60,161 nucleotides of DNA. It comes from Candidatus Daviesbacteria bacterium (lineage in GTDB: Bacteria > Patescibacteriota > Microgenomatia > Daviesbacterales > UBA10151). The notes beneath the pieces are model-generated. The model searched no databases. It worked only from the letters and a program-made list of their open reading frames with translations, and was not told the origin of the DNA. This document shows positions 1 to 60,161 of the stretch, piece after piece. The first letter of the stretch is position 1. Each line of letters begins with the position of its first letter. A program made the position numbers and the translations under genes. The stretch is from contig DOWS01000020.1 of NCBI GenBank assembly GCA_003519445.1, forward strand, positions 1-60,161, read 5' to 3'.

Positions 1-513
1 TGTTTGTTTTGGGTTAGGTATATGTATCAGATAATTTACTTTCGTTAGCTGACGTTTAACATCCCAGCCCAAAGCAAGTCTCTCATTTTCTTCTTCTTTT
101 AACCGCTGGAATTCTTTAATTAAAAAGAGCTTAAACTCCGGGGATAGCCAGGTAGCGAATTCAAAGGCGATGTCTTTATGTGCAAATGTTCCCCCATATC
201 TTCCTGCGCTTGAACGTATCCCGATAGCATTGGTTTGCTTAATCCACATCGATGAAGATACAATAAACCCGTTTGTCCCAACTTCGTTTTTAATCTTATG
301 GTATTCAATAAGATTAAAGTGGGGATTATGTAACTGCTCCCACGCTCCCATAAATTGGATCGTGTATTTTGTAGTAAGCCAGTTTGAAATAACAACGCCA
401 CTATCATATGCTTTTACCTTGGCCATATCAGTAAGAGAAATATAATCTTCCTTGTTTTTTGTGATAATACTTATTTGCAACCCCTTACCAGTGATGATTT
501 TTTTATTTTTCAT
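1..513 (-). CDS. KilA-N domain DNA-binding protein (partial; 3' end beyond left edge)
   Basis: Not in the ORF track because it runs off the window edge. ATG at 513-511, open for 171 codons down to nt 1: MKNKKIITGKGLQISIITKNKEDYISLTDMAKV...RYGGTFAHKDIAFEFATWLSPEFKLFLIKEFQRLKEEENERL, the KilA-N core pattern. GAAAGG SD-like element 7 nt upstream. Confidence 0.7.
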   Translation of the reverse strand, partial: MKNKKIITGKGLQISIITKNKEDYISLTDMAKVKAYDSGVVISNWLTTKYTIQFMGAWEQLHNPHFNLIEYHKIKNEVGTNGFIVSSSMWIKQTNAIGIRSSAGRYGGTFAHKDIAFEFATWLSPEFKLFLIKEFQRLKEEENERLALGWDVKRQLTKVNYLIHIPNPKQT

Positions 514-636
514 ATTTTTACCTTTCTCATATTTTCTTCCCATATTTTACCACTTCGATTTCACTCAGTGCTATGGCACTTCGGCAAGGCTTAGTGTTGT
601 AACACTTGACAATATTCAACACCAAATATAAAAGTG

Positions 637-645
637 TGTTATACT
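637..645 (+). promoter_or_regulatory. extended -10 box (TGT-TATACT), 7 nt upstream of ATG 653
   Basis: tgtTATACT at 637-645, spacer tatacat, ATG at 653. No SD. TTGACA also present at 606-611. Confidence 0.45.
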
Positions 646-652
646 TATACAT

Positions 653-1126
653 ATGGCATTTAATCGAGATAACAGAGACAGAAATAGTAGAGGAGGAGAC
701 AGGGGTGGGTTTAGACCCAGACCTTCTTTTTCGTCCAGAGGACGACCAGCCTCTGGCTGGGGTGACAGAGGTGACCGCGGGCCTGTAGAAATGCACTCTG
801 CTGTTTGTGACAATTGTGGCAGGGAATGTGAAGTGCCTTTCAGGCCAACCAGTGGCAAGCCTGTTTATTGCAGTAACTGCTTTGAAAACCAAAGAAGCAA
901 CCTTGATTCAGGAAATTCAGGAAATTCAGGAAGATTTGAAAGAAGAAATTTTGAAAGGCCGCGGAATGAGCAAAGCACTTCTCCTTCACAAGATAAATTT
1001 GCAGAACTCAATGCCAAACTTGATAGCATTTTAAAACTTTTAGAAAATCAAAAGCCTGTTGTAAAAAAACCTGCAAAAATTAAAGAGGCAAAAACAGAAG
1101 AAGTAGCTCCAACCGCAGAAGAATAA
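653..1126 (+). CDS. CxxC-x17-CxxC zinc-ribbon protein with RG-rich N-terminus
   Basis: CDNC followed by exactly 17 residues (GRECEVPFRPTSGKPVY) then CSNC. N-terminus RDNRDRNSRGGDRGGFRPRPSFSSRGRPASGWGDRGDRG is RGG-like. Lys/Glu-rich tail. Confidence 0.75.
   Translation: MAFNRDNRDRNSRGGDRGGFRPRPSFSSRGRPASGWGDRGDRGPVEMHSAVCDNCGRECEVPFRPTSGKPVYCSNCFENQRSNLDSGNSGNSGRFERRNFERPRNEQSTSPSQDKFAELNAKLDSILKLLENQKPVVKKPAKIKEAKTEEVAPTAEE
907..933 (+). repeat. 3 tandem copies of a 9-nt unit (ttcaggaaa) inside the CxxC gene
   Basis: ttcaggaaa ttcaggaaa ttcaggaag, encoding (D)SGNSGNSGR. Confidence 0.85.
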
Positions 1127-1131
1127 TTTTA

Positions 1132-1866
1132 CTAATATTTCCCTTTAAAATCATTGATCCGTATACGAAACATATCATAAATTGCAGCTAAAGCATCTTT
1201 TATAACCTGTACCCTTTCCGTGTCTACATAATTCCATTCCACTTCTACTTCTGCTATCTTAAATCCATATTTTTTGGCCAGATACAAAAGTTCCACATCA
1301 AATCCGGCATTGACTGCCCCACCCTGAAAATGCACCACTCCCCATTCCCCTTTTATTTTAGGAATTATTTTTTCAATTGATTTTTTATTAAAAGCTTTAA
1401 AACCGCACTGGGTATCGGAAAAAGGCAGACCCAAAATTAGTTCTCTTAAAATGGAAAAAACCCAGGCTGCTAATTTTCTAACAAATGGCGCTCCTTTCCT
1501 CCCGATCCTTGAGCCAATAACCATATCATAACCTTCCTCAAATTTGGGCAGAAATTTGCCCAGTTGATTAATAGGAGTAGCCTGATCCATATCTGTAAAA
1601 AGCACTGTGTCACCTTTGGCTTTTAACATTCCGCTCATGACTGCCATGGCTTTACCCCCATGAGAAACTTCCAATAAATTAAAATTTTGGTTTTGGGAAA
1701 TAAACTTTTTTATAATTTCTTTTGTCTTGTCTGTTGACCCGTCATCTACGATTATTACCTCATAGCTTATATTAAGTTTTTCCAGATAACTTCTTACCTC
1801 ATCCAGTACTCCCTTTTTCAGATTTCTTTCTTCATTATATGCCGGTATTACCACAGATAATTTCAT
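1132..1866 (-). CDS. GT2 glycosyltransferase, polyprenyl-phosphate sugar synthase type (DPM1/ALG5/ArnC-like)
   Basis: VVIPAYNEE, IIVDDGSTD, FTDMDQ (DxD), QCGFKAF. AAGGAGG SD upstream. 4-nt ATGA overlap with the upstream gene. Confidence 0.8.
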   Translation of the reverse strand: MKLSVVIPAYNEERNLKKGVLDEVRSYLEKLNISYEVIIVDDGSTDKTKEIIKKFISQNQNFNLLEVSHGGKAMAVMSGMLKAKGDTVLFTDMDQATPINQLGKFLPKFEEGYDMVIGSRIGRKGAPFVRKLAAWVFSILRELILGLPFSDTQCGFKAFNKKSIEKIIPKIKGEWGVVHFQGGAVNAGFDVELLYLAKKYGFKIAEVEVEWNYVDTERVQVIKDALAAIYDMFRIRINDFKGKY

Positions 1867-3989
1867 ATTCCCTCCTTTGGATTATGCACTAACTTGTATA
1901 TTTTTACCCCCGAAAAATCCCAAAACTTGTCAACCAAAGTCCAACCAAAAGCCGCGATCTCGTGTTTTGGACTGTAAATTGGATCACACACCTCATCTTC
2001 GCAAACCACAAATAGCTGATCAGTTTTTTCAAAAGGTAGTTTTTTAGGCTCATGTCCATAAATTTCCAAATAAAACTGATAAGCCGAATCATAGTTATTT
2101 TTGGCCAAAAGGGCAAAGTTAAATGGTTTATCCTCCGACTCCTTGATTATAAAATTTGCAATATCTTGAGTTTTTTTCAACTGGTTGTTTGGGGGATTGA
2201 CCAGGGGATTTTTTTGTAAATTAACAATAGTAATGATTATTGCCAAACCCGCAATAACCCATTTAAATTTTCTTAAAGCCAGTAAAGATCCCAAAAGAAG
2301 ATACGGGGCAGGATTTAAAAATCCTAAATAATGATCATAAATACCGTTTTGGTAAAAAGAGAGCCCCACTAGGCCAACTATAATCCAAACTGCCAAAATA
2401 ATTTTTCTTTTGATAATCCAATAAATTAAAAGCGTAAAAATAATTAAAGAGAGTAGTATTGCTAATAATGCGTTTTCTCCTGCCATATACCTGCCAATCA
2501 AAACATAGTTATAAATTTCCGGAATTCTGCCAAAGTTAGAAAATAGGTTCATACCTACTGCCTCACCTTTACCAAAAAGCGCAATCACTGCCTTGTAATT
2601 TAAAAAGTTATGCCGGAGGTCAAACCAAAAAAGAGGAGACATAGTAATTAAAAAAGCTGCCAAACCAAGCAGGGTACCTTTTAGAAAATTTTCCTTTGCG
2701 CTTTTTTTCAAAACCTGATAAAACCAAAGTGTCACAATAACGGGTATTAGGATAAGAGCCAAATAGTGCATCTGCAAAGCTGCAGCCAAAGATAAACCAG
2801 TTAAAATAAGCCACAGAAAATTATTGCTTTTTTGCAGTTTCACTATACTCAAAATTGCCAAAAGAGTAAAAAAAGGTAAAGGATTGGGATTCCAGGAAAA
2901 ACGGGAATAATTAATGGTAACCGGGCTGATTGCATAAAGATACGCAGCCAAAAGTCCTGCTCCCCTGCCAAACCATGTTTTCCCCAAATAATAAACCAGA
3001 AAAACCGTGGCCACTCCAATCATAGCTACCATGACAGAGGCCGAAACCGGATTAAAGTTTGTTAAAACCATGGGCGGAAGCATCATGTAATAATAAAGGG
3101 GCCCAAGATAAATATTACCTACGGAAGTGGGCGGGCCTATCAGAGGAAAATGCCATTTATCTATCATATCTTTGACAATAATGGCGTCCCTCCCCTCATC
3201 CCCCAAAAAAATCATATATTCCTCAATTTTATAAAACCTCAAAAATGCAGCCAGCGCTAAAACTCCTACCAGAGCAATAAACAGTATTTTTTGGTCTTTC
3301 AGTTTCCACCAAAGGCGGAGAAGATCCAGAAAGGATTTAACTATTACTTTTATACCCGCTCCTGTTGGTTTTCCGGAAAGCCTTGGATAATGATTAACTC
3401 CTGTTTGTGTTACTTTAAAGCCATATTTTTTTGCCTTAATAGCCAACTCCGCATTTATCATGGCTCCACGGGAGGATTCAAGATGCGGTATCTTTTCTAA
3501 AACACTTTTGCGGATCATTTTAAAACCGCAATCCACATCTTTTAGGGTTAAACCAAAAAAAGCTAAAAGAGAAAGCTTCCAGCCCTTATTAAACAGAATC
3601 CTGAAAAACGGGTCTTGCCTTTTGATACGGTATCCAATAACCAAATCGTAATCTTTGATTTTTTCCAAAAACTTAGTCACCTCGCTAAAGTCGAATTGAC
3701 CATCCCCGTCTGTATAGACTATGGTGTCATATTTGGCATTGTAAAAGCCGCTTTTTAGGGCCTCCCCATAACCTAAATTTTTTGGATGGTTTATGGCCTT
3801 AATCCTTGGGTTTTCTTTAGCCAATTTCTCTGTTTTTTCTTTTGTCCCATCTGTTGATCCGTCGTTTACCAGAATTATTTCATATTCCAGCTTTAGTTTT
3901 TCCAAAACATCTATTGCCTTTTTGACAAGCATTTCAACATTACCTTCTTCATTAAATAGCGGGAAAAATACTGAAAGATTTTTAATCAT
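1863..3989 (-). CDS. Fusion protein: N-terminal GT2 (polyprenyl-phosphate sugar synthase type) plus C-terminal multi-TM GT-C (ArnT/PMT-like) glycosyltransferase
   Basis: N-terminal ~230 aa: FFPLFNEE, LVNDGSTDGT, YTDGDGQFD, DCGFKM. The rest is >10 predicted TM helices starting with GDEGRDAIIVKDM...LIGPPTSVGNIYLGPLYYYMMLP, a motif shared with the ORFs at 21323, 22803 and 25983. Confidence 0.75.
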   Translation of the reverse strand: MIKNLSVFFPLFNEEGNVEMLVKKAIDVLEKLKLEYEIILVNDGSTDGTKEKTEKLAKENPRIKAINHPKNLGYGEALKSGFYNAKYDTIVYTDGDGQFDFSEVTKFLEKIKDYDLVIGYRIKRQDPFFRILFNKGWKLSLLAFFGLTLKDVDCGFKMIRKSVLEKIPHLESSRGAMINAELAIKAKKYGFKVTQTGVNHYPRLSGKPTGAGIKVIVKSFLDLLRLWWKLKDQKILFIALVGVLALAAFLRFYKIEEYMIFLGDEGRDAIIVKDMIDKWHFPLIGPPTSVGNIYLGPLYYYMMLPPMVLTNFNPVSASVMVAMIGVATVFLVYYLGKTWFGRGAGLLAAYLYAISPVTINYSRFSWNPNPLPFFTLLAILSIVKLQKSNNFLWLILTGLSLAAALQMHYLALILIPVIVTLWFYQVLKKSAKENFLKGTLLGLAAFLITMSPLFWFDLRHNFLNYKAVIALFGKGEAVGMNLFSNFGRIPEIYNYVLIGRYMAGENALLAILLSLIIFTLLIYWIIKRKIILAVWIIVGLVGLSFYQNGIYDHYLGFLNPAPYLLLGSLLALRKFKWVIAGLAIIITIVNLQKNPLVNPPNNQLKKTQDIANFIIKESEDKPFNFALLAKNNYDSAYQFYLEIYGHEPKKLPFEKTDQLFVVCEDEVCDPIYSPKHEIAAFGWTLVDKFWDFSGVKIYKLVHNPKEGI

Positions 3990-3992
3990 TTA

Positions 3993-5138
3993 TTGATATA
4001 TAATAGACTAGTGAGTGCTAAATTCAAAGATCTTGCTCTGCTTACAATTATAACAGTTACTTTTACCTTTCTTCTCTGGCTGCCGCATATTTTGGCTATA
4101 CCTAATTTTTGGGGATTATCCTTCAAAGAAGGATTCAATACAATCTACAGGAACTTTGACGGCTTGGAATACATAGTTATTGCCAAAACTTTTTATAATC
4201 CGGAGGCAATTGCAAACTTGCATTTGACCCAACCGGCCGACTATTTTGCCTCTCATTTTCCCGGATACCCCTTACTTATTTCTTTATTTGCCCCTTTTTT
4301 GGGTTATCTTAAATCAATGCTTTTTGTATCTTTGCTGTTTACTGTTTTAAGTGCTTGGGCTTTTTACTTTTTAGTAAAAGATTTTAAACTATCTGCTCAT
4401 CCGCTCACTTTATCCTTAATATTTTTAATCCTACCTGCCAGATGGGTTATAGTCCATTCTATTGGTTCCCCTGAACCGGCTTTTATTTTCTTTATTATTC
4501 TTTCTATTTATTTCTTTTTAAAAAACAAAATTTGGGCAGTTGCGGTTTTTGCAGCCGCAGCTCAACTAATCAGACCACCGGGAATTTTACTTGGCATTGC
4601 TCTGGGCCTCTATATCTTGTGGCAAGGCTACCGGAAAAAATCTGTCAAATATATCCTCTCTTTTTATCCCCTAATCTTTATCCCTCTTACCCTTTTGGGG
4701 ATCTTTTATTGGTATTCCATAACTTATCAAGATTTTTTTGCTTATTTCCATTCCGGAGACAATATCCACTTAACTTTCCCCCCATTTCAAGTATTTAATA
4801 AACATCAATTTTGGGTGGGGGATATTTGGCTGGAAGATGTAGTTTATATTTTTATGCTGGGGTTTTTGGGAGGGATGTTTTTAATAAAACAAAAATTATA
4901 TTCCTTGGCTTTTTTTGTTTTAACCTATCTTACGGCATCAATTTTTGTAGCGCACAGGGATATTTCCAGATATTTACTACCCATAGCCCCTTTTGTAATA
5001 ATAGCTTTTGAAAAAATTCTGGTTTCAAAAGAATTTAAAATAGTTTTGGCAATTTTAGCCCTTACCATTTATCTCTACTCCCAAAACTACATTATTAATA
5101 ATGTAGCCCCAGTTCCCGATTTATCAGTTTATAATTAG
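3993..5138 (+). CDS. Multi-TM GT-C-fold glycosyltransferase, PIG-V/GT76-like
   Basis: About 10 TM helices. RNFDGLEYIVIAKTFY resembles the PIG-V family motif (D-x-x-x-Y-x-x-IA-x-x-GY). The real start may be GTG 4011 (TATAAT 3999-4004 plus 6 nt). Confidence 0.5.
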   Translation: MIYNRLVSAKFKDLALLTIITVTFTFLLWLPHILAIPNFWGLSFKEGFNTIYRNFDGLEYIVIAKTFYNPEAIANLHLTQPADYFASHFPGYPLLISLFAPFLGYLKSMLFVSLLFTVLSAWAFYFLVKDFKLSAHPLTLSLIFLILPARWVIVHSIGSPEPAFIFFIILSIYFFLKNKIWAVAVFAAAAQLIRPPGILLGIALGLYILWQGYRKKSVKYILSFYPLIFIPLTLLGIFYWYSITYQDFFAYFHSGDNIHLTFPPFQVFNKHQFWVGDIWLEDVVYIFMLGFLGGMFLIKQKLYSLAFFVLTYLTASIFVAHRDISRYLLPIAPFVIIAFEKILVSKEFKIVLAILALTIYLYSQNYIINNVAPVPDLSVYN

Positions 5139-5160
5139 AATCCCGTTGTTGAGTTGCATA

Positions 5161-5189
5161 TTGCATTTTAAGGATTATTGTGGTAATAT
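5161..5189 (+). promoter_or_regulatory. candidate sigma70-type promoter (TTGCAT-17-TAATAT with TGg extension)
   Basis: ttgcat 5161-5166, 17-nt spacer ending in tgg, taatat 5184-5189. No ORF follows on this strand. Confidence 0.35.
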
Positions 5190-5195
5190 AATATC

Positions 5196-5273
5196 AAATC
5201 GAACCGAAAACTGACCGTTATGGCAAGCTGTCGCAAGACTAGGTTCTACCACCCCTTTGTGGGTGGTTTTTTT
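5196..5273 (+). ncRNA. candidate ~75-nt small RNA (promoter to intrinsic terminator), family unknown
   Basis: Bounded by the promoter above and the terminator at 5249-5273. gaacc (5201-5205) can pair with ggttc (5242-5246). No ORF present. Confidence 0.25.
5249..5273 (+). terminator. rho-independent terminator
   Basis: ccaccc-ctttgt-gggtgg hairpin followed by ttttttt. The only textbook intrinsic terminator I found in the window. Confidence 0.7.
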
Positions 5274-5277
5274 AGGC

Positions 5278-5856
5278 TTAAATTTCAATCAAACTTCCAT
5301 TTTTAATAGCCTTTTTAAAAAGATCTTGAATTTCACCTTTCTCTCCATCAATAACATCTCTCACAAATCCAGCTACAGCATCTGCTAACCTAATTAAAGC
5401 ATTGTTCTCATCTTTATTAACACCTTGAACCTTTCTAGTAGGAACACCCAGTTTTCTTAACTCACTACCGTATTCTTGCCTTTTATTTTTACTTAAGCCG
5501 TCAACATACACAAGCGTTGTATATTCTTCCGGCTCTTTAAAATGGACTGCTTTGGCGATACCGGTAATAGTTGCTAAATCGTAATTGGGTTGCTCATGGT
5601 AAATGGAATATCGTAATTTCTCCTTAAAAAGCTTGTTTGAAAATACTCTACTTATATAATCAATGCGTCTTGCATATTTTGCTCTTCCCCATTTATCTTT
5701 ATGTTTAGCGCTTTCTTCTTCAATTTTTTCGCAAAGGGTTAATAATTCATCCCGTTCTTTTCCGGTAACTACTATTGACACAATAAAAATATCACCTTTA
5801 GTATCCTGACCATTCTCGTCAACATAGCAGTAAAGTTTCTGTTTAATAATTTTCAT
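5278..5856 (-). CDS. DUF3800-family protein
   Basis: N-terminal YCYVDENGQD and C-terminal NALIRLADAVAGFVRD match the DUF3800 signature (xYxDESG ... LQLADxxAG). Confidence 0.6.
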   Translation of the reverse strand: MKIIKQKLYCYVDENGQDTKGDIFIVSIVVTGKERDELLTLCEKIEEESAKHKDKWGRAKYARRIDYISRVFSNKLFKEKLRYSIYHEQPNYDLATITGIAKAVHFKEPEEYTTLVYVDGLSKNKRQEYGSELRKLGVPTRKVQGVNKDENNALIRLADAVAGFVRDVIDGEKGEIQDLFKKAIKNGSLIEI

Positions 5857-5896
5857 TAACTATAATTTACACTATACCCGGTATGTCTTACCCTAT

Positions 5897-6367
5897 TTAA
5901 ACCAATAGTGGCAAGGGGTGGGGATTATTTTTATAATCCAAGTATAATTTGATCGTTTCGCCATGATCAAAAGCCAGTTCGTCAAATGGAGGCAGTTTCT
6001 CAATGGCAATCCAATCTATTGCTGTTGATTCGTGATCAGGTACGCCAACCTTTCTGATAGGTTTTACAATAAATGTCAGGGGCACATTTTGTCTGTCTTC
6101 ATGAGGACGATCAGGGTTTGTGTTAATCATAAAAAGTGTCATAACCTCACCTTCCCATCCTGTTTCCTCCTTTAATTCTCTTAAAATTCCCTCTTGAGCA
6201 GTCTCATCTCTATCAAGAAAGCCGGAGGGAAGCGACCATTTGCCTCCTTCTAAAAGTTCATTCGACCTCTTAATAAGCAATAATTTTCCATCCATCTCAA
6301 CTATTGCATGAACTACCACATGCCTTAAACTTGCTTTGTTTCCATTTTCAAAAGTGCAATTTATCAT
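5897..6367 (-). CDS. NUDIX hydrolase
   Basis: Nudix box GFLDRDETAQEGILRELKEETGW (Gx5Ex7REUxEExGU). AGGAGG SD upstream. Confidence 0.85.
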   Translation of the reverse strand: MINCTFENGNKASLRHVVVHAIVEMDGKLLLIKRSNELLEGGKWSLPSGFLDRDETAQEGILRELKEETGWEGEVMTLFMINTNPDRPHEDRQNVPLTFIVKPIRKVGVPDHESTAIDWIAIEKLPPFDELAFDHGETIKLYLDYKNNPHPLPLLV

Positions 6368-6369
6368 GT

Positions 6370-7557
6370 TTAATCCTCCTGATTTTTCCAGGTGATAAAG
6401 TGGTTCATCAAAAAATTCCAGGTCATTACAAAAGGAATGGTAGCAAAAAAGTAGAAGTTGTTAAAAGCAATATGGCGGCCGAATACATAAATAAATCCGT
6501 CCCCATAAGTTACATGTAAAAACTTAACTATCAAAACTGCCATCACCAATCCCCCAAAACTAACTACATTAAAAATCCCAAATTTTTGCCAAAGATTGGT
6601 TTTTGTTTTTCTGTAACGGAAAGTCCAGTAATTATTTAAAATAAAATTACTGACAATGGCAATTTCCGTAGAAAATCCTTTGGAAGTGGCAGGCGGAAAA
6701 CCGCCCAGATTAATAAATATCTTGTAAAAAAGAAAATCCACCAGTGTCCCCACAAACCCCACCAAACCAAATTTAACAACTGTTTTTGCCCGTCTTGTTA
6801 AATTAAAAAGGGGGATATTTACTCCCCAGCTGTGGAGCCTTGCATCAATGCAATATGTAATCACATCATAGGTGTAATTAAAAACTTTATTTTTGGAATA
6901 ACCTTCCAAACGGTTTTTAAAAATAAGCGGAACTTCTTTGTATTTTGCGCCTGCTAAAATTGCCTCATGCAAAAATGCCGGTTGGACAATAAAAGAAAGT
7001 TCCTGCCAAGGGAGTCTTTGAAAATTTAATTTTTGGAAGAGAGCAGGGGTAAAAGCCCTGGCAGAATTGGTAAATTCCCTGATATCCCTGGGACCCATGA
7101 GTAGCCGGCAAAAAAGCGAGGCCCCGTAAGTAAAAATTCTCCTCCCGATTGAGAGTTGATTTTTGCCTCCCTCAATAAATCTGGAACCAATGGCCAGATC
7201 GTATCCGTCTTCTACGGCTCTAACAAGCCTGACTAAAACATCCGGTACCACCTGCCCATCTGCATCAAGTTGAGCTAAAACGCCGGGGTGAATTTTCTCC
7301 AGGGCATATCTGTGGCCTTTAATAAGCCCCACACCCAACCCGGGATTAACTTTAATCAGTCGTATCCTGCTATTTTTTTTGGAAAGATTTAAAACTATTT
7401 TATCAGTTCCGTCAGAAGACCTGATATCGTCTGCTACAACAATATGTATTTCCCACCCGGGAATATTTTTTTCCTGTTCTAAAACCTTATCAACAGTTCT
7501 TTCAACATTGGCTTTTTCATTAAAGGTAGGAAGGACAACAGAAACAATTTTTTTCAT
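6370..7557 (-). CDS. GT2 polyprenyl-phosphate mannose/glucose synthase fused to a C-terminal GtrA-like 4-TM domain
   Basis: VVLPTFNEK, VVADDIRSSDGT, QLDADGQ. C-terminal FGLVGFVGTLVDFLFY...NNYWTFR is GtrA-like. Confidence 0.8.
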   Translation of the reverse strand: MKKIVSVVLPTFNEKANVERTVDKVLEQEKNIPGWEIHIVVADDIRSSDGTDKIVLNLSKKNSRIRLIKVNPGLGVGLIKGHRYALEKIHPGVLAQLDADGQVVPDVLVRLVRAVEDGYDLAIGSRFIEGGKNQLSIGRRIFTYGASLFCRLLMGPRDIREFTNSARAFTPALFQKLNFQRLPWQELSFIVQPAFLHEAILAGAKYKEVPLIFKNRLEGYSKNKVFNYTYDVITYCIDARLHSWGVNIPLFNLTRRAKTVVKFGLVGFVGTLVDFLFYKIFINLGGFPPATSKGFSTEIAIVSNFILNNYWTFRYRKTKTNLWQKFGIFNVVSFGGLVMAVLIVKFLHVTYGDGFIYVFGRHIAFNNFYFFATIPFVMTWNFLMNHFITWKNQED

Positions 7558-8567
7558 TAAGAAAATTTCGCCAAATCCGAATGCACCATAATTTTAACTA
7601 AATCCTTAAAAATAGTTTTAGCTTCCCATCCCAAAACTTTCTTGGCTTTAGCCGGATTTCCCTGCAAAGGTCCGGTTTGAACCGGTGGCACAAAATGAGA
7701 ATCTGTTACCACAAAATCTTTCCAATTTAATCCCACTACTTTAAACGCTTCCTCTGCAAACTCACCTACCGTATGAGTTTCCCCCGTAGCTATCACAAAA
7801 TCATCTGCGATGTCCTGCTGCAGCATCAGCCACATAGCCTCGACATAATCCGGAGCATATCCCCAATCCCTTTTGGCTCCTAAATCCCCCAGTTTTAGTT
7901 TTCCGTTTTGTACTATTGGCTCCCCTATTTCATTCAAAGGAACATTGTCTTTTCTGTTATTTTTAATACAGGCTACAGCTGCAGTAATTTTTCTGGTAAC
8001 AAAATTTAAGCCCCTGCGGGGACTTTCATGATTAAATAAAATCCCGCAGGATATAAACTGGGGATTTTTTTTATCTTCTCTGGCAATAATAGCCATTCTG
8101 TGGGCATATTCTTTGGCAACCGCATACGGATTTTTGGGATTTAACGGAGTAGTTTCATCCTGCGGCACCTGATTTGGTGCTCCAAACATTTCCGAAGTGG
8201 AGGCCTGATAAACTTTAGCTTCCGGAACCACTTCTTTAGCTCTTTCAAAAACATGCAAAGCTCCCACTCCGGTAATCATAATTGAGCCAAGCTTGTCGCT
8301 AAAAGATCCCAAAGGAGAGGAGAAAGAAGCCAGATTATAGATTTCCGAGGGCTTAAAATCAAGAAAAGCCAAAGCTATGGATTCAGGTGATTGCAAATCG
8401 CCGTAATAAACCTTAATCTCTCCCTTAAAATCATCTATATTACCCATTTCCGCTGTTGCGTTTCTTCTAACTAAACCACCCACCTCATATCCTTTATTCA
8501 ATAAAATTTCGGTTAAATATGATCCGTCTTGACCGGAAATTCCTGTAATAAAAGCTCTTTTTGCCAT
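7557..8567 (-). CDS. gmd: GDP-mannose 4,6-dehydratase
   Basis: MAKRAFITGISGQDGSYLTEILLNKGYEV, SPYAVAKEYAH, GILFNHESPRRG. Confidence 0.9.
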   Translation of the reverse strand: MAKRAFITGISGQDGSYLTEILLNKGYEVGGLVRRNATAEMGNIDDFKGEIKVYYGDLQSPESIALAFLDFKPSEIYNLASFSSPLGSFSDKLGSIMITGVGALHVFERAKEVVPEAKVYQASTSEMFGAPNQVPQDETTPLNPKNPYAVAKEYAHRMAIIAREDKKNPQFISCGILFNHESPRRGLNFVTRKITAAVACIKNNRKDNVPLNEIGEPIVQNGKLKLGDLGAKRDWGYAPDYVEAMWLMLQQDIADDFVIATGETHTVGEFAEEAFKVVGLNWKDFVVTDSHFVPPVQTGPLQGNPAKAKKVLGWEAKTIFKDLVKIMVHSDLAKFS

Positions 8568-8584
8568 AATGTGATCTACTATAT

Positions 8585-9178
8585 CTAATGAGCTGCTCTC
8601 TCGTCAACCACCTGTTTAAAAAGATCGCGCAACCGGGGATTATTTTTGTCTCTTTCGGAAATAATGGGATTTTTAATTGGCCAAGCAATATTCAAATCAG
8701 GATCATCCCAAGCAATTGCCCTTTGATCGGATCCATCCCAGTATGCATCTGTCAAGTAAATATAATCAACCGGCTCATCTCCCACCACGCAAACCGAATT
8801 GGCCAGCCCGTTGGGAATAAACAAACCGAATCTCTGACCATCATCAATGGTAAAAGTTTCCACTTTGGCAAAACTTGGTAAATCAGGCCTTAAATCAACA
8901 ATGGCTAAAAATGCTGTACCTGTCACCGGATAAATCATTTTGTTCCACTGCTCGGCGTGTAAACCGCGGAGCACACTCGGAAGCGATCTTGAATGATTCA
9001 TCTGAACCGGCTTAAATTCAAACCCAATTTCTTTTTCCAATTCATCCATATGAAAAATTTCCTTAAAAAAACCTCTTTCATCTTCAAAAACAGGCCGCTC
9101 CAAAATTAATAGCCCGGGGATTGATGTTTTTTTTATGTATTTATTTTCCATATGATTTTTGGGCGCTGGAATCAACAT
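8585..9178 (-). CDS. rfbC: dTDP-4-dehydrorhamnose 3,5-epimerase
   Basis: IPGLLILERPVFEDERGFFKEIF, LRGLHAEQW, cupin fold pattern. The start may be the internal ATG (MENKY, 9151). Confidence 0.85.
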   Translation of the reverse strand: MLIPAPKNHMENKYIKKTSIPGLLILERPVFEDERGFFKEIFHMDELEKEIGFEFKPVQMNHSRSLPSVLRGLHAEQWNKMIYPVTGTAFLAIVDLRPDLPSFAKVETFTIDDGQRFGLFIPNGLANSVCVVGDEPVDYIYLTDAYWDGSDQRAIAWDDPDLNIAWPIKNPIISERDKNNPRLRDLFKQVVDERAAH

Positions 9179-10145
9179 TCGGTCTTCCGAGCTTTAATGG
9201 CTTCCACCACCATTCATTATTTTTATACCACTCAACTACTTCAGGTAAATCTTTTTCCAGACTTCGTTCCCTATGCCATCCCAAAGATGCCAGTTTACTG
9301 CCATCTATAGCATACCTGAAGTCATGACCTAATCTGTGTTCAACATATTCAATACGGGAGGCATCCATTCCCAAAATATCAAGCAACATTTGAGTAATTT
9401 CCAGATTAGTTTTTTCCTCACCTTGAATTAAATAAGTTCCCCCTATTTTGCCTTTTTGTAAACATAAATCTATGGCCTTTGCATGATCTTCAACATGAAG
9501 CCACTCCCGGATATTTTCTCCTTTACCCATTAAGGGAACTTTTTTCCCTTCCAATAAATTAGTGATAAACCGCGGAATCAGTTTTTCCGGATCATGGAAA
9601 GGACCATAATTGTTAGCGCAATTTGTAATAGTTATAGGCAAACCATATGTTTCAAAATATGCTCTTACCAAATGATCTGACCCGGCTTTTGAGGCAGAAT
9701 AAGGAGTGCGGGGTTGATAGGGGGTATCTTCTCTAAAACGCGCATCACCCTGTTTCAGTTCTCCGTAAACTTCATCTGTTGAGACATGATGAAATCTTTT
9801 TATCTTTGCCTCAAGGGCAGCATTTAGCAAAACTGCTGTTCCTAAAACATTAGTCCGTACAAACTGCAAAGGGTCAATAATTGAACGGTCAACATGAGAC
9901 TCGGCTGCAAAATGAACAACTGTATCTGCTCTCTGCATGGTTGAATTAACTACTGCCTCATTTGTAATATCCCCCTTTATAAATTTATAGTTTGGACTAT
10001 TTTCAATATCTTTAAGAGATTCCGGATGGCCGGCATAAGTTAACACATCCAAATTAATTACTGTATCTTCAGGATGATTTTTTAACCAGTAATGTATGAA
10101 GTTACTGCCAATAAATCCCGCTCCCCCTGTCACCAAAATTCTCAT
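9141..10145 (-). CDS. rfbB: dTDP-glucose 4,6-dehydratase
   Basis: MRILVTGGAGFIGSNF, HFAAESHVDRS, YSASKAGSDHLVRAY. Confidence 0.9.
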   Translation of the reverse strand: MRILVTGGAGFIGSNFIHYWLKNHPEDTVINLDVLTYAGHPESLKDIENSPNYKFIKGDITNEAVVNSTMQRADTVVHFAAESHVDRSIIDPLQFVRTNVLGTAVLLNAALEAKIKRFHHVSTDEVYGELKQGDARFREDTPYQPRTPYSASKAGSDHLVRAYFETYGLPITITNCANNYGPFHDPEKLIPRFITNLLEGKKVPLMGKGENIREWLHVEDHAKAIDLCLQKGKIGGTYLIQGEEKTNLEITQMLLDILGMDASRIEYVEHRLGHDFRYAIDGSKLASLGWHRERSLEKDLPEVVEWYKNNEWWWKPLKLGRPNVDSSAQKSYGK

Positions 10146-10148
10146 TAT

Positions 10149-10877
10149 TTATTTTCTCTCCTTTGGCTTCCCGGCCCAATAGTTATTAGCCTCCAACAAA
10201 GTATCAAAGGTGCCGGCATCCCGCCAGTAGCCTTTAAGTTCACTCCAGGCAAGTTTACTTTTTTCCACATATTTATTATTAACATCAGTAATTTCCAGCT
10301 CCCCTCTTAATGAAGGTTTTATTTCCCTGATAAAATCAAAAACCTGTTTATCGTATATGTAAACTCCTGTCACCGCCCACTTTGAATCTGGATTCTGGGG
10401 CTTTTCAGTAATTTTAATTATTTTTGAGGGATCCTGTGGATCAAATGTGGCAATACCGAACCGTTCCGGATCCGCTACTTCTTTCAGAAAAATCAGCGCC
10501 CCTTCCTTGAAACCGGCCACAGCACTGGAAATATCCGCATCAGAAGTGTTGTCCCCCAAAATAACAGTAATACTATCTCCTTCGGCAAAATTTTCCGCCA
10601 GAGACAACGCATCGGCAATTCCTCCCTCTTTTTCCTGGTAGGCATATTCCAAGTGTTTAATCCCCAGCTCATGGCCATTTTTTAAAATTGACATAAAACC
10701 GCCGGAGTGTGGCCCGCCGGTTACCACCATGATCTCGGTAATACCTGCTTTTATCAGAGTATCAATGGGGTAAAAAATCATCGGTTTATTGTAAACCGGA
10801 AGTAAATGTTTATTAGTTACCTTAGTTAAAGGATTTAGGCGGGTTCCCAATCCTCCTGCCAGTATGACACCTTTCAT
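10149..10877 (-). CDS. rfbA: glucose-1-phosphate thymidylyltransferase (short form) / sugar nucleotidyltransferase
   Basis: MKGVILAGGLGTRLNPLTKVTNKHLLPVYNKPMIFYPI. Confidence 0.8.
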   Translation of the reverse strand: MKGVILAGGLGTRLNPLTKVTNKHLLPVYNKPMIFYPIDTLIKAGITEIMVVTGGPHSGGFMSILKNGHELGIKHLEYAYQEKEGGIADALSLAENFAEGDSITVILGDNTSDADISSAVAGFKEGALIFLKEVADPERFGIATFDPQDPSKIIKITEKPQNPDSKWAVTGVYIYDKQVFDFIREIKPSLRGELEITDVNNKYVEKSKLAWSELKGYWRDAGTFDTLLEANNYWAGKPKERK

Positions 10878-10883
10878 AGTCTA

Positions 10884-10889
10884 ATTATA
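10884..10889 (-). promoter_or_regulatory. -10 box TATAAT, 6 nt upstream of the rfbA-like ATG (10877)
   Basis: Minus strand reads tataat-tagact-ATG. Overlaps the stop codon of the small ORF 10885..11043. Confidence 0.4.
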
Positions 10890-11043
10890 CATAAATTCCC
10901 AAAATAAGTATCAAAACTAAACCTGCCAGCAAAATATACTCCATCAAAATAACTAAAGTTAAACTTTTATCGCGGCGATGATGCCAGATGGCCCAAACTA
11001 AATAAATTAATATGGCAATAATAAGTATGTTTAATGGTTTCAT
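10885..11043 (-). CDS. small 2-TM membrane protein (52 aa), below the ORF-track cutoff
   Basis: MKPLNILIIAILIYLVWAIWHHRRDKSLTLVILMEYILLAGLVLILILGIYV. Its ATG overlaps the TGA of the upstream CAP gene (ATGA at 11043-11040). Confidence 0.4.
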   Translation of the reverse strand: MKPLNILIIAILIYLVWAIWHHRRDKSLTLVILMEYILLAGLVLILILGIYV

Positions 11044-11912
11044 AAAATTACTCCCGGATTGCTATTTAACAAAGTAGCAGCTGCTACGCCCAGAATTGCC
11101 ATGTGGGCTACTCTGGATGAGGCAATCCTAAATACCCCCCGTTTTTTCAAAATAATAAAATCAGCAACCAGTAAAATAACCATTAAAGAAATAAGACCCA
11201 AAGAAGCAGTCCGCGAAAAAGAGTACGGATCTAACAATGGTTTTCCTGATAATGGAGTCTGTACTGCTGCCAAAAGCTCTGGTTTTTGATTATATTCTTG
11301 TATTGGCACAACGGTTTGCTTGCCGGAAACATTAACAAGCGGCTGGCCTGGTAAATTCTCCGTGGTACCGAATTCCTGCACCACCAAGGTGGTTTTTTGT
11401 CCATTCAGCACCCCCTCCACCACTGCTATGCCAATATCCTGATATTTTGGATTTAGGAGGTTTTCCCTGTGAGTAGTAGAGGCCATCCAAGCGGATACCA
11501 CTTCATCCGAGGAATAAAAATTCTTGGCCAGATTTTCCCCGGCATAGGTAAATTTATAACCTGAACCCAAAATAAAATCCCAGGGAGTCTTGCCACTGGG
11601 GGCAAAATGAGCCCAGTAATTTTCTTGGAACATATTTTGAGCCTTAAGGGCTGCTGCCTGATCTAAAGCGGCGTTTTCCGCAACCGGAGGCAAACCCTGT
11701 TTTTCCCTTTCAACATTTGTCAGTTCAATCAGTTTTTTTTGGTCAATATCTCCTGAAATTCCCAAAACTCCGGGTTTTGCATAACCTACTATGGAAAAAC
11801 CTACCTGGAGCAAAATAAAAAGCAGAATATAGATTAAAATAGCCTCCCAGGAAATTAAGTGGGCTTTTTTATGAGTATCTTTATGAGGTAAAAAAAAGTT
11901 GCGAAAGATCAT
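11040..11912 (-). CDS. CAP/SCP (PR-1-like) domain protein with N- and C-terminal TM segments
   Basis: NVEREKQGLPPV...NYWAHFAPSG...YAGENLAKNF...VVSAWMASTTHRENLLNPKYQDIGIAVV. Confidence 0.8.
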   Translation of the reverse strand: MIFRNFFLPHKDTHKKAHLISWEAILIYILLFILLQVGFSIVGYAKPGVLGISGDIDQKKLIELTNVEREKQGLPPVAENAALDQAAALKAQNMFQENYWAHFAPSGKTPWDFILGSGYKFTYAGENLAKNFYSSDEVVSAWMASTTHRENLLNPKYQDIGIAVVEGVLNGQKTTLVVQEFGTTENLPGQPLVNVSGKQTVVPIQEYNQKPELLAAVQTPLSGKPLLDPYSFSRTASLGLISLMVILLVADFIILKKRGVFRIASSRVAHMAILGVAAATLLNSNPGVIL

Positions 11913-11918
11913 AATAAG

Positions 11919-11927
11919 AGTATAACA
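11919..11927 (-). promoter_or_regulatory. extended -10 (TGT-TATACT), 6 nt upstream of ATG 11912
   Basis: Minus strand: tgtTATACT-cttatt-ATG. No SD. Confidence 0.45.
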
Positions 11928-11935
11928 CGAGAATA

Positions 11936-12023
11936 AATTTTCAGTTTTTAATTTTCAATTTACAATGAATTTTCAATAATTAATGCTCAATGTTTGAAAA
12001 TTGTAGATCGGTACTTGAAAATT
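11936..12023. repeat. cluster of five TTGAAAATT / AATTTTCAA 9-mers
   Basis: aattttcaG 11936-44, aattttcaa 11950-58, aattttcaa 11968-76 (one orientation). ttgaaaatt 11994-12002, ttgaaaatt 12015-23 (opposite orientation). Confidence 0.6.
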
Positions 12024-12366
12024 AGTAATTAAGTTCTGTTTCAATTTTTTTCTCGTTAACCGGAATATTCAGGGCAAAGCCCAAAGCATTGGCTACAGAT
12101 ACTCCCACTCGAAGTCCTGTAAAAGACCCGGGTCCAGTTTCAACTTCAATTGCTTTTAGCTTTCCAATCCCGGATTGGAATTGACTTGACAATCCGGGAT
12201 TGTAGGTTCGAAATAACTTGACTATCAAAGGCAACAAAACTTGTGATCCAAATTTATTTTTGGCAGACATGCTTTTTATGACTTTGCACTTTACGCTTTG
12301 CACTTTACCCTCTACAAGGGCCACCTCCACCCTATTTTGCTCTTTGGTATTTATATAAAGAACCAT
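12022..12366 (-). CDS. tsaB: TsaB-like protein (t6A biosynthesis), only N-terminal half length (114 aa)
   Basis: ETGPGSFTGLRVGVSVANALGFALNIP is the TsaB/YeaZ signature. Contains the 56-nt palindromic element in frame (TYNPGLSSQFQSGIGKLK). Confidence 0.65.
   Translation of the reverse strand: MVLYINTKEQNRVEVALVEGKVQSVKCKVIKSMSAKNKFGSQVLLPLIVKLFRTYNPGLSSQFQSGIGKLKAIEVETGPGSFTGLRVGVSVANALGFALNIPVNEKKIETELNY
12154..12209. repeat. 56-nt palindromic element, copy 1 (inside tsaB)
   Basis: ttttagctttccaatcccggattggaattgacttgacaatccgggattgtaggttc, 56/56 identical to 36520-36575. 13-bp perfect stem (12165-77 / 12190-202), 12-nt loop. Confidence 0.9.
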
Positions 12367-12372
12367 GTCCGA

Positions 12373-12381
12373 ATTTTAACA
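12373..12381 (-). promoter_or_regulatory. extended -10 (TGT-TAAAAT), 6 nt upstream of tsaB ATG 12366
   Basis: Minus strand: tgtTAAAAT-tcggac-ATG. Confidence 0.45.
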
Positions 12382-12386
12382 TTTTT

Positions 12387-12395
12387 TGATATACT
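12387..12395 (+). promoter_or_regulatory. extended -10 (TGA-TATACT), 7 nt upstream of ATG 12403
   Basis: tgaTATACT-caagaat-ATG. Back-to-back with the tsaB promoter. Confidence 0.45.
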
Positions 12396-12402
12396 CAAGA
12401 AT

Positions 12403-12984
12403 ATGCAGGATATAAAAACTATTATCAGTATTACTGCAATAATATTAACTTTTATTGGTTACATTCCGTATCTTCGTGATACTTTACAAGGAAAAACAAC
12501 ACCTCATGTTTACACATGGTTTATTTGGGGATTTGTCACAGCTATAGCTTTCGGCCTTCAGGTCGAGGGAGGTGCGGGAGTAGGTTCATGGGTAACTATA
12601 GTAGTTGCCATCATCTGCTTTACTATATTTTTGCTGGGCATGCGAAGTGGCAAAAAAGATATTGCTCTCTCTGACACAATATTTTTTGTTCTCTCATTTG
12701 TGGCTTTATTTTTGTGGCTGATTGCTAAACAGCCTGTATTATCAGTTATTCTTACTTCAACTATTGATCTGCTCGGTTTCGCCCCCACTGTTAGAAAATC
12801 CTGGAATAAACCACACTCGGAAACGCTATTTACATACGAGCTAAGTACCTTGAGACACGGATTAAGCATATTAGCCCTGCAACAATACAGTATTGTAACT
12901 TGGCTTTATCCTGTGAGCTGGACATTCGCAAACGCGCTCTTTAGCTTGATACTGATAATCAGAAGAAAACAAGTTAACAAATAA
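12403..12984 (+). CDS. 6-7 TM membrane protein (PQ-loop-like?), function unknown
   Basis: Start moved to ATG 12403 (MQDIKTIISITAIILTFIGYIPYLRDTLQGKTTPH...). The ORF-track start 12298 overlaps tsaB. Confidence 0.55.
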   Translation: MQDIKTIISITAIILTFIGYIPYLRDTLQGKTTPHVYTWFIWGFVTAIAFGLQVEGGAGVGSWVTIVVAIICFTIFLLGMRSGKKDIALSDTIFFVLSFVALFLWLIAKQPVLSVILTSTIDLLGFAPTVRKSWNKPHSETLFTYELSTLRHGLSILALQQYSIVTWLYPVSWTFANALFSLILIIRRKQVNK

Positions 12985-13057
12985 GGGCGTTCTGCCGGTT
13001 GCTCAAACCTTAAGAAATCTCAATTGGCGTATTATAATATCCCATAGTTGAGGAAAT

Positions 13058-14515
13058 ATGTCACAAGAACGATTTAATGGACAACCCATAGAAGCTAGAT
13101 TTGCCGATGAATTGGCTAAAGCCAGGTCTTTGCTTAATCCCGGATTCTTGCGCCTTGAAGCTGAAGAAACAAATGTGCCTATGCCTGTACAAAATGTCAT
13201 CAGGCAACTGACAGCTACCGGGATCTGGTTTAGATTAAGCAGAAACTTAAAAGCAGAAAGCTGTGCCGACGCGACTCATAAACGCAACAGGGGTTTGGGA
13301 CAAATGGGCATACCGCTTCATGATGAACTAAAAACTTTTTTAGGACAAACCATTGGACCTGACGGTCAAGAAATTATTGTCATGGTCCACTGCAGAGGCG
13401 ACCAGGATTTAGACTTTGATTTGATAGAAAAGGCTTTAAAAGCCAAAGCTCCCCTTGAAAGACTGTCTCCGGATAAAATTTCCGCATTGGGAGTAAATTA
13501 CGGATTAATTAATCCGTTTACGGGCGCTGAAACAGTTTCTCATGATAGAGGACAAATGATATATTCACCTTTTGTGCAAGTTTTTGATAGTGATGTAATA
13601 CTTCCTCCAACGGTTCCGCCAACCATGATGACCAATACCGGTGATTACACCTGGGCTGTGGAGTTTGACACTCAAGAATTAATTAAGGTTATATTTAGAG
13701 CAAAAGTAGTTACGGTAACTAAAGAGGAATTTTTTGAAGGGGCCAGATTTGCCAACAGCCGTTTGGCTCTGCTTACAGGCAACTCACCGGAATCAGGAAT
13801 GTCATTATTAGTCAAAATCAATGAAAAGATTAGAGCAGCTTTGGGTGAAAATGGTAATTTTGGGGATGTTTCCCTGCCGAATGTTACTTTCAGATCTGTT
13901 CCCGCAATGGGACTTACAATGGACCTTTCTCAAAGAAGGGAGCAGGTTTGGAGATTAATTCGTCCCGTGATTGAGGAGCTTGCAAAACAGGAACCGGATG
14001 TGCTAACTATTGCCTGCAATACCACTCCTTACTTTACCCAGGAAATTGCCGAGATGTTAGATCGAAGAACAACTCTTTTAACCACTCCCCGCGTAACATT
14101 AGATTTTTTAAAGGCTAGGCAGATCAGTCAAGTCGCTTTAATTGGAATACCGTATGTAGCAGAATTGGAAGAATGGAGCGCCTTTTTAAGGCCTTTAAGA
14201 GAGGCCGGTGTTGAGGTTGAGAAGCTAAGCCCCAAAGCTTTAGAAAGAATTAATGAATTGGCATTTGCCGTTAAACGAAGCGCTGCAACTGAAGCAAATC
14301 TGACTTCTCTGGCTAATGTCTTAAGGGATATACTAGACCGGGAAGTCAACGCACAGACAATTGCTATAGCCTTAACAGAAATTTCCCAGCTTTTACCATT
14401 CACCAGAAGAAGTATTAGTAGAGGCAAAACCTTAATTGATACTCTGGATTTATTAGCAAACGCAGTTGCTTTAAGGCTTCTTAAAAAACCATTTGTCTAT
14501 TCGGCTACCTACTAA
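13058..14515 (+). CDS. Fusion: YbaK/ProX-like aminoacyl-tRNA deacylase domain plus Asp/Glu-racemase-superfamily domain
   Basis: N-terminal half: DELKTFL...IIVMVHCRGDQDLDFDLIEKAL...GVNYGLINPFTG...MMTNTGDYTWAVEFDTQELI (tRNA_edit pattern). C-terminal half: LALLTGNSPESGMSLL..., VLTIACNTTPYF (first catalytic Cys motif), IAIALTEISQLL (Leu where the second catalytic Cys of GCTE normally sits). Confidence 0.55.
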   Translation: MSQERFNGQPIEARFADELAKARSLLNPGFLRLEAEETNVPMPVQNVIRQLTATGIWFRLSRNLKAESCADATHKRNRGLGQMGIPLHDELKTFLGQTIGPDGQEIIVMVHCRGDQDLDFDLIEKALKAKAPLERLSPDKISALGVNYGLINPFTGAETVSHDRGQMIYSPFVQVFDSDVILPPTVPPTMMTNTGDYTWAVEFDTQELIKVIFRAKVVTVTKEEFFEGARFANSRLALLTGNSPESGMSLLVKINEKIRAALGENGNFGDVSLPNVTFRSVPAMGLTMDLSQRREQVWRLIRPVIEELAKQEPDVLTIACNTTPYFTQEIAEMLDRRTTLLTTPRVTLDFLKARQISQVALIGIPYVAELEEWSAFLRPLREAGVEVEKLSPKALERINELAFAVKRSAATEANLTSLANVLRDILDREVNAQTIAIALTEISQLLPFTRRSISRGKTLIDTLDLLANAVALRLLKKPFVYSATY

Positions 14516-14518
14516 AAT

Positions 14519-14995
14519 TTATGGTTTTGGGAAAGGTAAACCTGCAACCTCCAGGGAATCTGCTGTGGCTAATCTTTGAGTCCAATCAACTAATGCCTGT
14601 ACCATTGCCGGATATTGGGGTTCTCTGCGAAGTCTTTTTTTTTGAGAAGCAGATAAGCTAAAAACTATACTGTCTATGGGTAAGCCCAGCGCGCTTGGCC
14701 TAAAACCAGGCCGATAACCTAGGTTTGTCAACTCATCTTGTGGAGTTATATTGTAATAAATTCCTATGGATTCCACACTTACAAGTAATCTTTCGGGATC
14801 TTCATTAGGCCTAACATAATTGCTTCTGACATTATGCGTTATCTTCAAGACTGTACCGTCTGGTAAAGTTCTTTCCGCTACTCTTCCCTGCCCTGTTAAT
14901 TCGATTTTTGGCAATTGATCCACCACCCCTCTTAATTGAATAAAGGCTGGACCGGGTTGCGATGTCTCTTGTGTTGTTATTGCTTCTCCACTCAT
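14519..14995 (-). CDS. hypothetical protein (158 aa), no motif recognised
   Basis: Long ORF with coding-like composition. TGGTATAAT lies 11 nt upstream of its ATG. Confidence 0.5.
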   Translation of the reverse strand: MSGEAITTQETSQPGPAFIQLRGVVDQLPKIELTGQGRVAERTLPDGTVLKITHNVRSNYVRPNEDPERLLVSVESIGIYYNITPQDELTNLGYRPGFRPSALGLPIDSIVFSLSASQKKRLRREPQYPAMVQALVDWTQRLATADSLEVAGLPFPKP

Positions 14996-15020
14996 ACTTT
15001 AAATGTATTATACCAAATCC

Positions 15021-15029
15021 TGCTATAAT
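15021..15029 (+). promoter_or_regulatory. extended -10 (TGC-TATAAT), 6 nt upstream of prfB ATG 15036
   Basis: tgcTATAAT-cgctct-ATG. Confidence 0.5.
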
Positions 15030-15035
15030 CGCTCT

Positions 15036-16013
15036 ATGGATGATTTAAAAAGCAGGTTTGAGAAAATTTCCCAATCTTTTGATAGGGATAAAATGCAAGG
15101 GGAAATTAGGGCATTGGAAGCTCAAATGATGCAGCCCGGATTTTGGGATGATAGGCAGAGAGCAGAAGTCGTCAGTCGTCAGCTATCAGACAAAAATAAG
15201 ACATTAGAAACACTGGAGAGTTTGGAGCAAAATTTAGATGAAAAATTATTAAAAGAATTTGAGCTGAAGACTTTTCTTTCGGGCCCGCATGACAGCTCCG
15301 AAGCCATTTTATCCATTCATTCAGGTACAGGAGGAGTTGAGGCCATGGATTGGGCAGGCATGCTTTACCGAATGTACCAGAGATATTTTGAAAGAAAAAA
15401 TTGGAAATTTGAGCTAACTGATGAAAGTTTAGGGGAAGAAGCAGGTTATAAATCAGTTTCCATGATTGTCCACGCTCCCCTTAGCTACGGCTATTTAAAA
15501 GGCGAGGCCGGAACCCACAGATTAGTTAGGCAATCCCCATTCAATGCCGACAAACTTCGCCAAACCTCTTTTGCTTTAGTTGAAGTTTTACCTGTTATTG
15601 AAAATATGGAGATGGAAATTAAAGATGAGGATATAGAATTTGCAGCCTTTAGATCCGGAGGCCATGGAGGGCAAAATGTTAACAAGGTGTCCACTGCTGT
15701 ACGGTTAAAACATATTCCCACGGGTATCACAGTTACTGCCCAAACAGAACGGTCCCAGCTTCAAAACAGGGAAAATGCTTTGAAATTACTCCGTGCCAAG
15801 CTTTGGGTTCTTCAACAAGCTGAAAAAAATGCCCAAACCCAAAGCCTAAAAGGAACCACCCAAGCTTCATGGGGAACTCAAATCCGTTCTTATGTTTTGC
15901 ATCCATACCATATGGTTAAAGATCTACGCACCCTGGTTGAAACATCTAACACAGAGAGTGTCTTGGATGGGGACTTAAATCAGTTTATTGACGCGGAGAT
16001 AAGAAAGGGTTAA
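15036..16013 (+). CDS. prfB: peptide chain release factor 2
   Basis: SPF tripeptide (RQSPFNADK), GGQ ([20 protein letters not shown]). Start moved to [11 protein letters not shown] (15036). Single contiguous frame. Confidence 0.9.
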
Positions 16014-16029
16014 TATAGAAAGTATAGCT

Positions 16030-16461
16030 ATGGAAACTGCCGAAGGCAAAGAAAAAATTACCAAAAAGTTTTTCAAAGACGCTAGTCCTAAAAAAGTTAT
16101 TCTTGGGGTCTTAATCCTCTCTTTGGTTTTGGGAGTTTTAACAGGATATATTATTGCCAACAAAAACCTGGGAGTAAACGCTCTAACAGGATCTCCTAAG
16201 ACTGCCCAGCAGGATAACCGTACTTTTAAAGATTTTGCCGAAGGGGTTATAAAAGCCAGGCCTGCACCTGTTTATCCCTCCGAGTATGTCGAAGGAACGC
16301 ATCTTTTACAAAGAGACGGGCAACCGCCTGTTGCTTTAACTTCCTCTGTTGTAGATTTATCTCTTTATGAAGGTAAGAAAGTAAGGGTGTTTGGTGAAAC
16401 CCAAAAAGCTCTGGAAGCAGGATGGCTTATGGATGTTGGAAAAGTAGAAGAGATAAAATAG
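16030..16461 (+). CDS. membrane-anchored hypothetical protein
   Basis: One N-terminal TM (VILGVLILSLVLGVLTGYIIA) followed by a soluble domain. Confidence 0.5.
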   Translation: METAEGKEKITKKFFKDASPKKVILGVLILSLVLGVLTGYIIANKNLGVNALTGSPKTAQQDNRTFKDFAEGVIKARPAPVYPSEYVEGTHLLQRDGQPPVALTSSVVDLSLYEGKKVRVFGETQKALEAGWLMDVGKVEEIK

Positions 16462-16478
16462 TTGTTAGTCTTCAGCCT

Positions 16479-17153
16479 ATGATCTTATTTGACAAAGTCT
16501 TCAAAAAGTTTGGTTCATCAACAGCCTTGGATGATATTTCCCTGGAAATTAAACAGGGGGAATTTGTCTTTTTGGTTGGACCCTCCGGAGCCGGCAAAAC
16601 CACTATGCTCCGTATTCTAACCCGGGAAATACTCCCCACAAGCGGCACAGTAACTGTTGATAAAATAGATCTTACTAAACTAAAAAACAGTGAGATCCCA
16701 AAATTAAGAAGAAAAGTGGGAGTAGTTTTCCAGGATTTTAAATTATTGGATGACCGGACCGTATTTGAGCAGGTAGCTCTGGCTTTGGAGGTTTTGGGCA
16801 AAAGCGACAGCGAGATAGTAAAAGCTGTGGAACATACTCTAAAACTGGTGGAGATTTGGGATAAACGGAATTTATTTCCCAGACAACTTTCCGGAGGTGA
16901 GGCTCAAAGAGTAACCATTGCCAGGGCTGTTGTTGGCAAGCCTGATATTGTTTTAGCTGATGAACCAACCGGTGATTTAGACCACAAAACCGCCTGGGGG
17001 GTAATTCAGCTTCTTAATGAAATCAACTCATGGGGTACCACTATTTTGATGGCTACCCACAACCAGGAAATTGTCAATACCTTAAAGCAACGGGTAATAA
17101 CTTTAAAGCTCGGTAAAATCACCAAAGACAACACGGAGGGTAAATACGAATGA
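16479..17153 (+). CDS. ftsE: cell-division ABC ATPase FtsE
   Basis: GPSGAGKTT (Walker A), LSGGEAQRV (signature), IVLADEPTGDLD (Walker B). Start moved to MILFDKVFKKF. Confidence 0.9.
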   Translation: MILFDKVFKKFGSSTALDDISLEIKQGEFVFLVGPSGAGKTTMLRILTREILPTSGTVTVDKIDLTKLKNSEIPKLRRKVGVVFQDFKLLDDRTVFEQVALALEVLGKSDSEIVKAVEHTLKLVEIWDKRNLFPRQLSGGEAQRVTIARAVVGKPDIVLADEPTGDLDHKTAWGVIQLLNEINSWGTTILMATHNQEIVNTLKQRVITLKLGKITKDNTEGKYE

Positions 17154-18034
17154 GTTTTAGAAACTATGTTAAATTTGCCAAAAGAAACATTAAAAGAACC
17201 CCTTTTCAGGCCGCTGCAGCATCCTTGTCCATGTTTTCGGCTTTTTTGGCCTTAATTGGTTTCCTGCTGATTTCCATTGGGCTGCAACTGACTCTACAGT
17301 TTTATGAATCAAGACCGCAAGTAATGGCCTTTTTTAAAGACGGCACTACCAGAGAAGATATTTCAGCCATAGAAGATAACCTGAAAGGAAATTATCAGGT
17401 TACCAAAACAAAATATGTTTCCAAAGAAGAAGCTCTGCAAATTTATAAAAGACTTAACCAGGGAAAGGATCCTCTTCTGACCGAACTGGTCACAGCCAGC
17501 ACCTTACCGCCATCACTGGAGATTTCCACCATAACCCTGCAGGATCTTGCACCTGTAGCCGAAATCCTAAAACAGGAACCGGTGGTTGAAGATGTTGTAT
17601 TCCCTGAAGATGTGGTTTCAAATTTGTCAACTGCCACACTGCTGGTTAGAATCATTGGCGGAGTAATTGTAGGTTACCTGATACTTTACGCCATCCTGCA
17701 AATCCTGATGATTATCGGGTTTAAAATCAGGTTAAAAAGAAATGAGATCGAAACCATGCGTCTTTTGGGTGCATCGACTTCTTTTATCAGAAACCCCTTT
17801 ATTCTGGAAGGAATGTTTTATGGTGTAGTAGGTGCCACGGCAGCCTGGACAGTAATCTATATTATGCTTTGGTATTTTACTCCCTACATTCAAGGAGGAT
17901 ACTTGGGTGAAATCAGGCTGTTGCCGCCAAATCCCATTCTCATGTTATCCCTGCTGATAATTGCTATTTTGCTGGCCTGTCTAGTGGGAGCTTTGGGATC
18001 ATTTGGAGCCACTAGAAGATATCTTCGGATATGA
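17150..18034 (+). CDS. ftsX: cell-division permease-like protein FtsX
   Basis: 4 TM with a large first extracytoplasmic loop. ATGA overlap with ftsE. Confidence 0.85.
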   Translation: MSFRNYVKFAKRNIKRTPFQAAAASLSMFSAFLALIGFLLISIGLQLTLQFYESRPQVMAFFKDGTTREDISAIEDNLKGNYQVTKTKYVSKEEALQIYKRLNQGKDPLLTELVTASTLPPSLEISTITLQDLAPVAEILKQEPVVEDVVFPEDVVSNLSTATLLVRIIGGVIVGYLILYAILQILMIIGFKIRLKRNEIETMRLLGASTSFIRNPFILEGMFYGVVGATAAWTVIYIMLWYFTPYIQGGYLGEIRLLPPNPILMLSLLIIAILLACLVGALGSFGATRRYLRI

Positions 18035-19176
18035 AAAAGCTATTCTTAATTGCTGTTTTGGGGCTTTTTTTGCTTAGCGCATTTTTTCTTCCTGCTTTTG
18101 CCGAATCTAACGAAGAACTAACCAAAGCTCTGCAGGAAAAACAGGCAGAGATTGCCAAGCTGGAAGCCCAACTTGAAAATGTCAAAGGCAATGAGCGGAC
18201 GCTAAAATCACAGCTTAATATTATTGACAGCCAAGGCAAAGTAACCACCTTAAAAATTGAGGAAACCAATTTGCGGATTGAAAAATTAAAAAGAGAAATT
18301 TCCGAACTTTCAACCCGTATTTCGCGAATTTCTGCCTCCTTGGATACATTATCTGAAATTCTGCTTCGCCGGATTACCCAAACTTATAAATATTCTCAAC
18401 TATCCACTCTTGATCTGTTCTTTTCTTCTCACGGATTTAGCGATCTGCTGCAGCGGCTAAAGTATGTCCAGGTAGCCCAAGCTTATGAAAAGAGAAAATT
18501 ATATGAGCTGCAGGCTACCAAGCAAGCTTACAATGACCAAAAGCAGGATAAAGCCACCAGGCAGGAGGAGGCGGAACAACTTAATAAAGCGCTGGAAAAT
18601 TATAAAAATCAGCTGGCAGAACAGAAAAAAGCTAAAGAAGAACTTTTGAGTGTTACCAAAAATGACGAGGCCAAATTTCAAGGGTTAATTGCCCAACTTA
18701 AAGCCGATGCCGACTCTATTGCCAGAGCCGTATCAAATGTTGGAGTTGTTATTGGGCCGGTCAAAAAAGGCCAGCAAGTAGGGTCTGAAGGAACATCTGG
18801 TTGTTCCAGTGGGCCTCATCTGCACTTTGAAGTTTATGAAAATGCCAAAGTGGAAAATGGCAAAGTCACCGGCACAAGAGTTGATCCCAAAAAATACCTG
18901 GACAACGGACAGCTGGGCCCACCTATGCAGGGGTATCCCGGATCAACACATATTAGCACTGAATACGGGGAAGTTTATGCTCTGGGAACACATACGGGTT
19001 TAGATATGTATGACGACAGGTATGTGGGAACTCCTATTTTGGCCGCGGCTGATGGAGTAGCTTATTCTATTGGTGACTCGGGATGTCGGGTTTCCGGATT
19101 TGATAACGGCCCAGCCAAAGGGGTAGTAGTTGACCACCAAAACGGCCTCGTCACCCTCTACTGGCATTTACTCTAA
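18031..19176 (+). CDS. coiled-coil plus M23 (LytM) metallopeptidase, FtsEX-partner type (EnvC/PcsB-like position)
   Basis: Signal/TM, ~200 aa heptad-rich coiled coil, then GPHLHFEV (HxH) followed by HTGLD (HxxxD) and a terminal LYWHLL. ATGA overlap with ftsX. Confidence 0.8.
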   Translation: MKKLFLIAVLGLFLLSAFFLPAFAESNEELTKALQEKQAEIAKLEAQLENVKGNERTLKSQLNIIDSQGKVTTLKIEETNLRIEKLKREISELSTRISRISASLDTLSEILLRRITQTYKYSQLSTLDLFFSSHGFSDLLQRLKYVQVAQAYEKRKLYELQATKQAYNDQKQDKATRQEEAEQLNKALENYKNQLAEQKKAKEELLSVTKNDEAKFQGLIAQLKADADSIARAVSNVGVVIGPVKKGQQVGSEGTSGCSSGPHLHFEVYENAKVENGKVTGTRVDPKKYLDNGQLGPPMQGYPGSTHISTEYGEVYALGTHTGLDMYDDRYVGTPILAAADGVAYSIGDSGCRVSGFDNGPAKGVVVDHQNGLVTLYWHLL

Positions 19177-19180
19177 ATTA

Positions 19181-19189
19181 TGGTATAAT
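19181..19189 (+). promoter_or_regulatory. extended -10 (TGG-TATAAT), 7 nt upstream of ATG 19197
   Basis: tggTATAAT-ttgttaa-ATG. Confidence 0.5.
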
Positions 19190-19196
19190 TTGTTAA

Positions 19197-19400
19197 ATGG
19201 CTACTATTAAACAGGTTTCAACTAAAAAAAATCTTGTTCCAAAAAGCAAAATTCCCATATCTTACTTAATTGATTATATTAAGGAGGGTTTTAATATATC
19301 AGATTTTATTGCATCTTACCCTTGGGTTAAACGAAAAAATGTAGAAAAAGCTTTGGAAGAAATTAAAAACAGAGAGTTTACCTCTGGATATGCCATCTAA
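19197..19400 (+). CDS. DUF433-family antitoxin-like protein
   Basis: ISYLIDYIKEGFNISDFIASYPWVKRKNVEKALEEI fits the DUF433 pattern. Confidence 0.6.
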   Translation: MATIKQVSTKKNLVPKSKIPISYLIDYIKEGFNISDFIASYPWVKRKNVEKALEEIKNREFTSGYAI

Positions 19401-19794
19401 AAAATCTTATATTCCATTATATGCTGATGAATGCTTCCCTGTTCCCGTAACCACCTATTTAAAATCCTTGGGCTATTCAATCATTCACGCTTATGATCAA
19501 AATTTTATTCAAAAAAGCGATTATTTTCATCTATTCACAAGCAAGAAATTGAAACGGGTGCTTATTACTCTTGACCGGGATTTTTTATATTACAATCAAG
19601 TTAATCTTGATTCTCACCCCGGGGTAATTGTGATTTCTTCAGGTTCGGCAACACCCCCACATATCAATAAAATTTGTGAAAAACTTTTAAAGAATATAAC
19701 CAAAAATTTTATTAAGAATTCACTTATAAAAGCCACCATAAATAAGATAACCAAATTAAAACAAGGCGTTGTGGTTTCTGAAAAATTTTTATAA
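19390..19794 (+). CDS. DUF5615-family PIN-like (Mut7-C-related) putative toxin
   Basis: LYADECFPVPVTTYLKSLGYSIIHA...LITLDRDF. 11-nt overlap with the DUF433 gene. Confidence 0.6.
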   Translation: MPSKKSYIPLYADECFPVPVTTYLKSLGYSIIHAYDQNFIQKSDYFHLFTSKKLKRVLITLDRDFLYYNQVNLDSHPGVIVISSGSATPPHINKICEKLLKNITKNFIKNSLIKATINKITKLKQGVVVSEKFL

Positions 19795-19805
19795 AATCAA
19801 TTTAG

Positions 19806-20972
19806 ATGGCTAAAACCATTCTAAGTTCTTTATTTTTTGTTATTATCTTTTTTATATTAATTCACCCAGATGTTCTAGCCGAATCAGCTGTCATTAATGA
19901 ATTTATGGCAAATCCATCATCAGGTTACGACTGGGTGGAGCTTTATAATCCTACAACATCTTCCGTAGATTTAACAAATTGGATATTAGTAGATAGTACC
20001 TCAACAATGAAGACTTTATCAGGGACAATATCAGCAGGAGGATTTATGGCTTTTGAAGTTTCAACCAGATTAAATAAAACAAGTGATTCAATTTATCTTA
20101 AAGATTCTGGGGGTTCTACTATAGATAATTATTCTTATACCACAGAACCTGGCGCCGATGTAAGTATTGGCCGAAGTCCTGATGGGGGCAGTTGGACAAC
20201 GCTCGCCTCTTCTTCAAAAGGCAGTTCTAATGGCGGTGCTTCCCCTTCCCCTTCCCCAACTCCCTCGCCCTCTCCCTCATCCGCTTCTTCTTTTACCATT
20301 TCCAATGTTCCATCATCAATTGATTCTACCCAAACATTTACAACATCAATAACTCTAGAATTATCTTCATATCCCAATACTAAATTTTATTTAAAAGGGG
20401 CTTTTGTTAAATCCGGCAGTACTAATTATTTTGGCTACACCAAAGTAAATGATTCTTGGGTTAAAAATAACAATACTTATTCAGACCAGTATTCAATCAC
20501 TACTGATTCATCGGGTAAATGGTCGGGAAGTTTAGAAATACAACCCGATGTTTTTGATTCCGGCTATGAAGGCACTAATGATTACATCTTTAAAGTGGGC
20601 AGATATACCTCATCAGGCAATGGCCCAACCTGGAGTAATGAGATAACAATTAAAATTAATGCCAAAGAAGTGGAAATGGCCGAAGAAAATATTAATTTAT
20701 CTGCATTATCTGTTCCCAAATCCTCTTCGGTTTTAGGAGAAAGCAAAAAACAGGAAGATTTGCCGGAAACAGTTTATTCCCTGGAAAGATACAAAAAAAG
20801 CGCTTCACGCTCTGCTTTAGCCACTCCTTCATCCAAACCAAAAACAAAAGTCAAAGGGGAACGGATCAACTTTCTCATCCCCCTAGGAGCAATTCTTGTT
20901 ATAATTGGAGCCATCCCGATTTCTTATGCAATATATCACCAATTCAGAAAAAGAAACCAAAGAGCTAGCTAA
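19806..20972 (+). CDS. secreted lamin-tail-domain (LTD) protein with PS-rich linker and C-terminal TM anchor
   Basis: Signal peptide. VINEFMANPSSGYDWVELYNPTTSSVDLTNWILVD is the LTD core. Linker GASPSPSPTPSPSPSSASS. C-terminal LIPLGAILVIIGAIPISYAIY. Confidence 0.7.
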   Translation: MAKTILSSLFFVIIFFILIHPDVLAESAVINEFMANPSSGYDWVELYNPTTSSVDLTNWILVDSTSTMKTLSGTISAGGFMAFEVSTRLNKTSDSIYLKDSGGSTIDNYSYTTEPGADVSIGRSPDGGSWTTLASSSKGSSNGGASPSPSPTPSPSPSSASSFTISNVPSSIDSTQTFTTSITLELSSYPNTKFYLKGAFVKSGSTNYFGYTKVNDSWVKNNNTYSDQYSITTDSSGKWSGSLEIQPDVFDSGYEGTNDYIFKVGRYTSSGNGPTWSNEITIKINAKEVEMAEENINLSALSVPKSSSVLGESKKQEDLPETVYSLERYKKSASRSALATPSSKPKTKVKGERINFLIPLGAILVIIGAIPISYAIYHQFRKRNQRAS

Positions 20973-21339
20973 AAAAATTGCTCAAAATCGCAAAAACAAC
21001 ATTATTGCCTTAACCGGTCCTTTAGGTGCAGGTAAAACCATCTTTGTTCAGGGTTTTGCCCAAGGATTGGGAATTAAAGATAAAATCATCTCCCCCACTT
21101 TTGTTTTGGTAAGGCAGCACGGAAACCTGCCTGCCGGCAGGCAGGTCTTTTATCATGTTGATCTTTACAGAGTAGATGATTTTAAGGATTTGGGGCTTGA
21201 GGAAATTTTGGCCAATAAAAATAATATTATTTTAATCGAATGGGCGGAAAAAATTAAAAAATTATTACCAAAAAACAGTCTTTGGATTTCTTTTGAAATT
21301 ACAGATAAAAACACCAGAAAAATTAAAATTCTTTCTTGA
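20926..21339 (+). CDS. tsaE: tRNA t6A37 biosynthesis ATPase TsaE
   Basis: LTGPLGAGKTIFVQGFAQGLGI, SPTFVLV, YHVDLYR. Start moved to MQYITNSEKE. Confidence 0.85.
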   Translation: MQYITNSEKETKELAKKIAQNRKNNIIALTGPLGAGKTIFVQGFAQGLGIKDKIISPTFVLVRQHGNLPAGRQVFYHVDLYRVDDFKDLGLEEILANKNNIILIEWAEKIKKLLPKNSLWISFEITDKNTRKIKILS

Positions 21340-22810
21340 TTTCAATTTCTATTAGTCCCACCATTTGTTTTTGGACAGTTGCCAAATTAGCAAACGGGCC
21401 TTGCCAGCCGGATCTGGTATCATTTCTATCCGGTTCCTTAATTAAAAAAACCAGTCCGGAAAAATTTTCTTGACTTCCCTGAAATTTATCCTGGCTGGGA
21501 ATATATTGGGGTTTGTTGACAGAATAAACATACTCACCTGGAATATACCCATACTTTTTTTGTCCATACCACCAGAAAAGATACTGGTATGGATAATCAT
21601 AAACCGAAGGTAAATAAGTATACACCTTAAAGTTTTTTCCATCCGCATATTTATAAACATAATCAATGGCAGCTATTTCATTTTTAAAAAGTGAAGGATC
21701 CATATTAGGTTTTCCTAAATCATTTAGGAAAAAATTGGCGATATTGGATAATCCAAAATAAATAATCGAAATAAATAAAGTGACAGAAAAAATCTTAATT
21801 AAAAAAGTTTTCTCCATCAATCTTTTGACTAAAAAACCAACCAAAATTATTCCTGCTGCCATTTCCGCCCCAAGATGCCAGGAATTAACACTCACAGGCA
21901 AAATCAGGTAACCTAAAAACGGCACCAGGATTAAGCTTAAAGATACAATCACAACCGGGTCTTTTTTCAATACAAAAAGCAAAGATGCTAAAATTATCCC
22001 CGCGAATAATTTATGATTCATTAAAGTAGCAGAAAACGAATCAATAAAAGAGCTAAAAATAATCTGGAAACGGGTCAAAATACTTAAATTTCCGGATTCT
22101 CCCAAATACTTTAGTATGGCTTTACTCATTAAAAACTCATGCCTTAAATCAAAAATAATCTGCGGCAGTAGTGTTAAAATAAATGCTCCAACCCCCACCC
22201 AAAACCATTTTTGTCTTAGAAAATGAATATTTTTTGTCAAAACTATACTTACTAGTATTATAACCGGCATAAATATTCCAAAATTCATTTCAAAATTAAA
22301 AAATAATCCTGCCAAAAACCAGGCTATAATAATAAATATCCCTTTGTTTTTTTGCAAGTATTCAACTAATAAATATACAAAAAGTGGCGTAAGTAATACA
22401 ACGGGGTTTGGGTTAAAAGCATAAAGATTGGTTAAAACAACATAATTTGAAGCAACCCACAGAATACCTATGGGGATTATTAGCCAGCGACTCCATCTAC
22501 CGACTAATTTCAAAAGAAAAAATCCGCCTAACGCCCAAAGTAATATTTCCAAAATAATAGAACCATAAGGATTGCCGCCCGATACAATATACGGCACTGC
22601 CAGAAGATAATACCAGGCCGATCCGTTAAACAAACCTTCAATAGCAGAATTTGGACCAATCAAACGAAGTTTTCCCAAAACCACCATTTCCCGGACATCC
22701 ACCATATCCCGGGCATTATCCATATTAAACAGAAAATTATTGTTAGAAGTCAAAAATAATCTGTAGATAACTCCAATAATTAGAATAAAAATTATTAGTT
22801 TGCTACTCAT
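21323..22810 (-). CDS. GT-C membrane glycosyltransferase (ArnT/PMT-like), paralog family member
   Basis: >10 TM. NMDNARDMVDVREM...LIGPNSAIEG...WYYLLAVP. C-terminal YLFWWYGQKKYGYIP. Confidence 0.7.
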   Translation of the reverse strand: MSSKLIIFILIIGVIYRLFLTSNNNFLFNMDNARDMVDVREMVVLGKLRLIGPNSAIEGLFNGSAWYYLLAVPYIVSGGNPYGSIILEILLWALGGFFLLKLVGRWSRWLIIPIGILWVASNYVVLTNLYAFNPNPVVLLTPLFVYLLVEYLQKNKGIFIIIAWFLAGLFFNFEMNFGIFMPVIILVSIVLTKNIHFLRQKWFWVGVGAFILTLLPQIIFDLRHEFLMSKAILKYLGESGNLSILTRFQIIFSSFIDSFSATLMNHKLFAGIILASLLFVLKKDPVVIVSLSLILVPFLGYLILPVSVNSWHLGAEMAAGIILVGFLVKRLMEKTFLIKIFSVTLFISIIYFGLSNIANFFLNDLGKPNMDPSLFKNEIAAIDYVYKYADGKNFKVYTYLPSVYDYPYQYLFWWYGQKKYGYIPGEYVYSVNKPQYIPSQDKFQGSQENFSGLVFLIKEPDRNDTRSGWQGPFANLATVQKQMVGLIEIEIKKEF

Positions 22811-24284
22811 TTTTTGGCTTTCTAAATTGCAATCTTAAATCACCGTATTTTGTTTCGGAAATCAATTTGCTTTTACTGTCCTCTGCTCCAATTTCCAGAT
22901 TATAAATATCATCCGGTATTCCCACATGAGGTTCTAAGATAAAAAAAGTAATATCCTGCGGCTCTCCTATTTTCTCTAAAGCATTTGCCCCCAAAAGGCC
23001 AATTTGATTATGTCCTAAAAATTTTGGCACATATCCGTATTTTTTTTGACCATACCAGGAATAAAGATAGCTCCAGGTGGTATTGGTCCAAAGAGGAACC
23101 GTTAAAGTATTTATGGAAAATGGCTGACCAGCGGCTTTTTGGTAAGTTTCATCTATTAATTTTAATTGATTTTTTAAAACCATATCATTGGGGATTACAA
23201 GAATAATTTGTCCTAGCGGCCCGTTTTTAAAAACAGCATACAAATTGGAAATAATTATTAAAAAAATCAAAAGCACAACCAAAAACTTACTTTGTTTTGC
23301 AATAATTTGTATTAAATTTAAAACTGCCAAAATTGCCGCAACTGTAAGTCCTATATTTACATATGTATTACTGTGCCCTCCAAAAATAAAAATGGGCAAA
23401 TTAAAAAATAAATAAAAGAATATAAGTTTATTTTTGAGTAATATTAAACTTAAAAACACCAGTAACCCTCCCAAAAAAACATTGGTTGGGAAAAAATTAT
23501 AAGTAAACACTTCTGCAAACCTATTAAGATAATTTAATAAAAGTTCACCAAATTGCGGCCTAAAATCAATTTGGCCGGCAGGGGCAATGCTTAAAAAACC
23601 TGTTGCAAAATTTTGCAATGTTTGAAACTTTAAGCTTGCTATAAGAAAAGGGCTTAAACCAAATAAGGCTATAAGAATAGAAATTATTTTTTGTTTAAAA
23701 CCAGATTTTATTCTAAACAAATATCCAAAAAAGGGTATTAGAAGTAATAGGTAAATTAAGAAGAATTGGAATTGGACGGATAAAATGGCTGCTAGCACGG
23801 CAAGATAAAGTCCTAATGTTTTTCCTTTTTGCCACATTCTTAAAAAATAAAAAAACAAAGTAACTGTTAAAACCGCAGGAGCGGGATTAGAAAGCCAGGG
23901 AGCGTATTGGGTGGCCTCAAAAGAAACAGCAAAAAAAAGACCCGCCAGAACGGACAACTTGAAACTTTTAAATAAGTCTTTTGCCAAAAGCATAACTGGA
24001 ATAACAACTAGCGAGTTTAAAAATGAGAGCATTAATGAAGCTACTCTTGGATCTCCCCCTCCAAAACCGTAAAAAGGAGCCAGCAAATAATAATAAAGCG
24101 GGCCGTGGTATAAACCCGGTGTGGATGTTGGTGGGCCTTGTATTTTTAAATCACCATTCCAGATTTGCAATGCCGCAAAACCGTCTCTTGCCATGTCATA
24201 GTGAAAAGAAACCGCTCCTTGCGGAATATAGATAATCCGTAAGGCAAAAGCTAAAACCAAAATTACCAGAATCCATTTCAACAT
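22803..24284 (-). CDS. GT-C membrane glycosyltransferase (ArnT/PMT-like), paralog family member
   Basis: >10 TM. HYDMARDGF...IQGPPTSTPGLYHGPLYYYLLAP. C-terminal YLYSWYGQKKYGYVP. Confidence 0.7.
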   Translation of the reverse strand: MLKWILVILVLAFALRIIYIPQGAVSFHYDMARDGFAALQIWNGDLKIQGPPTSTPGLYHGPLYYYLLAPFYGFGGGDPRVASLMLSFLNSLVVIPVMLLAKDLFKSFKLSVLAGLFFAVSFEATQYAPWLSNPAPAVLTVTLFFYFLRMWQKGKTLGLYLAVLAAILSVQFQFFLIYLLLLIPFFGYLFRIKSGFKQKIISILIALFGLSPFLIASLKFQTLQNFATGFLSIAPAGQIDFRPQFGELLLNYLNRFAEVFTYNFFPTNVFLGGLLVFLSLILLKNKLIFFYLFFNLPIFIFGGHSNTYVNIGLTVAAILAVLNLIQIIAKQSKFLVVLLIFLIIISNLYAVFKNGPLGQIILVIPNDMVLKNQLKLIDETYQKAAGQPFSINTLTVPLWTNTTWSYLYSWYGQKKYGYVPKFLGHNQIGLLGANALEKIGEPQDITFFILEPHVGIPDDIYNLEIGAEDSKSKLISETKYGDLRLQFRKPKNE

Positions 24285-24324
24285 TTCACTTAAACTATAC
24301 TAGAATGTGTTAAAATTTCATAAT

Positions 24325-25257
24325 ATGAAAGTATTAGTAACGGGCGGAGCAGGTTTTATTGGTTCACATGTTAGTAAATTGCTTCTTGACCTTGGACATC
24401 AAGTTACAGTCATAGATAATCTTTCCCACGGAAATAAAACTTCAATAGACAAAAGGGCTGTTTTTGTGGACGCTGATATTTTACATCAGGAAAAATTGGA
24501 AGAAATTTTGCCCGGACACGACGCTGTTATACACATGGCCTCTTTAATTGAGGTAGGAGAATCTGTTAAAACCCCTGTTGAATTTGTGGAAAATAATATT
24601 TTGGGAACTGTCAAGCTGCTTCAGGCCATGAAAAATTCAGGCGTTAAAAAAATCATTTTTTCCTCCAGTGCCTGTGTTTACGGTGTCCCCAAAAAACTGC
24701 CAATTACAGAAGATGATCCGTTAGGTGAACAGGAAAATCCCTATGGAATAACCAAAACTACCATGGAGGAATTTTGTAAACTTTATAACAAACTTTTTAG
24801 GTTTAATGTAGTTATACTGCGTTATTTTAATCCTTATGGCCCGGGAGAATTACATAATCCGGAAACACATGCCATACCGAATTTTATCAAAGCAATATTG
24901 GAGAAAAAGCCGCTACCTTTATTTTGGAAAGGTGAACAAATTAGGGATTTTATCTATATTGATGATCTGGCAACTGCCCATGTCCTCCCTTTAAACCTGA
25001 CCGGCTTACACATATATAATGTAGGCACAGAAACCGGAGTGAAAGTGAGGGACGCAATAAAAATTATCTTTGATTTGGTTGGTTATGAGGTGGAGACGGA
25101 AGATAAAGGGGAAAGAAAAGGGGATGTGGCATCGCTTGTCGCATCAGCCCAAAAAATTAAAAAAGAACTGGGCTGGGAAGCAAAAGTTTCTTTAAAAAAA
25201 GGCCTTCAAAAAACCATTGAATTTTTTAAATCCCTCCCCCGCCCTTTTTCCATTTAA
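24325..25257 (+). CDS. NAD-dependent sugar epimerase/dehydratase (UDP-glucose 4-epimerase-like)
   Basis: MKVLVTGGAGFIGSH, SSSACVYG, YGITKTTME (YxxxK). Start moved to ATG 24325. Confidence 0.8.
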   Translation: MKVLVTGGAGFIGSHVSKLLLDLGHQVTVIDNLSHGNKTSIDKRAVFVDADILHQEKLEEILPGHDAVIHMASLIEVGESVKTPVEFVENNILGTVKLLQAMKNSGVKKIIFSSSACVYGVPKKLPITEDDPLGEQENPYGITKTTMEEFCKLYNKLFRFNVVILRYFNPYGPGELHNPETHAIPNFIKAILEKKPLPLFWKGEQIRDFIYIDDLATAHVLPLNLTGLHIYNVGTETGVKVRDAIKIIFDLVGYEVETEDKGERKGDVASLVASAQKIKKELGWEAKVSLKKGLQKTIEFFKSLPRPFSI

Positions 25258-25978
25258 CTGCAGAAAATAATGGATAAAAAATATCTTCTTTCTCGGGAAT
25301 ACTAAAATCATAAAAACTTTTGGTAAATTCTATGTATGAAACATCTGTAATAATAGCCAATGGTGTTTGTTCCGATCCCTCCCCCATTTCCAAAACCGCA
25401 GAGGTAGCCAAACTATCAGGAAGATTTGATGTTTCCATTTCAAACTTTCTTCCAAAAATATCTTTGGTTCCTCTGTAATCTCTTATTGGTTTAAATCCAA
25501 AATATCCTATAGCCACTCCCACTACACCCCGTCGCAGAGGCACAAGTCTTGAATCTGTTATTATTATTCCCAGATTTTTTACTTTAAACTTTTGGCTTAA
25601 AAACTGCCAAATTTTTTTGGCAGCGGCCTGCGGATCTTTTGGCCACAGCACATAAAATCCGTCCCCATTACTTTCATCTATTCCGGCAGATGCAATAAAT
25701 AAATTATTTTTTATGGTATGCAAAACAAGTCCGTGAGGAACTGTATTTCTGGGGAGATACTTATCAGTTTCTTTAATAGCCAACTCATCTTTGTTTTTAA
25801 ATTTCTCTATAGCTATGCATCTACCTTCACCAATTGAAACCACTTTGGAAGTTACTGCCACAACAGAATTTTCTTCCAAAGATTTTATACTTCCCAAAAG
25901 TTCCCAAAGATTATCTTTAGGAGGCATAAATTTTCTGGTTTTTATTGCCTTGGTAATCACAATGTGATAGTTTAACAT
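25226..25978 (-). CDS. CofE-like (F420-0:gamma-glutamyl ligase family) protein
   Basis: VAVTSKVVSIGEGR, ASAGIDESN, IIITDSRLVPLRRGVVGVAIGYFGF. Confidence 0.6.
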   Translation of the reverse strand: MLNYHIVITKAIKTRKFMPPKDNLWELLGSIKSLEENSVVAVTSKVVSIGEGRCIAIEKFKNKDELAIKETDKYLPRNTVPHGLVLHTIKNNLFIASAGIDESNGDGFYVLWPKDPQAAAKKIWQFLSQKFKVKNLGIIITDSRLVPLRRGVVGVAIGYFGFKPIRDYRGTKDIFGRKFEMETSNLPDSLATSAVLEMGEGSEQTPLAIITDVSYIEFTKSFYDFSIPEKEDIFYPLFSAVKWKKGGGGI

Positions 25979-25982
25979 CTAC

Positions 25983-27428
25983 ATGACCCGTTCTCAACTT
26001 TTTTTACTTCTCTTAATTCTTGCTCTGGGACTGTTTTTGCGGACATACAAAATTGTGGACAGGATGGATTTTGGCCACGACGCCGATCTATATTCCTGGA
26101 TTGTTAAAGATATTGTTGTCAATCACCATTTTAGGTTGATTGGTCAACTAACTTCCGCCCCGGGAATTTATATTGGCCCATTGTTTTATTATTTTTTAGT
26201 TCCCTTTTTTATCTTGACCAAGATGGATCCTGTTGGCGCAACTATACCCGCTGTTTTATTAGGTCTTGCAACAATAATAAGTTATTACTGGGTTTTTTCT
26301 AAAATTTTTAATGAGAAAGTCGGGTTATTGGGAGCGTTATTGTATGCAATACTCCCTGCAACCGTTAGTCTTGACAGGTGGATTGTGCCAACAATAACTA
26401 CTCCTCTTTGGTCTATCTGGTATTTTTACGCAATCATCATGGTATCCCGCGGAAGATTTCAATTTTTTTGGCTGCTGGGCTTATCTTTCGGGCTCATCTG
26501 GCATATTCATATTGCCTTAATTCCCGTTTTATTAACTCTTCCATTCGCTATATTTTTTTCCAAAAAACTTCCGGATTTAAAAAATATAGCTGTTTTTCTC
26601 ATATTTTTATTTGCAACATCCGCGCCATTAATTTTATTTGAATTCAAACACAATTTCAGTCAAACTTTCAGCCTGATAAATAATTTCGGATTGCAACAGG
26701 AAGACGGCCCAACAGGTTTTTACAGATTTCAGGTTATTTTGGGAATGTTAAATAAAAATGTCCAGCAGCTTCTTTTTATACCCTTCACTGCCGCTATTTT
26801 ATTATCTGGGATTTTATTAATAAAAACTAAATTAATTGCGTTAAGAGAAACAATGCTTATGGGTATCTGGATCATTGGCCCTTTTTTGTTTTTTTACTTT
26901 TCCTCCTCACCTCTATCAGAATATTATTTTTCCAATACCAATGTAGTATTTTTAGTAATTGCCTCTTTACTTATTTTTGCTCTATATAAATCCTCAAAAA
27001 AAGGTTTATTTGTTTCTCTGGCTATATTATTTTTTATTCTTATTAGAAGTTTTTATTTATTTTTGAACCAGGATTATTATGCTAAGGGTTACCCGGAGAA
27101 AAAATCTGCGGTTGATTATATGGTAAATGACGCAAAGCAAAAAAACTTCCCCTGTTTTTCCATAAACTACATCACCTCGCCCGGAGAAAATGTAGGTTTC
27201 AGGTATTTTCTTTTCCTTAAAAACGCCCATATTGCCGTAGCAGGGCGGGGAAGCCCGGTGTATAACATTGTCATACCCGATGAGTATGCTCTAAATGAGG
27301 TAAAAGTAAAATTTGGCCATATCGGGATAATACCTCTAACCCAGATCCCTTCACAAGATTTAATGAATGATGCCTGCAGCGGCCAAAATACCAATCTAAC
27401 TGATCCTATGCTTGGATATGTGGAATGA
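25983..27428 (+). CDS. GT-C membrane glycosyltransferase (ArnT/PMT-like), paralog family member
   Basis: >10 TM. FGHDADLYSWIVKDI...LIGQLTSAPGIYIGPLFYYFLVP. Confidence 0.7.
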   Translation: MTRSQLFLLLLILALGLFLRTYKIVDRMDFGHDADLYSWIVKDIVVNHHFRLIGQLTSAPGIYIGPLFYYFLVPFFILTKMDPVGATIPAVLLGLATIISYYWVFSKIFNEKVGLLGALLYAILPATVSLDRWIVPTITTPLWSIWYFYAIIMVSRGRFQFFWLLGLSFGLIWHIHIALIPVLLTLPFAIFFSKKLPDLKNIAVFLIFLFATSAPLILFEFKHNFSQTFSLINNFGLQQEDGPTGFYRFQVILGMLNKNVQQLLFIPFTAAILLSGILLIKTKLIALRETMLMGIWIIGPFLFFYFSSSPLSEYYFSNTNVVFLVIASLLIFALYKSSKKGLFVSLAILFFILIRSFYLFLNQDYYAKGYPEKKSAVDYMVNDAKQKNFPCFSINYITSPGENVGFRYFLFLKNAHIAVAGRGSPVYNIVIPDEYALNEVKVKFGHIGIIPLTQIPSQDLMNDACSGQNTNLTDPMLGYVE

Positions 27429-27431
27429 GAT

Positions 27432-28778
27432 TTAAAGACGGTAACCTGCTTCTCCGTGAACAGCCAAATCCAACCCTTTGGCTTCCTCATTAAGAGTTAC
27501 GCGAAGCTCTGTAATAATTTTAACCAGTTTCAATATTACATAAGTGCCAACAAAAGAATATGCCGCCACCACCAAAACAGCCAAAATTTGCAATAAAACC
27601 TGACCGGGATTGCCAAAAAGTAAACCATTGCTGCCGACACTGTTAATAGCTTTTTCCGCAAATACGCCGGTTAAAATCGCCCCGGTCACTCCCCCCATTC
27701 CATGAGCTGCCCAAACATCCAAAGTATCATCAATCCTGGTGTGTAAACTGCGGAAACTCAAAGATAGGTAAGTAACGACACCAGCAAATATGCCAATGGC
27801 AATGGAAGATATCGGGCCGACAAAACCGCTGGCCGGAGTAATTGCCACCAATCCGCACACGGCTCCGGTGGCGGTTGCTAGGGCAGAGGGTTTTTTGTCT
27901 TGCGCCCAGGAAAGAATCATCCAGACTAAGGCTGATGCAGCTGCCGCAGTATTGGTTACCACGAACGCACTCACTGCCAAACCGGATGCTGCCAGAGCCG
28001 ATCCCGCATTAAATCCAAACCAGCCAAACCAAAGCAGACCTGCGCCTAAAAGAACAGTCGGAACATTGTTAGCTACTATTTTATGAGTAGCGTTTTTTCT
28101 TCTGCCAACTAAAATTGCTGCTGCCAAAGCGGAAAAACCCGCAGTGATGTGTACCACAGTTCCTCCGGCAAAATCCAGAGCCCCCAAGGAACGAAGCCAC
28201 CCTCCCACACCCCAAACCCAATGTGCCACCGGGTCATAGATAAAAGTAGTCCACATTAAAACAAATATGACCAGCGCCCTGAAACGGATTCTTTCCACAA
28301 AGGCTCCGATAATTAACGCTGGGGTGATAATGGCAAACATGGCTTGAAAAATCATAAAAGCAAGTTGTGGAATAGTTGAGGCATAATCCGGATTTGGCGC
28401 AAAACCAACGCTTTTTAAGGCAAGAAAATTAAAACCTCCTATTAAACCATTAATATCCTTGCCAAAAACCAGACTGTAACCCAAAATCACCCATTGCAAC
28501 GAAACCAAGGCTAAAATAACCAAAGAATGTTTAATCACCGAAACTACATTTTTGCTACTCACCATACCTCCATAGAAAAACCCCACTGCCGGGGTCATAA
28601 TCATCACCAAAGCTGCCGCCATCAAAACCCAGGCTGTATCTCCTGTGTTTATGGCGCCCAGATCAAAACTGCCTGCAGAAGTGCCGGCTAATTTAGTAGC
28701 CATATACCCTGTAAATAACCCTAAAAGTACCAATAAAAAGGTCAGTCTTTTTAAATTCATTTTTAAAAATTGTTCCAT
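27432..28778 (-). CDS. amt: ammonium transporter
   Basis: 11-12 TM. DFAGGTVVHITAGFSALAAA, AHGMGGVTGAILTGVFA. Confidence 0.9.
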   Translation of the reverse strand: MEQFLKMNLKRLTFLLVLLGLFTGYMATKLAGTSAGSFDLGAINTGDTAWVLMAAALVMIMTPAVGFFYGGMVSSKNVVSVIKHSLVILALVSLQWVILGYSLVFGKDINGLIGGFNFLALKSVGFAPNPDYASTIPQLAFMIFQAMFAIITPALIIGAFVERIRFRALVIFVLMWTTFIYDPVAHWVWGVGGWLRSLGALDFAGGTVVHITAGFSALAAAILVGRRKNATHKIVANNVPTVLLGAGLLWFGWFGFNAGSALAASGLAVSAFVVTNTAAAASALVWMILSWAQDKKPSALATATGAVCGLVAITPASGFVGPISSIAIGIFAGVVTYLSLSFRSLHTRIDDTLDVWAAHGMGGVTGAILTGVFAEKAINSVGSNGLLFGNPGQVLLQILAVLVVAAYSFVGTYVILKLVKIITELRVTLNEEAKGLDLAVHGEAGYRL

Positions 28779-30202
28779 AAAACCTGATTAGTTACTTCAT
28801 GATGATAAATAATTTCCGAAGTTTTGATCAGTTTGCCCAACTCTTTAGGACTTCTGTCTGCCACTGTTTCCTTAAAAGATAGGTATTTTTGTTTGTTTTC
28901 TTCACCCAAAATTTTGGCAGTAAAGTCGCTTGCTTTAAAAAGCCTGATGGCATCATGAATTGTGCCGGGCAGAAACCTTAATCTGACCCTCCTATTTTTT
29001 GATTGAGCCGGCTTTTTGCCTTCCAGCCCGGTTTTTAAAATAGTAAACAAAGCCAAATACGGATTTGTATCAGGAGCTACAGAGCGGATTTCAATTCTGG
29101 CTGTTTTTTCATTACCTGTTGGAATCCTGATCATGGAACCCCGGTCAATAGGAGAAACTTTTATCTGGTTGGGGGCTTCAAAATAAGGATCTAATCTTCT
29201 ATAAGCATTGACGCTGGAATTTAAAATCAGGCAAATTTCCGGAGCATGGTTTAATATCCTAAAGATAAAATCCCACGCTAGCTCCGATAAGGTATCCTGA
29301 CCGTTTTTTTGATAAAAAATATTTTTCCCGTTTTTGGCCATAGAGAAATTAGTATGCATGCCTGACCCATTAATATTGGCAATAGGTTTTGGCAGAAAAG
29401 TCGCTGTCATACCCATATTGTTAGCCACTTGCCGGCACACCAGTTTATAAAGCTGTATTTGATCGCAGGCTCTAACTACTTCGGTATAACTAAAATTCAA
29501 TTCAAATTGCGATGGGGCTACTTCCGGATGATCTTTTTCGTTTTTAAAACCCATTGCTCTTTGAGCTTCTGCCGCGGCGTCTATAAATTTGCGCAACCGG
29601 TCAAGCGGCAAAGAATGGAAATAACCGCCGGTGGAAATTAATTTAAAACCAATATCTTCATCAAAACTCTGCTCCGCGCCAACACCTTCTACCAGAAACC
29701 CTTCGGTTTCCGTAGCCGTATGCACAACAATTCCCTCTGTTTCCTTAAGATTCTTTGTATATAATTTTAGCTGACCTCTAAAATCCGATATATAAGGAGT
29801 CTTGTCCCTACCAAGAACATCGGCAAACATGACCACTTTTCCTCCTCCAAATACATCTGACGGAAGAAAAATTATACTGGCCCAATCTACCTCCAACCTT
29901 AAATCCGATTCATGAAGTGCAGTAAAACCCTTGATGGATGATCCGTCAAAAGTTAAATTGGAAGCAGATTCCAAAAGATATTTTTTATCATAATCCAGCA
30001 TATGAAACCTACCCTCAATGTCTGTAAAACAAAGCGTCACTGCCTTAATCCTTTTTTCTTTTTTCAGGTATAACCTATATTCTTCTTCCAAAACTTTGTT
30101 GCTGACTGTGTGTTGTCTTTCTTTGGCCTTCAGATTCATTTCTTCCAGCTCTTCGTAGGGGATTTCCAGAAAGTTTTTTAACAAAATACTGTTATCTTGC
30201 AT
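28763..30202 (-). CDS. glnA: glutamine synthetase family protein
   Basis: FDGSSI, NGSGMHTNFS, IRIPTGNEKTARIEIRSVAPDTNPY. Confidence 0.85.
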   Translation of the reverse strand: MQDNSILLKNFLEIPYEELEEMNLKAKERQHTVSNKVLEEEYRLYLKKEKRIKAVTLCFTDIEGRFHMLDYDKKYLLESASNLTFDGSSIKGFTALHESDLRLEVDWASIIFLPSDVFGGGKVVMFADVLGRDKTPYISDFRGQLKLYTKNLKETEGIVVHTATETEGFLVEGVGAEQSFDEDIGFKLISTGGYFHSLPLDRLRKFIDAAAEAQRAMGFKNEKDHPEVAPSQFELNFSYTEVVRACDQIQLYKLVCRQVANNMGMTATFLPKPIANINGSGMHTNFSMAKNGKNIFYQKNGQDTLSELAWDFIFRILNHAPEICLILNSSVNAYRRLDPYFEAPNQIKVSPIDRGSMIRIPTGNEKTARIEIRSVAPDTNPYLALFTILKTGLEGKKPAQSKNRRVRLRFLPGTIHDAIRLFKASDFTAKILGEENKQKYLSFKETVADRSPKELGKLIKTSEIIYHHEVTNQVLWNNF

Positions 30203-30239
30203 ATATTAATACTAAAAATAACAAGTATTAATATAATTG

Positions 30240-31112
30240 TCAAGATATTAATTTTAAATTCTGTGGAATTAATGGCAAAAGGTCACTGGCCAATGCCCCT
30301 GCTTCACCTATTTTCTCTCTTAATATTTCCCCTGCCATACCATGAATATAAACACCAACGCACGAAGCATCAAAAGTTGTCAATCCTTGAGCAATCAATC
30401 CTGCAATGACTCCTGCCAACACATCTCCTGTACCGGCAGTTGCTAAAATAGGATTTGCAAAAGGGGAAATAGCGGTTTGAGTAGAAGAAGCGATAACTGT
30501 ATTTGCTCCTTTTAGAACCACTACCTGTCCCCACTCATCTGCAAAGTTTTGGGCAATTTTTTCTCTATCTGCTTGAATCTCTTCTATGCTTAACCCTGTT
30601 AATCTGGACATTTCACCCGGGTGTGGAGTCAAAACTGCGCTATTGCCATAGTTTTCCAATAGTTTATCCCATTCTTTAATCTCGGATAAAATATTTAACC
30701 CATCCCCATCTATTACAAATGTTAAATCCCCTATACCCATTTTAAGCATACGGTAAATAAACTTTGCAGTTCCCTCTTTTTTATTAAGACCCGGACCAAT
30801 AAGTATTACATCATGAGAAATTTTCGCGAAAAGTACATCCAAAGCCATCTCTCCTATTACTCCGTCTTCCTCTGGTAAAACAATAAAAGTGACTTCAGGT
30901 AACTTTTTACTGACAATATTTTGAACAACAGGAATGGTGGCAAGAGTTACCAATCCGGCTCCAACTCTATAACACCCTGCACAAGATAAATATGCAGCCC
31001 CGGGATAATTTTTGGATCCGGCCACTACTAAAACTTTCCCAAAAGTCCCCTTATTGGCATCTTTTGGTCTTTTGGGTAATTTACCAGCTACCCACTCTTT
31101 GGAAATAATCAC
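30240..31112 (-). CDS. nnrD: ADP-dependent NAD(P)H-hydrate dehydratase
   Basis: GTFGKVLVVAGSKNYPGAAYL, LTPHPGE, GTGDVLAGVIAGL. GTG start. Confidence 0.85.
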   Translation of the reverse strand: MIISKEWVAGKLPKRPKDANKGTFGKVLVVAGSKNYPGAAYLSCAGCYRVGAGLVTLATIPVVQNIVSKKLPEVTFIVLPEEDGVIGEMALDVLFAKISHDVILIGPGLNKKEGTAKFIYRMLKMGIGDLTFVIDGDGLNILSEIKEWDKLLENYGNSAVLTPHPGEMSRLTGLSIEEIQADREKIAQNFADEWGQVVVLKGANTVIASSTQTAISPFANPILATAGTGDVLAGVIAGLIAQGLTTFDASCVGVYIHGMAGEILREKIGEAGALASDLLPLIPQNLKLIS

Positions 31113-31118
31113 AAAACT

Positions 31119-31127
31119 ATTTTACCA
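31119..31127 (-). promoter_or_regulatory. extended -10 (TGG-TAAAAT), 6 nt upstream of GTG 31112
   Basis: Minus strand: tggTAAAAT-agtttt-GTG. Confidence 0.45.
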
Positions 31128-31140
31128 CTTTGTTAAAATT

Positions 31141-31180
31141 ACACCCTTGGGGTGGAATAGGTTGACACCTACGGATATTT
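31141..31180 (+). repeat. 40-nt REP-like repeat, orphan copy A
   Basis: acacccttggggtggaataggttgacacctacggatattt. About 95% identical to 49989-50028 and 50706-50745, same orientation. Confidence 0.9.
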
Positions 31181-31221
31181 TAGTTACTTTGAGCCCAAAA
31201 CAATATGAAAATGTTGGAAAT

Positions 31222-31245
31222 TTAGTTAGGATAATGACACTTTTT
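31222..31245 (-). pseudogene. relic copy of the secA 3' end (KKCHYPN-stop)
   Basis: Minus strand aaa aag tgt cat tat cct aac taa versus secA aag aag tgt cat tat cct aat taa (32671-32648). The 17-nt core 31226-31242 is identical to 32652-32668. Confidence 0.75.
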
Positions 31246-31271
31246 GAAATGTTATACAAATAGGTACCTTA

Positions 31272-32630
31272 CTAATAACCAATACTTAGTTTGGCTCTCG
31301 ATAAATCTATTGAAACAAGTGTTTTATTATTTGAGTGATCTTTGAAGAATAGTATTCCATTTTTTTCTTCCGTATATGAATTGATCATCTTATCTCTAAT
31401 TTCTTCTATCTTTGAAGTAGTTTGTGTATTAAACTCCTTTGCCTCCATTAAATTTGTTAATGCTAATTTTTGTAAATCAACTAAATAAACATCTAAGATC
31501 GAACTGATCAGGGGAACTTTGAGACTTGGGCCTCTCCCTACTGCCCGCATAAAGATTATATATCTTTTATCTTGTGATAAGTACGATTGCATGTTTACAT
31601 CTGAGTACGATCTTAGGCTGAGTTCGTCTGAAATTTTCCCATCAAATACTTTTACCGGAAACTCTCCAGAAGCTAAAGAATATACTCCATCGGAGGCGAG
31701 TAGATAATATTTTTCATTAACTTTGGGTGAAATAGATATGAATGTTGGAAACTTTACAATAGGCTTATTTATTACTGAATAAAGTCCATGTTCCTTAATA
31801 TATTTGTCTTGGTCTACGGGGATTTCCTCCCATTGCTTATTCTTATTGTTAAAAATAGAGATATTTCCCTTACAATATGCTCCTATAGATGCAGTGAGTG
31901 TAATAGTATCATTGTCATTAAAAATTGCTTCTGGGAAGCATTGATTTTTATATATGTCTTGTTTTGCATAAGTTTTAATGTAGTCAGTCGTAATATCCAT
32001 TTGCATCACACCATCCCAGGAACTCATCCAAAGAATAAAGCCTTGCGAGGCAAGGGATAAGTTTATTTTACGACCATCGTAAACATGGGGATTATTTTCT
32101 AAATCTTTTCTAATGTCAAAAGGGTTAGGCAAGGGAGGAATTTCACTAAAATATGTTTTAACAATACTGCTGTTCGGTAGATCAATTTTATATAAAACAG
32201 AATAGGTAAGGCTACTATTCTGGGGAAGGTCTTGCCGCTCATAACAACTTATATACAAACTAGTCCCAACAAGAGCTGAATCATTAATACAATCTAAAAC
32301 ATTTGTGTTGTTTTGGCGAATAATTTTTTGGCTGTCAGGGTCATATTCAACTATCTTATTATAGCCAACGATTAATAAGTGATTATTATATTTATGGATC
32401 TGCCGATAATCTATGAAGTGGGGTAAATCATTCAGACTAAGTTTATCAAAATTTGGTACATAATTAATTAAAATATTAGGAATTATCTCATTTTTTACAT
32501 CAGTGCCAATTTTTAATTTTTCTTTTAGTTGAGGCGAAAAAGTTAAAATTCCCACTCCTATAATTGCCAAAATAATAAGAATAAAATATACGGAAACAAA
32601 CCCTCTATGCATTAAAATTAATAATATCAC
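31272..32630 (-). CDS. membrane-anchored hypothetical protein (452 aa), visibly lower GC
   Basis: N-terminal TM, then an Asn/Lys/Ile-rich, beta-rich-looking ectodomain. No motif recognised. Flanked by the secA 3'-end duplication. Confidence 0.5.
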   Translation of the reverse strand: MILLILMHRGFVSVYFILIILAIIGVGILTFSPQLKEKLKIGTDVKNEIIPNILINYVPNFDKLSLNDLPHFIDYRQIHKYNNHLLIVGYNKIVEYDPDSQKIIRQNNTNVLDCINDSALVGTSLYISCYERQDLPQNSSLTYSVLYKIDLPNSSIVKTYFSEIPPLPNPFDIRKDLENNPHVYDGRKINLSLASQGFILWMSSWDGVMQMDITTDYIKTYAKQDIYKNQCFPEAIFNDNDTITLTASIGAYCKGNISIFNNKNKQWEEIPVDQDKYIKEHGLYSVINKPIVKFPTFISISPKVNEKYYLLASDGVYSLASGEFPVKVFDGKISDELSLRSYSDVNMQSYLSQDKRYIIFMRAVGRGPSLKVPLISSILDVYLVDLQKLALTNLMEAKEFNTQTTSKIEEIRDKMINSYTEEKNGILFFKDHSNNKTLVSIDLSRAKLSIGY

Positions 32631-32647
32631 ATACTAGAAACTAGAAA

Positions 32648-35332
32648 TTAATTAGGATAATGACACTTCTTGTATTTTTTGCCGGAACCACAATAACAGG
32701 GATCGTTTCTGCCGATTTTTCCGTGAGTCTTGGTTAGTTGACCTTGTCCTCCATAGGTTTCTTGCGCTATCACCTGCCCACCTCTTTCAATTGTAACTTT
32801 TGTTACTCCACCCTCTTCTGCTTTTCCGGTTTTTACTTCCTTTTTTTCAGTTTCTACCCCGATTTCTATTTCAGGATGTTTTTCCTCCACCGCCTCTTTT
32901 TGTACCAGAGGTGCTTGCTGCTGCAACGCCACTTTATAAATCCTGTGGACTATTTCATAATCTACCTCCACCATTAATTTTTCAAACAAATCAAAACCTT
33001 CTCTTTTATATTCAATTAAAGGATCTCTTTGGGCATACCCCCTAAGCCCTATTCCGGAACGCAGATCATCCATTGTATCAAGATGTTCAATCCATAAAGT
33101 ATCAATGGTATTTAGATAAACAAATACTTCCATTTGTCTTGCCACATCAATTCCCACCTGATTTTCGCGCTGTTCATAAAAATTCCTGGCCAAACCTGTT
33201 AAAAATTCACTTATTTGGGAAGGGTCGGAAAGAGTTGAAATTTTGCTTTCTATATCTTTCTTGCTTTGATCATCAATTGGCGCAATAGTGGAAAACTCCT
33301 CCACGATTTTCCCAACATCCAAACCTTCTTCAGAATGTATGATGACAAGATTTTTAATTTCTCCGGCTACTTTTTCCAGAATTTCCTCTTTCAAAGATGT
33401 ATCTTTTTTCTGCGCTGCTTCCAAAACTCTTTTCCTTACTCCGTAAATAATTTGTCGTTGCTGGTTCATCACATCATCGTATTCAACCGTGTTTTTCCTG
33501 ATGTCAAAATTGTGGCCTTCCACTTTTTTCTGCGCGCCTTCAATGGCTTTTGAAACCAAACCATGTTCGATAGGGGTATCTTCCGGCATTTTAAGAAAAT
33601 CCATCACCCGGGAAACCTGATCTCCTCCAAAAATCCTCATCAGGTCATCTTCCAAAGAAACAAAAAACCTCGACTCACCCGGATCACCCTGGCGGCCTGA
33701 TCTTCCCCGAAGCTGATTATCTATACGGCGGGACTCATGTCTTTCTGTTCCAATCACAAAAAGCCCACCCAATTCTGTAATACCTTTACTTAAAACAATA
33801 TCCACTCCCCTTCCTGCCATATTAGTAGCCACAGTCACAGCGCCTTTTTCTCCTGCATGAGATATAATCTCTGCTTCTTTCTCGTGATTTTTGGCATTTA
33901 AAAGTGCGTGGGATACGCCCTTTCTTTTTAAAAGCTCCGAGAGAAATTCATTTTTTTCAATTGAGGTCGTACCTATCAAAACCGGCTGGCCTTTTTTGTG
34001 AAGCTCCTCCACTAAACCGGCAACTGCAGTGTATTTAGCGCTTATGGTTTTATAAATTGTATCCGCATGATCTACCCTGATCATAGGATTATTAGTTGGA
34101 ATTACCACCACTTCCAGTTTGTAAATTTTATTAAATTCTTCTGCTTCTGTGGCCGCAGTGCCTGTCATACCGGAGAGTTTCACATACATCCTAAAATAAT
34201 TTTGAAAAGAAATGGTAGCCAAAGTTTGAGACTCCTGTTGAATAGCCACTCCTTCTTTAGCCTCAATTGCCTGATGCAAACCCTCGGAATAACGGCGGCC
34301 CATCATTAGCCTGCCGGTAAATTCATCAACAATAATTATCTCTCCGTCTTTAACCACATAATCTTTATCTTTTTCAAATAAGGTTTTTGCTTTTAGGGCC
34401 TGCTCAAGATGATGCAGTGTGGAAAAATCTTTTTCGTAAAGATTATCAACTCCCAACATTTTCTCTATCTTCAAAATACCGTTTTCTGTCATATGGGCAG
34501 TCCGCAGTTTTTCATCCACCACGAAGTCCGACGGTAACAGTGAATTTATCAACTCTACGAATTTAGAATATTTATCAGTTGCCTCCTGTGCCGGCTGGGA
34601 AATAATTAAAGGAGTTCTCGCCTCATCAATTAAAATTGAATCTACCTCGTCAACTACTGCAAAATAGTGACCTCTTTGAACCTGATCCTCCAAACGGAAA
34701 GCCATGTTATCCCGCAGATAATCAAATCCAAACTCATTATTGGTACCATAGGTAATATCTGCCTGGTAAGCCTCTTTTCGCGAAACAGGGCGAAGGTGTT
34801 GCAGTCTTTTGTCATCATGAGATAAATCTTTATATTTTGGATCATACACAAAAGCAGCCTCATGAACAATGGTGGCACATGTGGCTCCCAAAGCATAAAA
34901 AATTGGCCCCATCCATCCACAGTCTCTTTGTGCCAAATAATCATTAACAGTTACAAGATGCACCCCTTTTCCGGCAACAGCATTTAAAAATAGAGCCGGG
35001 GTACTGGATAGGGTTTTTCCTTCGCCTGTTTTTTGCTCCGCAATCCTGCCTTGATGAAGAACCACTGCCGCCATCATCTGTACGTCAAAATGGCGTTGTT
35101 TAATAGTTCTTGAACTTGCTTCCCGAACAGCGGCAAAAGCCTCAGGAAGTAACTCATCCAGACTTTTTCCCCGTTCGTGTTGCAATCTAAACCCGGCAAG
35201 TTTACCCTGAAGTTCTTTATCAGTCAGTTTAGATACTTTTTTTTCAAGAGCATTAATCGCATCAACAATAGGTTTTAGTTTTTTAATCTCCCGCTCATTG
35301 GAATCTAACAGCTTTCCAAAAATTCCTAGCAT
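32648..35332 (-). CDS. secA: preprotein translocase ATPase SecA
   Basis: EQKTGEGKTL (Walker A), VDEVDSILIDEARTPLIIS, TNMAGRGVDI, C-terminal zinc finger CYCGSGKKYKKCH. Confidence 0.95.
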   Translation of the reverse strand: MLGIFGKLLDSNEREIKKLKPIVDAINALEKKVSKLTDKELQGKLAGFRLQHERGKSLDELLPEAFAAVREASSRTIKQRHFDVQMMAAVVLHQGRIAEQKTGEGKTLSSTPALFLNAVAGKGVHLVTVNDYLAQRDCGWMGPIFYALGATCATIVHEAAFVYDPKYKDLSHDDKRLQHLRPVSRKEAYQADITYGTNNEFGFDYLRDNMAFRLEDQVQRGHYFAVVDEVDSILIDEARTPLIISQPAQEATDKYSKFVELINSLLPSDFVVDEKLRTAHMTENGILKIEKMLGVDNLYEKDFSTLHHLEQALKAKTLFEKDKDYVVKDGEIIIVDEFTGRLMMGRRYSEGLHQAIEAKEGVAIQQESQTLATISFQNYFRMYVKLSGMTGTAATEAEEFNKIYKLEVVVIPTNNPMIRVDHADTIYKTISAKYTAVAGLVEELHKKGQPVLIGTTSIEKNEFLSELLKRKGVSHALLNAKNHEKEAEIISHAGEKGAVTVATNMAGRGVDIVLSKGITELGGLFVIGTERHESRRIDNQLRGRSGRQGDPGESRFFVSLEDDLMRIFGGDQVSRVMDFLKMPEDTPIEHGLVSKAIEGAQKKVEGHNFDIRKNTVEYDDVMNQQRQIIYGVRKRVLEAAQKKDTSLKEEILEKVAGEIKNLVIIHSEEGLDVGKIVEEFSTIAPIDDQSKKDIESKISTLSDPSQISEFLTGLARNFYEQRENQVGIDVARQMEVFVYLNTIDTLWIEHLDTMDDLRSGIGLRGYAQRDPLIEYKREGFDLFEKLMVEVDYEIVHRIYKVALQQQAPLVQKEAVEEKHPEIEIGVETEKKEVKTGKAEEGGVTKVTIERGGQVIAQETYGGQGQLTKTHGKIGRNDPCYCGSGKKYKKCHYPN

Positions 35333-35339
35333 AGTGCAT

Positions 35340-35348
35340 ATTATACCA
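35340..35348 (-). promoter_or_regulatory. extended -10 (TGG-TATAAT), 7 nt upstream of secA ATG 35332
   Basis: Minus strand: tggTATAAT-atgcact-ATG. Confidence 0.5.
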
Positions 35349-35397
35349 TTGACATTTAACTAACTAATTTATAAACTATAAATAACAAACTGCCCAA

Positions 35398-36240
35398 ATG
35401 GATAACACACAAAAACCTAGCTCATTACCCACCTTTGATCCAGTACCTCCTCCAAGCCCTCCGCAATATCCCACCTTTCCCCAAGAACCACCTCCTATAA
35501 CTCCTGCACCTCCACCCCCTGTTACTACCCCTCCATGGCCTCCGGCTCCGGAACCTGCTCCTGTTTCACCCTTACCTCCCTTTCCAAGCGAACCTTTTAC
35601 TCCAGTAGAGCCAAACTTGAATTCTGCAAATCTCTCTTCAGGCTGGCCTCCGCCCCCGACATCACCTGCTCCACCAACCCCACCTCCCCCTCCAAATATT
35701 TCGACATCCCCTCTTGATAATCCCTGGGGTGCACCACCTCAACCACCTCCCATAAGTAATCCTTCAACTCCACCTCCATGGACGCCACCTCAAACGCCGG
35801 TTGAAACTTCAGATTCACCACCCACTGATTTATCACATCTGGTTGGAAACAGCTCCCAGCCGGAACCAACGCCAACAAATTTAAATCAGGCGGAAACGCT
35901 GGTTGTTCCATCAACCATTACTCCTGAAACATCTACCGAACCTTCTGAACATAACAAGAGAGGAGTACCAAAATGGTTAATTGGTGTAGGGGTGGGACTT
36001 TTGCTTGCGGTACTCGGTGTTTCTGCTTATTTTATTATGGGGATTGGCCAGACTCCCAAAACAACCAGCTTACCGGCAGTTGATACTTCACAAGCAACAC
36101 AAATTAAACCTCCTGCCCCGATTGCTACTCCACCAGTTCAATCCCCGGCTCCTGTAGATAATTCTGCCAGTTTTGGGGATTTACAAGGCGGGGGACAACA
36201 AGCTACCCGGGCAGGAGACTTACTCCGCCAAGGAAGATAA
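35398..36240 (+). CDS. proline-rich membrane protein (single TM)
   Basis: About 170 aa of P/T/S-rich low complexity, TM WLIGVGVGLLLAVLGVSAYFIMGI, short P-rich tail. TTGACA-17-TAAACT promoter at about 35350-35378. Confidence 0.5.
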   Translation: MDNTQKPSSLPTFDPVPPPSPPQYPTFPQEPPPITPAPPPPVTTPPWPPAPEPAPVSPLPPFPSEPFTPVEPNLNSANLSSGWPPPPTSPAPPTPPPPPNISTSPLDNPWGAPPQPPPISNPSTPPPWTPPQTPVETSDSPPTDLSHLVGNSSQPEPTPTNLNQAETLVVPSTITPETSTEPSEHNKRGVPKWLIGVGVGLLLAVLGVSAYFIMGIGQTPKTTSLPAVDTSQATQIKPPAPIATPPVQSPAPVDNSASFGDLQGGGQQATRAGDLLRQGR

Positions 36241-36516
36241 TTACTTTATTCCTTTGTGAATATACTTTAGCCACCAATTTTTAACAAGAGGGACAGATAA
36301 AGTTGATAAAATAAATGCCACTGCCGGAACTATGGAATTAACAAAAGGTTGACTAATACCCGCGAACAAAAAGAAAAGCGAAATTACGAAATAAGTTAAA
36401 AGAGATATCAAAAGTTTTCTGGTCCAACTTACCTCCCAGGATTTTTCTCTCTCCACCCGTTTGTTTCTTTCTTTAATTTTATTAATTTCCAATTCTAAAT
36501 CTTGAATTGTAGCCAT
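36241..36516 (-). CDS. small 2-TM membrane protein with coiled N-terminus
   Basis: Start moved to MATIQDLELEINKIKERNK (36516). The 14 upstream codons of the ORF-track call lie inside the 56-nt repeat. Confidence 0.5.
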   Translation of the reverse strand: MATIQDLELEINKIKERNKRVEREKSWEVSWTRKLLISLLTYFVISLFFLFAGISQPFVNSIVPAVAFILSTLSVPLVKNWWLKYIHKGIK

Positions 36517-36519
36517 AAG

Positions 36520-36575
36520 TTTTAGCTTTCCAATCCCGGATTGGAATTGACTTGACAATCCGGGATTGTAGGTTC
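36520..36575. repeat. 56-nt palindromic element, copy 2 (serS 3' end / intergenic)
   Basis: Identical to 12154-12209. Overlaps the serS stop codon by 2 nt. Confidence 0.9.
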
Positions 36576-37806
36576 ATTTAGATTTGATTTCAGAAAATCC
36601 GGTGTATTTTTGTAAAACTTCCGGAATTTTGACAGATCCATCTTCTGCTTGAAAATTTTCCAATAGGGGAATCAGAATGCGGGGAGAGGCAATGGCAGTA
36701 TTATTTAAGGCATGGCAGAATTTTATTTGCCCATCTTTATCGCGATATTTAATCTTTAATCTTCTGGTTTGGAAATCCAAACACATGGAATTTGAATGGG
36801 TTTCGCCGTACCCGTCTCTGCCGGGCATCCAGGTTTCTATATCATAAGTTATGGCCGCCTTTTTCCCCATATCTTGACTTGATAAAACCACCACTTGATA
36901 GGGGAGTCCAAGCATATCCAAAATCTCCTCGCTATTTTCCTGCAGCTCCTCAAAAAAACCCAAAGACTCCTGTTCGTCCGCTTCGCATAACACAACCTGT
37001 TCTACTTTAACAAATTCATGTACCCTATAAAGACCCTTGGTATCTTTTCCGTATGAACCAATTTCCGTTCTAAAACAAGGCGAAAGAGCCACATATTTTT
37101 TAGGTAAATCTTTTATATCAAAAGTTTCACCGGAATGCATAGCCATCAAGGGAATTTCCGCCGTACCAACTAAATATTCATCCTCTCCTAATTTATATGT
37201 ATCTTCTTCGTTCCAGGGAAACTGTCCCCCTCCTAAAAGAGCAAACCCTTTATTGATAATAGGAGGAATAATCTGTTGAAGTCCCTTTTGAGTTAAATGA
37301 TCCAAGGCAAATTTTAAAACTGCGCAGTGCAATTTTGCTCCCTCATTCTTTAAATAATATCCCCGAAATCCTGCCACTTTCACTCCCCTGTCAAAATCAA
37401 TAATATCTAAAAGTTTTCCCAGTTCTATATGATCTTTGGGCTTAAAATTAAATTTAGTTGGTTCACCATTTTTACGGATAACTTTATTTTTAGAGGCATC
37501 CCCTATTGGCACTTCATCCAGTATAATATTCGGCACTTGCAGCATTATTTCTTGCCAGTTCTTTTCTACCTCAGCCAGGTTTTTCTCAAAATCACCGAGT
37601 TCCTGTTTTATTTTTTTTCCGGCTTCTATATTCTTGGCTTTCGCATTCTCATTTCGTTTTGCCCGCAAATCATCTACCTGTTGGATGAGTTTTTTTCTAT
37701 CATCATCCAAAGATAAAAGCTTATTTAAGTCCACTTGAGCTTTTCTGACTTCAACAGATTTTTTAACTTTGTCTAAATTGTCTCTAATAAAATTAATGTC
37801 TAACAT
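36574..37806 (-). CDS. serS: seryl-tRNA synthetase
   Basis: MLDINFIRDNLDKV, coiled-coil arm, class II motifs (FRTEIGSYGKDTKGLYRVHEF, HALNNTAIASPR). Start moved to ATG 37806. Confidence 0.9.
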   Translation of the reverse strand: MLDINFIRDNLDKVKKSVEVRKAQVDLNKLLSLDDDRKKLIQQVDDLRAKRNENAKAKNIEAGKKIKQELGDFEKNLAEVEKNWQEIMLQVPNIILDEVPIGDASKNKVIRKNGEPTKFNFKPKDHIELGKLLDIIDFDRGVKVAGFRGYYLKNEGAKLHCAVLKFALDHLTQKGLQQIIPPIINKGFALLGGGQFPWNEEDTYKLGEDEYLVGTAEIPLMAMHSGETFDIKDLPKKYVALSPCFRTEIGSYGKDTKGLYRVHEFVKVEQVVLCEADEQESLGFFEELQENSEEILDMLGLPYQVVVLSSQDMGKKAAITYDIETWMPGRDGYGETHSNSMCLDFQTRRLKIKYRDKDGQIKFCHALNNTAIASPRILIPLLENFQAEDGSVKIPEVLQKYTGFSEIKSK

Positions 37807-37807
37807 A

Positions 37808-38398
37808 TTATTTCTTCTGCCAATCTCTGGCAGGTTCAACTTCCCCGCTTAAAATCAAATCTACTGCTTTTTTGTGCCAGTCAAATTTGGTTATATGATA
37901 CACCTGCTTAAAATATTTTAACGCATTTTGAGCCCCGGGTACACCCTTGGCTTGGGCCAAGGCATCTAAATTATCAGCTGCTTTTACTACTCTTGCCTCC
38001 ATTGTATTCCTTTGATTATATTCTTCAACCAGTTCAATTATTTCTTTTTTAGAATCCAAACCGTCAACCAAGGCAGCCACCCCTTCTTCTTCAATATTTT
38101 TAAAAACCCCTCCTGCCATACCTTTGACAAAAGTCCCCACATCCCCCACAATTGTTTCTCCAATATCATGAACCAGTCCCATTTTTAAAACTTTTTCAGC
38201 ATCTAAATTTAATCCTTCTTTTTGTAATTGTTTTGCTAAAAAATAGGCCAAAAGGGCAGTGGAAAAAGAATGTGCTGCCACAGAATCCGCCTCATTTCTT
38301 TTAAACCCCATTGCAATAAAACCCTGTCTGGGAAGCTCCTTGGCCCACTGCAAGGTTAAAAATACTTTTAAAATTTTTTTAAGATCATTTATTTTCAT
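37808..38398 (-). CDS. HD-domain phosphohydrolase (YfbR-like 5'-nucleotidase type)
   Basis: SVAAHSFSTALLAYFLA ... LVHDIGETIVGDV. Confidence 0.75.
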   Translation of the reverse strand: MKINDLKKILKVFLTLQWAKELPRQGFIAMGFKRNEADSVAAHSFSTALLAYFLAKQLQKEGLNLDAEKVLKMGLVHDIGETIVGDVGTFVKGMAGGVFKNIEEEGVAALVDGLDSKKEIIELVEEYNQRNTMEARVVKAADNLDALAQAKGVPGAQNALKYFKQVYHITKFDWHKKAVDLILSGEVEPARDWQKK

Positions 38399-39852
38399 TT
38401 CTTTCTCTTTTCCGGGCGGAGCATGGGAAATGCTATCACATCGGCAATAGCAGGGGAGTTAGTCAAAACCATTACCCACCTATCTATTCCCGGACCAATT
38501 CCGGAAGTGGGAGGCATACCATATTCCAAAGCCTCCAAAAAATCATCATCTGTTTTTTGCGCTTCCTGATTTCCCTTTTTGGCTTTCTTTTTTTCCTCAT
38601 TCCAGGCTTCTTGTAAAACAGCAGGGTCATTTTGCTCGCTCCAGTTGGTACCCATTTCCATGCCTGCCACATAAATATCAAAGCTTTCCACCAGTTTTGG
38701 ATTATCTTTTTTTCTTTTGGCCAAAGGGTAAAAATCAGCAGGGTAGTCATAAACAAAGGTTGGCTGAATCAATTGATCCGTGCATTTTTTCTCAAAAATC
38801 TCCAGCAAAATCTCCCCGTCAGTCATGTAATCTTTTATTTCCACCCCTAATTTTTTAGCAAGTTTTATTGCTTTTTCCAAACTGTCTATTTCATGAAAAT
38901 GTACACCTGTGTGTTTTTTAAATAAATCCGAAAGCTTCACTCTCTGCCAAGGTCTTTTGTAATCTATAATTTTGCCTTGAAAGGGCAGTTTTGTTGTTTT
39001 AAAAACTGCTCTTGCCACATATTCAAACATCTCCTCAATTAAATTCATATTATCCATATAATCCGCATAAGCTTCCATTGTTTCCAGCATGGTAAATTCG
39101 GGATTGTGGTTTCTATCCATTCCCTCATTTCTAAAAACATGGCCGATTTCAAAAACTTTCTCAAATCCACCCACAATTAATCTTTTTAAATAAAGCTCAT
39201 TGGAAATTCTTAAATAAAAATTACTGTCCAAAGCGCTGTGATGAGTTTTAAAGGGCTTGGCCCTGCCTCCGCCGTAAACCGGCTGCAAAATGGGGTTTTC
39301 CACTTCCATATAACCTTTTTCCTCAATTAAAAATTTTCTAATATAATAGGTAATTTTAGAGCGGGCCTCAAAGATTTTTTTGACACTATCATTCATTAAC
39401 ATGTCAACATATCTTCTCCTGTATCTTTCTTCCACATCTTTCAGGCCATACCAGGAAGAGGGTAAAGGACGCAAACTTTTAGTTAAAACAGTAAAATCAT
39501 CCGCGTCAACAGTAATCTCGCCCGACTGGGTTCTAATAACATTTCCCGTTACCTGCAGAAAATCCCCAAGGTCAAAATTGGGCAGTAGATCATACTGTTC
39601 GCCTTTAAAGCCATCCTGTCTGAATAAAAGCTGAATTTTGCCGGTAGCGTCTTCCAAATCAACAAAGGTAATTTTTCCATGAGGACGAAGGGATCTTACT
39701 CTTCCTGCCACCGCCACCTTTTTCCCCATCATTTTCCTAGCAACAAAAATCTCATGCTTCCTATTGGACTTTGAAGGGAAAGGATTAATCCCCAGTCTCT
39801 GGATATTTTTTAATTTCTTAAGACGCTCTTTTTGAAGATTCTCTAAAGCCAT
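38395..39852 (-). CDS. lysS: lysyl-tRNA synthetase, class II
   Basis: OB-fold N-terminal domain (VAVAGRVRSLRPHGKITFVDLED), FRNEGMDRNHNPEFTMLE, GIGPGIDRWVM. Confidence 0.9.
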   Translation of the reverse strand: MALENLQKERLKKLKNIQRLGINPFPSKSNRKHEIFVARKMMGKKVAVAGRVRSLRPHGKITFVDLEDATGKIQLLFRQDGFKGEQYDLLPNFDLGDFLQVTGNVIRTQSGEITVDADDFTVLTKSLRPLPSSWYGLKDVEERYRRRYVDMLMNDSVKKIFEARSKITYYIRKFLIEEKGYMEVENPILQPVYGGGRAKPFKTHHSALDSNFYLRISNELYLKRLIVGGFEKVFEIGHVFRNEGMDRNHNPEFTMLETMEAYADYMDNMNLIEEMFEYVARAVFKTTKLPFQGKIIDYKRPWQRVKLSDLFKKHTGVHFHEIDSLEKAIKLAKKLGVEIKDYMTDGEILLEIFEKKCTDQLIQPTFVYDYPADFYPLAKRKKDNPKLVESFDIYVAGMEMGTNWSEQNDPAVLQEAWNEEKKKAKKGNQEAQKTDDDFLEALEYGMPPTSGIGPGIDRWVMVLTNSPAIADVIAFPMLRPEKRKK

Positions 39853-39858
39853 GGCTAA

Positions 39859-39864
39859 AGTATA
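39859..39864 (-). promoter_or_regulatory. -10 box TATACT, 6 nt upstream of lysS ATG 39852
   Basis: Minus strand: TATACT-ttagcc-ATG. Confidence 0.4.
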
Positions 39865-39894
39865 ACCGAAGATTGCGGTTTTTGAAAGAAGAAA

Positions 39895-40644
39895 TTATTT
39901 AAGTTCACCAACTACATACTGCGAATCTCTTTGGGTTAATCTCATCCCGAAATCTTTCATCCTCCTTCGAAATTCCATGGTGGGACCATGATCTGGTCTT
40001 GAGACATAAGCTCTATTTGGTTCAAGATAATCATCCCTACTTACTCCTGTCCTCCAATCAACAGCTCTTCCATTTAAGCGGACTCTCATAAAGAGCCCTG
40101 CCATAATCTCTTGCGCTAGGGGATCTATATCGTACAAACCATCCCATGGATGAAGTCGTCCTGGTACAAATATTCCCGACTCACGAACTGAATATGCTGC
40201 TACTGGGTTTGATGTTCTATGTCCATACCACCTTGCTTCTTGATGTATAATCAAAGCTTGTTGCACAGAGTATCTTCCCAAATGTAATCCTCTGTACTGT
40301 TCCTCGAACGCTCGAAAAACATGATAAAGAAGGGGGATGTCTCCTGTAGATGTACGGATATGGAATAGACGCTGGAGTGAAATTCCTATTTTCTCATCTT
40401 CTGTTCTCGTCCTAAATAACATAACACTTGGAATTTCACTCTCTTTTCTGCGATCAAGGACTTTCATTGCCCTTTCCATCATTTCCTTGGCTGCTGCTTC
40501 TCCCCACACAATTGTCGCAAAATTGATGGCAATTCCTCTTAAAGAATCCAAATTTTCCACATAAGAGTCACCGGTATACACATCTACCGCAAATCCATCA
40601 TGCTCAATTGTTCTAGCTCCCCGAGATTCTGCTGTCATTATCAT
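39895..40644 (-). CDS. hypothetical protein, possible GNAT-like fold
   Basis: VFRAFEEQYRGLHLGRYSVQQAL loosely resembles GNAT motif A (R/QxxGxG/A). Otherwise unrecognised. Higher GC than its neighbours by eye. Confidence 0.35.
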   Translation of the reverse strand: MIMTAESRGARTIEHDGFAVDVYTGDSYVENLDSLRGIAINFATIVWGEAAAKEMMERAMKVLDRRKESEIPSVMLFRTRTEDEKIGISLQRLFHIRTSTGDIPLLYHVFRAFEEQYRGLHLGRYSVQQALIIHQEARWYGHRTSNPVAAYSVRESGIFVPGRLHPWDGLYDIDPLAQEIMAGLFMRVRLNGRAVDWRTGVSRDDYLEPNRAYVSRPDHGPTMEFRRRMKDFGMRLTQRDSQYVVGELK

Positions 40645-40706
40645 AGTATAATCAGACAGGAATTATACTTCATATATAAAAATAATGCAATTTTTAGTCT
40701 GAAATA

Positions 40707-41972
40707 TTAGATCATATCAGTTAATTTTCCATACTTTTTGATGAAATCTACGGCATCTTTTCTAGTCCCTGAGGAGAGCAGTTTTTCCAGAATATAGAAT
40801 AAATCGTGCAGCGAAACAAACATCTTCACAAAATTAGGTATGGCCAATCCTTTATATTGTTTAAGCGCACCATTCTCAAGCATAAAATTGATAAAGATAA
40901 CTCCTCCTAAAGCATAATTTCCCATAAATTTAGTTTTCTTGTATTGTTCTATCAGATAAAAACTTCTGCAAATAAATGTCACAAACATGGATACAAGCTG
41001 TTTATCTGTAATTATGTCTTTGACAAGTAAAGACCCTGCTATTCTCATTCCCAAAACAGTGGCACTAAGCTCATAAAGCGCGGGAAGTAAATCTTGAAGC
41101 TTTGTAAATGCATTTTTATAGTATAAGTAGCTGTGAGCTATCTCATGAAGCGCCACATAACGCAAGCTGGCTCTTCTTAAATCTTCCCTGCTAAATCCTT
41201 GTCTAAATCCGGGTGAAAAGAACTTATTAAAGGCAGGAATTATCTGTTCCTCCATTCTGAAGTCATTGGCATTTTCAAAGAGTGTAATTTCAGAACCGTA
41301 TTTTTTAACCCATTGGAGATCATTGGGTAGATTTACTCCGATAAACTTGGTTCTAGCCATCAAGCCGGAGAATAAAAGCACATCATCAACTTTTGATTTA
41401 ACCAGATGATTTTCCTCAATTCTTTCTCCGGGAATTAAAGCTTTTCTGTGAGTAGCCAAAGCTACATCTTCATAAAGCTTAAGCCTTTTTGTTCTTTTTT
41501 CATTAATTACTCCAACCCAAGCCTGATAAGAAGCTTTGGCAAAAAACAATTGTTCGTCGAAATATACAACAGGCCCTATTGAGATATCCAGAATATAGGG
41601 TGGCATTTTAAGCCAAGTGGCAATGGCTTTTTCATAGGTTCCGTCCAGCAGGGCTTTGGCCTGCACTTTTAGGGCATTGGCAAATTGTTTATTGTCGCTT
41701 ACTTTGGCAGCTTCTTCCAGCTTTTCAGCCACAGGTTTTAACAATTTGGCATATTTAACATGATATGGAGTTGCCACCAGTTTACCCTTGACTTTTTCCA
41801 CCACCGTATAGGGAGAAGAAGAGAATGAATCATTTTTTGCCTGTTTTTCCTGTTCCAGATAGATCGGGGCAATTAATTTGCCTGCTTCTACCAGAAGATC
41901 TAAAACTTTTCTTTCGTTTTTGGAAAGTTTAGGCAATTTTGGATTAAATTCTAATAAAGGTAAATCGCTCAT
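40707..41972 (-). CDS. putative zinc metallopeptidase, M49 (DPP III)-like with pentapeptide HEIAH
   Basis: VALHEIAHSY (HExxH), downstream LYELSATVLG, GVNLPNDLQWVKKYGSEITLFEN (resembles the M49 NLPND block). ATGA overlap with greA. Confidence 0.45.
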   Translation of the reverse strand: MSDLPLLEFNPKLPKLSKNERKVLDLLVEAGKLIAPIYLEQEKQAKNDSFSSSPYTVVEKVKGKLVATPYHVKYAKLLKPVAEKLEEAAKVSDNKQFANALKVQAKALLDGTYEKAIATWLKMPPYILDISIGPVVYFDEQLFFAKASYQAWVGVINEKRTKRLKLYEDVALATHRKALIPGERIEENHLVKSKVDDVLLFSGLMARTKFIGVNLPNDLQWVKKYGSEITLFENANDFRMEEQIIPAFNKFFSPGFRQGFSREDLRRASLRYVALHEIAHSYLYYKNAFTKLQDLLPALYELSATVLGMRIAGSLLVKDIITDKQLVSMFVTFICRSFYLIEQYKKTKFMGNYALGGVIFINFMLENGALKQYKGLAIPNFVKMFVSLHDLFYILEKLLSSGTRKDAVDFIKKYGKLTDMI

Positions 41973-42457
41973 TTTATCTCCAGTACTTTACACTTATACC
42001 TGACAATTGGCGTGGCTACATCTACCTCTTCCCCTTTTTTAGCTCCGAGCAGGGCCATGCCCAAAGGGCACTCATTGGAAATTCTTTTTTTGGAAGGATC
42101 TGCCTCCACCCTTCCCACAATTTTGAATTCATCAATCCCGTCATCCATTTCTATTTTAACAGTTGACCCAATCACTATAAAGTCAGTTGTTTGTTTTTCC
42201 GAGATAACTTTGGCGCTTTTTAAAATATTCTCCAGCTCGGAAATCCTGTTTTCCATCATGGCCTGCTCGTCCATGGCTGCGTCATATTCGGAGTTTTCCG
42301 TGATATCTCCATACTCCCTGGCCTGATGGATCCGCTCTGCAATTTGCACCCTTTTGGTTTTCTTAAGATATTCCAGTTCAATCCTGGCATCTGAAAGACC
42401 TTTTGAAGTGAGATACGTATTTTTAATTTCTCTAGAGCTCTTCTGTATTTTTGACAT
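41969..42457 (-). CDS. greA: transcription elongation factor GreA
   Basis: LTSKGLSDARIELEYLK, AREYGDITENSEYDAAMDEQ, C-terminal FKBP-like domain. Start moved to ATG 42457 (MSKIQ). Confidence 0.9.
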   Translation of the reverse strand: MSKIQKSSREIKNTYLTSKGLSDARIELEYLKKTKRVQIAERIHQAREYGDITENSEYDAAMDEQAMMENRISELENILKSAKVISEKQTTDFIVIGSTVKIEMDDGIDEFKIVGRVEADPSKKRISNECPLGMALLGAKKGEEVDVATPIVRYKCKVLEIK

Positions 42458-42463
42458 CGGCAA

Positions 42464-42469
42464 ATTTTA
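42464..42469 (-). promoter_or_regulatory. -10 box TAAAAT, 6 nt upstream of greA ATG 42457
   Basis: Minus strand: TAAAAT-ttgccg-ATG. Read-through from the tRNA-Glu promoter is also possible. Confidence 0.35.
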
Positions 42470-42495
42470 ATTCAAATCCCCACAAATGTCAATTG

Positions 42496-42567
42496 TAGCG
42501 CATAGGGGAATCGGACCCCTGCCTCTGCCTTGAGAAAGCAGCGTCTTAACCGCTTGACTAATGCGCC
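42496..42567 (-). tRNA. tRNA-Glu (anticodon CUC)
   Basis: GGCGCAT TA GTC AAGCGGTTAA GAC G CTGCT TTCTCAA GGCAG AGGC AGGGG TCCGATT CCCCT ATGCGCT A. 7-bp acceptor, 5-bp anticodon and T stems. CCA not encoded. Confidence 0.85.
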
Positions 42568-42579
42568 TTAAACACCAAA

Positions 42580-42588
42580 ATTATACCA
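42580..42588 (-). promoter_or_regulatory. extended -10 (TGG-TATAAT) for tRNA-Glu
   Basis: Minus strand tggTATAAT, 12 nt upstream of the mature tRNA 5' end. Confidence 0.45.
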
Positions 42589-42592
42589 ATTG

Positions 42593-42622
42593 TTGACCCG
42601 TAGATAAAGCTTCTGTTACTCT
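42593..42622 (+). promoter_or_regulatory. TTGACC-18-(TGT)TACTCT promoter, -10 ends 6 nt before ATG 42629
   Basis: ttgacc 42593-98, tgtTACTCT 42614-22, taaaac, ATG. Confidence 0.35.
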
Positions 42623-42628
42623 TAAAAC

Positions 42629-43909
42629 ATGTCAACTGCTCTTTTGATATTGGTAACCATCGCAAGCGTTATTTCGGTTATGGCAGCAATAATTTGGATT
42701 TTAAAACTACGGAGGCAGCTGTCTGAAAATACCAGAAATGCAGCACAACTTGCCCCTACTTTGCGCCAACTGGAGACAGAACGGGATATTGCCATTGCGG
42801 CCAGAGATAAAACAAATGAGATTCTTGCTTCCGTCATAGATGGCATTGTGGCCCTGGATTTTAATAAAAATGTCATTTTGCTAAATAAAGCTGCCCAGGA
42901 GTTAACAGGCTACAGCGAAACGGAAATTCAAGGTAGGCCAATTGATCGGATGATTCGACTTTTTAGCGAACAGGAAGAAATTCTGCCCAAAACTTATTGT
43001 CAGGGCAGTTTCAATAAACCTGTCAAAGTGGTGGGGAAAGAGGGCAAGCAAACAAAAGTTAACCTGATGACCACCCAGGCAGAGGGATCAGTCCAAACCA
43101 ATTTAGGCTGTATTTTAATTTTGCATGATTTATCCAAAGAAGAAGAACTGGAACAAATGAAATTGGATTTTGTCTCTATGGCATCTCACGAGCTAAAAAC
43201 GCCCCTTACCAGCATTATTGGTTATCTTTCAGTATTTCTGGATGAAGCTGGAAATAAACTTCCCAAGGAAAATTTGGATCTTCTGGATAAAGCATTTGTA
43301 TCTGCCAAACAGCTTCAAACTTTAATCCAGAATTTATTAAATGTTAACAAAATAGAAAGAGAACGCCTTGATGTGGAAGTTGAACCTATTAATTTAAATG
43401 ATAATTTCGGCAAAGCAATTGAGGATTTACAAAACCAGGCTAAACTGAAAAATATCTCGTTGAATTTTTCAAGAGATGATACTCTTCCAAAAGTCCTGGC
43501 CGATCCGGTGCGTATCGGGGAAGTAATCAATAACCTGGTTGCAAACGCCATTAATTATACCTCTGCAGGAGGCAAGATTACCGTTTACATGAAGGCCTCT
43601 CCCAATGAGGTTACCACAACTGTTGAAGATACTGGAATGGGTATATCCCAAGAGGCAATTCCCCATCTTTTTAGCAAATTCTTCCGTGTTTCCAATTCCA
43701 TGCAAAAAGGAAATAAAGGAACTGGTTTGGGACTTTATATCAGCAAATCAATCATCCAAAAACTAAATGGAAAGATTTGGGTAGAATCAGAGGTAGGAAA
43801 GGGGTCTAAATTCCATTTCAGCCTACCTGTGGCAATACAGGATACCAGCTCATTAGACCGGAATAAATTTGTCAGCGAAGCTATTCAAACCGGGGCTTTG
43901 AATTATTAA
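42629..43909 (+). CDS. sensor histidine kinase (TM-PAS-HisKA-HATPase)
   Basis: H-box SMASHELKTPLTSI, N-box NLVANAINYT, G-boxes EDTGMGI / GTGLGLYISK. Confidence 0.85.
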   Translation: MSTALLILVTIASVISVMAAIIWILKLRRQLSENTRNAAQLAPTLRQLETERDIAIAARDKTNEILASVIDGIVALDFNKNVILLNKAAQELTGYSETEIQGRPIDRMIRLFSEQEEILPKTYCQGSFNKPVKVVGKEGKQTKVNLMTTQAEGSVQTNLGCILILHDLSKEEELEQMKLDFVSMASHELKTPLTSIIGYLSVFLDEAGNKLPKENLDLLDKAFVSAKQLQTLIQNLLNVNKIERERLDVEVEPINLNDNFGKAIEDLQNQAKLKNISLNFSRDDTLPKVLADPVRIGEVINNLVANAINYTSAGGKITVYMKASPNEVTTTVEDTGMGISQEAIPHLFSKFFRVSNSMQKGNKGTGLGLYISKSIIQKLNGKIWVESEVGKGSKFHFSLPVAIQDTSSLDRNKFVSEAIQTGALNY

Positions 43910-43934
43910 TTGACTGATATACAATAAATATACT

Positions 43935-44348
43935 ATGGATCCGGCATCTAAAAAAATTTTACTTGTTGAAGATGAAGATTTTATCAGGGAACTTTATGTT
44001 AGGCAACTCACAAAAGCAGGATTCCAGGTTAAAAGCGCTGTTGATGGAACAAGCGGACTGGAAACATTAAAAGCAGAAACCTTTGACCTACTGCTTCTGG
44101 ATATCATGTTGCCGGGAATGAATGGTCTGCAGCTTTTACGGGAATTTAAGACAAATAATCCCACTTCACCCATGATTACCATACTTTTGACTAATTTAGG
44201 CCAAGAGGCTGTTATCAAGGAAGGGTTTGAGCTTGGAGCCCAAGCTTATTTAATTAAAGCATCCTACACTCCGGATCAAGTAGTCAGTGAAGTTAAAAAT
44301 GCCCTTTTTGGTGGCCAACCCGTCCCTCCCCCCAATCCAACTCAATAA
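43935..44348 (+). CDS. stand-alone receiver-domain response regulator
   Basis: ILLVEDEDF, LLLLDIMLPGMNG (phospho-Asp), no output domain. Pro-rich tail. Confidence 0.85.
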   Translation: MDPASKKILLVEDEDFIRELYVRQLTKAGFQVKSAVDGTSGLETLKAETFDLLLLDIMLPGMNGLQLLREFKTNNPTSPMITILLTNLGQEAVIKEGFELGAQAYLIKASYTPDQVVSEVKNALFGGQPVPPPNPTQ

Positions 44349-46355
44349 TTATTTTAAAAAAGGTACTAATAGTAATGCTACTATATTTACTACTTTTATC
44401 ATGGGATTAATGGCAGGGCCCGCCGTGTCTTTATAAGGGTCGCCCACCGTATCGCCGGTCACCGCAGCCTTGTGAGCATCTGATCCTTTTCCTCCAAATT
44501 TGCCGGACTCAATATATTTTTTGGCATTATCCCAGGCAGCTCCACCAGTGGTCATGGAAATGGCCACAAAAATCCCTGTAATTATTGACCCCACCAGCAT
44601 CCCGCCTAAAGCCACCGGCCCCAAGACAAATCCTACAATAACTGGGGCCAAAACCGGAATTAAAGCGGGGATTAACATCTCTTTTTGTGCAGAAGCTGTC
44701 ACAATTTCCACACATCTGGCATAATCCGGTTTGGCTTTTCCCTCCATAATTCCCTTAATAGTTTTAAACTGACGGCGGACTTCCTCTACCACTGCCCCTC
44801 CGGCTTTGCCCACTGCCTCCATGGCAAAGGAAGCAAAAAGATAGGGGAGTGATCCTCCCACAAAAAGCCCTACAATCACCTTAGGGTCAGATAAACTAAA
44901 TTGCAGCTCCCTGCCAATTGAGACAAATTCCTGCGAATAGGCCGCGAATAAAACCAGAGCTGCCAGACCGGCCGAGGCAATGGCATAACCTTTGGTCACA
45001 GCCTTAGTAGTATTACCCACTGCGTCCAATGGATCTGTCACTTTACGGACGCTTTCCGGCAGATTAGCCATTTCGGCAATCCCGCCGGCATTATCCGTAA
45101 TCGGGCCAAAAGCATCAATGGCCACAATAATCCCGGCCAAAGACAGCATTCCCACTGCTGCCAAAGCTATGCCATAAAGCCCTGCCAAAGAAAAAGAAAG
45201 CAATACTGCCGCTGAAATCAAAATAACCGGAGCAAAAGTGGATTTCATGCTGGTGGCAAGACCGGCAATAATATTGGTGGCATGGCCGGTTTGGGATGAT
45301 CCGGCAAGGTGTTGAACAGGACCGTATTTAGTACCTGTATAATACTCTGTAATAAATACCATGCCTGCTGTCACTAAAACTCCAGTCAACAAGGCAAAAT
45401 AAAGATTCAAGGGAATAAAAGTAGCGTTTCCAGCCATTAAACTTGAAACCACCGGATAAAAGCTTAAGGCGCAAAAAGCAATAGTTGCAGCCAACCCCCA
45501 ATACAGCGCCCCCATAATGGCCTTGCCCCGCAGTTTTACAAACAAACTGCCCAAAATTGAGGCTACAGCAGCCACTGCCAAAATAACCAGGGGAAAAGTT
45601 AGCGCTCCTTCAAAAGTTGGCATTAAAAGCTGACCCAAAATCATAGCTGCAATAGCTGTTATTGCATAAGTTTCAAAAATATCAGCTGCCATGCCCGCAT
45701 CATCACCCACATTGTCTCCCACATTATCAGCAATGACTGCCGGATTTCTAGGATCATCCTCCGGAATGCCTGCCTCTATTTTTCCCACCAAATCCGCCCC
45801 CACATCCGCCCCTTTGGTAAAAATTCCTCCGCCCAAACGGGCAAAAACAGAAATCAAGGACCCCCCAAAACCTAAACCAATTAAAGCTTTTAAATCCCCA
45901 CCAGTATACTGGTAAAATCCCCAGACCGCACCCAAAGCCAGTCCTACCACTAAAAATCCGGTGACTGCCCCGCCTTTATAAGCCAAGGAAAAAGCTTCTT
46001 TCAAGCCTTTTTTTGCTTCCTCTGCCACCCTAACATTGGCCCGGACTGCCACAGACATGCCTATAAACCCGGCCAAAGCAGAAAAAAAAGCTCCTGTCAG
46101 AAAACCTACGGCGCTATTTTGCCCGAGAAAATAATAAATTCCGGCTGCCAGAATTACAGCTACCACAGCCACTACCATGTATTGTCTTTTTAAATAAGCA
46201 GCTGCTCCTACTTGAATAGCAGAGGCAATCTCCCTCATCTTCCCATCCCCTGCCGGATGTCGCACAATATCAACAATTAGCCATCCGCCATATGCAAGAG
46301 AAGCCGCCACAGCTGACCAGATAATTAAGCTGGTATTGTTTATAATTAAGTCCAC
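44349..46355 (-). CDS. hppA: membrane-bound ion-translocating pyrophosphatase
   Basis: About 16 [40 protein letters not shown]. Confidence 0.9.
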
Positions 46356-46362
46356 GAGAAAG

Positions 46363-46392
46363 AATTTACACTACCCTGCTTTATTAAGTCAA
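46363..46392 (-). promoter_or_regulatory. TTGACT-18-TAAATT promoter, -10 ends 7 nt before hppA GTG 46355
   Basis: Minus strand ttgact (46392-87), 18-nt spacer, taaatt (46368-63), ctttctc, GTG. Confidence 0.4.
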
Positions 46393-46410
46393 GAGGCAGC
46401 AACTGAAAAA

Positions 46411-46575
46411 TTACTGTCCTGTAGAACCGGCAGGCGGTGGATTATTTCCACCTTCACTTCCTTCACCTTTCAAACCAGCAACAAAAGCATCAAATACCTT
46501 TCGTCCTTCCGGGGGTAATTCTGAACTATCAAATACTCCCAAACTTCCTCTAACATGAGCTATAAATGCTTCCAT
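46411..46575 (-). CDS. possible small soluble protein (54 aa), below the ORF-track cutoff
   Basis: MEAFIAHVRGSLGVFDSSELPPEGRKVFDAFVAGLKGEGSEGGNNPPPAGSTGQ. No clear promoter or SD. Confidence 0.2.
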   Translation of the reverse strand: MEAFIAHVRGSLGVFDSSELPPEGRKVFDAFVAGLKGEGSEGGNNPPPAGSTGQ

Positions 46576-46599
46576 ACCAGCTTGGTCGTATTCGTAGTA

Positions 46600-46608
46600 T
46601 GGTAATAT
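46600..46608 (+). promoter_or_regulatory. extended -10 (TGG-TAATAT), 8 nt upstream of ATG 46617
   Basis: tggTAATAT-gtccctaa-ATG. Confidence 0.4.
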
Positions 46609-46616
46609 GTCCCTAA

Positions 46617-46841
46617 ATGAACTATTTTATTATTGGCAATTTAGACAAGGAACAACTTGATGGATTGGCTAAACTTATGTTTGATTTAGCTAAAGCATCA
46701 TTTATTTTGGCAATTTTCCCTTCGGCTCTAACTGAAGATTTAACTATCAAATTATTCAAGATATTACTTGGACTATTTTGGGGACTTGTCTGTACCTATC
46801 TCGCTCTGCTATTATTAAAAATGAAAGGAAAATCTTTATGA
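46617..46841 (+). CDS. small 2-TM membrane protein (74 aa)
   Basis: Two hydrophobic helices (ASFILAIFPSAL; LLGLFWGLVCTYLALLLL). Confidence 0.45.
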   Translation: MNYFIIGNLDKEQLDGLAKLMFDLAKASFILAIFPSALTEDLTIKLFKILLGLFWGLVCTYLALLLLKMKGKSL

Positions 46842-46963
46842 GTTTTTCTGAAATCTTATTGCAACTTTATAATACCGGTATTTTAGCTATTGCTATAATG
46901 GCTTTAGCTATTGCCATTGTTATTCACGCTCAACTAAAAAGCCACCCTAGTAAAAGAAGATAA
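46838..46963 (+). CDS. small 1-TM membrane protein (41 aa)
   Basis: MSFSEILLQLYNTGILAIAIMALAIAIVIHAQLKSHPSKRR. ATGA overlap with the preceding ORF. Confidence 0.35.
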   Translation: MSFSEILLQLYNTGILAIAIMALAIAIVIHAQLKSHPSKRR

Positions 46964-46964
46964 T

Positions 46965-49385
46965 TTAGGCCAAATAAGCAGGTTGAAGGGGAAGCGGCTT
47001 GATGATTTTTGGTTGAGGGGATCTAATTAAGGCCTCTTTTAATACATCATCCATATGTTTGACAAAAACAAATTTTAGATCTTTTTGCACATAATCTGGA
47101 ATATCTTCCAAATCCTTTTGATTATCCAGTGGGGCAATAATAGTTTTTACTCCTGCGCGATGAGCGGCCAATATCTTTTCTTTAAACCCGCCAATTTCCA
47201 AAACCCGACCCCGTAAAGTCACTTCCCCTGTCATGGCTACTTCTTTATGAACCGGAATTTTGGTAAATGCGGAAACAATAGCAGTGGTTAAAGTAATACC
47301 TGCTGACGGCCCGTCTTTAGGAATAGCCCCTTCCGGCACATGCACATGCACATCAACTTTTTGGAAAAACCGCTCCGGCAAACCAAGAGAAGTCCAATGA
47401 GCCCTAACATAACTCATGGCAGCCTGACCCGATTCTTTCATCACATCCCCCAGCTGACCTGTGAGGAGCAATCCGCCTTTACCCGGCATCAGGGTTACCT
47501 CAATAAAAAGCACTTCTCCCCCTGCCTCTGTCACGGAAAGACCTGTCACCATACCCACCTCATCTTCTTTTTCAGCCAAAATCGGTAAAAACTTAATTGG
47601 TCCCAAAAACTTATGTATATCATCCGGAGCAATAGCAAAATTTTTGGCCTCACCATTTGCTTCAGCCACTTTTCTGGCCACTTTTCTGATCACGGCAGAC
47701 AATTCCCTTTCCAAATTCCTTACTCCGGCTTCCCTGGTATATTCTCTGATGAGTGAGTATATTGCCTCATCATTAAATTCAATCTGGTCTGGTTTTAACC
47801 CATGATTAGTAATTTGTTTTGGAATCAAAAACTTTTTGGCAATATGGAATTTTTCATCTTCTGTATAACCCGGGTAGCGGATTACTTCCAATCTGTCTCT
47901 TAAAGCAAAGGGGATGGTATCCAAAATATTGGCAGTGGTGATAAACATCACATTGGACAAATCATACGGCACTTCCAGATAATGGTCGGAAAATCCTTCG
48001 TTTTGTTCAGGATCCAAAGCTTCCAAAAGCGCTGCCGAAGGATCGCCGCGGTAATCCGCCCCCAGTTTATCCAGTTCATCCAGCATAAATACCGGGTTAG
48101 AGGCGCCTGCCTGTTTAATTCCCTGGATAATCCTTCCCGGCATACTGCCTACATAAGTCCTTCTGTGGCCTCTTATCTCTGCTTCATCCCTGATCCCCCC
48201 CAAGGAAACTTTGACAAATTTTCTATTTAAGGCCTTGGCAATTGATTTACCGATTGAGGTTTTACCTGTCCCGGGAGGCCCGACAAAACAAAGTATCGGA
48301 CCCTTCATTTTGCCTGCCAATTTATGAACAGCCAGAAACTCTATGATTCTTTCTTTAACTTTTTTTAACCCGTAATGATCTTCATCCAAAATTCCTTCTG
48401 CTTTTTTAAGGTCAACTTTTGATCCTTTTCCAGCTCTCCATGGCATATCAGTCAACCACTCTATATAATTCCGGATATAACCTGCTTCAGGATTGTAAGA
48501 AGACATTTTAGCCAACCTTCCCAGTTCTTTTTTAGCCCGCTCCTGCACCTCTTTGGTCATGCCGGCTTTTTTAATCTTCAGCTCAAACTCTTTGATTTCA
48601 CTATGCTCACCTTCTCCTCCTCCTAATTCCTCCTCAATGCTTTTCATCTGTTCACGCAGAATAGTCTCTTTGGTCATGCGGGAAACCCGCTCCTGGGTTT
48701 GCTGGTTTAGTTTCTGGGAAATCTCCATAATTCTGATCTCTTTGGCCAGCAATTCGGAAAGCCGCTGCAAACGCTCTGCCGCCCCCACCATCTCCAGGAT
48801 TTGCTGTTTATCAATGGTTTTAAAATCAATGGCTTGAGCAACTGAGTTAACCAGATGATTAGGATCATCGCTATAGGTAAAAAGCGACCAGTTAGCCAAA
48901 TTGGCTTGATCAAAAAAAGGATTACCTCCCAGCTCCAGAAACCTCTTAACCTGATCTCTAACTGTCCGGATCAGCGCTTCTGTTTGTTCGCTTTTTTCAT
49001 AAAGCTCGGGGATTTCTTCAATTTCAGCCTCAAGATAGGAATCGGTTCTAATAAAGTTTTTAATATAAACCCTAGCTATGCCTTCTGCCTGCAGAGTATA
49101 TTCGCCTTCAGGATTTTTCACTACCCTGCGGATCAAACAAACAGTACCTACTCTATAAAGATCTTTTTCTCCCGGATCTTCAATGCGGGAGTTTTTTTGG
49201 GTCACGAAAACAATTAACTTATCCATATTCCAAGCTACATCCAGCGCTGCTTTGGATTTGGGCCGTCCGGAGATAATAGGTACGGAGTTGCCCGGGAAAA
49301 TAACCGTATCTCGAAGCGGTCCTATCGGCATGGTAGGCTTAAATTTGATTGGTTCTTGTATAAATGGTTTTAAAGAATCAGGCAT
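46965..49385 (-). CDS. lon: ATP-dependent Lon protease
   Basis: LON N-terminal domain, GPPGTGKTS (Walker A), [17 protein letters not shown] (catalytic Ser), [11 protein letters not shown] (catalytic Lys). Confidence 0.95.
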
Positions 49386-49417
49386 AGTTATTATTTAGCA
49401 GATTAACATAAAGAGTG

Positions 49418-49951
49418 CTAAAAGTCAATACCTCTTTTAGCCAAAATCCCTTTTTGAAAAGGATGTTTTATTTCTCTCATTTCCGTAGCCAAATCTGCCA
49501 TGTTAATCAATTCCTCCGGCGCATGATGGCCTGTCAGGACTAAATCCACTTGAGTAGGCTTATCCTTAATTAGCTTAACAGCTTTTGATAAAGGAAGCAA
49601 CTTTGAAGAAACAGCCCCTATTAGCTCATCTGCCACTATCACATTCCATTTACCAGATACCAGTTCCTTATATAATAAATCAAAAGTCTCTTTGGCCGCT
49701 TTCTTATGTTCCGCAAGAGGCAGTTTATCCCCTAAAATTTTGACAAAACCTTTTCCTCCCTGAATAATTTTTACCAAAGGGGAAAGTTTTTTAATTCCCG
49801 CTATCTCACCTGTAAACCAGATCTTGCCAAACTGCACTATTAAACATTTCCTCTTATACCCAACAGCCCGCAAAACCAGTCCCAGCGCTGCTGTTGTTTT
49901 CCCCTTGCCTTCACCGGTATATAAAATAACCAGTCCTTTTTCATCACTCAT
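49418..49951 (-). CDS. cobA: cob(I)alamin / cob(I)yrinic acid a,c-diamide adenosyltransferase (CobA/BtuR type)
   Basis: LYTGEGKGKTTAALGLVLRAVG, VIVADELIGA, LVLTGHHAPEELI. Confidence 0.85.
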   Translation of the reverse strand: MSDEKGLVILYTGEGKGKTTAALGLVLRAVGYKRKCLIVQFGKIWFTGEIAGIKKLSPLVKIIQGGKGFVKILGDKLPLAEHKKAAKETFDLLYKELVSGKWNVIVADELIGAVSSKLLPLSKAVKLIKDKPTQVDLVLTGHHAPEELINMADLATEMREIKHPFQKGILAKRGIDF

Positions 49952-49957
49952 GAGCCA

Positions 49958-49966
49958 ATTCTAGCA
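49958..49966 (-). promoter_or_regulatory. extended -10 (TGC-TAGAAT), 6 nt upstream of cobA ATG 49951
   Basis: Minus strand: tgcTAGAAT-tggctc-ATG. Confidence 0.45.
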
Positions 49967-49988
49967 AATATTCTACTGCATCAAATTT

Positions 49989-50028
49989 ACACCCTTGGGG
50001 TGGAATAGGTTGACACCTGCGGATTTTT
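49989..50028 (+). repeat. 40-nt REP-like repeat, copy B (left of the transposase gene)
   Basis: acacccttggggtggaataggttgacacctgcggattttt. Confidence 0.9.
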
Positions 50029-50047
50029 GGATTATATTAGCCTTAAT

Positions 50048-50695
50048 ATGCCTTCAAGAGTTATACCATTTATTAACGGGCAAATATACCATGTTTATAA
50101 TCGCGGAACTGAAAAAAGAAGAATATTTGAAACCCAGCGTGATTATCAAAGATTTCTAAAAACTCTTAATTATTATCATTTAGAAGGGTCAAAGCCAAAG
50201 TTTTCGCAATTTTCCCCAACCAAATCTTTTAAACCAGATTTATCTAAAAAAATAGTAGAAATAATGGCTTATTGCTTAATGCCTAATCACTTCCATTTAC
50301 TTCTAAAACAAGTTCGGGAAGGGGGGATAACTGAATCAGTAAGTAAATTATCAAATAGTTATACAAAGTATTTTAATATTAAACACAGAAGGACCGGATT
50401 ACTGTTACAAGGAGAGTTCAAGTCAGTATTAATAGAAAGCGGCGAACAACTAATCCATGTCTCGCGCTATATCCACCTAAACCCTATCGCCTCTTTTCTT
50501 GTTAAGAATTTGAATGATTATCAATGGTCTTCTTATAAAGAGTATGTTAATAATTTAAAGGGTTTCTGTACAAAAGATGAGGTTTTAGGTTTTTTTAAAC
50601 CTGTCAAATCTTATGAGCAATTTTGTTTAGATCAAGTTTCCTATGCTCAAAGTCTTGAAAGGATTAAACACGCCCTGATTGATATTAACGGTTAA
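50048..50695 (+). CDS. HUH/Y1 tyrosine transposase (IS200-like / REP-associated RAYT type)
   Basis: GQIYHVYNRGTEKRRIFETQRDYQRFL, AYCLMPNHFHLLLKQ (HUH = HFH), SRYIHLNPI (catalytic Tyr), DYQWSSYKEY. Start moved to ATG 50048. TTGACA(50010-15)-17-TATATT(50033-38) lies inside and after repeat B. Confidence 0.8.
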   Translation: MPSRVIPFINGQIYHVYNRGTEKRRIFETQRDYQRFLKTLNYYHLEGSKPKFSQFSPTKSFKPDLSKKIVEIMAYCLMPNHFHLLLKQVREGGITESVSKLSNSYTKYFNIKHRRTGLLLQGEFKSVLIESGEQLIHVSRYIHLNPIASFLVKNLNDYQWSSYKEYVNNLKGFCTKDEVLGFFKPVKSYEQFCLDQVSYAQSLERIKHALIDING

Positions 50696-50705
50696 TTTTT
50701 TATTG

Positions 50706-50745
50706 ACACCCTTGGGGTGGTATAGGTTGACACCTGCGGATTTTT
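50706..50745 (+). repeat. 40-nt REP-like repeat, copy C (right of the transposase gene)
   Basis: acacccttggggtggtataggttgacacctgcggattttt. One mismatch to copy B. Confidence 0.9.
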
Positions 50746-50774
50746 CTGTATTTTTGTGCTTGTAATTTGGAAAG

Positions 50775-51014
50775 TTAAAATATAATTTTCATTATCGCAA
50801 CTAAGGCTATTATTGCCCAAATTAAATTCAATATACCTGATTGATAAACTCTTTTATAAAATGAAACTGCTACTATTCCTGCTGCACCAGTAAAATTTAA
50901 TATTTGATAGAGTAAATCAGTGGGTTTGATAACAGAAAAACTGGATAATGCAAAGGCTGTTATTATGGATATAGTCCCATACCACCCCCCCCATTCAATT
51001 AAAGACTTTTGCAT
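50775..51014 (-). CDS. small 3-TM membrane protein (79 aa)
   Basis: Three hydrophobic helices. Starts 13 nt downstream of the nrdJ stop. Confidence 0.5.
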   Translation of the reverse strand: MQKSLIEWGGWYGTISIITAFALSSFSVIKPTDLLYQILNFTGAAGIVAVSFYKRVYQSGILNLIWAIIALVAIMKIIF

Positions 51015-51026
51015 TATTCTAATATT

Positions 51027-53624
51027 CTAACACATGGAATAACCACAGGAGTGGCATTTTTTGCAGCCTTCTTCCATCACAAAAGAAACACTGCCGCATT
51101 CCGGACAAAGATCAACATTTGTAGAAGGAGTTAAATTTAAAGGAACTTGTTCCACTTCTTCCTCTTTTAAACCATTAAGCGCCAAATCTTCCGCCAACAC
51201 TTTTGCTATAGCATCTGCCAAACTCATTACCCTATTTTTACCAAATCCCACAGAAGATGCCCCACCAATACCTTTGAGCTGGTTGACAATCGCTGCTGCC
51301 ACTTCTTTAGGATCTGCAGGGTGACCATTTCTACCTAATCTTAAAGACAGCGAAACCAATCTTCCCATAGCTTCCGCATCAGCCATGGTATGCATCCCGC
51401 CTTTACCTACTGTAATAAATACCTCAAAAGGGTGATCCTGCTCATCTCTGTTAATAGTAATAAATGCCTCACCCACAGGAGTAGAGATTTTGTAAGTTCT
51501 GCCACGGAGTATCATTGGCCGCTGGGCTACCGGAACTACCTGATCCTTATTAAGGGTAGATGATACATTTAAAACCTGAATGCTTTTGGATCCATCCCTA
51601 TAAATAGTGATTCCACTGCAACCTGTTTCATAAGCCATCATGTATGCAGTTTTCACATCGTCACGGGTGGCACTGTTTGGAAGATTTATTGTTTTAGAAA
51701 CTCCATTATCTGTATATGCCTGAAAAGCTGCCTGCATTTTAACATGCCATGTTGGCTCAATTTCTTGTGCTGTCACAAAAACTTTCTGCCAATCTATTGG
51801 CACATCGTCAAGGCCAGCTACAGACCCATGTTCTAAAACTTTAGCTGCCAGGTCGTCGCTATAAAACCCTTCCCTTTTAGCAATATCTGTAAAAGTCTGA
51901 TTGGCAATAGTTAGTGTCCTATATTCATCACCTTTTGATTTAGCTTTATGGATATAGGCCAAAGCAAAAACCGGTTCAATGCCGGAAGAACAATCTCCGA
52001 TAATAGAAATAGTGCCTGTTGGGGCAATTGTGGTAATTGTTGAATTTCTGATTTGTTTATTGCCCATATAAGCTTTTGACTGCGGCCGATTTTTAAAGGC
52101 AATAGAGTGTTTATCTGCATAAATTGAGTGTTGCCAATTTGGGAAAGCCCCTCTTTCCACAGCCAACTCCTCTGACATCTGATGTCCTTCTTCATTGATA
52201 AATTTCATTACTTTTTCTGCCAGCTCCAAGGCTTGATCAGAATTATATTGAATTTTTAATTTAAAAAGCATATCTGCAAAACCCATTACTCCCAGCCCTA
52301 TTCTTCTATTACCGTGTACTTCATCATAAATCTGTTTCAGGGTATAAGGGTTTGTTTGCACCACATTATCCAAAAAGTGCACTGCCAGTTTTGTTATCTG
52401 ACCTAATCTTTCCCAATCCACACCTGATCCGTCTTCTAAAACAAATTTGCCCAGATTTATAGAACCCAAATTACAAGCATCCCATGGCGCCAGAGGTTGC
52501 TCGCCGCATGGATTTGTGCTCTCTATTGTTTCCAAGGAAGGCACAGGATTAGCAGGAGAATCATTAATCCTGTCAATAAATATCAGTCCCGGGTCTCCGG
52601 TTTTCCAAGCCCGTTCAATAATCTCATCAAAAACCTCTCTTGCATTGAATTTACCAACCACTTTTTTACTGTCAGGATTCACTAAATTAAAATCTTCGCC
52701 TTTTTCCAAAGCTTCCATAAATTTATTTGTCACTGCCACTGAAATATTAAAATTGGCAATCTGTTTATCCAAAAGCAAAGTTTTAACAAAGTCTCTGGCA
52801 GAATCATCCGGCAAAAGCGGAGCAATACCCTCGTAAACCGGTTTGTTTAAGTCATCCAATTCTGCCTTACACCTGATAAATTCTAAAATATCAGGATGGT
52901 CAATCCGCAAAATCCCCATATTAGCCCCTCTTCTGGTCCCACCCTGTTTAATAGATTCTGTGGCAGCATTAAAAACCCGCAAAAACGAAACCGGGCCGGA
53001 GGCCACACCGCCTGTAGTATTAACAATACTGCCCGCAGGTCTAACTCTTGAGAAAGCAAACCCTGTTCCTCCTCCTGTTTGGTGAATCAAAGCCGCATAT
53101 TTTATGGAATCAAATATTTCAGGAAGCGAATCCCCTACAGGAAGCACAAAACAAGCAGAATACTGTAAACCGTTTTGTTTCCCTGCATTCATTATTGTTG
53201 GGGAATTAGGCAAAAATTCTTGACTAACCATCGTTTTGTAAAACTCAACAGCTTTTTGTTGAACTTGTTTCTCGCTTGCTCCAAAATCAAAATCTCCGGA
53301 GGCAATATCATATGCAATATGCCAAAATCTCTCTGCCACTCCCTCCACTACTTCCAAATTTCCACCCTTAAGAAGATATCTTTCTAGTAAAATTTTATTT
53401 GAACTTTCGGAAAATGTGGGAGTAGGTAGATCTGCAGGCATGGGCGGAATTTTTTTGTAACGGGGAACAAATCTTGTTTCAAAACTCCTGTTGTTTCGGT
53501 CCAGTCCATTATGCTTACCATTGGTTTTTCTCTCACCATTTATCTTTCTTTTCTCTATGCTTCTCGGTAAAGAAATTATCTGCAGTATTGGTTTTGTTTG
53601 AATTTGTTTTTTTACTTTTTGCAT
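51027..53624 (-). CDS. nrdJ: class II (adenosylcobalamin-dependent) ribonucleotide reductase
   Basis: NPCGEQPL (catalytic Cys-Glu), TIAPTGTISI, GCSGITIYRDGS, C-terminal CPECGS...CKKCHSCG zinc ribbon. About 65-aa basic N-terminal extension. Confidence 0.9.
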   Translation of the reverse strand: MQKVKKQIQTKPILQIISLPRSIEKRKINGERKTNGKHNGLDRNNRSFETRFVPRYKKIPPMPADLPTPTFSESSNKILLERYLLKGGNLEVVEGVAERFWHIAYDIASGDFDFGASEKQVQQKAVEFYKTMVSQEFLPNSPTIMNAGKQNGLQYSACFVLPVGDSLPEIFDSIKYAALIHQTGGGTGFAFSRVRPAGSIVNTTGGVASGPVSFLRVFNAATESIKQGGTRRGANMGILRIDHPDILEFIRCKAELDDLNKPVYEGIAPLLPDDSARDFVKTLLLDKQIANFNISVAVTNKFMEALEKGEDFNLVNPDSKKVVGKFNAREVFDEIIERAWKTGDPGLIFIDRINDSPANPVPSLETIESTNPCGEQPLAPWDACNLGSINLGKFVLEDGSGVDWERLGQITKLAVHFLDNVVQTNPYTLKQIYDEVHGNRRIGLGVMGFADMLFKLKIQYNSDQALELAEKVMKFINEEGHQMSEELAVERGAFPNWQHSIYADKHSIAFKNRPQSKAYMGNKQIRNSTITTIAPTGTISIIGDCSSGIEPVFALAYIHKAKSKGDEYRTLTIANQTFTDIAKREGFYSDDLAAKVLEHGSVAGLDDVPIDWQKVFVTAQEIEPTWHVKMQAAFQAYTDNGVSKTINLPNSATRDDVKTAYMMAYETGCSGITIYRDGSKSIQVLNVSSTLNKDQVVPVAQRPMILRGRTYKISTPVGEAFITINRDEQDHPFEVFITVGKGGMHTMADAEAMGRLVSLSLRLGRNGHPADPKEVAAAIVNQLKGIGGASSVGFGKNRVMSLADAIAKVLAEDLALNGLKEEEVEQVPLNLTPSTNVDLCPECGSVSFVMEEGCKKCHSCGYSMC

Positions 53625-53635
53625 ATTTTTTAAAA

Positions 53636-53665
53636 CTATACCCTGTACGCTAAACCCTATACCCT
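53636..53665. repeat. two direct 9-mers (ctataccct) with 21-bp period between nrdR and nrdJ
   Basis: ctataccct at 53636-44 and 53657-65. On the gene strand, AGGGTATAG twice. The proximal copy contains TATAGT 10 nt upstream of the nrdJ ATG. Confidence 0.6.
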
Positions 53666-53667
53666 AA

Positions 53668-54108
53668 CTAAAGTGTTTCTAATTCCTTTTTAAAATCTTT
53701 TGTGTCGGAAAAAGTCCTATACACGCTTGCAAACCGCAAATAAGCAACCGGGTCCAATTTTTTCAGTTCCGAGAGTACCCATTTACCTAAAGTTTGCGAT
53801 GGCACCTCCTGTATTCTTTTTGCTCTAATCCTACCCTCTATTTTGTCAAGAATCCTAGCTACTTTCTCAAGCCCAGGTCTTTTTTCTAAAGCTCGCGATA
53901 AACCTACCTGCAGTTTCTCCCTTGCAAAAGGCTCTTTTTTCCCGTCCTTTTTAATTACCAATATTTCAATAGCAGAGATTATTTCGTAAGTTGTAAAGCG
54001 CTTTCCGCATTTTAAACATTCCCTGCGCCGCCTGATTTCCCCCCGGCTATCAACCGATCTTTTATCTACTACCTTGCTTAAAAAACTTTGACAAAATGGA
54101 CATTTCAC
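53668..54108 (-). CDS. nrdR: transcriptional repressor NrdR
   Basis: MKCPFC...CLKCGKRFTTYE zinc ribbon plus ATP-cone. GTG start. Confidence 0.9.
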   Translation of the reverse strand: MKCPFCQSFLSKVVDKRSVDSRGEIRRRRECLKCGKRFTTYEIISAIEILVIKKDGKKEPFAREKLQVGLSRALEKRPGLEKVARILDKIEGRIRAKRIQEVPSQTLGKWVLSELKKLDPVAYLRFASVYRTFSDTKDFKKELETL

Positions 54109-54115
54109 AAAACCT

Positions 54116-54124
54116 ATTTTAGCA
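54116..54124 (-). promoter_or_regulatory. extended -10 (TGC-TAAAAT), 7 nt upstream of nrdR GTG 54108
   Basis: Minus strand: tgcTAAAAT-aggtttt-GTG. Confidence 0.45.
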
Positions 54125-54152
54125 TAACATGTTGGTATCTTAAAGTGTCAAT

Positions 54153-54168
54153 ATACAATATATTGTGT
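54153..54168. promoter_or_regulatory. NrdR-box-like 16-bp palindrome
   Basis: Gene-strand acacaatatattgtat, one mismatch from a perfect acacaatatattgtgt palindrome. A weaker candidate (centre aacatgtt, 54122-54137) lies 31 bp away centre to centre. Confidence 0.55.
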
Positions 54169-54180
54169 AAAAAGCAATTT

Positions 54181-54242
54181 GTCATTCTGAGGCCGAAGGC
54201 CGAAGAATCTAATTAGATCCTTCGCTAATCGCTCAGGATGAC
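54181..54242 (-). terminator. 62-nt imperfect hairpin downstream of the cyclophilin gene (possible terminator/insulator)
   Basis: gtcattctgag (54181-91) pairs with ctcaggatgac (54232-42), 11 bp with one G-U. Inner stem cgaagaatc/gatccttcg. On the minus strand it is followed by aaattgcttttt. Confidence 0.45.
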
Positions 54243-54248
54243 CGTGCA

Positions 54249-54947
54249 TCATTGTAAATTCTGCACGGTTACCTTTTTCATTATATCCCCTACTTCAATT
54301 TTTTCCACCACATCCATACCTAAAATAACATTAGCGAAAATAGTGTAATTTTTAGGAAGTTCCGGGCGATCTTCCAATAAAACAAAAAATTGACTGCCAT
54401 TAGTATTCGGACCCGCATTAGCCATAGCTACAATTCCTTTTTTGTAATCCCTGGTTATTGCCTCATTTGGAAAAATATAACCCGGTCCGCCTGTACCATT
54501 GCCTAATGGGTCTCCACCCTGGATTACAAAACCTTTTTCCACCCGGTGAAAATTCAACCCGTCATAAAAACCATTAGCCGCGAGAAATATGAAATTGGAA
54601 GCAGTCATTGGCGCATCAGCATAAATCTCCATCTCAAACATACCTTTGTTGGTTAAAACTTGAGCTTTTTTGTTCTTTAAAAATTCATCTTTCAAAATAC
54701 CCGGAAAAGTTCCTACTAATTTATTTTTGGCAAAAGGCAAACCAGAGGGTTGAGATTGAGATTGAGGTTGAACCACGGGTGAAGGAGATTGTTGAGGCTG
54801 ATTAAAAGTAAAATTAATATTACCTGGAGATGGAGTAGGTGAAGGTAAAACATTAATCTCCTGCTTAAATTTATTAAAAACAAAATAAGCAGCCGCACCT
54901 ATGATAAATACAATCAGCAATAATTTTAAAAGGTTTTGATTGGTCAC
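54249..54947 (-). CDS. cyclophilin-type peptidyl-prolyl isomerase, membrane-anchored
   Basis: N-terminal TM. FHRVEKGFVIQGGDPLGNGTGGPGY, GIVAMANAGPNTNGSQFFV. Confidence 0.85.
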   Translation of the reverse strand: MTNQNLLKLLLIVFIIGAAAYFVFNKFKQEINVLPSPTPSPGNINFTFNQPQQSPSPVVQPQSQSQPSGLPFAKNKLVGTFPGILKDEFLKNKKAQVLTNKGMFEMEIYADAPMTASNFIFLAANGFYDGLNFHRVEKGFVIQGGDPLGNGTGGPGYIFPNEAITRDYKKGIVAMANAGPNTNGSQFFVLLEDRPELPKNYTIFANVILGMDVVEKIEVGDIMKKVTVQNLQ

Positions 54948-54952
54948 GGTTT

Positions 54953-55873
54953 CTATATAGCACTTAAAGAAAAGTTAAGCAAGTTTCTTGCCTCATCTCT
55001 TCTGGCTTGTGAACCCAAAAGCACTCCCAGCACCTCACGGCTTTCTTTACGGGCCAAAGTAATCAGAGTTAATCCTGCCTCCGGAGTGTAACCGGTTTTA
55101 AGTCCCACTACTCCCGGATAAGTTGTCAAAAGATTTATCCCCGAATACATATCATAGTCCTGATGGTTTTCTGTTACAGGCAAATAGATATACGGTGTCC
55201 TGGAAATCTCCACTATTTCTGGATAATGCTTAATTAAATACCGTGATAATATTGCCAGATCATAGGCGCTGGAGTATGAATTGTTCGAATCTTCATCCAA
55301 ACCCGTGGGGTTTACAAACAAGCTATCATTCATCCCCACCTGCTTGGCTTTAATATTCATTAGTTTTATAAACTCATCCTTATCTCCTGTTGTCCCCTCG
55401 CTCAAAACCTCTGCCGCGTCATTGGCAGAAATCAAAAATATTCCATATAACAACTCTTTTAAAGTTAGTTTTTCTCCGGCAATCAAAAGCATTTTGTCCG
55501 GCTCCATATCTGCCGCATATTGGGAAACAGTAAACTGATCATCCATATTTTTGTGTTCCAGGGCAATTAAAACAGTCATCACCTTAACTAACGAAGCAAT
55601 CGGCAATTTTTTATTGGGGTTTTTTGAATAAAATACCTGTCCGGTTTTTGTGTCAATAAATAAAGCTGCTTCCGCAGTCACTTTTGGTGCATCCAATTGC
55701 ACTGCATTTATATTTCCCGGAAACCACTGATTTATACCTAAAACTTTCTCCTGCACTGAAATAGGAGAGATTAGGTTTATCTCTCCTTTACTTAAGCTGC
55801 TGCTTAGTAAAACTAAAAGAAGAAAAATAAAAATAAATAAAAGTGCAGCCAATTTTTTCATGTAATTTTTCAT
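54953..55873 (-). CDS. D-alanyl-D-alanine carboxypeptidase (S11, PBP5-like)
   Basis: SxxK (ASLVK), SxN (SAND), KTG (LKTGYT). Signal/TM at the N-terminus. Confidence 0.85.
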   Translation of the reverse strand: MKNYMKKLAALLFIFIFLLLVLLSSSLSKGEINLISPISVQEKVLGINQWFPGNINAVQLDAPKVTAEAALFIDTKTGQVFYSKNPNKKLPIASLVKVMTVLIALEHKNMDDQFTVSQYAADMEPDKMLLIAGEKLTLKELLYGIFLISANDAAEVLSEGTTGDKDEFIKLMNIKAKQVGMNDSLFVNPTGLDEDSNNSYSSAYDLAILSRYLIKHYPEIVEISRTPYIYLPVTENHQDYDMYSGINLLTTYPGVVGLKTGYTPEAGLTLITLARKESREVLGVLLGSQARRDEARNLLNFSLSAI

Positions 55874-55943
55874 CTTAATCTAAATTGCCACTTGACGTCC
55901 AGATTAAATTTATCTCACAATTAAATTACGGTTCGTAGACGGC

Positions 55944-56663
55944 GTGCCGGAATTTATGCTACACCGTCTCTTGCCGCTCTTAATCATTATCGGATTTTTA
56001 AGTTATGTTATTTTTAATTTCCAGAGTTTACGGCGGGATCTTGCGTATAAATTTGGCATTTCAGGAGATCCCACCACTTCATGTTGCACCAAAGAACAAG
56101 TTGAAAACTCCAGCGGCGATTTTGATGAAAATGCCTCAATTGCCATTTTCAACAATCAAGTAGTTGATTATCCGAAAACTTCTTTGGCTCAAAATCAAAA
56201 ATTGCCCAAACCGAATACTGCAGTACTTGGCACTACCAATGCTGCAGGAGAAGAAAAATGGATTGAGGTTTCTATACCGGAACAAAAAATCAGGGCGTGG
56301 GAGGGCAACAAAGTAGTGATGGAATTTCTGGTTTCTACCGGCAAATGGGCTCCTACTCCCAAAGGGGATTATAGAGTTTGGCATAAAACCAGAAGTCAGG
56401 CGATGTCGGGCGGATCCAAAGAATTAGGCACTTATTATTATTTGCCCAATGTACCAAACAATATGTTTTTTTACAAAGGCTATGCCATTCATGGGGCTTA
56501 CTGGCATAATAATTTTGGCCAACCCATGTCTCATGGATGTGTCAATTCCCCTTTAGCCAATGCAGCGGCTATTTTTGACTGGGCCGGGCCGGTTTTACCT
56601 GACGGAGTCAATGCCATCCACTCCACCCCTGAAAACCCGGGTACCCGGGTTTTAGTACATTAA
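55944..56663 (+). CDS. L,D-transpeptidase (YkuD domain)
   Basis: YAIHGAYWHNNFGQPMSHGCVNS (His...SHGC catalytic motif). N-terminal TM. The start may be ATG 55956. Confidence 0.8.
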   Translation: MPEFMLHRLLPLLIIIGFLSYVIFNFQSLRRDLAYKFGISGDPTTSCCTKEQVENSSGDFDENASIAIFNNQVVDYPKTSLAQNQKLPKPNTAVLGTTNAAGEEKWIEVSIPEQKIRAWEGNKVVMEFLVSTGKWAPTPKGDYRVWHKTRSQAMSGGSKELGTYYYLPNVPNNMFFYKGYAIHGAYWHNNFGQPMSHGCVNSPLANAAAIFDWAGPVLPDGVNAIHSTPENPGTRVLVH

Positions 56664-57622
56664 CCTTCATGAATATTGGAAGTTTGTTGGTGGGGAACTT
56701 TGGAAAGATGCTCTGCCACCCTTAATCCGGTTTTGGCACCTTCTCCTGCTGCAATCACAATTTGTTCACCCCACTGGTCATTAACATCCCCACAAGCATA
56801 AATCCCCGGAACAGAGGTAGCACCGTAATTATCTACCTCGATTTCCCCTTTATCATTTTTATCAGTCAATTTGTCAAAAGAAGTTGAAGGTGTCCAGCCG
56901 ATTTCAATAAACACTCCTGAAACAGAAATTATTTGTTCCTCATTTGTTTGTTTGTTTTTTATTTTAATTCCCCCAACAGCCTGATCGCCTAAAATCTCCA
57001 AAGCTTCGTGATTATTTAAAATCTTAACCTTGGAAGAAGAAGTTACATTTTTCATTAAAATCTCATCTCCGCGAAGAGCATCTGTAATATTAATAATAGT
57101 GACGGATCGGGCCACCTTTTGCAAAACAAATGCCGCGTCTAAAGCAGAATTTCCACCACCTACCACTGCCACTTGCTTTTCCCTGTAAAAAGGCGCATCA
57201 CAGGTTGTGCAGGTTGCTACTCCTTTTCCAAGCAGTTCTTTCTCACCCGGGATACCCAACATCTTGGGGATTCTGCCGGAGGCAATTATTACTGTTTTAC
57301 CATGATACTCTTTTTCATCTGAAGTTTTGACTAAGAAATCCGGATCTGCACCGGATAAATCAACTACCTCAACTCCCTCTTTAATCCACAGTCCGTCATT
57401 TTCAAAATTCATCAATTCTTCTTTAAACTTCTTGGCTAAATCCGCTCCGGTAATCATGGTAAATCCAGGATAGTTTTCCACATCGCCAGACAGCGCTGCC
57501 TGCCCGCCAATATTTTTGGTCAGCATTAAAACTTTCAAATTTTTTCTAACCGTATAAATGGCAGCTGTAATACCTGATGCTCCTCCGCCAATAATCACAG
57601 TATCAAAGAATTGTGAATCCAC
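56660..57622 (-). CDS. trxB: thioredoxin-disulfide reductase
   Basis: DTVIIGGGASG, redox CTTCDAPF, VVGGGNSALD, ACGD. Start moved to GTG 57622 on promoter logic (ORF-track start 57670). Confidence 0.8.
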   Translation of the reverse strand: MDSQFFDTVIIGGGASGITAAIYTVRKNLKVLMLTKNIGGQAALSGDVENYPGFTMITGADLAKKFKEELMNFENDGLWIKEGVEVVDLSGADPDFLVKTSDEKEYHGKTVIIASGRIPKMLGIPGEKELLGKGVATCTTCDAPFYREKQVAVVGGGNSALDAAFVLQKVARSVTIINITDALRGDEILMKNVTSSSKVKILNNHEALEILGDQAVGGIKIKNKQTNEEQIISVSGVFIEIGWTPSTSFDKLTDKNDKGEIEVDNYGATSVPGIYACGDVNDQWGEQIVIAAGEGAKTGLRVAEHLSKVPHQQTSNIHEG

Positions 57623-57628
57623 GTAAAT

Positions 57629-57637
57629 ATGATACCA
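57629..57637 (-). promoter_or_regulatory. extended -10 (TGG-TATCAT), 6 nt upstream of GTG 57622
   Basis: Minus strand: tggTATCAT-atttac-GTG. Overlaps a mirror-image TGA-TACCAT (57630-38) 6 nt upstream of ATG 57645 on the plus strand. Confidence 0.4.
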
Positions 57638-57644
57638 TAAATTT

Positions 57645-58367
57645 ATGAGATCTCTTTTTAAATTACCCAAAATTCAAATGGCTATCTTTCTTTTCCTGAT
57701 TTTTCTATCAGCCTTTTGGTACAGTCCCTCTGCGTCAAAGCTTTTAACTTTAACCTTGGCTTTATCTTCAACGGTTATTTCCGATTTTATGTTTACTAAA
57801 CTTCGCCGCATCCCTCCTTTTCTACTGTCAGCCGGCATAGTTTCAGGACTAATCATCGCCTTACTGACAGACCCCAGTTTACCTTGGTATATTCCGGTTT
57901 TAGCCGGAGTTTTGGCCATGTTTTCCAAAAATTTCTTGCGGTTCTCAAGACGGCATATATTTAATCCTGCTGGATTCGGTTTAATCCTAACAGCATTTAT
58001 CTTTCAAACAGGAGTTTCCTGGTGGGCAGTTTCATTTCAAACCTTTCCGCAGAATTTAATTTTCTTTTTAATTCTTTTAACCCCCGCTTTTGTATCCATC
58101 AAAAAAATGAGACGGCATTTGACTATTTTTTCCTTTTTAATTGCCTATGGAATAATTTTTAAGAATTTTTTTCTTGACCCCACAGTGTTATTTTTTACCC
58201 TGGTGATGCTACCCGAACCAATGACCACTCCCTACATTAAAAAATATCAGGTCATATTTGGGGTATTTGTATCTATTATCTCGTTTTTAATCTCAAGTTT
58301 TTTTGCGGGGGATCCTTTAATTACCGCGCTATTACTGGGAAATATTATATTTTTCAAATTTCTTTAG
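57645..58367 (+). CDS. multi-TM membrane protein, NqrB/RnfD-like (weak)
   Basis: RRHIFNPAGFGLIL resembles the RnfD/NqrB FNPA block. The protein is shorter than canonical RnfD. Confidence 0.35.
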   Translation: MRSLFKLPKIQMAIFLFLIFLSAFWYSPSASKLLTLTLALSSTVISDFMFTKLRRIPPFLLSAGIVSGLIIALLTDPSLPWYIPVLAGVLAMFSKNFLRFSRRHIFNPAGFGLILTAFIFQTGVSWWAVSFQTFPQNLIFFLILLTPAFVSIKKMRRHLTIFSFLIAYGIIFKNFFLDPTVLFFTLVMLPEPMTTPYIKKYQVIFGVFVSIISFLISSFFAGDPLITALLLGNIIFFKFL

Positions 58368-59316
58368 AGATGATTGTTTTATTTTCTTTTAATTTTTCAA
58401 GCATTTTTTGATAAGTCAAAAGGCCGGGCTGGGGGCCCACTTGTTCAACTACCGAGGCCCCGTTGGCTGCTCCCCATCTCATGGCCTCTTTTAAATCCTT
58501 GCCATGAAAAAGCCCGGCCAAGGTACCAGTAGCATAAGCATCTCCCGCGCCTGTCATCTCTACCAGTTTGGCCGGAAAAACTTCTAAATGATAGTATGTT
58601 TCTCCGTCAAATCCATACGAACCCTTGTCTCCGTCAGTAATAACTGCCATTTTAGGACCTAAATCACAAATTCCCTGAAGTAGTTTTTTAATAGTTAAAT
58701 TTCCCAAAATAATTTTTGCCTCTTCCAGATTAACAATAAAAACTTCTGTTAAAGATAAAAGTCTGGGATTTTTTTTAACTCCCAATTTAATTTGAAAAGT
58801 GCCGGGATTATAAAGCATTCTGGCTCCAGACCTTTCCAGATAATTTGTCATCTGCTGCAATAAATTAGAATCTGCAAAAGTGGGGGATAGGGAAGTAAAA
58901 TAGACCCATTTTGATTTATCCAGATCAGGCAAATGATATTTCCAAGGCTGGTGAAAAATTAAAATAGTTCGTTCGCCTTTATAATTTAAAACTACATGAT
59001 GGTTAGAGGGAAGGTCTTTATTTGTCACTACATATCTTGTATCAACTCCCTCATCTTTTAAATGATCTTTAATTCTCACTCCGTCATGATCCCCACCCAC
59101 ATTAATATAGGCAGATGTTTTTAATTTCAGACGGGACGCACCCACTGCAGAATTACAGGCATTTCCTGCTACCTGCACAACAGAATCCCCCACTGGAATT
59201 TTATCCCCATACCTTAAACAAAGTTCACGGAGGTTTTCATTAAAATGCACATGCGCATCAGTCAAGGGCACAAAAGTATCAATAACAGCATCCCCAATGG
59301 AAATTAAATCAAACAT
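58354..59316 (-). CDS. PfkB-family carbohydrate kinase
   Basis: VAGNACNSAVG, TGAGDAYATG (PfkB signature 2). Confidence 0.8.
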   Translation of the reverse strand: MFDLISIGDAVIDTFVPLTDAHVHFNENLRELCLRYGDKIPVGDSVVQVAGNACNSAVGASRLKLKTSAYINVGGDHDGVRIKDHLKDEGVDTRYVVTNKDLPSNHHVVLNYKGERTILIFHQPWKYHLPDLDKSKWVYFTSLSPTFADSNLLQQMTNYLERSGARMLYNPGTFQIKLGVKKNPRLLSLTEVFIVNLEEAKIILGNLTIKKLLQGICDLGPKMAVITDGDKGSYGFDGETYYHLEVFPAKLVEMTGAGDAYATGTLAGLFHGKDLKEAMRWGAANGASVVEQVGPQPGLLTYQKMLEKLKENKTIISKEI

Positions 59317-59323
59317 TAATTTA

Positions 59324-59332
59324 AGTTTAACA
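59324..59332 (-). promoter_or_regulatory. extended -10 (TGT-TAAACT), 7 nt upstream of ATG 59316
   Basis: Minus strand: tgtTAAACT-taaatta-ATG. Confidence 0.4.
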
Positions 59333-59350
59333 TAAAGTCAAAACGAGAAA

Positions 59351-59458
59351 TTATTTGAAGAGAATAAAGAAAGCTAACAGAAAAACAATCATTAATAAAC
59401 TAAAAGCAATTCCCACTTTAATATTCACATCATAAAAATCTAATTTTCTGTTTTTCAT
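59351..59458 (-). CDS. possible 35-aa single-TM peptide
   Basis: MKNRKLDFYDVNIKVGIAFSLLMIVFLLAFFILFK. ATGA overlap with the ORF 59455..59649. Confidence 0.25.
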   Translation of the reverse strand: MKNRKLDFYDVNIKVGIAFSLLMIVFLLAFFILFK

Positions 59459-59649
59459 ATTGAACCCTTTTTAAAATAAAAAGACACTACTAAACAAAAT
59501 ATACCAGCTAATATATCAAAAGTAAATAACCAAAAGTTCAAACGGAGTGTTTTCTTTGAAGTGGAAGGTACAATCAATGCTGCTGCAAACCAACCTGCTG
59601 ATAAATTGACAAATAAATCTGAAGTAACCGAGAACCAGAGTCTGTCCAT
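59455..59649 (-). CDS. small 2-TM membrane protein (64 aa)
   Basis: Two hydrophobic helices. Confidence 0.4.
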   Translation of the reverse strand: MDRLWFSVTSDLFVNLSAGWFAAALIVPSTSKKTLRLNFWLFTFDILAGIFCLVVSFYFKKGSI

Positions 59650-59657
59650 TTAGTATC

Positions 59658-59666
59658 AGTTTATCA
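59658..59666 (-). promoter_or_regulatory. extended -10 (TGA-TAAACT), 8 nt upstream of ATG 59649
   Basis: Minus strand: tgaTAAACT-gatactaa-ATG. Confidence 0.4.
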
Positions 59667-59722
59667 CAATACAAAATTAAATTGTTAATAAAAACGGTAG
59701 GTTAAAAGATATTTAACTTTGT

Positions 59723-60115
59723 TCATTTATTCTTCCAATCTTTTATTAATTGTCTCAAGAAGAAAAATCCAATAATCGGATAGAAAATTGCTGTGATCAC
59801 ACCAGGATAATAATCATTGATAATGATTGCTTTTAAGATATGGTGCGACTCAAAAATAAATACGAAGCTAAATAAGGTCATCAGAAATAATCCAATGCGT
59901 TTGATGTGGAATAGTATAAAAAGGATAGGTAATAATAACCAATAAATTGTATGAAAAATCCAGTAGAAATTTTCAGGAGTAGTACCAAAATATCTACCGC
60001 CATAAATTATAAATGAATCTGACGAAGGAAATCCTCCAATAATTTCTTCAAATCCATGTAGATAAATTAGGAGTAAAGAAATAAGGAAAAGGCTGTTTAA
60101 TTTATTTGAAGCCAT
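59723..60115 (-). CDS. HXXEE-domain membrane protein
   Basis: LHGFEEIIGG (H-x-x-E-E) in the first helix, second H in ESHHILK. 4 TM. Confidence 0.5.
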   Translation of the reverse strand: MASNKLNSLFLISLLLIYLHGFEEIIGGFPSSDSFIIYGGRYFGTTPENFYWIFHTIYWLLLPILFILFHIKRIGLFLMTLFSFVFIFESHHILKAIIINDYYPGVITAIFYPIIGFFFLRQLIKDWKNK

Positions 60116-60123
60116 GTAATATT

Positions 60124-60132
60124 AGTTTACCA
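60124..60132 (-). promoter_or_regulatory. extended -10 (TGG-TAAACT), 8 nt upstream of ATG 60115
   Basis: Minus strand: tggTAAACT-aatattac-ATG. Confidence 0.4.
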
Positions 60133-60161
60133 GTTTATTGAACCCGTTTCAAAACTCCATT

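Follow-up and report, generated by a model that had tools for sequence, protein, structure and literature searches.

Sequence and structure of a repeated 56-nt element

The locus studied here raises the question of what kind of element can be read in frame within tsaB and recur unchanged in a spacer between two other genes 24 kb away. The window, i.e., the whole stretch of 60,161 nt that was analysed, is a contig of Candidatus Daviesbacteria bacterium. When it was searched with the 56-mer TTTTAGCTTTCCAATCCCGGATTGGAATTGACTTGACAATCCGGGATTGTAGGTTC, allowing up to three mismatches, two matches were found, one at 12154-12209 and one at 36520-36575, each on the plus strand with 0 mismatches; in shuffled sequence, 0 are expected. 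This confirms the starting observation of a sequence-only reading of the same DNA, namely two copies in the same orientation that are 56/56 identical and 24 kb apart. An nhmmer profile built from 52 copies of this repeat type, termed class 1 below, detected no further copy in the window, and a search of the window for single arms returned no convincing ones. In the direction of the neighboring genes the copies are arranged as follows.

12154-12209, minus (sense) strand: copy 1 of the 56-nt element, in frame in tsaB (T54-K71), with arms at 12165-12177 and 12190-12202 and the loop at 12178-12189
36520-36575, minus strand: copy 2, same sequence as copy 1, occupying the spacer between serS and a small ORF

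Both copies contain the arm CAATCCCGGATTG (12165-12177 and 36531-36543) and the arm CAATCCGGGATTG (12190-12202 and 36556-36568), which together form a perfect 13-bp inverted repeat with a 12-nt loop between them, just as the first inspection had it. Each window arm by itself is also a near-palindrome. On the sense (minus) strand, copy 1 is laid out as GAACCTA-arm-TCAAGTCAATTC-arm-GAAAGCTAAAA. RNA folding of the sense strand returned the 13-bp stem for copy 1 (-24 kcal/mol, z -3.6) as well as for copy 2 (-24.7 kcal/mol, z -4.1). No Rfam family fits the 56-mer, for which there were chance-level hairpin matches only; over the whole window, Rfam yielded one tRNA.

The copy within tsaB

The host gene of copy 1 is the following.

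12022-12366, minus strand: short tsaB, 114 aa, N-terminal YeaZ/TsaB domain only

Its product belongs to the Pfam TsaD/TsaB family PF00814, possesses the N-terminal ASKHA-type domain with the GPGSFTG motif and was matched by profile to solved YeaZ/TsaB chains with E values from 1e-6 to 4e-4. All close orthologues likewise comprise the N-terminal half only, and the nearest homologues stem from Candidatus Daviesbacteria (Microgenomates, CPR). In relatives, a Y1 gene is located about 6-7 kb downstream of tsaB; in the window a DUF3800 gene is found there. Copy 1 is read in frame as (R53)TYNPGLSSQFQSGIGKLK71, directly before AIEVETGPGSFTG, so that the proposed position just upstream of GPGSFTG stands, with residues 54-71 derived from the element. 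The predicted tryptic peptide is TYNPGLSSQFQSGIGK. No RNA run was found to contain the locus. In a family profile alignment, the segment of the window protein has eight extra residues compared with solved YeaZ/TsaB. It is thus longer than usual, as had been suspected, but by eight residues and not by about six, and the net gain in length is 8 aa, compared with the 18-19 residues for which an insertion had been considered; most orthologues carry the segment. In an AlphaFold2 model of TsaB (pLDDT 73, pTM 0.70) the element residues form a low-confidence loop that connects helix 44-54 to strand 72-77, with pLDDT below 50 for residues 58-64.

At the position of copy 1, most Daviesbacteria TsaB orthologues (60-80% identical) contain the sequence RTYxPGLSxQxQxGxGKLK. 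At the nucleotide level, the orthologues keep two 13-nt arms, 25 nt apart, and changes in them are coordinated: the arms read CAATCCCGGATTG / CAATCCGGGATTG in the window and in the loci L001 and L009, CAAACCCGGTTTG / CAAACCGGGTTTG in L007 and CACTCCAGGAGTG / CACTCCAGGAGTG in L005. Where amino acids are identical among the orthologues, the codon is identical as well in 80% of the cases within the element vs 49% elsewhere, and third-position identity amounts to 0.69 within the element vs 0.47 elsewhere. These comparisons indicate that the tsaB segment is conserved as DNA, not as protein. Among close relatives of the window protein, P0014 is encoded by a gene that retains the termini ACCTACAAC and CTAAAA with the 39-nt core gone, while a single arm is left in the gene for P0021, which is among the closest TsaB relatives of the window and has the other arm class. 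The tsaB copy has decayed by deletion in some lineages, and it is an old copy that predates much of the Daviesbacteria radiation.

Empty and filled sites downstream of serS

Copy 2 fills almost the entire space between two genes.

36574-37839, minus strand: serS (seryl-tRNA synthetase), whose stop codon TGA at 36574-36576 overlaps the element terminus (T)GAACCTA by 2 nt
36241-36516, minus strand: 91-aa membrane ORF downstream of serS, with its ATG at 36516

The first bases of copy 2 complete the serS TGA, its hairpin starts 5 nt past this stop codon, and its last bases are situated 3 nt ahead of the next ATG. For a comparison of empty and filled sites, orthologues of the small ORF were retrieved together with their upstream DNA. 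In another Daviesbacteria genome (L091), the ATG of the small ORF follows 1 nt after the serS stop and the site is empty (junction …AAACCTAAATAAAATGGCT, spacer 4 nt). In the window and in L092, L093 and L094, the junction reads …AAATGAACCTAC…GGAAAGCTAAAACTTATGGCT with a spacer of 60 nt; apart from the window, the filled site was seen in four assemblies. The net gain is 56 nt and equals the repeat length, which indicates that copy 2 is an insertion relative to the empty site of the relative. The boundary of this insertion is ambiguous within 4 nt, and the best single-insertion model requires one substitution, TAA to TGA. The empty/filled pair reveals no target duplication and allows no target-site signature to be defined, and neither a target-site duplication nor a shared target motif was seen at the two window copies. 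Over its 60 nt, the filled spacer shows 100% identity between the window, L092 and L093, and the adjoining coding DNA is about 84% identical among the three (our own count over about 63 nt). Identity of the spacer across lineages, taken together with the constraint on synonymous sites in tsaB, could also be compatible with a function for the host, a point to which we return below.

In principle, two direct repeats could also be the attL and attR sites of an integrated 24-kb element, or the second copy or its join could be an assembly chimera. The repeats are indeed directly oriented, at a distance of 24,366 nt, and the Logan contig L004 joins position 36519 to position 12210 via the repeat, as a circle junction would; its product P0022 fuses TsaB residues 1-71 to the ORF downstream of serS. 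Yet the interval consists of syntenic housekeeping DNA. It carries a peptide chain release factor gene (PCRF/RF-1 domains), ftsE/ftsX, a gene for an M23 peptidase, tsaE, glnA, amtB and secA, in a gene order matching that beside tsaB in other Daviesbacteria, and these genes between the copies speak against an integrated island. Moreover, Logan contigs from two runs span the entire tsaB copy, and in a third run the unique flanks on either side of copy 2 extend about 30 nt into the repeat, the repeat unitigs having 2-3x the flank depth. Both native junctions are backed by several runs and assemblies, and the independent contigs across them speak against a chimera. Since the repeat (56 nt) exceeds the Logan word length (31, inferred from 30-nt overlaps), cross-joins are to be expected, and because the interval is syntenic, the native junctions are supported and the repeat is longer than the assembler word, L004 is best read as such a cross-join. 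Rare real recombination between the copies is possible. All in all, att sites or a chimera have next to no probability as an explanation of the two repeats.

A dispersed family with in-frame copies in housekeeping genes

Public genomes, one per species, were scanned with the strict pattern CAMWCCNGGWKTG-N12-CAMWCCNGGWKTG. It yielded 80 matches, spread over 78 loci, where about one would be expected by chance according to our own estimate, so the element occurs in far more than two places. Copies per genome numbered nine in JACOXD, seven each in CAYLXC and CAYWKL, five in JACPDA and four in a Curtissbacteria genome. What appears to be a separate family of long palindromes was present among the scan matches in Omnitrophota. 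The form shared by Microgenomates is (y)GAACCTA-arm-TCAAsTCAAwTC-arm-GAAAGCTAA, and some copies are isomers whose loop has the opposite orientation with respect to the termini. The underlying 13-nt unit can be written as CAxyC-NNN-Gy'x'TG; it is flanked by a (G)TAGGTTC tag at one end and by GAAAGCTAA at the opposite end. When metagenomes were scanned with the arm type of the window, more serS copies, one tsaB copy and three other contexts were found. The search of related genomes suggested at the outset has thus revealed a dispersed family with up to nine members per genome, in coding as well as intergenic positions.

In this family the long hairpin is better preserved than the palindrome within each arm. 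A perfect 13-bp stem is formed by 47 of 64 copies, while the arm itself is palindromic in 33 of 64. Counting unconstrained pairs, 245 of 256 are complementary between the arms and 205 of 256 within an arm. Many genomes contain hybrid arms (CAATCCCGGTTTG / CAAACCGGGATTG), in which the long hairpin is perfect and the per-arm palindrome is broken.

Many copies reside deep in long ORFs, and in different genomes they are found at matching positions of the orthologous gene; no fewer than nine housekeeping genes have such fixed in-frame sites. The host genes were named from the translated ORF sequences, and UvrB was checked against solved structures. They encode UvrB (seven genomes), UvrC (five), DinB (five), PrmC (three), RecO (two) and peptide deformylase (def, two); further in-frame hosts are the genes for PurD, a ThyX-like protein, a P-type ATPase and HMG-CoA reductase. 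In UvrB the element constitutes a 17-residue insertion between SATPxxYE and VxQxxRPTG when compared with the solved protein. Among the in-frame copies the element is read in two of its reading frames. Since a TAA closes the third sense frame, and TAG occurs in two frames when the element is reversed, the frames observed are those that selection for an open frame would leave.

Another origin of copy 2 was considered as well, namely that it is a duplicated fragment of tsaB and that the hairpin is native to this gene. It is true that orthologous TsaB proteins carry the same residues and that the two copies are identical, with the tsaB copy being ancient. However, the 56-nt unit with its termini recurs in dozens of contexts across Microgenomates, including the flanks of RAYT genes and at least seven other genes. 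Eight of the residues are absent from solved YeaZ/TsaB, conservation within tsaB is at the nucleotide and not at the protein level, and wherever an orthologue has these residues, the repeat family is present in its genome too. The family-wide distribution rules out a duplicated tsaB fragment, an origin that we find scarcely credible.

Association with RAYT-like transposase genes

The three other metagenome contexts adjoin, directly upstream, ORFs starting with MPYRTIPF…. The window itself contains a related gene with repeats of its own.

50048-50695, plus strand: RAYT-like Y1/HUH gene with the motifs MPNHFHLL and SRYIHLNP, of a clade different from the RAYTs that flank class-1 elements
49989-50042, plus strand: class-2 repeat D1, upstream of the RAYT-like gene, consisting of the 13-nt mini-hairpin CACCC-TTG-GGGTG followed by GAATAGGTTGACACC
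50706-50759, plus strand: class-2 repeat D1, directly downstream of the RAYT-like gene
31141-31194, plus strand: class-2 repeat D1, third copy, intergenic

Using the Y1_Tnp-like protein of the window as a tblastn query, we found Y1 genes that start no more than 45 nt from a class-1 element located upstream (L031, L038, L041, L043, L044, L063, L082, L096, L097, L098 and L099). A doublet or singlet also follows downstream of the gene in 10 of these 11 loci; in the remaining one, L098, the contig ends inside the gene. Full doublets are present on both sides in L031 and L044, and at eight loci a doublet upstream is combined with a single tagged 13-nt arm downstream. The RAYT-like proteins exhibit the HUH motif MPNHFHLL and the tyrosine motif SRYIHLNP and match Pfam Y1_Tnp. 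Their sole NCBIfam match is NF047646, REP-associated tyrosine transposase, with E of about 1e-14 and 52-55 bits vs a curated cut-off of 80. Class-1 elements co-occur with the MPYRxIPF clade (clade 1), the members of which are 64-78% identical, the protein from L044 being more distant (54-59%). Other RAYT-like clades, including the window gene, are flanked by a class-2 repeat, CACCT-NNN-AGGTG or CACCC-TTG-GGGTG, which in several loci is followed by the same TAAAGCTAAA terminus. A clade-1 RAYT was not found within the 60-kb window, where the RAYT-like gene is flanked by the class-2 repeat D1 instead. Overall, element and Y1 gene are arranged in the REPtron layout.

The copies upstream of RAYT genes have one more property. 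Their loop/arm junction forms TTGACA, with TAAAGT or TATATT following 17 nt on, and the D1 copy at 49989-50042 contains TTGACA-17-TATATT at 50010-50038. The two window copies of the 56-mer represent the opposite loop isomer and have no promoter-like site of this kind, its -10 part being absent, and an outward promoter was not found in either of them.

Probable identity of the element and possible mechanism

Taken together, we consider it likely, at odds of roughly three to one, that the 56-mer is a REPIN-like inverted doublet of a 13-nt REP unit and part of a REP/RAYT (REPtron) system of Daviesbacteria and other Microgenomates. At the sequence level, every property of the GTAG/REPtron kind that could be examined is found, with reservations as to the tag, the copy number and the RAYT scores. 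The short palindromic unit is dispersed, with four to nine copies per genome in five Microgenomates genomes and two in the 60-kb window. It is paired in inverted orientation into a larger hairpin, and singlets occur downstream of RAYT genes. A Y1/HUH gene flanked by repeats is found for the family as a whole, in the window for the class-2 repeat D1 only. As to the tag, the arm is followed by TAGGTTC (…ATTG-TAG-G) in the window copies, in the majority of Microgenomates copies and in the singlets that follow RAYT genes. This GTAG tag is found on one side of the unit only, and the match is not a textbook one because the G is also the last base of the stem. Copy 1 and many of its relatives are not extragenic but lie inside ORFs. 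An extragenic location is not an exclusive property, since intragenic REPs are documented (PMC3733652).

The following mechanism would account for these features. The hairpin would form on single-stranded DNA, and in mRNA, and would be recognized by a cognate clade-1 RAYT encoded outside the window. This RAYT may copy or move the elements and, directly or via recombination between copies, may also homogenize them. Indirect support for such mobilization comes from the empty/filled serS pair. In essential genes, only frame-keeping insertions in tolerant surface loops would survive, so that the element would simply be translated, while at the serS site it would provide a stop codon and a leader for the ORF that follows.

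A fundamentally different possibility is a functional cis-element that is not selfish, i.e., an operator bound by a protein dimer or an RNA hairpin with a regulatory or stabilizing role, selected by the host at each site and changing in step with a co-evolving binding factor. The palindromic nature of the arm itself in about half of the copies (33/64), the genome-specific arm types, the invariant 60-nt serS spacer amid flanks of about 84% identity, the constrained synonymous sites in tsaB, the beginning of the hairpin 5 nt past the serS stop and the promoter-like TTGACA-17-TAAAGT upstream of RAYT genes would all suit such a role. It is difficult to reconcile, however, with an element that is read in two frames at internal codons of unrelated genes, where an operator makes no sense. 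The copies decay by deletion with the host gene retained, the orthologous serS site is empty in a relative, and the window copies are devoid of the -10 part of the promoter-like site. The variant with two operator palindromes, amounting to four equal half-sites, is weakened in addition by the common hybrid arms, which keep the long hairpin at the expense of the per-arm palindrome. We therefore regard a host-selected cis-element as unlikely, and prefer the REPIN-like doublet.

Even less probable, in our view, is membership in the RPE families of Rickettsia or a MITE with terminal inverted repeats (TIR) and target-site duplications (TSD) that is moved by a DDE transposase. In-frame residence in housekeeping genes is shared with RPEs, and small size and inverted-repeat arms would be in line with either kind of element. 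On the other hand, the empty/filled pair shows no target-site duplication, the terminal GAACCTA is not an inverted repeat of the terminal GAAAGCTAA, and the only transposase gene that is consistently adjacent is of the Y1/HUH type. With 56 nt the element is also much shorter than RPEs, and its tag is (G)TAG, whereas RPE-type repeats are reported to have CGTC (PMC3733652). The label RPE-like, given by the sequence-only reading, can be maintained for the behavior, a dispersed palindrome that leaves the frame of its host genes intact, because of the copy number (80 copies), the fixed in-frame sites and the empty/filled serS pair. It does not extend to family membership, for which a GTAG-REP doublet with RAYT-like genes fits better.

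Similarity of arms within genomes and between orthologous sites

The arms were compared in three kinds of pairs.

Same genome, different sites: arm identity 0.934; same A/C arm class 94%
Same host-gene site, different genomes: arm identity 0.838; same A/C arm class 49%
Unrelated pairs: arm identity 0.836; same A/C arm class 53%

Arms within a genome are alike (permutation p <0.0002), and arms at the same site in different genomes are no more alike than unrelated ones, a combination that amounts to concerted evolution. Resident copies would either have been homogenized or have been replaced in place. Going one step further, we tentatively suggest, as a possibility with the odds rather against it, that REP doublets in essential genes of Daviesbacteria are more than passive relics, in that they are kept perfect and are repeatedly overwritten to the REP type of the genome, by RAYT-dependent replacement or by gene conversion, and that they may have host roles. 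If true, a domesticated transposase system rewrites loops of about 19 codons in TsaB, UvrB, UvrC, DinB, RecO and PrmC across a clade of the CPR, and the elements may also provide promoters, stop codons and leaders to the host. With the same 19-codon palindrome at orthologous sites of several essential proteins in many species tracking the repeat type of the genome, concerted evolution of coding sequence becomes directly measurable, and it is this concerted evolution of coding-embedded copies that most merits follow-up. There are practical aspects as well. The repeat breaks or mis-joins assemblies made with short words, the fusion 'protein' P0022 being an example, and the element adds spurious-looking loops to core proteins that serve as phylogenetic markers.

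Comparison with known systems

Palindromic elements of Rickettsia (RPEs) were reportedly described by Ogata et al. in 2000 and 2002. They have a length of about 100-150 nt, several-fold that of the 56-mer. Like the element studied here, RPEs are in-frame palindromes in conserved housekeeping genes, form surface segments, are common to related species and decay slowly; the distinction drawn between the two is based on size and tag. Elements of the IS200/IS605 type and transposase-less PATEs share the Y1/HUH family, hairpins on single-stranded DNA and the lack of target duplication. Unlike these, which have distinct left-end and right-end hairpins and insert beside a fixed tetra- or pentanucleotide, the 56-mer is a single symmetric doublet, and its two window copies have no target motif in common. 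Bacterial MITEs in coding regions, such as the QMITEs of Coxiella (PMC5896051) and Correia elements, are likewise small and non-autonomous, extend or interrupt ORFs and contain promoter-like sequences, but are characterized by terminal inverted repeats, target-site duplications and an origin from DDE-type IS elements.

Genomes of the CPR are highly streamlined, with a size of about 1 Mb, and are regarded as poor in selfish repeats. In the literature searched, nothing links REP, RAYT, MITE or RPE elements to CPR/Patescibacteria, in keeping with the initial remark that no equivalent had been described for genomes of this type. REPs, REPINs and RAYT genes have been treated by Bertels & Rainey 2011 (PMC3116915). 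GTAG-tagged REPs with stems of 5-13 bp, among which inverted dimers predominate, were surveyed by Di Nocera et al. 2013 (PMC3733652), who reported that every repeat family has a REPtron of its own, that stop codons are supplied by REP termini and that some REPs are intragenic, notably in DNA repair genes, with dimers encoding about 20 aa. The same work notes that the RPE sequences of R. conorii end in CGTC and that CGTC-tagged repeats come without a dedicated transposase; the phyla listed there do not include the CPR.

The closest resemblance is thus to GTAG-REP/REPIN/RAYT systems. In both cases, a short stem-loop with a (G)TAG tag is paired into inverted dimers, which fold up as one longer hairpin, there are several families per genome, each beside its own Y1/HUH gene flanked by repeats, termini supply stop codons, and copies occur in genes, notably those for DNA repair. 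The kind of element is known already from other phyla, including its intragenic occurrence in repair genes, and only the host group, the CPR, appears to be undescribed in this respect. If our assignment is correct, REP/RAYT (REPtron) systems extend to the Candidate Phyla Radiation. Apart from the host, Microgenomates of the CPR, the system described here differs by its very short unit of 13 nt (5-bp stem and 3-nt loop), by a copy number far lower than that of classical REPs (five to nine per genome with the strict pattern) and by RAYT-like proteins that score below the curated RayT threshold. It also differs by the high share of intragenic copies, which occupy orthologous sites across species and the stems of which follow the type of the genome.

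Loop-flip isomers and transposase-associated repeats

Comparison of copies of the element at other loci (L022, L037, L047, L053, L066, L077 and L096-L099) with the tsaB copy at 12154-12209 revealed loop-flip isomers, in which the termini are the same as in the window and the 12-nt loop is inverted (GAATTGAcTTGA vs TCAAgTCAATTC). Inversion between the two 13-nt arms would yield such isomers. In the copies upstream of RAYT-like genes that were inspected in detail (L043, L096-L099) the isomer is the flipped one, and it is this isomer that creates the motif TTGACA.

The window harbors a second family of REP-like repeats, D1, which is composed of CACCCTTGGGGTG + GAATAGGTTGACACC… and is present at these positions:

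49989-50042, D1 copy
50706-50759, D1 copy
31141-31194, D1 copy

Two of these copies bracket a gene for a RAYT-like Y1/HUH transposase (50048-50695), and the one upstream of this gene contains TTGACA-17-TATATT. The Y1 genes of relatives are surrounded by CACCT-NNN-AGGTG units. Two RAYT-like genes of different clades, separated by about 10 kb on a single metagenome contig (L099), each have a repeat class of their own on either side:

954-1571, RAYT-like gene (L099)
11214-11834, RAYT-like gene (L099)

In relatives, RAYT-like genes are also encountered in the vicinity of tsaB. At one position between the NUDIX gene and the gene for a 381-aa protein, the window carries the following gene:

5278-5856, minus strand, DUF3800 gene

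The relatives' loci L005/L006 and L009/L010 have, in its place, an oppositely oriented RAYT-like Y1 gene. The position is a variable slot amid otherwise conserved synteny.

The serS copy and the fusion contig

serS, the second copy of the element and the downstream ORF share one reading frame (36241-37839, minus strand), the sole interruption being a TGA at 36574-36576. The arrangement is taken to be coincidental and not a sign of recoding, because ordinary stops end other genes in the window.

A Logan contig of 1411 nt (L004) joins window positions 35848-36519 via the repeat to 12210-12892. The 163-aa 'protein' predicted from it (P0022) consists of the TsaB N-terminus linked through the repeat to the ORF downstream of serS. 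Most likely, the fusion is an assembly cross-join; formally, a 24-kb circle or a tandem duplication would give the same junction.

Further repeats and palindromes

The spacer between tsaB and the CAP-domain gene contains an A/T-rich stretch (…TTTTTAATTTTCAATTTACAATGAATTTTCAATAA…, 11937-11981) that occurs once in the window and is absent from all retrieved loci. In three metagenome runs its depth is 10-20x that of its flanks, with many different continuations. It may represent another dispersed motif or one common to many community members. Within the ammonium transporter gene, CAATCCTGGTGTG followed by TAAAC (27731-27743) gave a weak nhmmer match (E 0.025), which may reflect either a single arm in decay or chance.

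In a family of long palindromes distinct from the 56-mer, the arms are CACACCSGGTGTG, the loop is itself palindromic (e.g. TACA…TGTA) and the flanks are complementary. These hairpins of about 50-56 nt occur several times per genome, some inside long open frames (L012, L018, L026, L034, L039, L052, L055, L070, L072, L074, L075). Most of these loci belong to Omnitrophota, and L072 bears no label beyond 'uncultured bacterium'.

Element loss and TsaB length

In the tsaB gene of P0014 (L089:36-356), an orthologue retaining the element termini without the 39-nt core, a 14-nt tandem duplication (CTACAACCTAAAAC / CTACAACCTAAAAA) is found where the core is missing, which suggests that loss of the hairpin was accompanied by local slippage. 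TsaB of this clade is short: most of the 120 listed homologues (P0001-P0120; window gene 12022-12366) comprise 93-126 aa. These short proteins correspond to the N-terminal domain alone and reach about half the length of the solved YeaZ/TsaB structures (206-251 aa).

Follow-up and report, generated by a model that had tools for sequence, protein, structure and literature searches.

About one in four bacterial species carries domesticated transposases of the RAYT type, the cellular function of which is not yet known. For the subclass 2.1 RAYTs, we know of no DNA substrate that has been identified. Class 2 of the TnpAY1 proteins was described by Quentin et al. 2018 (PMC6006769), and its subclass 2.1 is the same as RAYT group 1 of Bertels and as TIRYT/TIRtron (PMC6006769, PMC5581495, PMC3733652). 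The signature of this subclass consists of the motifs NH[YF]H and Y[IV]HLNP and of SS in the tail; IS200/IS605 TnpA forms subclass 1.1, with Y---Q and a core-only protein of ~150 aa (PMC6006769, Table 1). No REP-like hairpins have been reported for subclass 2.1, and TIRYTs come with terminal inverted repeats (PMC6006769, PMC5581495, PMC3733652). The CPR names Microgenomates and Parcubacteria do not occur in PMC6006769.

The DNA analyzed here (the window) is the whole 60,161-nt contig DOWS01000020.1 from the assembly GCA_003519445.1 of Candidatus Daviesbacteria bacterium. The host is a tiny groundwater bacterium that belongs to the CPR (Microgenomates/Daviesbacteria). Judging from sequence comparison, the Y1 gene of this contig is probably a long-resident, mostly vertically inherited member of the RAYT/TIRYT class that encodes a predicted enzyme and is accompanied by IS200-like hairpins that flank it in direct orientation and by a few satellite copies. 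The pertinent features are as follows.

31137-31203, plus strand: solo (orphan) unit, the 40-mer at 31141-31180 with the diverged extension TAGTTACTTTGAGCCCAAAAC; pattern and covariance model
49418-49951, minus strand: cobA (ATP:corrinoid adenosyltransferase), left neighbour; Pfam PF02572, 180 bits
49985-50029, plus strand: upstream (LE) unit; exact pattern match, covariance-model score 74 bits
49987-50005, plus strand: LE hairpin, left arm TTACACCC at 49987-49994, loop TTG at 49995-49997, right arm GGGTGGAA at 49998-50005
50010-50038, plus strand: promoter-like site of the Y1 gene, -35 TTGACA at 50010-50015 (inside the LE unit), 17-nt spacer, -10 TATATT at 50033-50038
50048-50695, plus strand: HUH/Y1 gene, RAYT-like, TnpAY1 subclass 2.1-type; 215 aa
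50702-50746, plus strand: downstream (RE) unit, a full copy in the orientation of LE; pattern and covariance model
50704-50722, plus strand: RE hairpin
50775-51014, minus strand: 79-aa ORF (orf79), right neighbour; a CBU_0592-family match is on record
51027-53624, minus strand: nrdJ, right neighbour beyond orf79

The Y1 protein

The hallmarks of a Y1 transposase that the initial annotation had recognized in the ORF at 50048-50695 (YHVYNRG, MPNHFHLLL, RYIHLNP and DYQWSSY) are all present in the translation, and the identification of the product as a Y1 HUH enzyme in which the HUH and tyrosine residues are intact is borne out by the Pfam match, the alignment of homologues and the fold comparison. 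The protein scores 27.5 bits with Pfam Y1_Tnp (PF01797), above the gathering cut-off of 23. The HUH motif is H81-F-H83 and the catalytic tyrosine is Y141 within YIHLNP; an alignment of 22 homologues shows no variation at the HUH, Tyr and WSS residues. The closest NCBIfam model is REP_Tyr_transpos (52.2 bits, E=5.8e-14), with a score below the equivalog cut-off of 80, and none of the IS200 NCBIfam models matches the 215-aa protein at E<=0.01.

Sequence searches of the PDB (phmmer and profile) yield only marginal E-values, 0.04-0.27, so that fold comparison is needed. In the AlphaFold model, the core is predicted with pLDDT of 80-91, and the C-terminal 70 aa are helical with low confidence. When this model is used as the Foldseek query, the top matches are 4er8, 2xo6, 2xm3 and 2a6m (E 2e-5 to 4e-4); the best of these, 4er8 (E=2e-5), is the E. 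coli RAYT-REP complex, which ranks above the TnpA of ISDra2 and IS608. H81-F-H83 and Y141 align with HMH and YIYINP of 4er8, and the HUH motif aligns also with HVH of ISDra2.

The tyrosine motif is Y---NP, the class 2 type, not the IS200-type Y---Q. By motif comparison alone, NHFH, YIHLNP and SS/WSSY agree with subclass 2.1 in Table 1 of PMC6006769, with WSSY contained in a C-terminal extension of ~70 aa. Pfam detects Y1_Tnp alone in the protein and no C-terminal HTH (Bac_DnaA_C, HTH_23 or HTH_28). As for links to defence or phages, PADLOC returns no match and PHROGs gives just a weak match, to a family of unknown function. The same identical Y1 protein is found across many samples, in a constant context.

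Hairpin units and residence of the element

The three copies of a 40-mer that were noticed originally (31141-31180, 49989-50028 and 50706-50745, all on the plus strand) are exact matches of a degenerate pattern for which dinucleotide-preserving shuffles give 0.00 expected matches, and a covariance model of the unit detects the three copies and no others in the 60-kb window. The downstream copy begins 10 nt past the stop codon, and the end of the upstream copy is 19 nt before the ATG. The repeat itself is real but longer than 40 nt: comparison of species delineates a unit of ~45-62 nt that includes 2-4 additional conserved nt on the left (for most species, the consensus is aCTTC-CACCC) and, on the right, ~20 nt that are less well conserved. 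The LE hairpin is followed by TAGGTTGACACCTGCGGATTTTT. An orthologous LE unit is located ~20 nt 5' of Y1 in all species examined; RE is a full unit also in L011, L021/L026, L044 and L046, and in the other species, it is a half unit, that is, the hairpin and then AAGCTA, immediately after the stop codon.

The hairpin postulated in the initial annotation is present, albeit with a stem of 8 bp, TTCCACCC-TTG-GGGTGGAA in most species, rather than 5 bp. TTAC indeed precedes the copies at 31141 and 49989 and TTGAC precedes the copy at 50706 (taking the original labels A, B and C in coordinate order); TTAC is not a separate motif, however, but part of the 8-bp stem, which has one mismatch in the window. 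Falling inside the stem, TTAC was also rejected as an IS608-like target site. Folded as ssDNA, a single copy of the unit beats shuffles by a modest margin (z about -2.3 to -2.5), so that the argument for structure is a comparative one: in the alignment of species, hairpin 1 is paired in 87% of the cells, and its outer pairs show changes on both sides. The proposed alternative hairpin, in which GGGTG would pair with CACCT, fits all variants and shows no covariation. A second small hairpin suggested by folding (AGGT/ACCT) was discarded, being paired in 74% of the cells, weakly supported, lost in GTAT variants and broken by T-to-C changes. No unit in the window or at 18 loci matches a known RNA family in Rfam at gathering thresholds, and no intrinsic terminator was detected in 49900-50850; no T-run comes after the hairpin. 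The 100% conservation that the core seems to show across species is an overestimate because the loci were found through the exact core pattern, and the ‘ultra-conservation' of the 40-mer is largely an ascertainment bias of exact-pattern scans; at five loci found through the protein, the unit is 72-84% identical to that in the window, compared with 67-71% for coding DNA.

The proposed functional tie between the repeats and Y1 is strengthened by the co-variation of LE and RE by species and by the paralogues, which have their own hairpins. In L045, TCCACCT...AGGTGGA is found at LE and RE alike; in L047, both ends have CCACCCC-G-GGGGTGG, along with the common TTCGAATG; and in L044 and L046, both ends have GTCCACCC...GGGTGGAT. 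Paralogous Y1 genes are flanked on both sides by different 13-nt palindromes, with the geometry unchanged. No orphan copies of the paralogue-specific hairpins were found in 408 kb, little sequence for such a search. At the level of sequence, these comparisons show that the LE and RE hairpins change together and differ between paralogues, and that Y1 has its own cognate hairpin repeat, in direct orientation, on either side.

The Lon-CobA-Y1-NrdJ-NrdR synteny is kept in 13 species, in which the identity of Y1 is 63-95% vs 62-98% for the neighbours, and the tree of Y1 roughly follows that of the hosts. cobA is divergent from Y1 and leaderless (extended -10 TGCTAGAAT, 6 nt, ATG). The empty site anticipated in the initial annotation, with cobA adjoining the 79-aa ORF and nrdJ, exists in L041 and L042; it is clean, with no unit left, and both empty sites are nested among filled species. 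In three lineages (L018/L038, L025 and L046), the element is found at other loci. Judged by synteny, the element has been located between cobA and nrdJ since before the split of the sampled Daviesbacteria, has been cleanly lost at least once and has been relocated a few times; the insertion is, by the same comparison, old and mostly vertically inherited. The slot between RE and nrdJ varies in content, with orf79 in the window, an unassigned ORF of 91 aa in L043, ORFs of 143 aa in L044 and 207 aa in L045 and a NUDIX gene in L047, and is empty in L011, L026, L003 and L007. L020 and L030 have a common right flank and different left flanks, with the breakpoint at the left end of the unit, and micro-duplications at ...ACACCC are seen in L006 and L016. 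The 60-kb window contains one Y1 copy; paralogues on the same contig are just 52-54% identical, and two of them can stand <7 kb apart.

Of the two readings between which the initial annotation did not choose, a domesticated RAYT-like gene is favoured and a recent or active IS is not, in view of the occurrence in 13 species with neighbour-like divergence. That an autonomous, active minimal IS200-type IS of ~760 bp is involved, with a TnpA that cuts out the LE-to-RE segment in the form of a single-stranded circle and inserts it again, appears unlikely. Such an IS would share with IS200, IS608 and ISDra2 what the locus shares with them, namely, the size (~0.7 kb; here ~0.76 kb) and the single Y1 gene, the same-strand subterminal hairpins at both ends in direct orientation, the promoter in the left end, the clean empty sites with neither a residual unit nor an obvious target duplication and the strand-polar genomic distribution; the different loci in L018/L038, L025 and L046 and the two paralogues that are possible within 7 kb point in the same direction. 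However, the insertion site is common to 13 species, in which the element has diverged about as much as the housekeeping genes next to it, and residence at one chromosomal spot across many species argues that the element is not an active jumping gene. Multiple identical copies, or near-identical ones within a genome or locus, are absent from the contigs compared, the paralogues being as divergent as noted above; Y---NP is found in place of Y---Q in a protein 60 aa longer (215 aa, not ~150) that no NCBIfam IS200 model matches and that recurs unchanged in many samples in the same context; the LE and RE are near-identical units, in contrast to the distinct ends of IS200/IS605; and the GC-skew polarity is opposite to the sense-strand-active IS608-like expectation.

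The likeness to RAYT/TnpAREP with its REPs (REPtron; E. coli YafM, PDB 4ER8) includes the Y1 HUH protein with Y---NP, the best fold match, the low copy number with vertical inheritance and synteny across species, and the short, lineage-specific flanking hairpins that occur also solo, each paralogue having its own type. The differences are that the locus lacks the GT[AG]G foot, has direct flanking repeats vs the inverted pairs (REPINs/BIMEs) of that system, has, by exact patterns in incomplete MAGs, a handful of solo copies per genome vs tens to hundreds, and encodes a 215-aa protein with a C-terminal extension that scores below the NCBIfam RAYT cut-off. With subclass 2.1/group 1/TIRYT, the common features are the NH[YF]H, Y[IV]HLNP and SS motifs, the length class of >200 aa, an intermediate, partly IS-like behaviour and a GGGG-rich motif in the flanking repeats, GGGGTGGA of the unit agreeing with 6/8 positions of GGGGWSAS; terminal inverted repeats are replaced here by direct copies of the hairpin unit, and the DnaA_C/HTH tail is not found by Pfam. 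The Y1 locus is probably a novel form of the known theme of a domesticated transposase with satellite repeats, not an active jumping gene.

Promoter, solo units and strand polarity

TTGACA-17-TATATT, proposed originally as the promoter of Y1, agrees with the consensus in 11/12 positions, is the top site of the region in a promoter scan and is kept in orthologues, in which the -35/-10/ATG geometry is conserved. The ATG is 9 nt past the -10, with no Shine-Dalgarno sequence, which implies that the Y1 mRNA, from its predicted TSS, would be leaderless or near-leaderless. The RE unit contains a weaker promoter-like sequence, TTGACA-16-TATTTT. The second half of the unit doubles as a promoter element, so its conservation could in part reflect transcription and not recognition by the enzyme.

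It is improbable that the unit serves above all to control transcription, as a palindromic operator plus -35 box in use at several promoters, with Y1 either unrelated or no more than a sequence-specific DNA-binding regulator. Apart from the correct spacing of TTGACA to the -10 at the Y1 gene, this possibility draws on the units located just 5' of separate canonical promoters of toxin-antitoxin modules (L005/L019 and L022), on the unit 5' of the Bro-N gene in L034 and on the position of most units, at 27-60 nt from where a divergent leaderless gene begins. Most solo units, however, have a degenerate -10 and point toward the 3' end of a convergently transcribed gene; the distance to the -10 of the divergent gene ranges from 17 to 33 nt, so the unit was also rejected as a fixed-distance -35/UP element of that gene; the RE half units consist of the hairpin without the -35, directly after the stop; the invariant HUH and Tyr are not required for pure DNA binding; and a strict polarity relative to replication-type skew would be unexpected.

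The solo unit in the window has the start of nnrD (31112, minus strand) on one side and a 452-aa ORF (stop at 31272, minus strand) on the other; in L048 and L049, secA directly adjoins nnrD, and both the unit and the 452-aa gene are missing. Solo units are few and often lie beside accessory genes. A GTDB scan with exact patterns in incomplete MAGs yields 1-3 exact cores per MAG; here, there are three copies in 60 kb. Diverged copies detected with the covariance model are always oriented like the exact copy of the same locus. Among the covariance-model matches at E<=1e-3 in 346 kb, there are no inverted REPIN-like doublets of the unit; inverted doublets are seen only at the L018 paralogue. Neither GTAG nor GTGG is present as a foot at the unit hairpin, on either strand. 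Given the scarcity of exact cores in the MAGs and the lack of both inverted doublets and a GT[AG]G foot, the case for REP-like dissemination, which the initial annotation had based on the orphan copy, is weak.

All listed occurrences of the unit (~18-20 independent sites) are on the strand with negative GC skew, that is, the C-rich strand, which is also the Y1-sense strand. Genes on the opposite strand have a third-codon-position skew of +0.20 and those on the same strand one of -0.10, so that the polarity is independent of the direction of transcription. By the usual skew rule, the C-rich strand is the template of the leading strand. If the transposase-sense strand is the active one, the polarity of the units is opposite to the IS608 paradigm.

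That the units are recombination (attachment-like) sites for cassettes, with unit-gene-unit as the filled and the solo unit as the empty state, is very unlikely: unit-gene-unit arrangements do exist for Y1 in the window, for the Bro-N gene in L034 and for a PIN toxin-antitoxin module in L022, the accessory genes beside units vary, with four different genes in the RE-nrdJ slot, and the secA-nnrD junction is empty or contains the 452-aa gene with the unit or YfhO, but the empty cobA-orf79 sites have no solo unit, the duplications in L034 and L022 run well past the unit into the flanks, like segmental duplications, and intergenic hot spots gather insertions trivially.

Possible mechanism and implications

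As a RAYT/TIRYT-class protein of the TnpAY1 subclass 2.1 type, Y1 would be a single-strand DNA nuclease-ligase with one domain, HUH/Y1. Its binding, its cleavage and the identity of the active strand are all inferred from sequence: the protein would bind the 8-bp/3-nt-loop hairpin in DNA exposed as a single strand at the replication fork and cleave beside the hairpin via a 5'-phosphotyrosine intermediate, and binding together with cleavage would lead to occasional excision, moving or copying of the LE-gene-RE segment or of single units. The LE unit would supply the -35 of the gene's own leaderless promoter; with the -35 inside the unit, binding of Y1 could autoregulate its expression.

A more far-reaching scenario, and quite an unlikely one, is that Y1 and the strand-polar units form a host-integrated ssDNA recombination system with few fixed intergenic sites, which would couple the capture, duplication and loss of cassettes to replication; the candidate cassettes would be the Y1 gene, the toxin-antitoxin modules, the Bro-N gene and the 452-aa ORF. 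If true, the subclass 2.1 RAYTs would gain a defined substrate, an 8-bp/3-nt-loop hairpin and then TTGACACCTGCGGA.

Annotators should not take the label ‘transposase' at this locus as evidence of recent mobility, nor of an artefact of assembly or insertion. The assets of the locus are the cognate hairpin on both sides, the co-variation of the hairpins, the clean empty site in relatives and the strict strand polarity. Because the host genomes are very small and repeat-poor, the system appears tractable, both for binding and cleavage assays and for tracing vertical persistence. Subclass 2.1 (group 1) is the largest RAYT group, and the locus offers a simple candidate enzyme-substrate pair for that group.

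The Y1 gene and its locus

The features of the window on which the argument rests are as follows ('unit' denotes the hairpin-bearing repeat that includes the 40-mer).

31141, + strand: solo unit
Left neighbor of the Y1 element: CobA/CobO adenosyltransferase gene, cobA (Pfam)
40-mer at 49989, + strand: LE, the unit upstream of Y1
50048-50695, + strand: Y1, the HUH/Y1 gene, 215 aa
40-mer at 50706, + strand: RE, the unit downstream of Y1
Right neighbors of the Y1 element: a 79-aa ORF, then nrdJ

The motifs that the initial annotation quoted for the Y1 ORF are all present, and the HMM comparison it proposed gives a Pfam Y1_Tnp match of 27.5 bits against a threshold of 23. The sole NCBIfam match is the RAYT model REP_Tyr_transpos (52 bits, E=6e-14; below the equivalog cut-off of 80). 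In a 22-member alignment, H81 and H83 of the HUH motif, Y141-I-H-L-N-P with the expected tyrosine, and W160-S-S are invariant. Thousands of homologs were found among 5.8 billion proteins, the best 120 being 62-100% identical and ~215 aa long, with the named ones coming from Daviesbacteria or Microgenomates. An exhaustive scan of representatives of 50%-identity clusters placed 10,568 clusters at E<=1e-10, 435 of them at E<=1e-30; among the best 150 listed representatives, the majority are full-length matches of ~210-230 aa. The Y1 protein belongs to a large family with a common C-terminal extension.

Comparison with the PDB by sequence alone is marginal, yet the Y1 motifs align with those of Escherichia coli TnpAREP (4er8) and ISDra2 TnpA. 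Among PDB structures, the AlphaFold model (mean pLDDT 72, core 80-91) best matches 4er8 (E=2e-5), in which E. coli RAYT is complexed with a REP hairpin; the ISDra2 and IS608 transposases come next. The NHFH/YIHLNP/SS signature fits TnpAY1 subclass 2.1 (motif comparison with Table 1 of Quentin et al. 2018, PMC6006769), which corresponds to RAYT group 1 of Bertels and most of the TIRYTs of Di Nocera et al. (PMC6006769, PMC5581495, PMC3733652); the HTH tail described for this subclass was not detected by Pfam search. Members of the IS200 subclass have the Y motif Y---Q and ~150 aa (PMC6006769), a description that the 215-aa Y1 protein, in which the motif is not Y---Q, does not fit.

The gene order Lon-CobA-Y1-NrdJ-NrdR is shared by 13 different species or contigs (the window, L011, L021/L026, L003, L006, L007, L008/L029, L033, L036, L043, L044, L045 and L047; L numbers denote loci or contigs of related species or metagenomes compared with the window), with identity to the window proteins of 62-95% for Y1, 62-89% for CobA, 80-98% for Lon and ~70-92% for NrdJ. 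The neighbor-joining tree of Y1 is roughly congruent with the tree from CobA+Lon+NrdJ; the Y1 insertion is an old one, at a fixed locus. An empty site, with cobA abutting the 79-aa ORF and nrdJ, had been suggested as worth seeking, and L041 (GCA_900217965.1) and L042 both have one: ~26 nt separate the cobA start from the stop of the 79-aa ORF homolog, nrdJ comes next, and neither a Y1 gene nor a unit is present. In the midpoint-rooted tree, which is approximate, these two form the sister group of the window clade and have filled species around them, which tentatively favors clean loss over independent gains. The element has also moved occasionally, since in L018/L038, L025 and L046 it occupies different loci.

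The Y1 gene of L018 (5975-6610) has an in-frame TGA in place of the Leu codon of RYIH(L)NP, which reflects a sequencing error or else a population variant that is a pseudogene; L038 (438-1073, same locus) is intact. The nrdJ ORF of L007 (2476-6282) encodes 1268 aa, with ~1.3 kb, probably an intein, inserted between the equivalents of window NrdJ residues 229 and 230.

Structure of the unit and its coupling to Y1

The initial description of the 49989-50745 region and of three 40-mer copies was borne out by the sequence and by pattern search: the window holds exactly three matches to the degenerate 40-mer, always on the + strand (31141, 49989 and 50706; 0 expected by chance), and either half alone retrieves the same sites. 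When two sequence collections were scanned with a core pattern of 26-27 specified bases, 10 loci emerged from GTDB species representatives and 25 contigs from metagenomes. Alignment of independent sites reveals a unit longer than the 40-mer, with 4-5 conserved nucleotides on the left (aCTTC|CACCC), a conserved TGCGGATTTTT on the right, outside the searched pattern, and beyond it a weaker block (cTTTGAGCCtAA) of ~20 nt. In most species, the main hairpin (hairpin 1) has a TTG loop closed by a fully paired 8-bp stem, TTCCACCC/GGGTGGAA. The TTAC previously noted immediately before two of the copies is part of this stem, because TTACACCC of the window clade is the same 8-bp stem with one mismatch introduced. 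Pair counts over an alignment extended to diverged variants show 87% pairing for hairpin 1, with changes on both sides of its two outer pairs; 92% pairing, with no variation, for the alternative helix proposed in the initial annotation (GGGTG pairing with CACCT); and 74% pairing for the small AGGT/ACCT hairpin predicted by single-sequence folding, which several variants have lost.

Loci with the exact core overstate the conservation of the unit. In five loci retrieved via proteins, and hence unbiased as to DNA pattern, units are 72-84% identical to those of the window, compared with 67-71% for coding DNA and 53-72% for adjacent non-coding DNA. In these loci, the hairpins upstream and downstream of Y1 have evolved in step. 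In L045, the upstream one is TCCACCT-CCG-AGGTGGA and the downstream one TCCACCT-CGG-AGGTGGA, with T-A replacing the inner C-G pair in both; the two ends of L047 each carry CCACCCC-G-GGGGTGG, with a shared TTCGAATG 5' of the hairpin; and those of L044 and L046 each carry GTCCACCC-TTG-GGGTGGAT. Both flanks of two Y1 paralogs, whose identity to the window protein is 52-54%, bear 13-nt palindromes that have the same geometry and a quite different sequence: CACTCCTGGTGTG, inverted between the two ends, in L011 (3412-4184), and AACCTCCGAGGTT, in REPIN-like inverted doublets at both ends, in L018 (100-900). By these comparisons, the repeats belong to the Y1 gene, as its own cognate hairpins. RE is a full unit in the window, L011, L021/L026, L044 and L046. 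It is a half unit in L003, L006, L007, L008, L033, L036, L043, L045 and L047, where the stop codon is followed at once by the hairpin and then by AAGCTA. At the corresponding site, the genome of the window lacks both the paralogous Y1 of L011 and the Lactamase_B gene that adjoins it.

The promoter proposed for the transposase, TTGACA (50010-50015), a 17-nt spacer and TATATT (50033-50038), is the best such site of the region; the Y1 ATG lies 9 nt past TATATT, without a Shine-Dalgarno sequence, and this -35/-10/ATG geometry is kept in all orthologs. This suggests, with the start site placed from consensus, that the upstream unit doubles as the Y1 promoter. At 49952-49965 of the window and at many loci, numerous genes look leaderless (for example, cobA, nnrD and murE), with an extended -10 (TGnTAnAAT), 6 nt and then the start codon, also without a Shine-Dalgarno sequence.

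L006 (~4298-4345, gccgACACCC three times), L016 (~6733-6745, CTTCCACCC twice) and L023 (~1170-1195, an additional ACACCCTTGGGGTA) have short tandem duplications or partial extra copies precisely where the hairpin begins on its left side; slippage could have produced them, or they could be footprints left when cleavage and ligation recurred.

Solo units, strand polarity and neighboring genes

Solo units are few, with one to three exact cores per MAG and, in the 60 kb of the window, a single one apart from LE and RE. A covariance model derived from 21 sites detected additional diverged copies, including a second subfamily (GTCCACCTGGGGGGTGGATTAG...), always oriented like the exact copy of the same locus; no inverted pairs occur among its significant matches. 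Read in Y1-sense orientation, every tabulated unit (~18-20 independent sites) is on the strand of its locus that has negative GC skew. The sense-strand skew at third codon positions is +0.20 in genes opposite to the unit and -0.10 in genes on its strand, so the polarity is not just an effect of transcription. The leading strand is usually G-rich; under this rule, the lagging-strand template carries the complement of the unit, and Y1 is head-on to replication. A replication-coupled single-strand mechanism predicts strict polarity of this kind (background in PMC6006769), although an IS608-like element with an active transposase-sense strand would have polarity of the opposite sense.

Some solo units occupy orthologous positions in several species, as between ftsI and murE in L010, L028/L039, L034 and L035, and variable gene content often adjoins units. 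Depending on the species, the slot between RE and nrdJ holds a 79-aa, 143-aa or 207-aa ORF, a NUDIX gene or nothing. The ftsI-murE junction contains a single unit in other species, whereas in L034 (5006-6071) a Bro-N domain gene lies between two units that share ~75 nt of flank containing an ftsI 3'-end remnant, and a GNAT acetyltransferase gene follows just past the second unit, before murE. L022 (6472-7555) carries tandem AbrB-like/PIN toxin-antitoxin modules, each after ~100 nt of repeated DNA that contains a unit and a separate TTGACA-N17-TAnnnT promoter; in the unit at 6472, a 27-nt GC-rich palindrome is inserted in the second half. L020 and L030 have a common right flank and different left flanks, with the breakpoint at the left end of the unit. 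The solo unit of the window lies, together with a 452-aa ORF, between secA and nnrD, which directly overlap or abut in L048 and L049 and are separated by a YfhO-like gene in L050. The last codons of secA (TGTCATTATCCTAA...) are duplicated on the far side of the ORF, with the two copies at 31226-31239 and 32652-32665 (- strand); the ORF is thus bracketed by a ~20-nt direct repeat and looks like an accessory-gene insertion that re-created the secA 3' end.

In L005 (4241-4630; likewise where L019 begins), a canonical TTGACA-N17-TATAAT promoter comes after a truncated unit, and ~390 nt of conserved non-coding sequence then runs up to a tRNA gene; this stretch, in which Rfam recognizes the tRNA only, may be an unannotated structured RNA. 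A DUF3800-II RNA (Rfam RF02961, 60 bits) lies in L016 (4174-4247, - strand), ~2.5 kb from a unit.

The nature of the Y1 element

The initial annotation offered two readings, a minimal 757-bp IS and a domesticated RAYT with its REPs. The flanking hairpins are arranged as in IS200, direct and subterminal, but the Y1 protein lacks the defining features of IS200 TnpA, and residence at one locus across species speaks against a minimal IS. REP-like spread, also proposed, is weak: classical REPs are numerous, have a GT[AG]G foot and form inverted doublets, none of which applies to the Y1 units. A domesticated RAYT/TIRYT-class gene with cognate hairpin repeats is therefore the better reading. We infer the catalytic mechanism by which the Y1 protein would act on the units and, likewise, which strand would be active and any host function that the system may have. 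Published work (PMC6006769, PMC5581495) reports no hairpin repeats for subclass 2.1, the protein class closest to Y1, so Y1 with its cognate hairpins differs from the known kind: it is an element resident at one locus across species, occasionally lost or relocated, with few, strand-polar solo copies.
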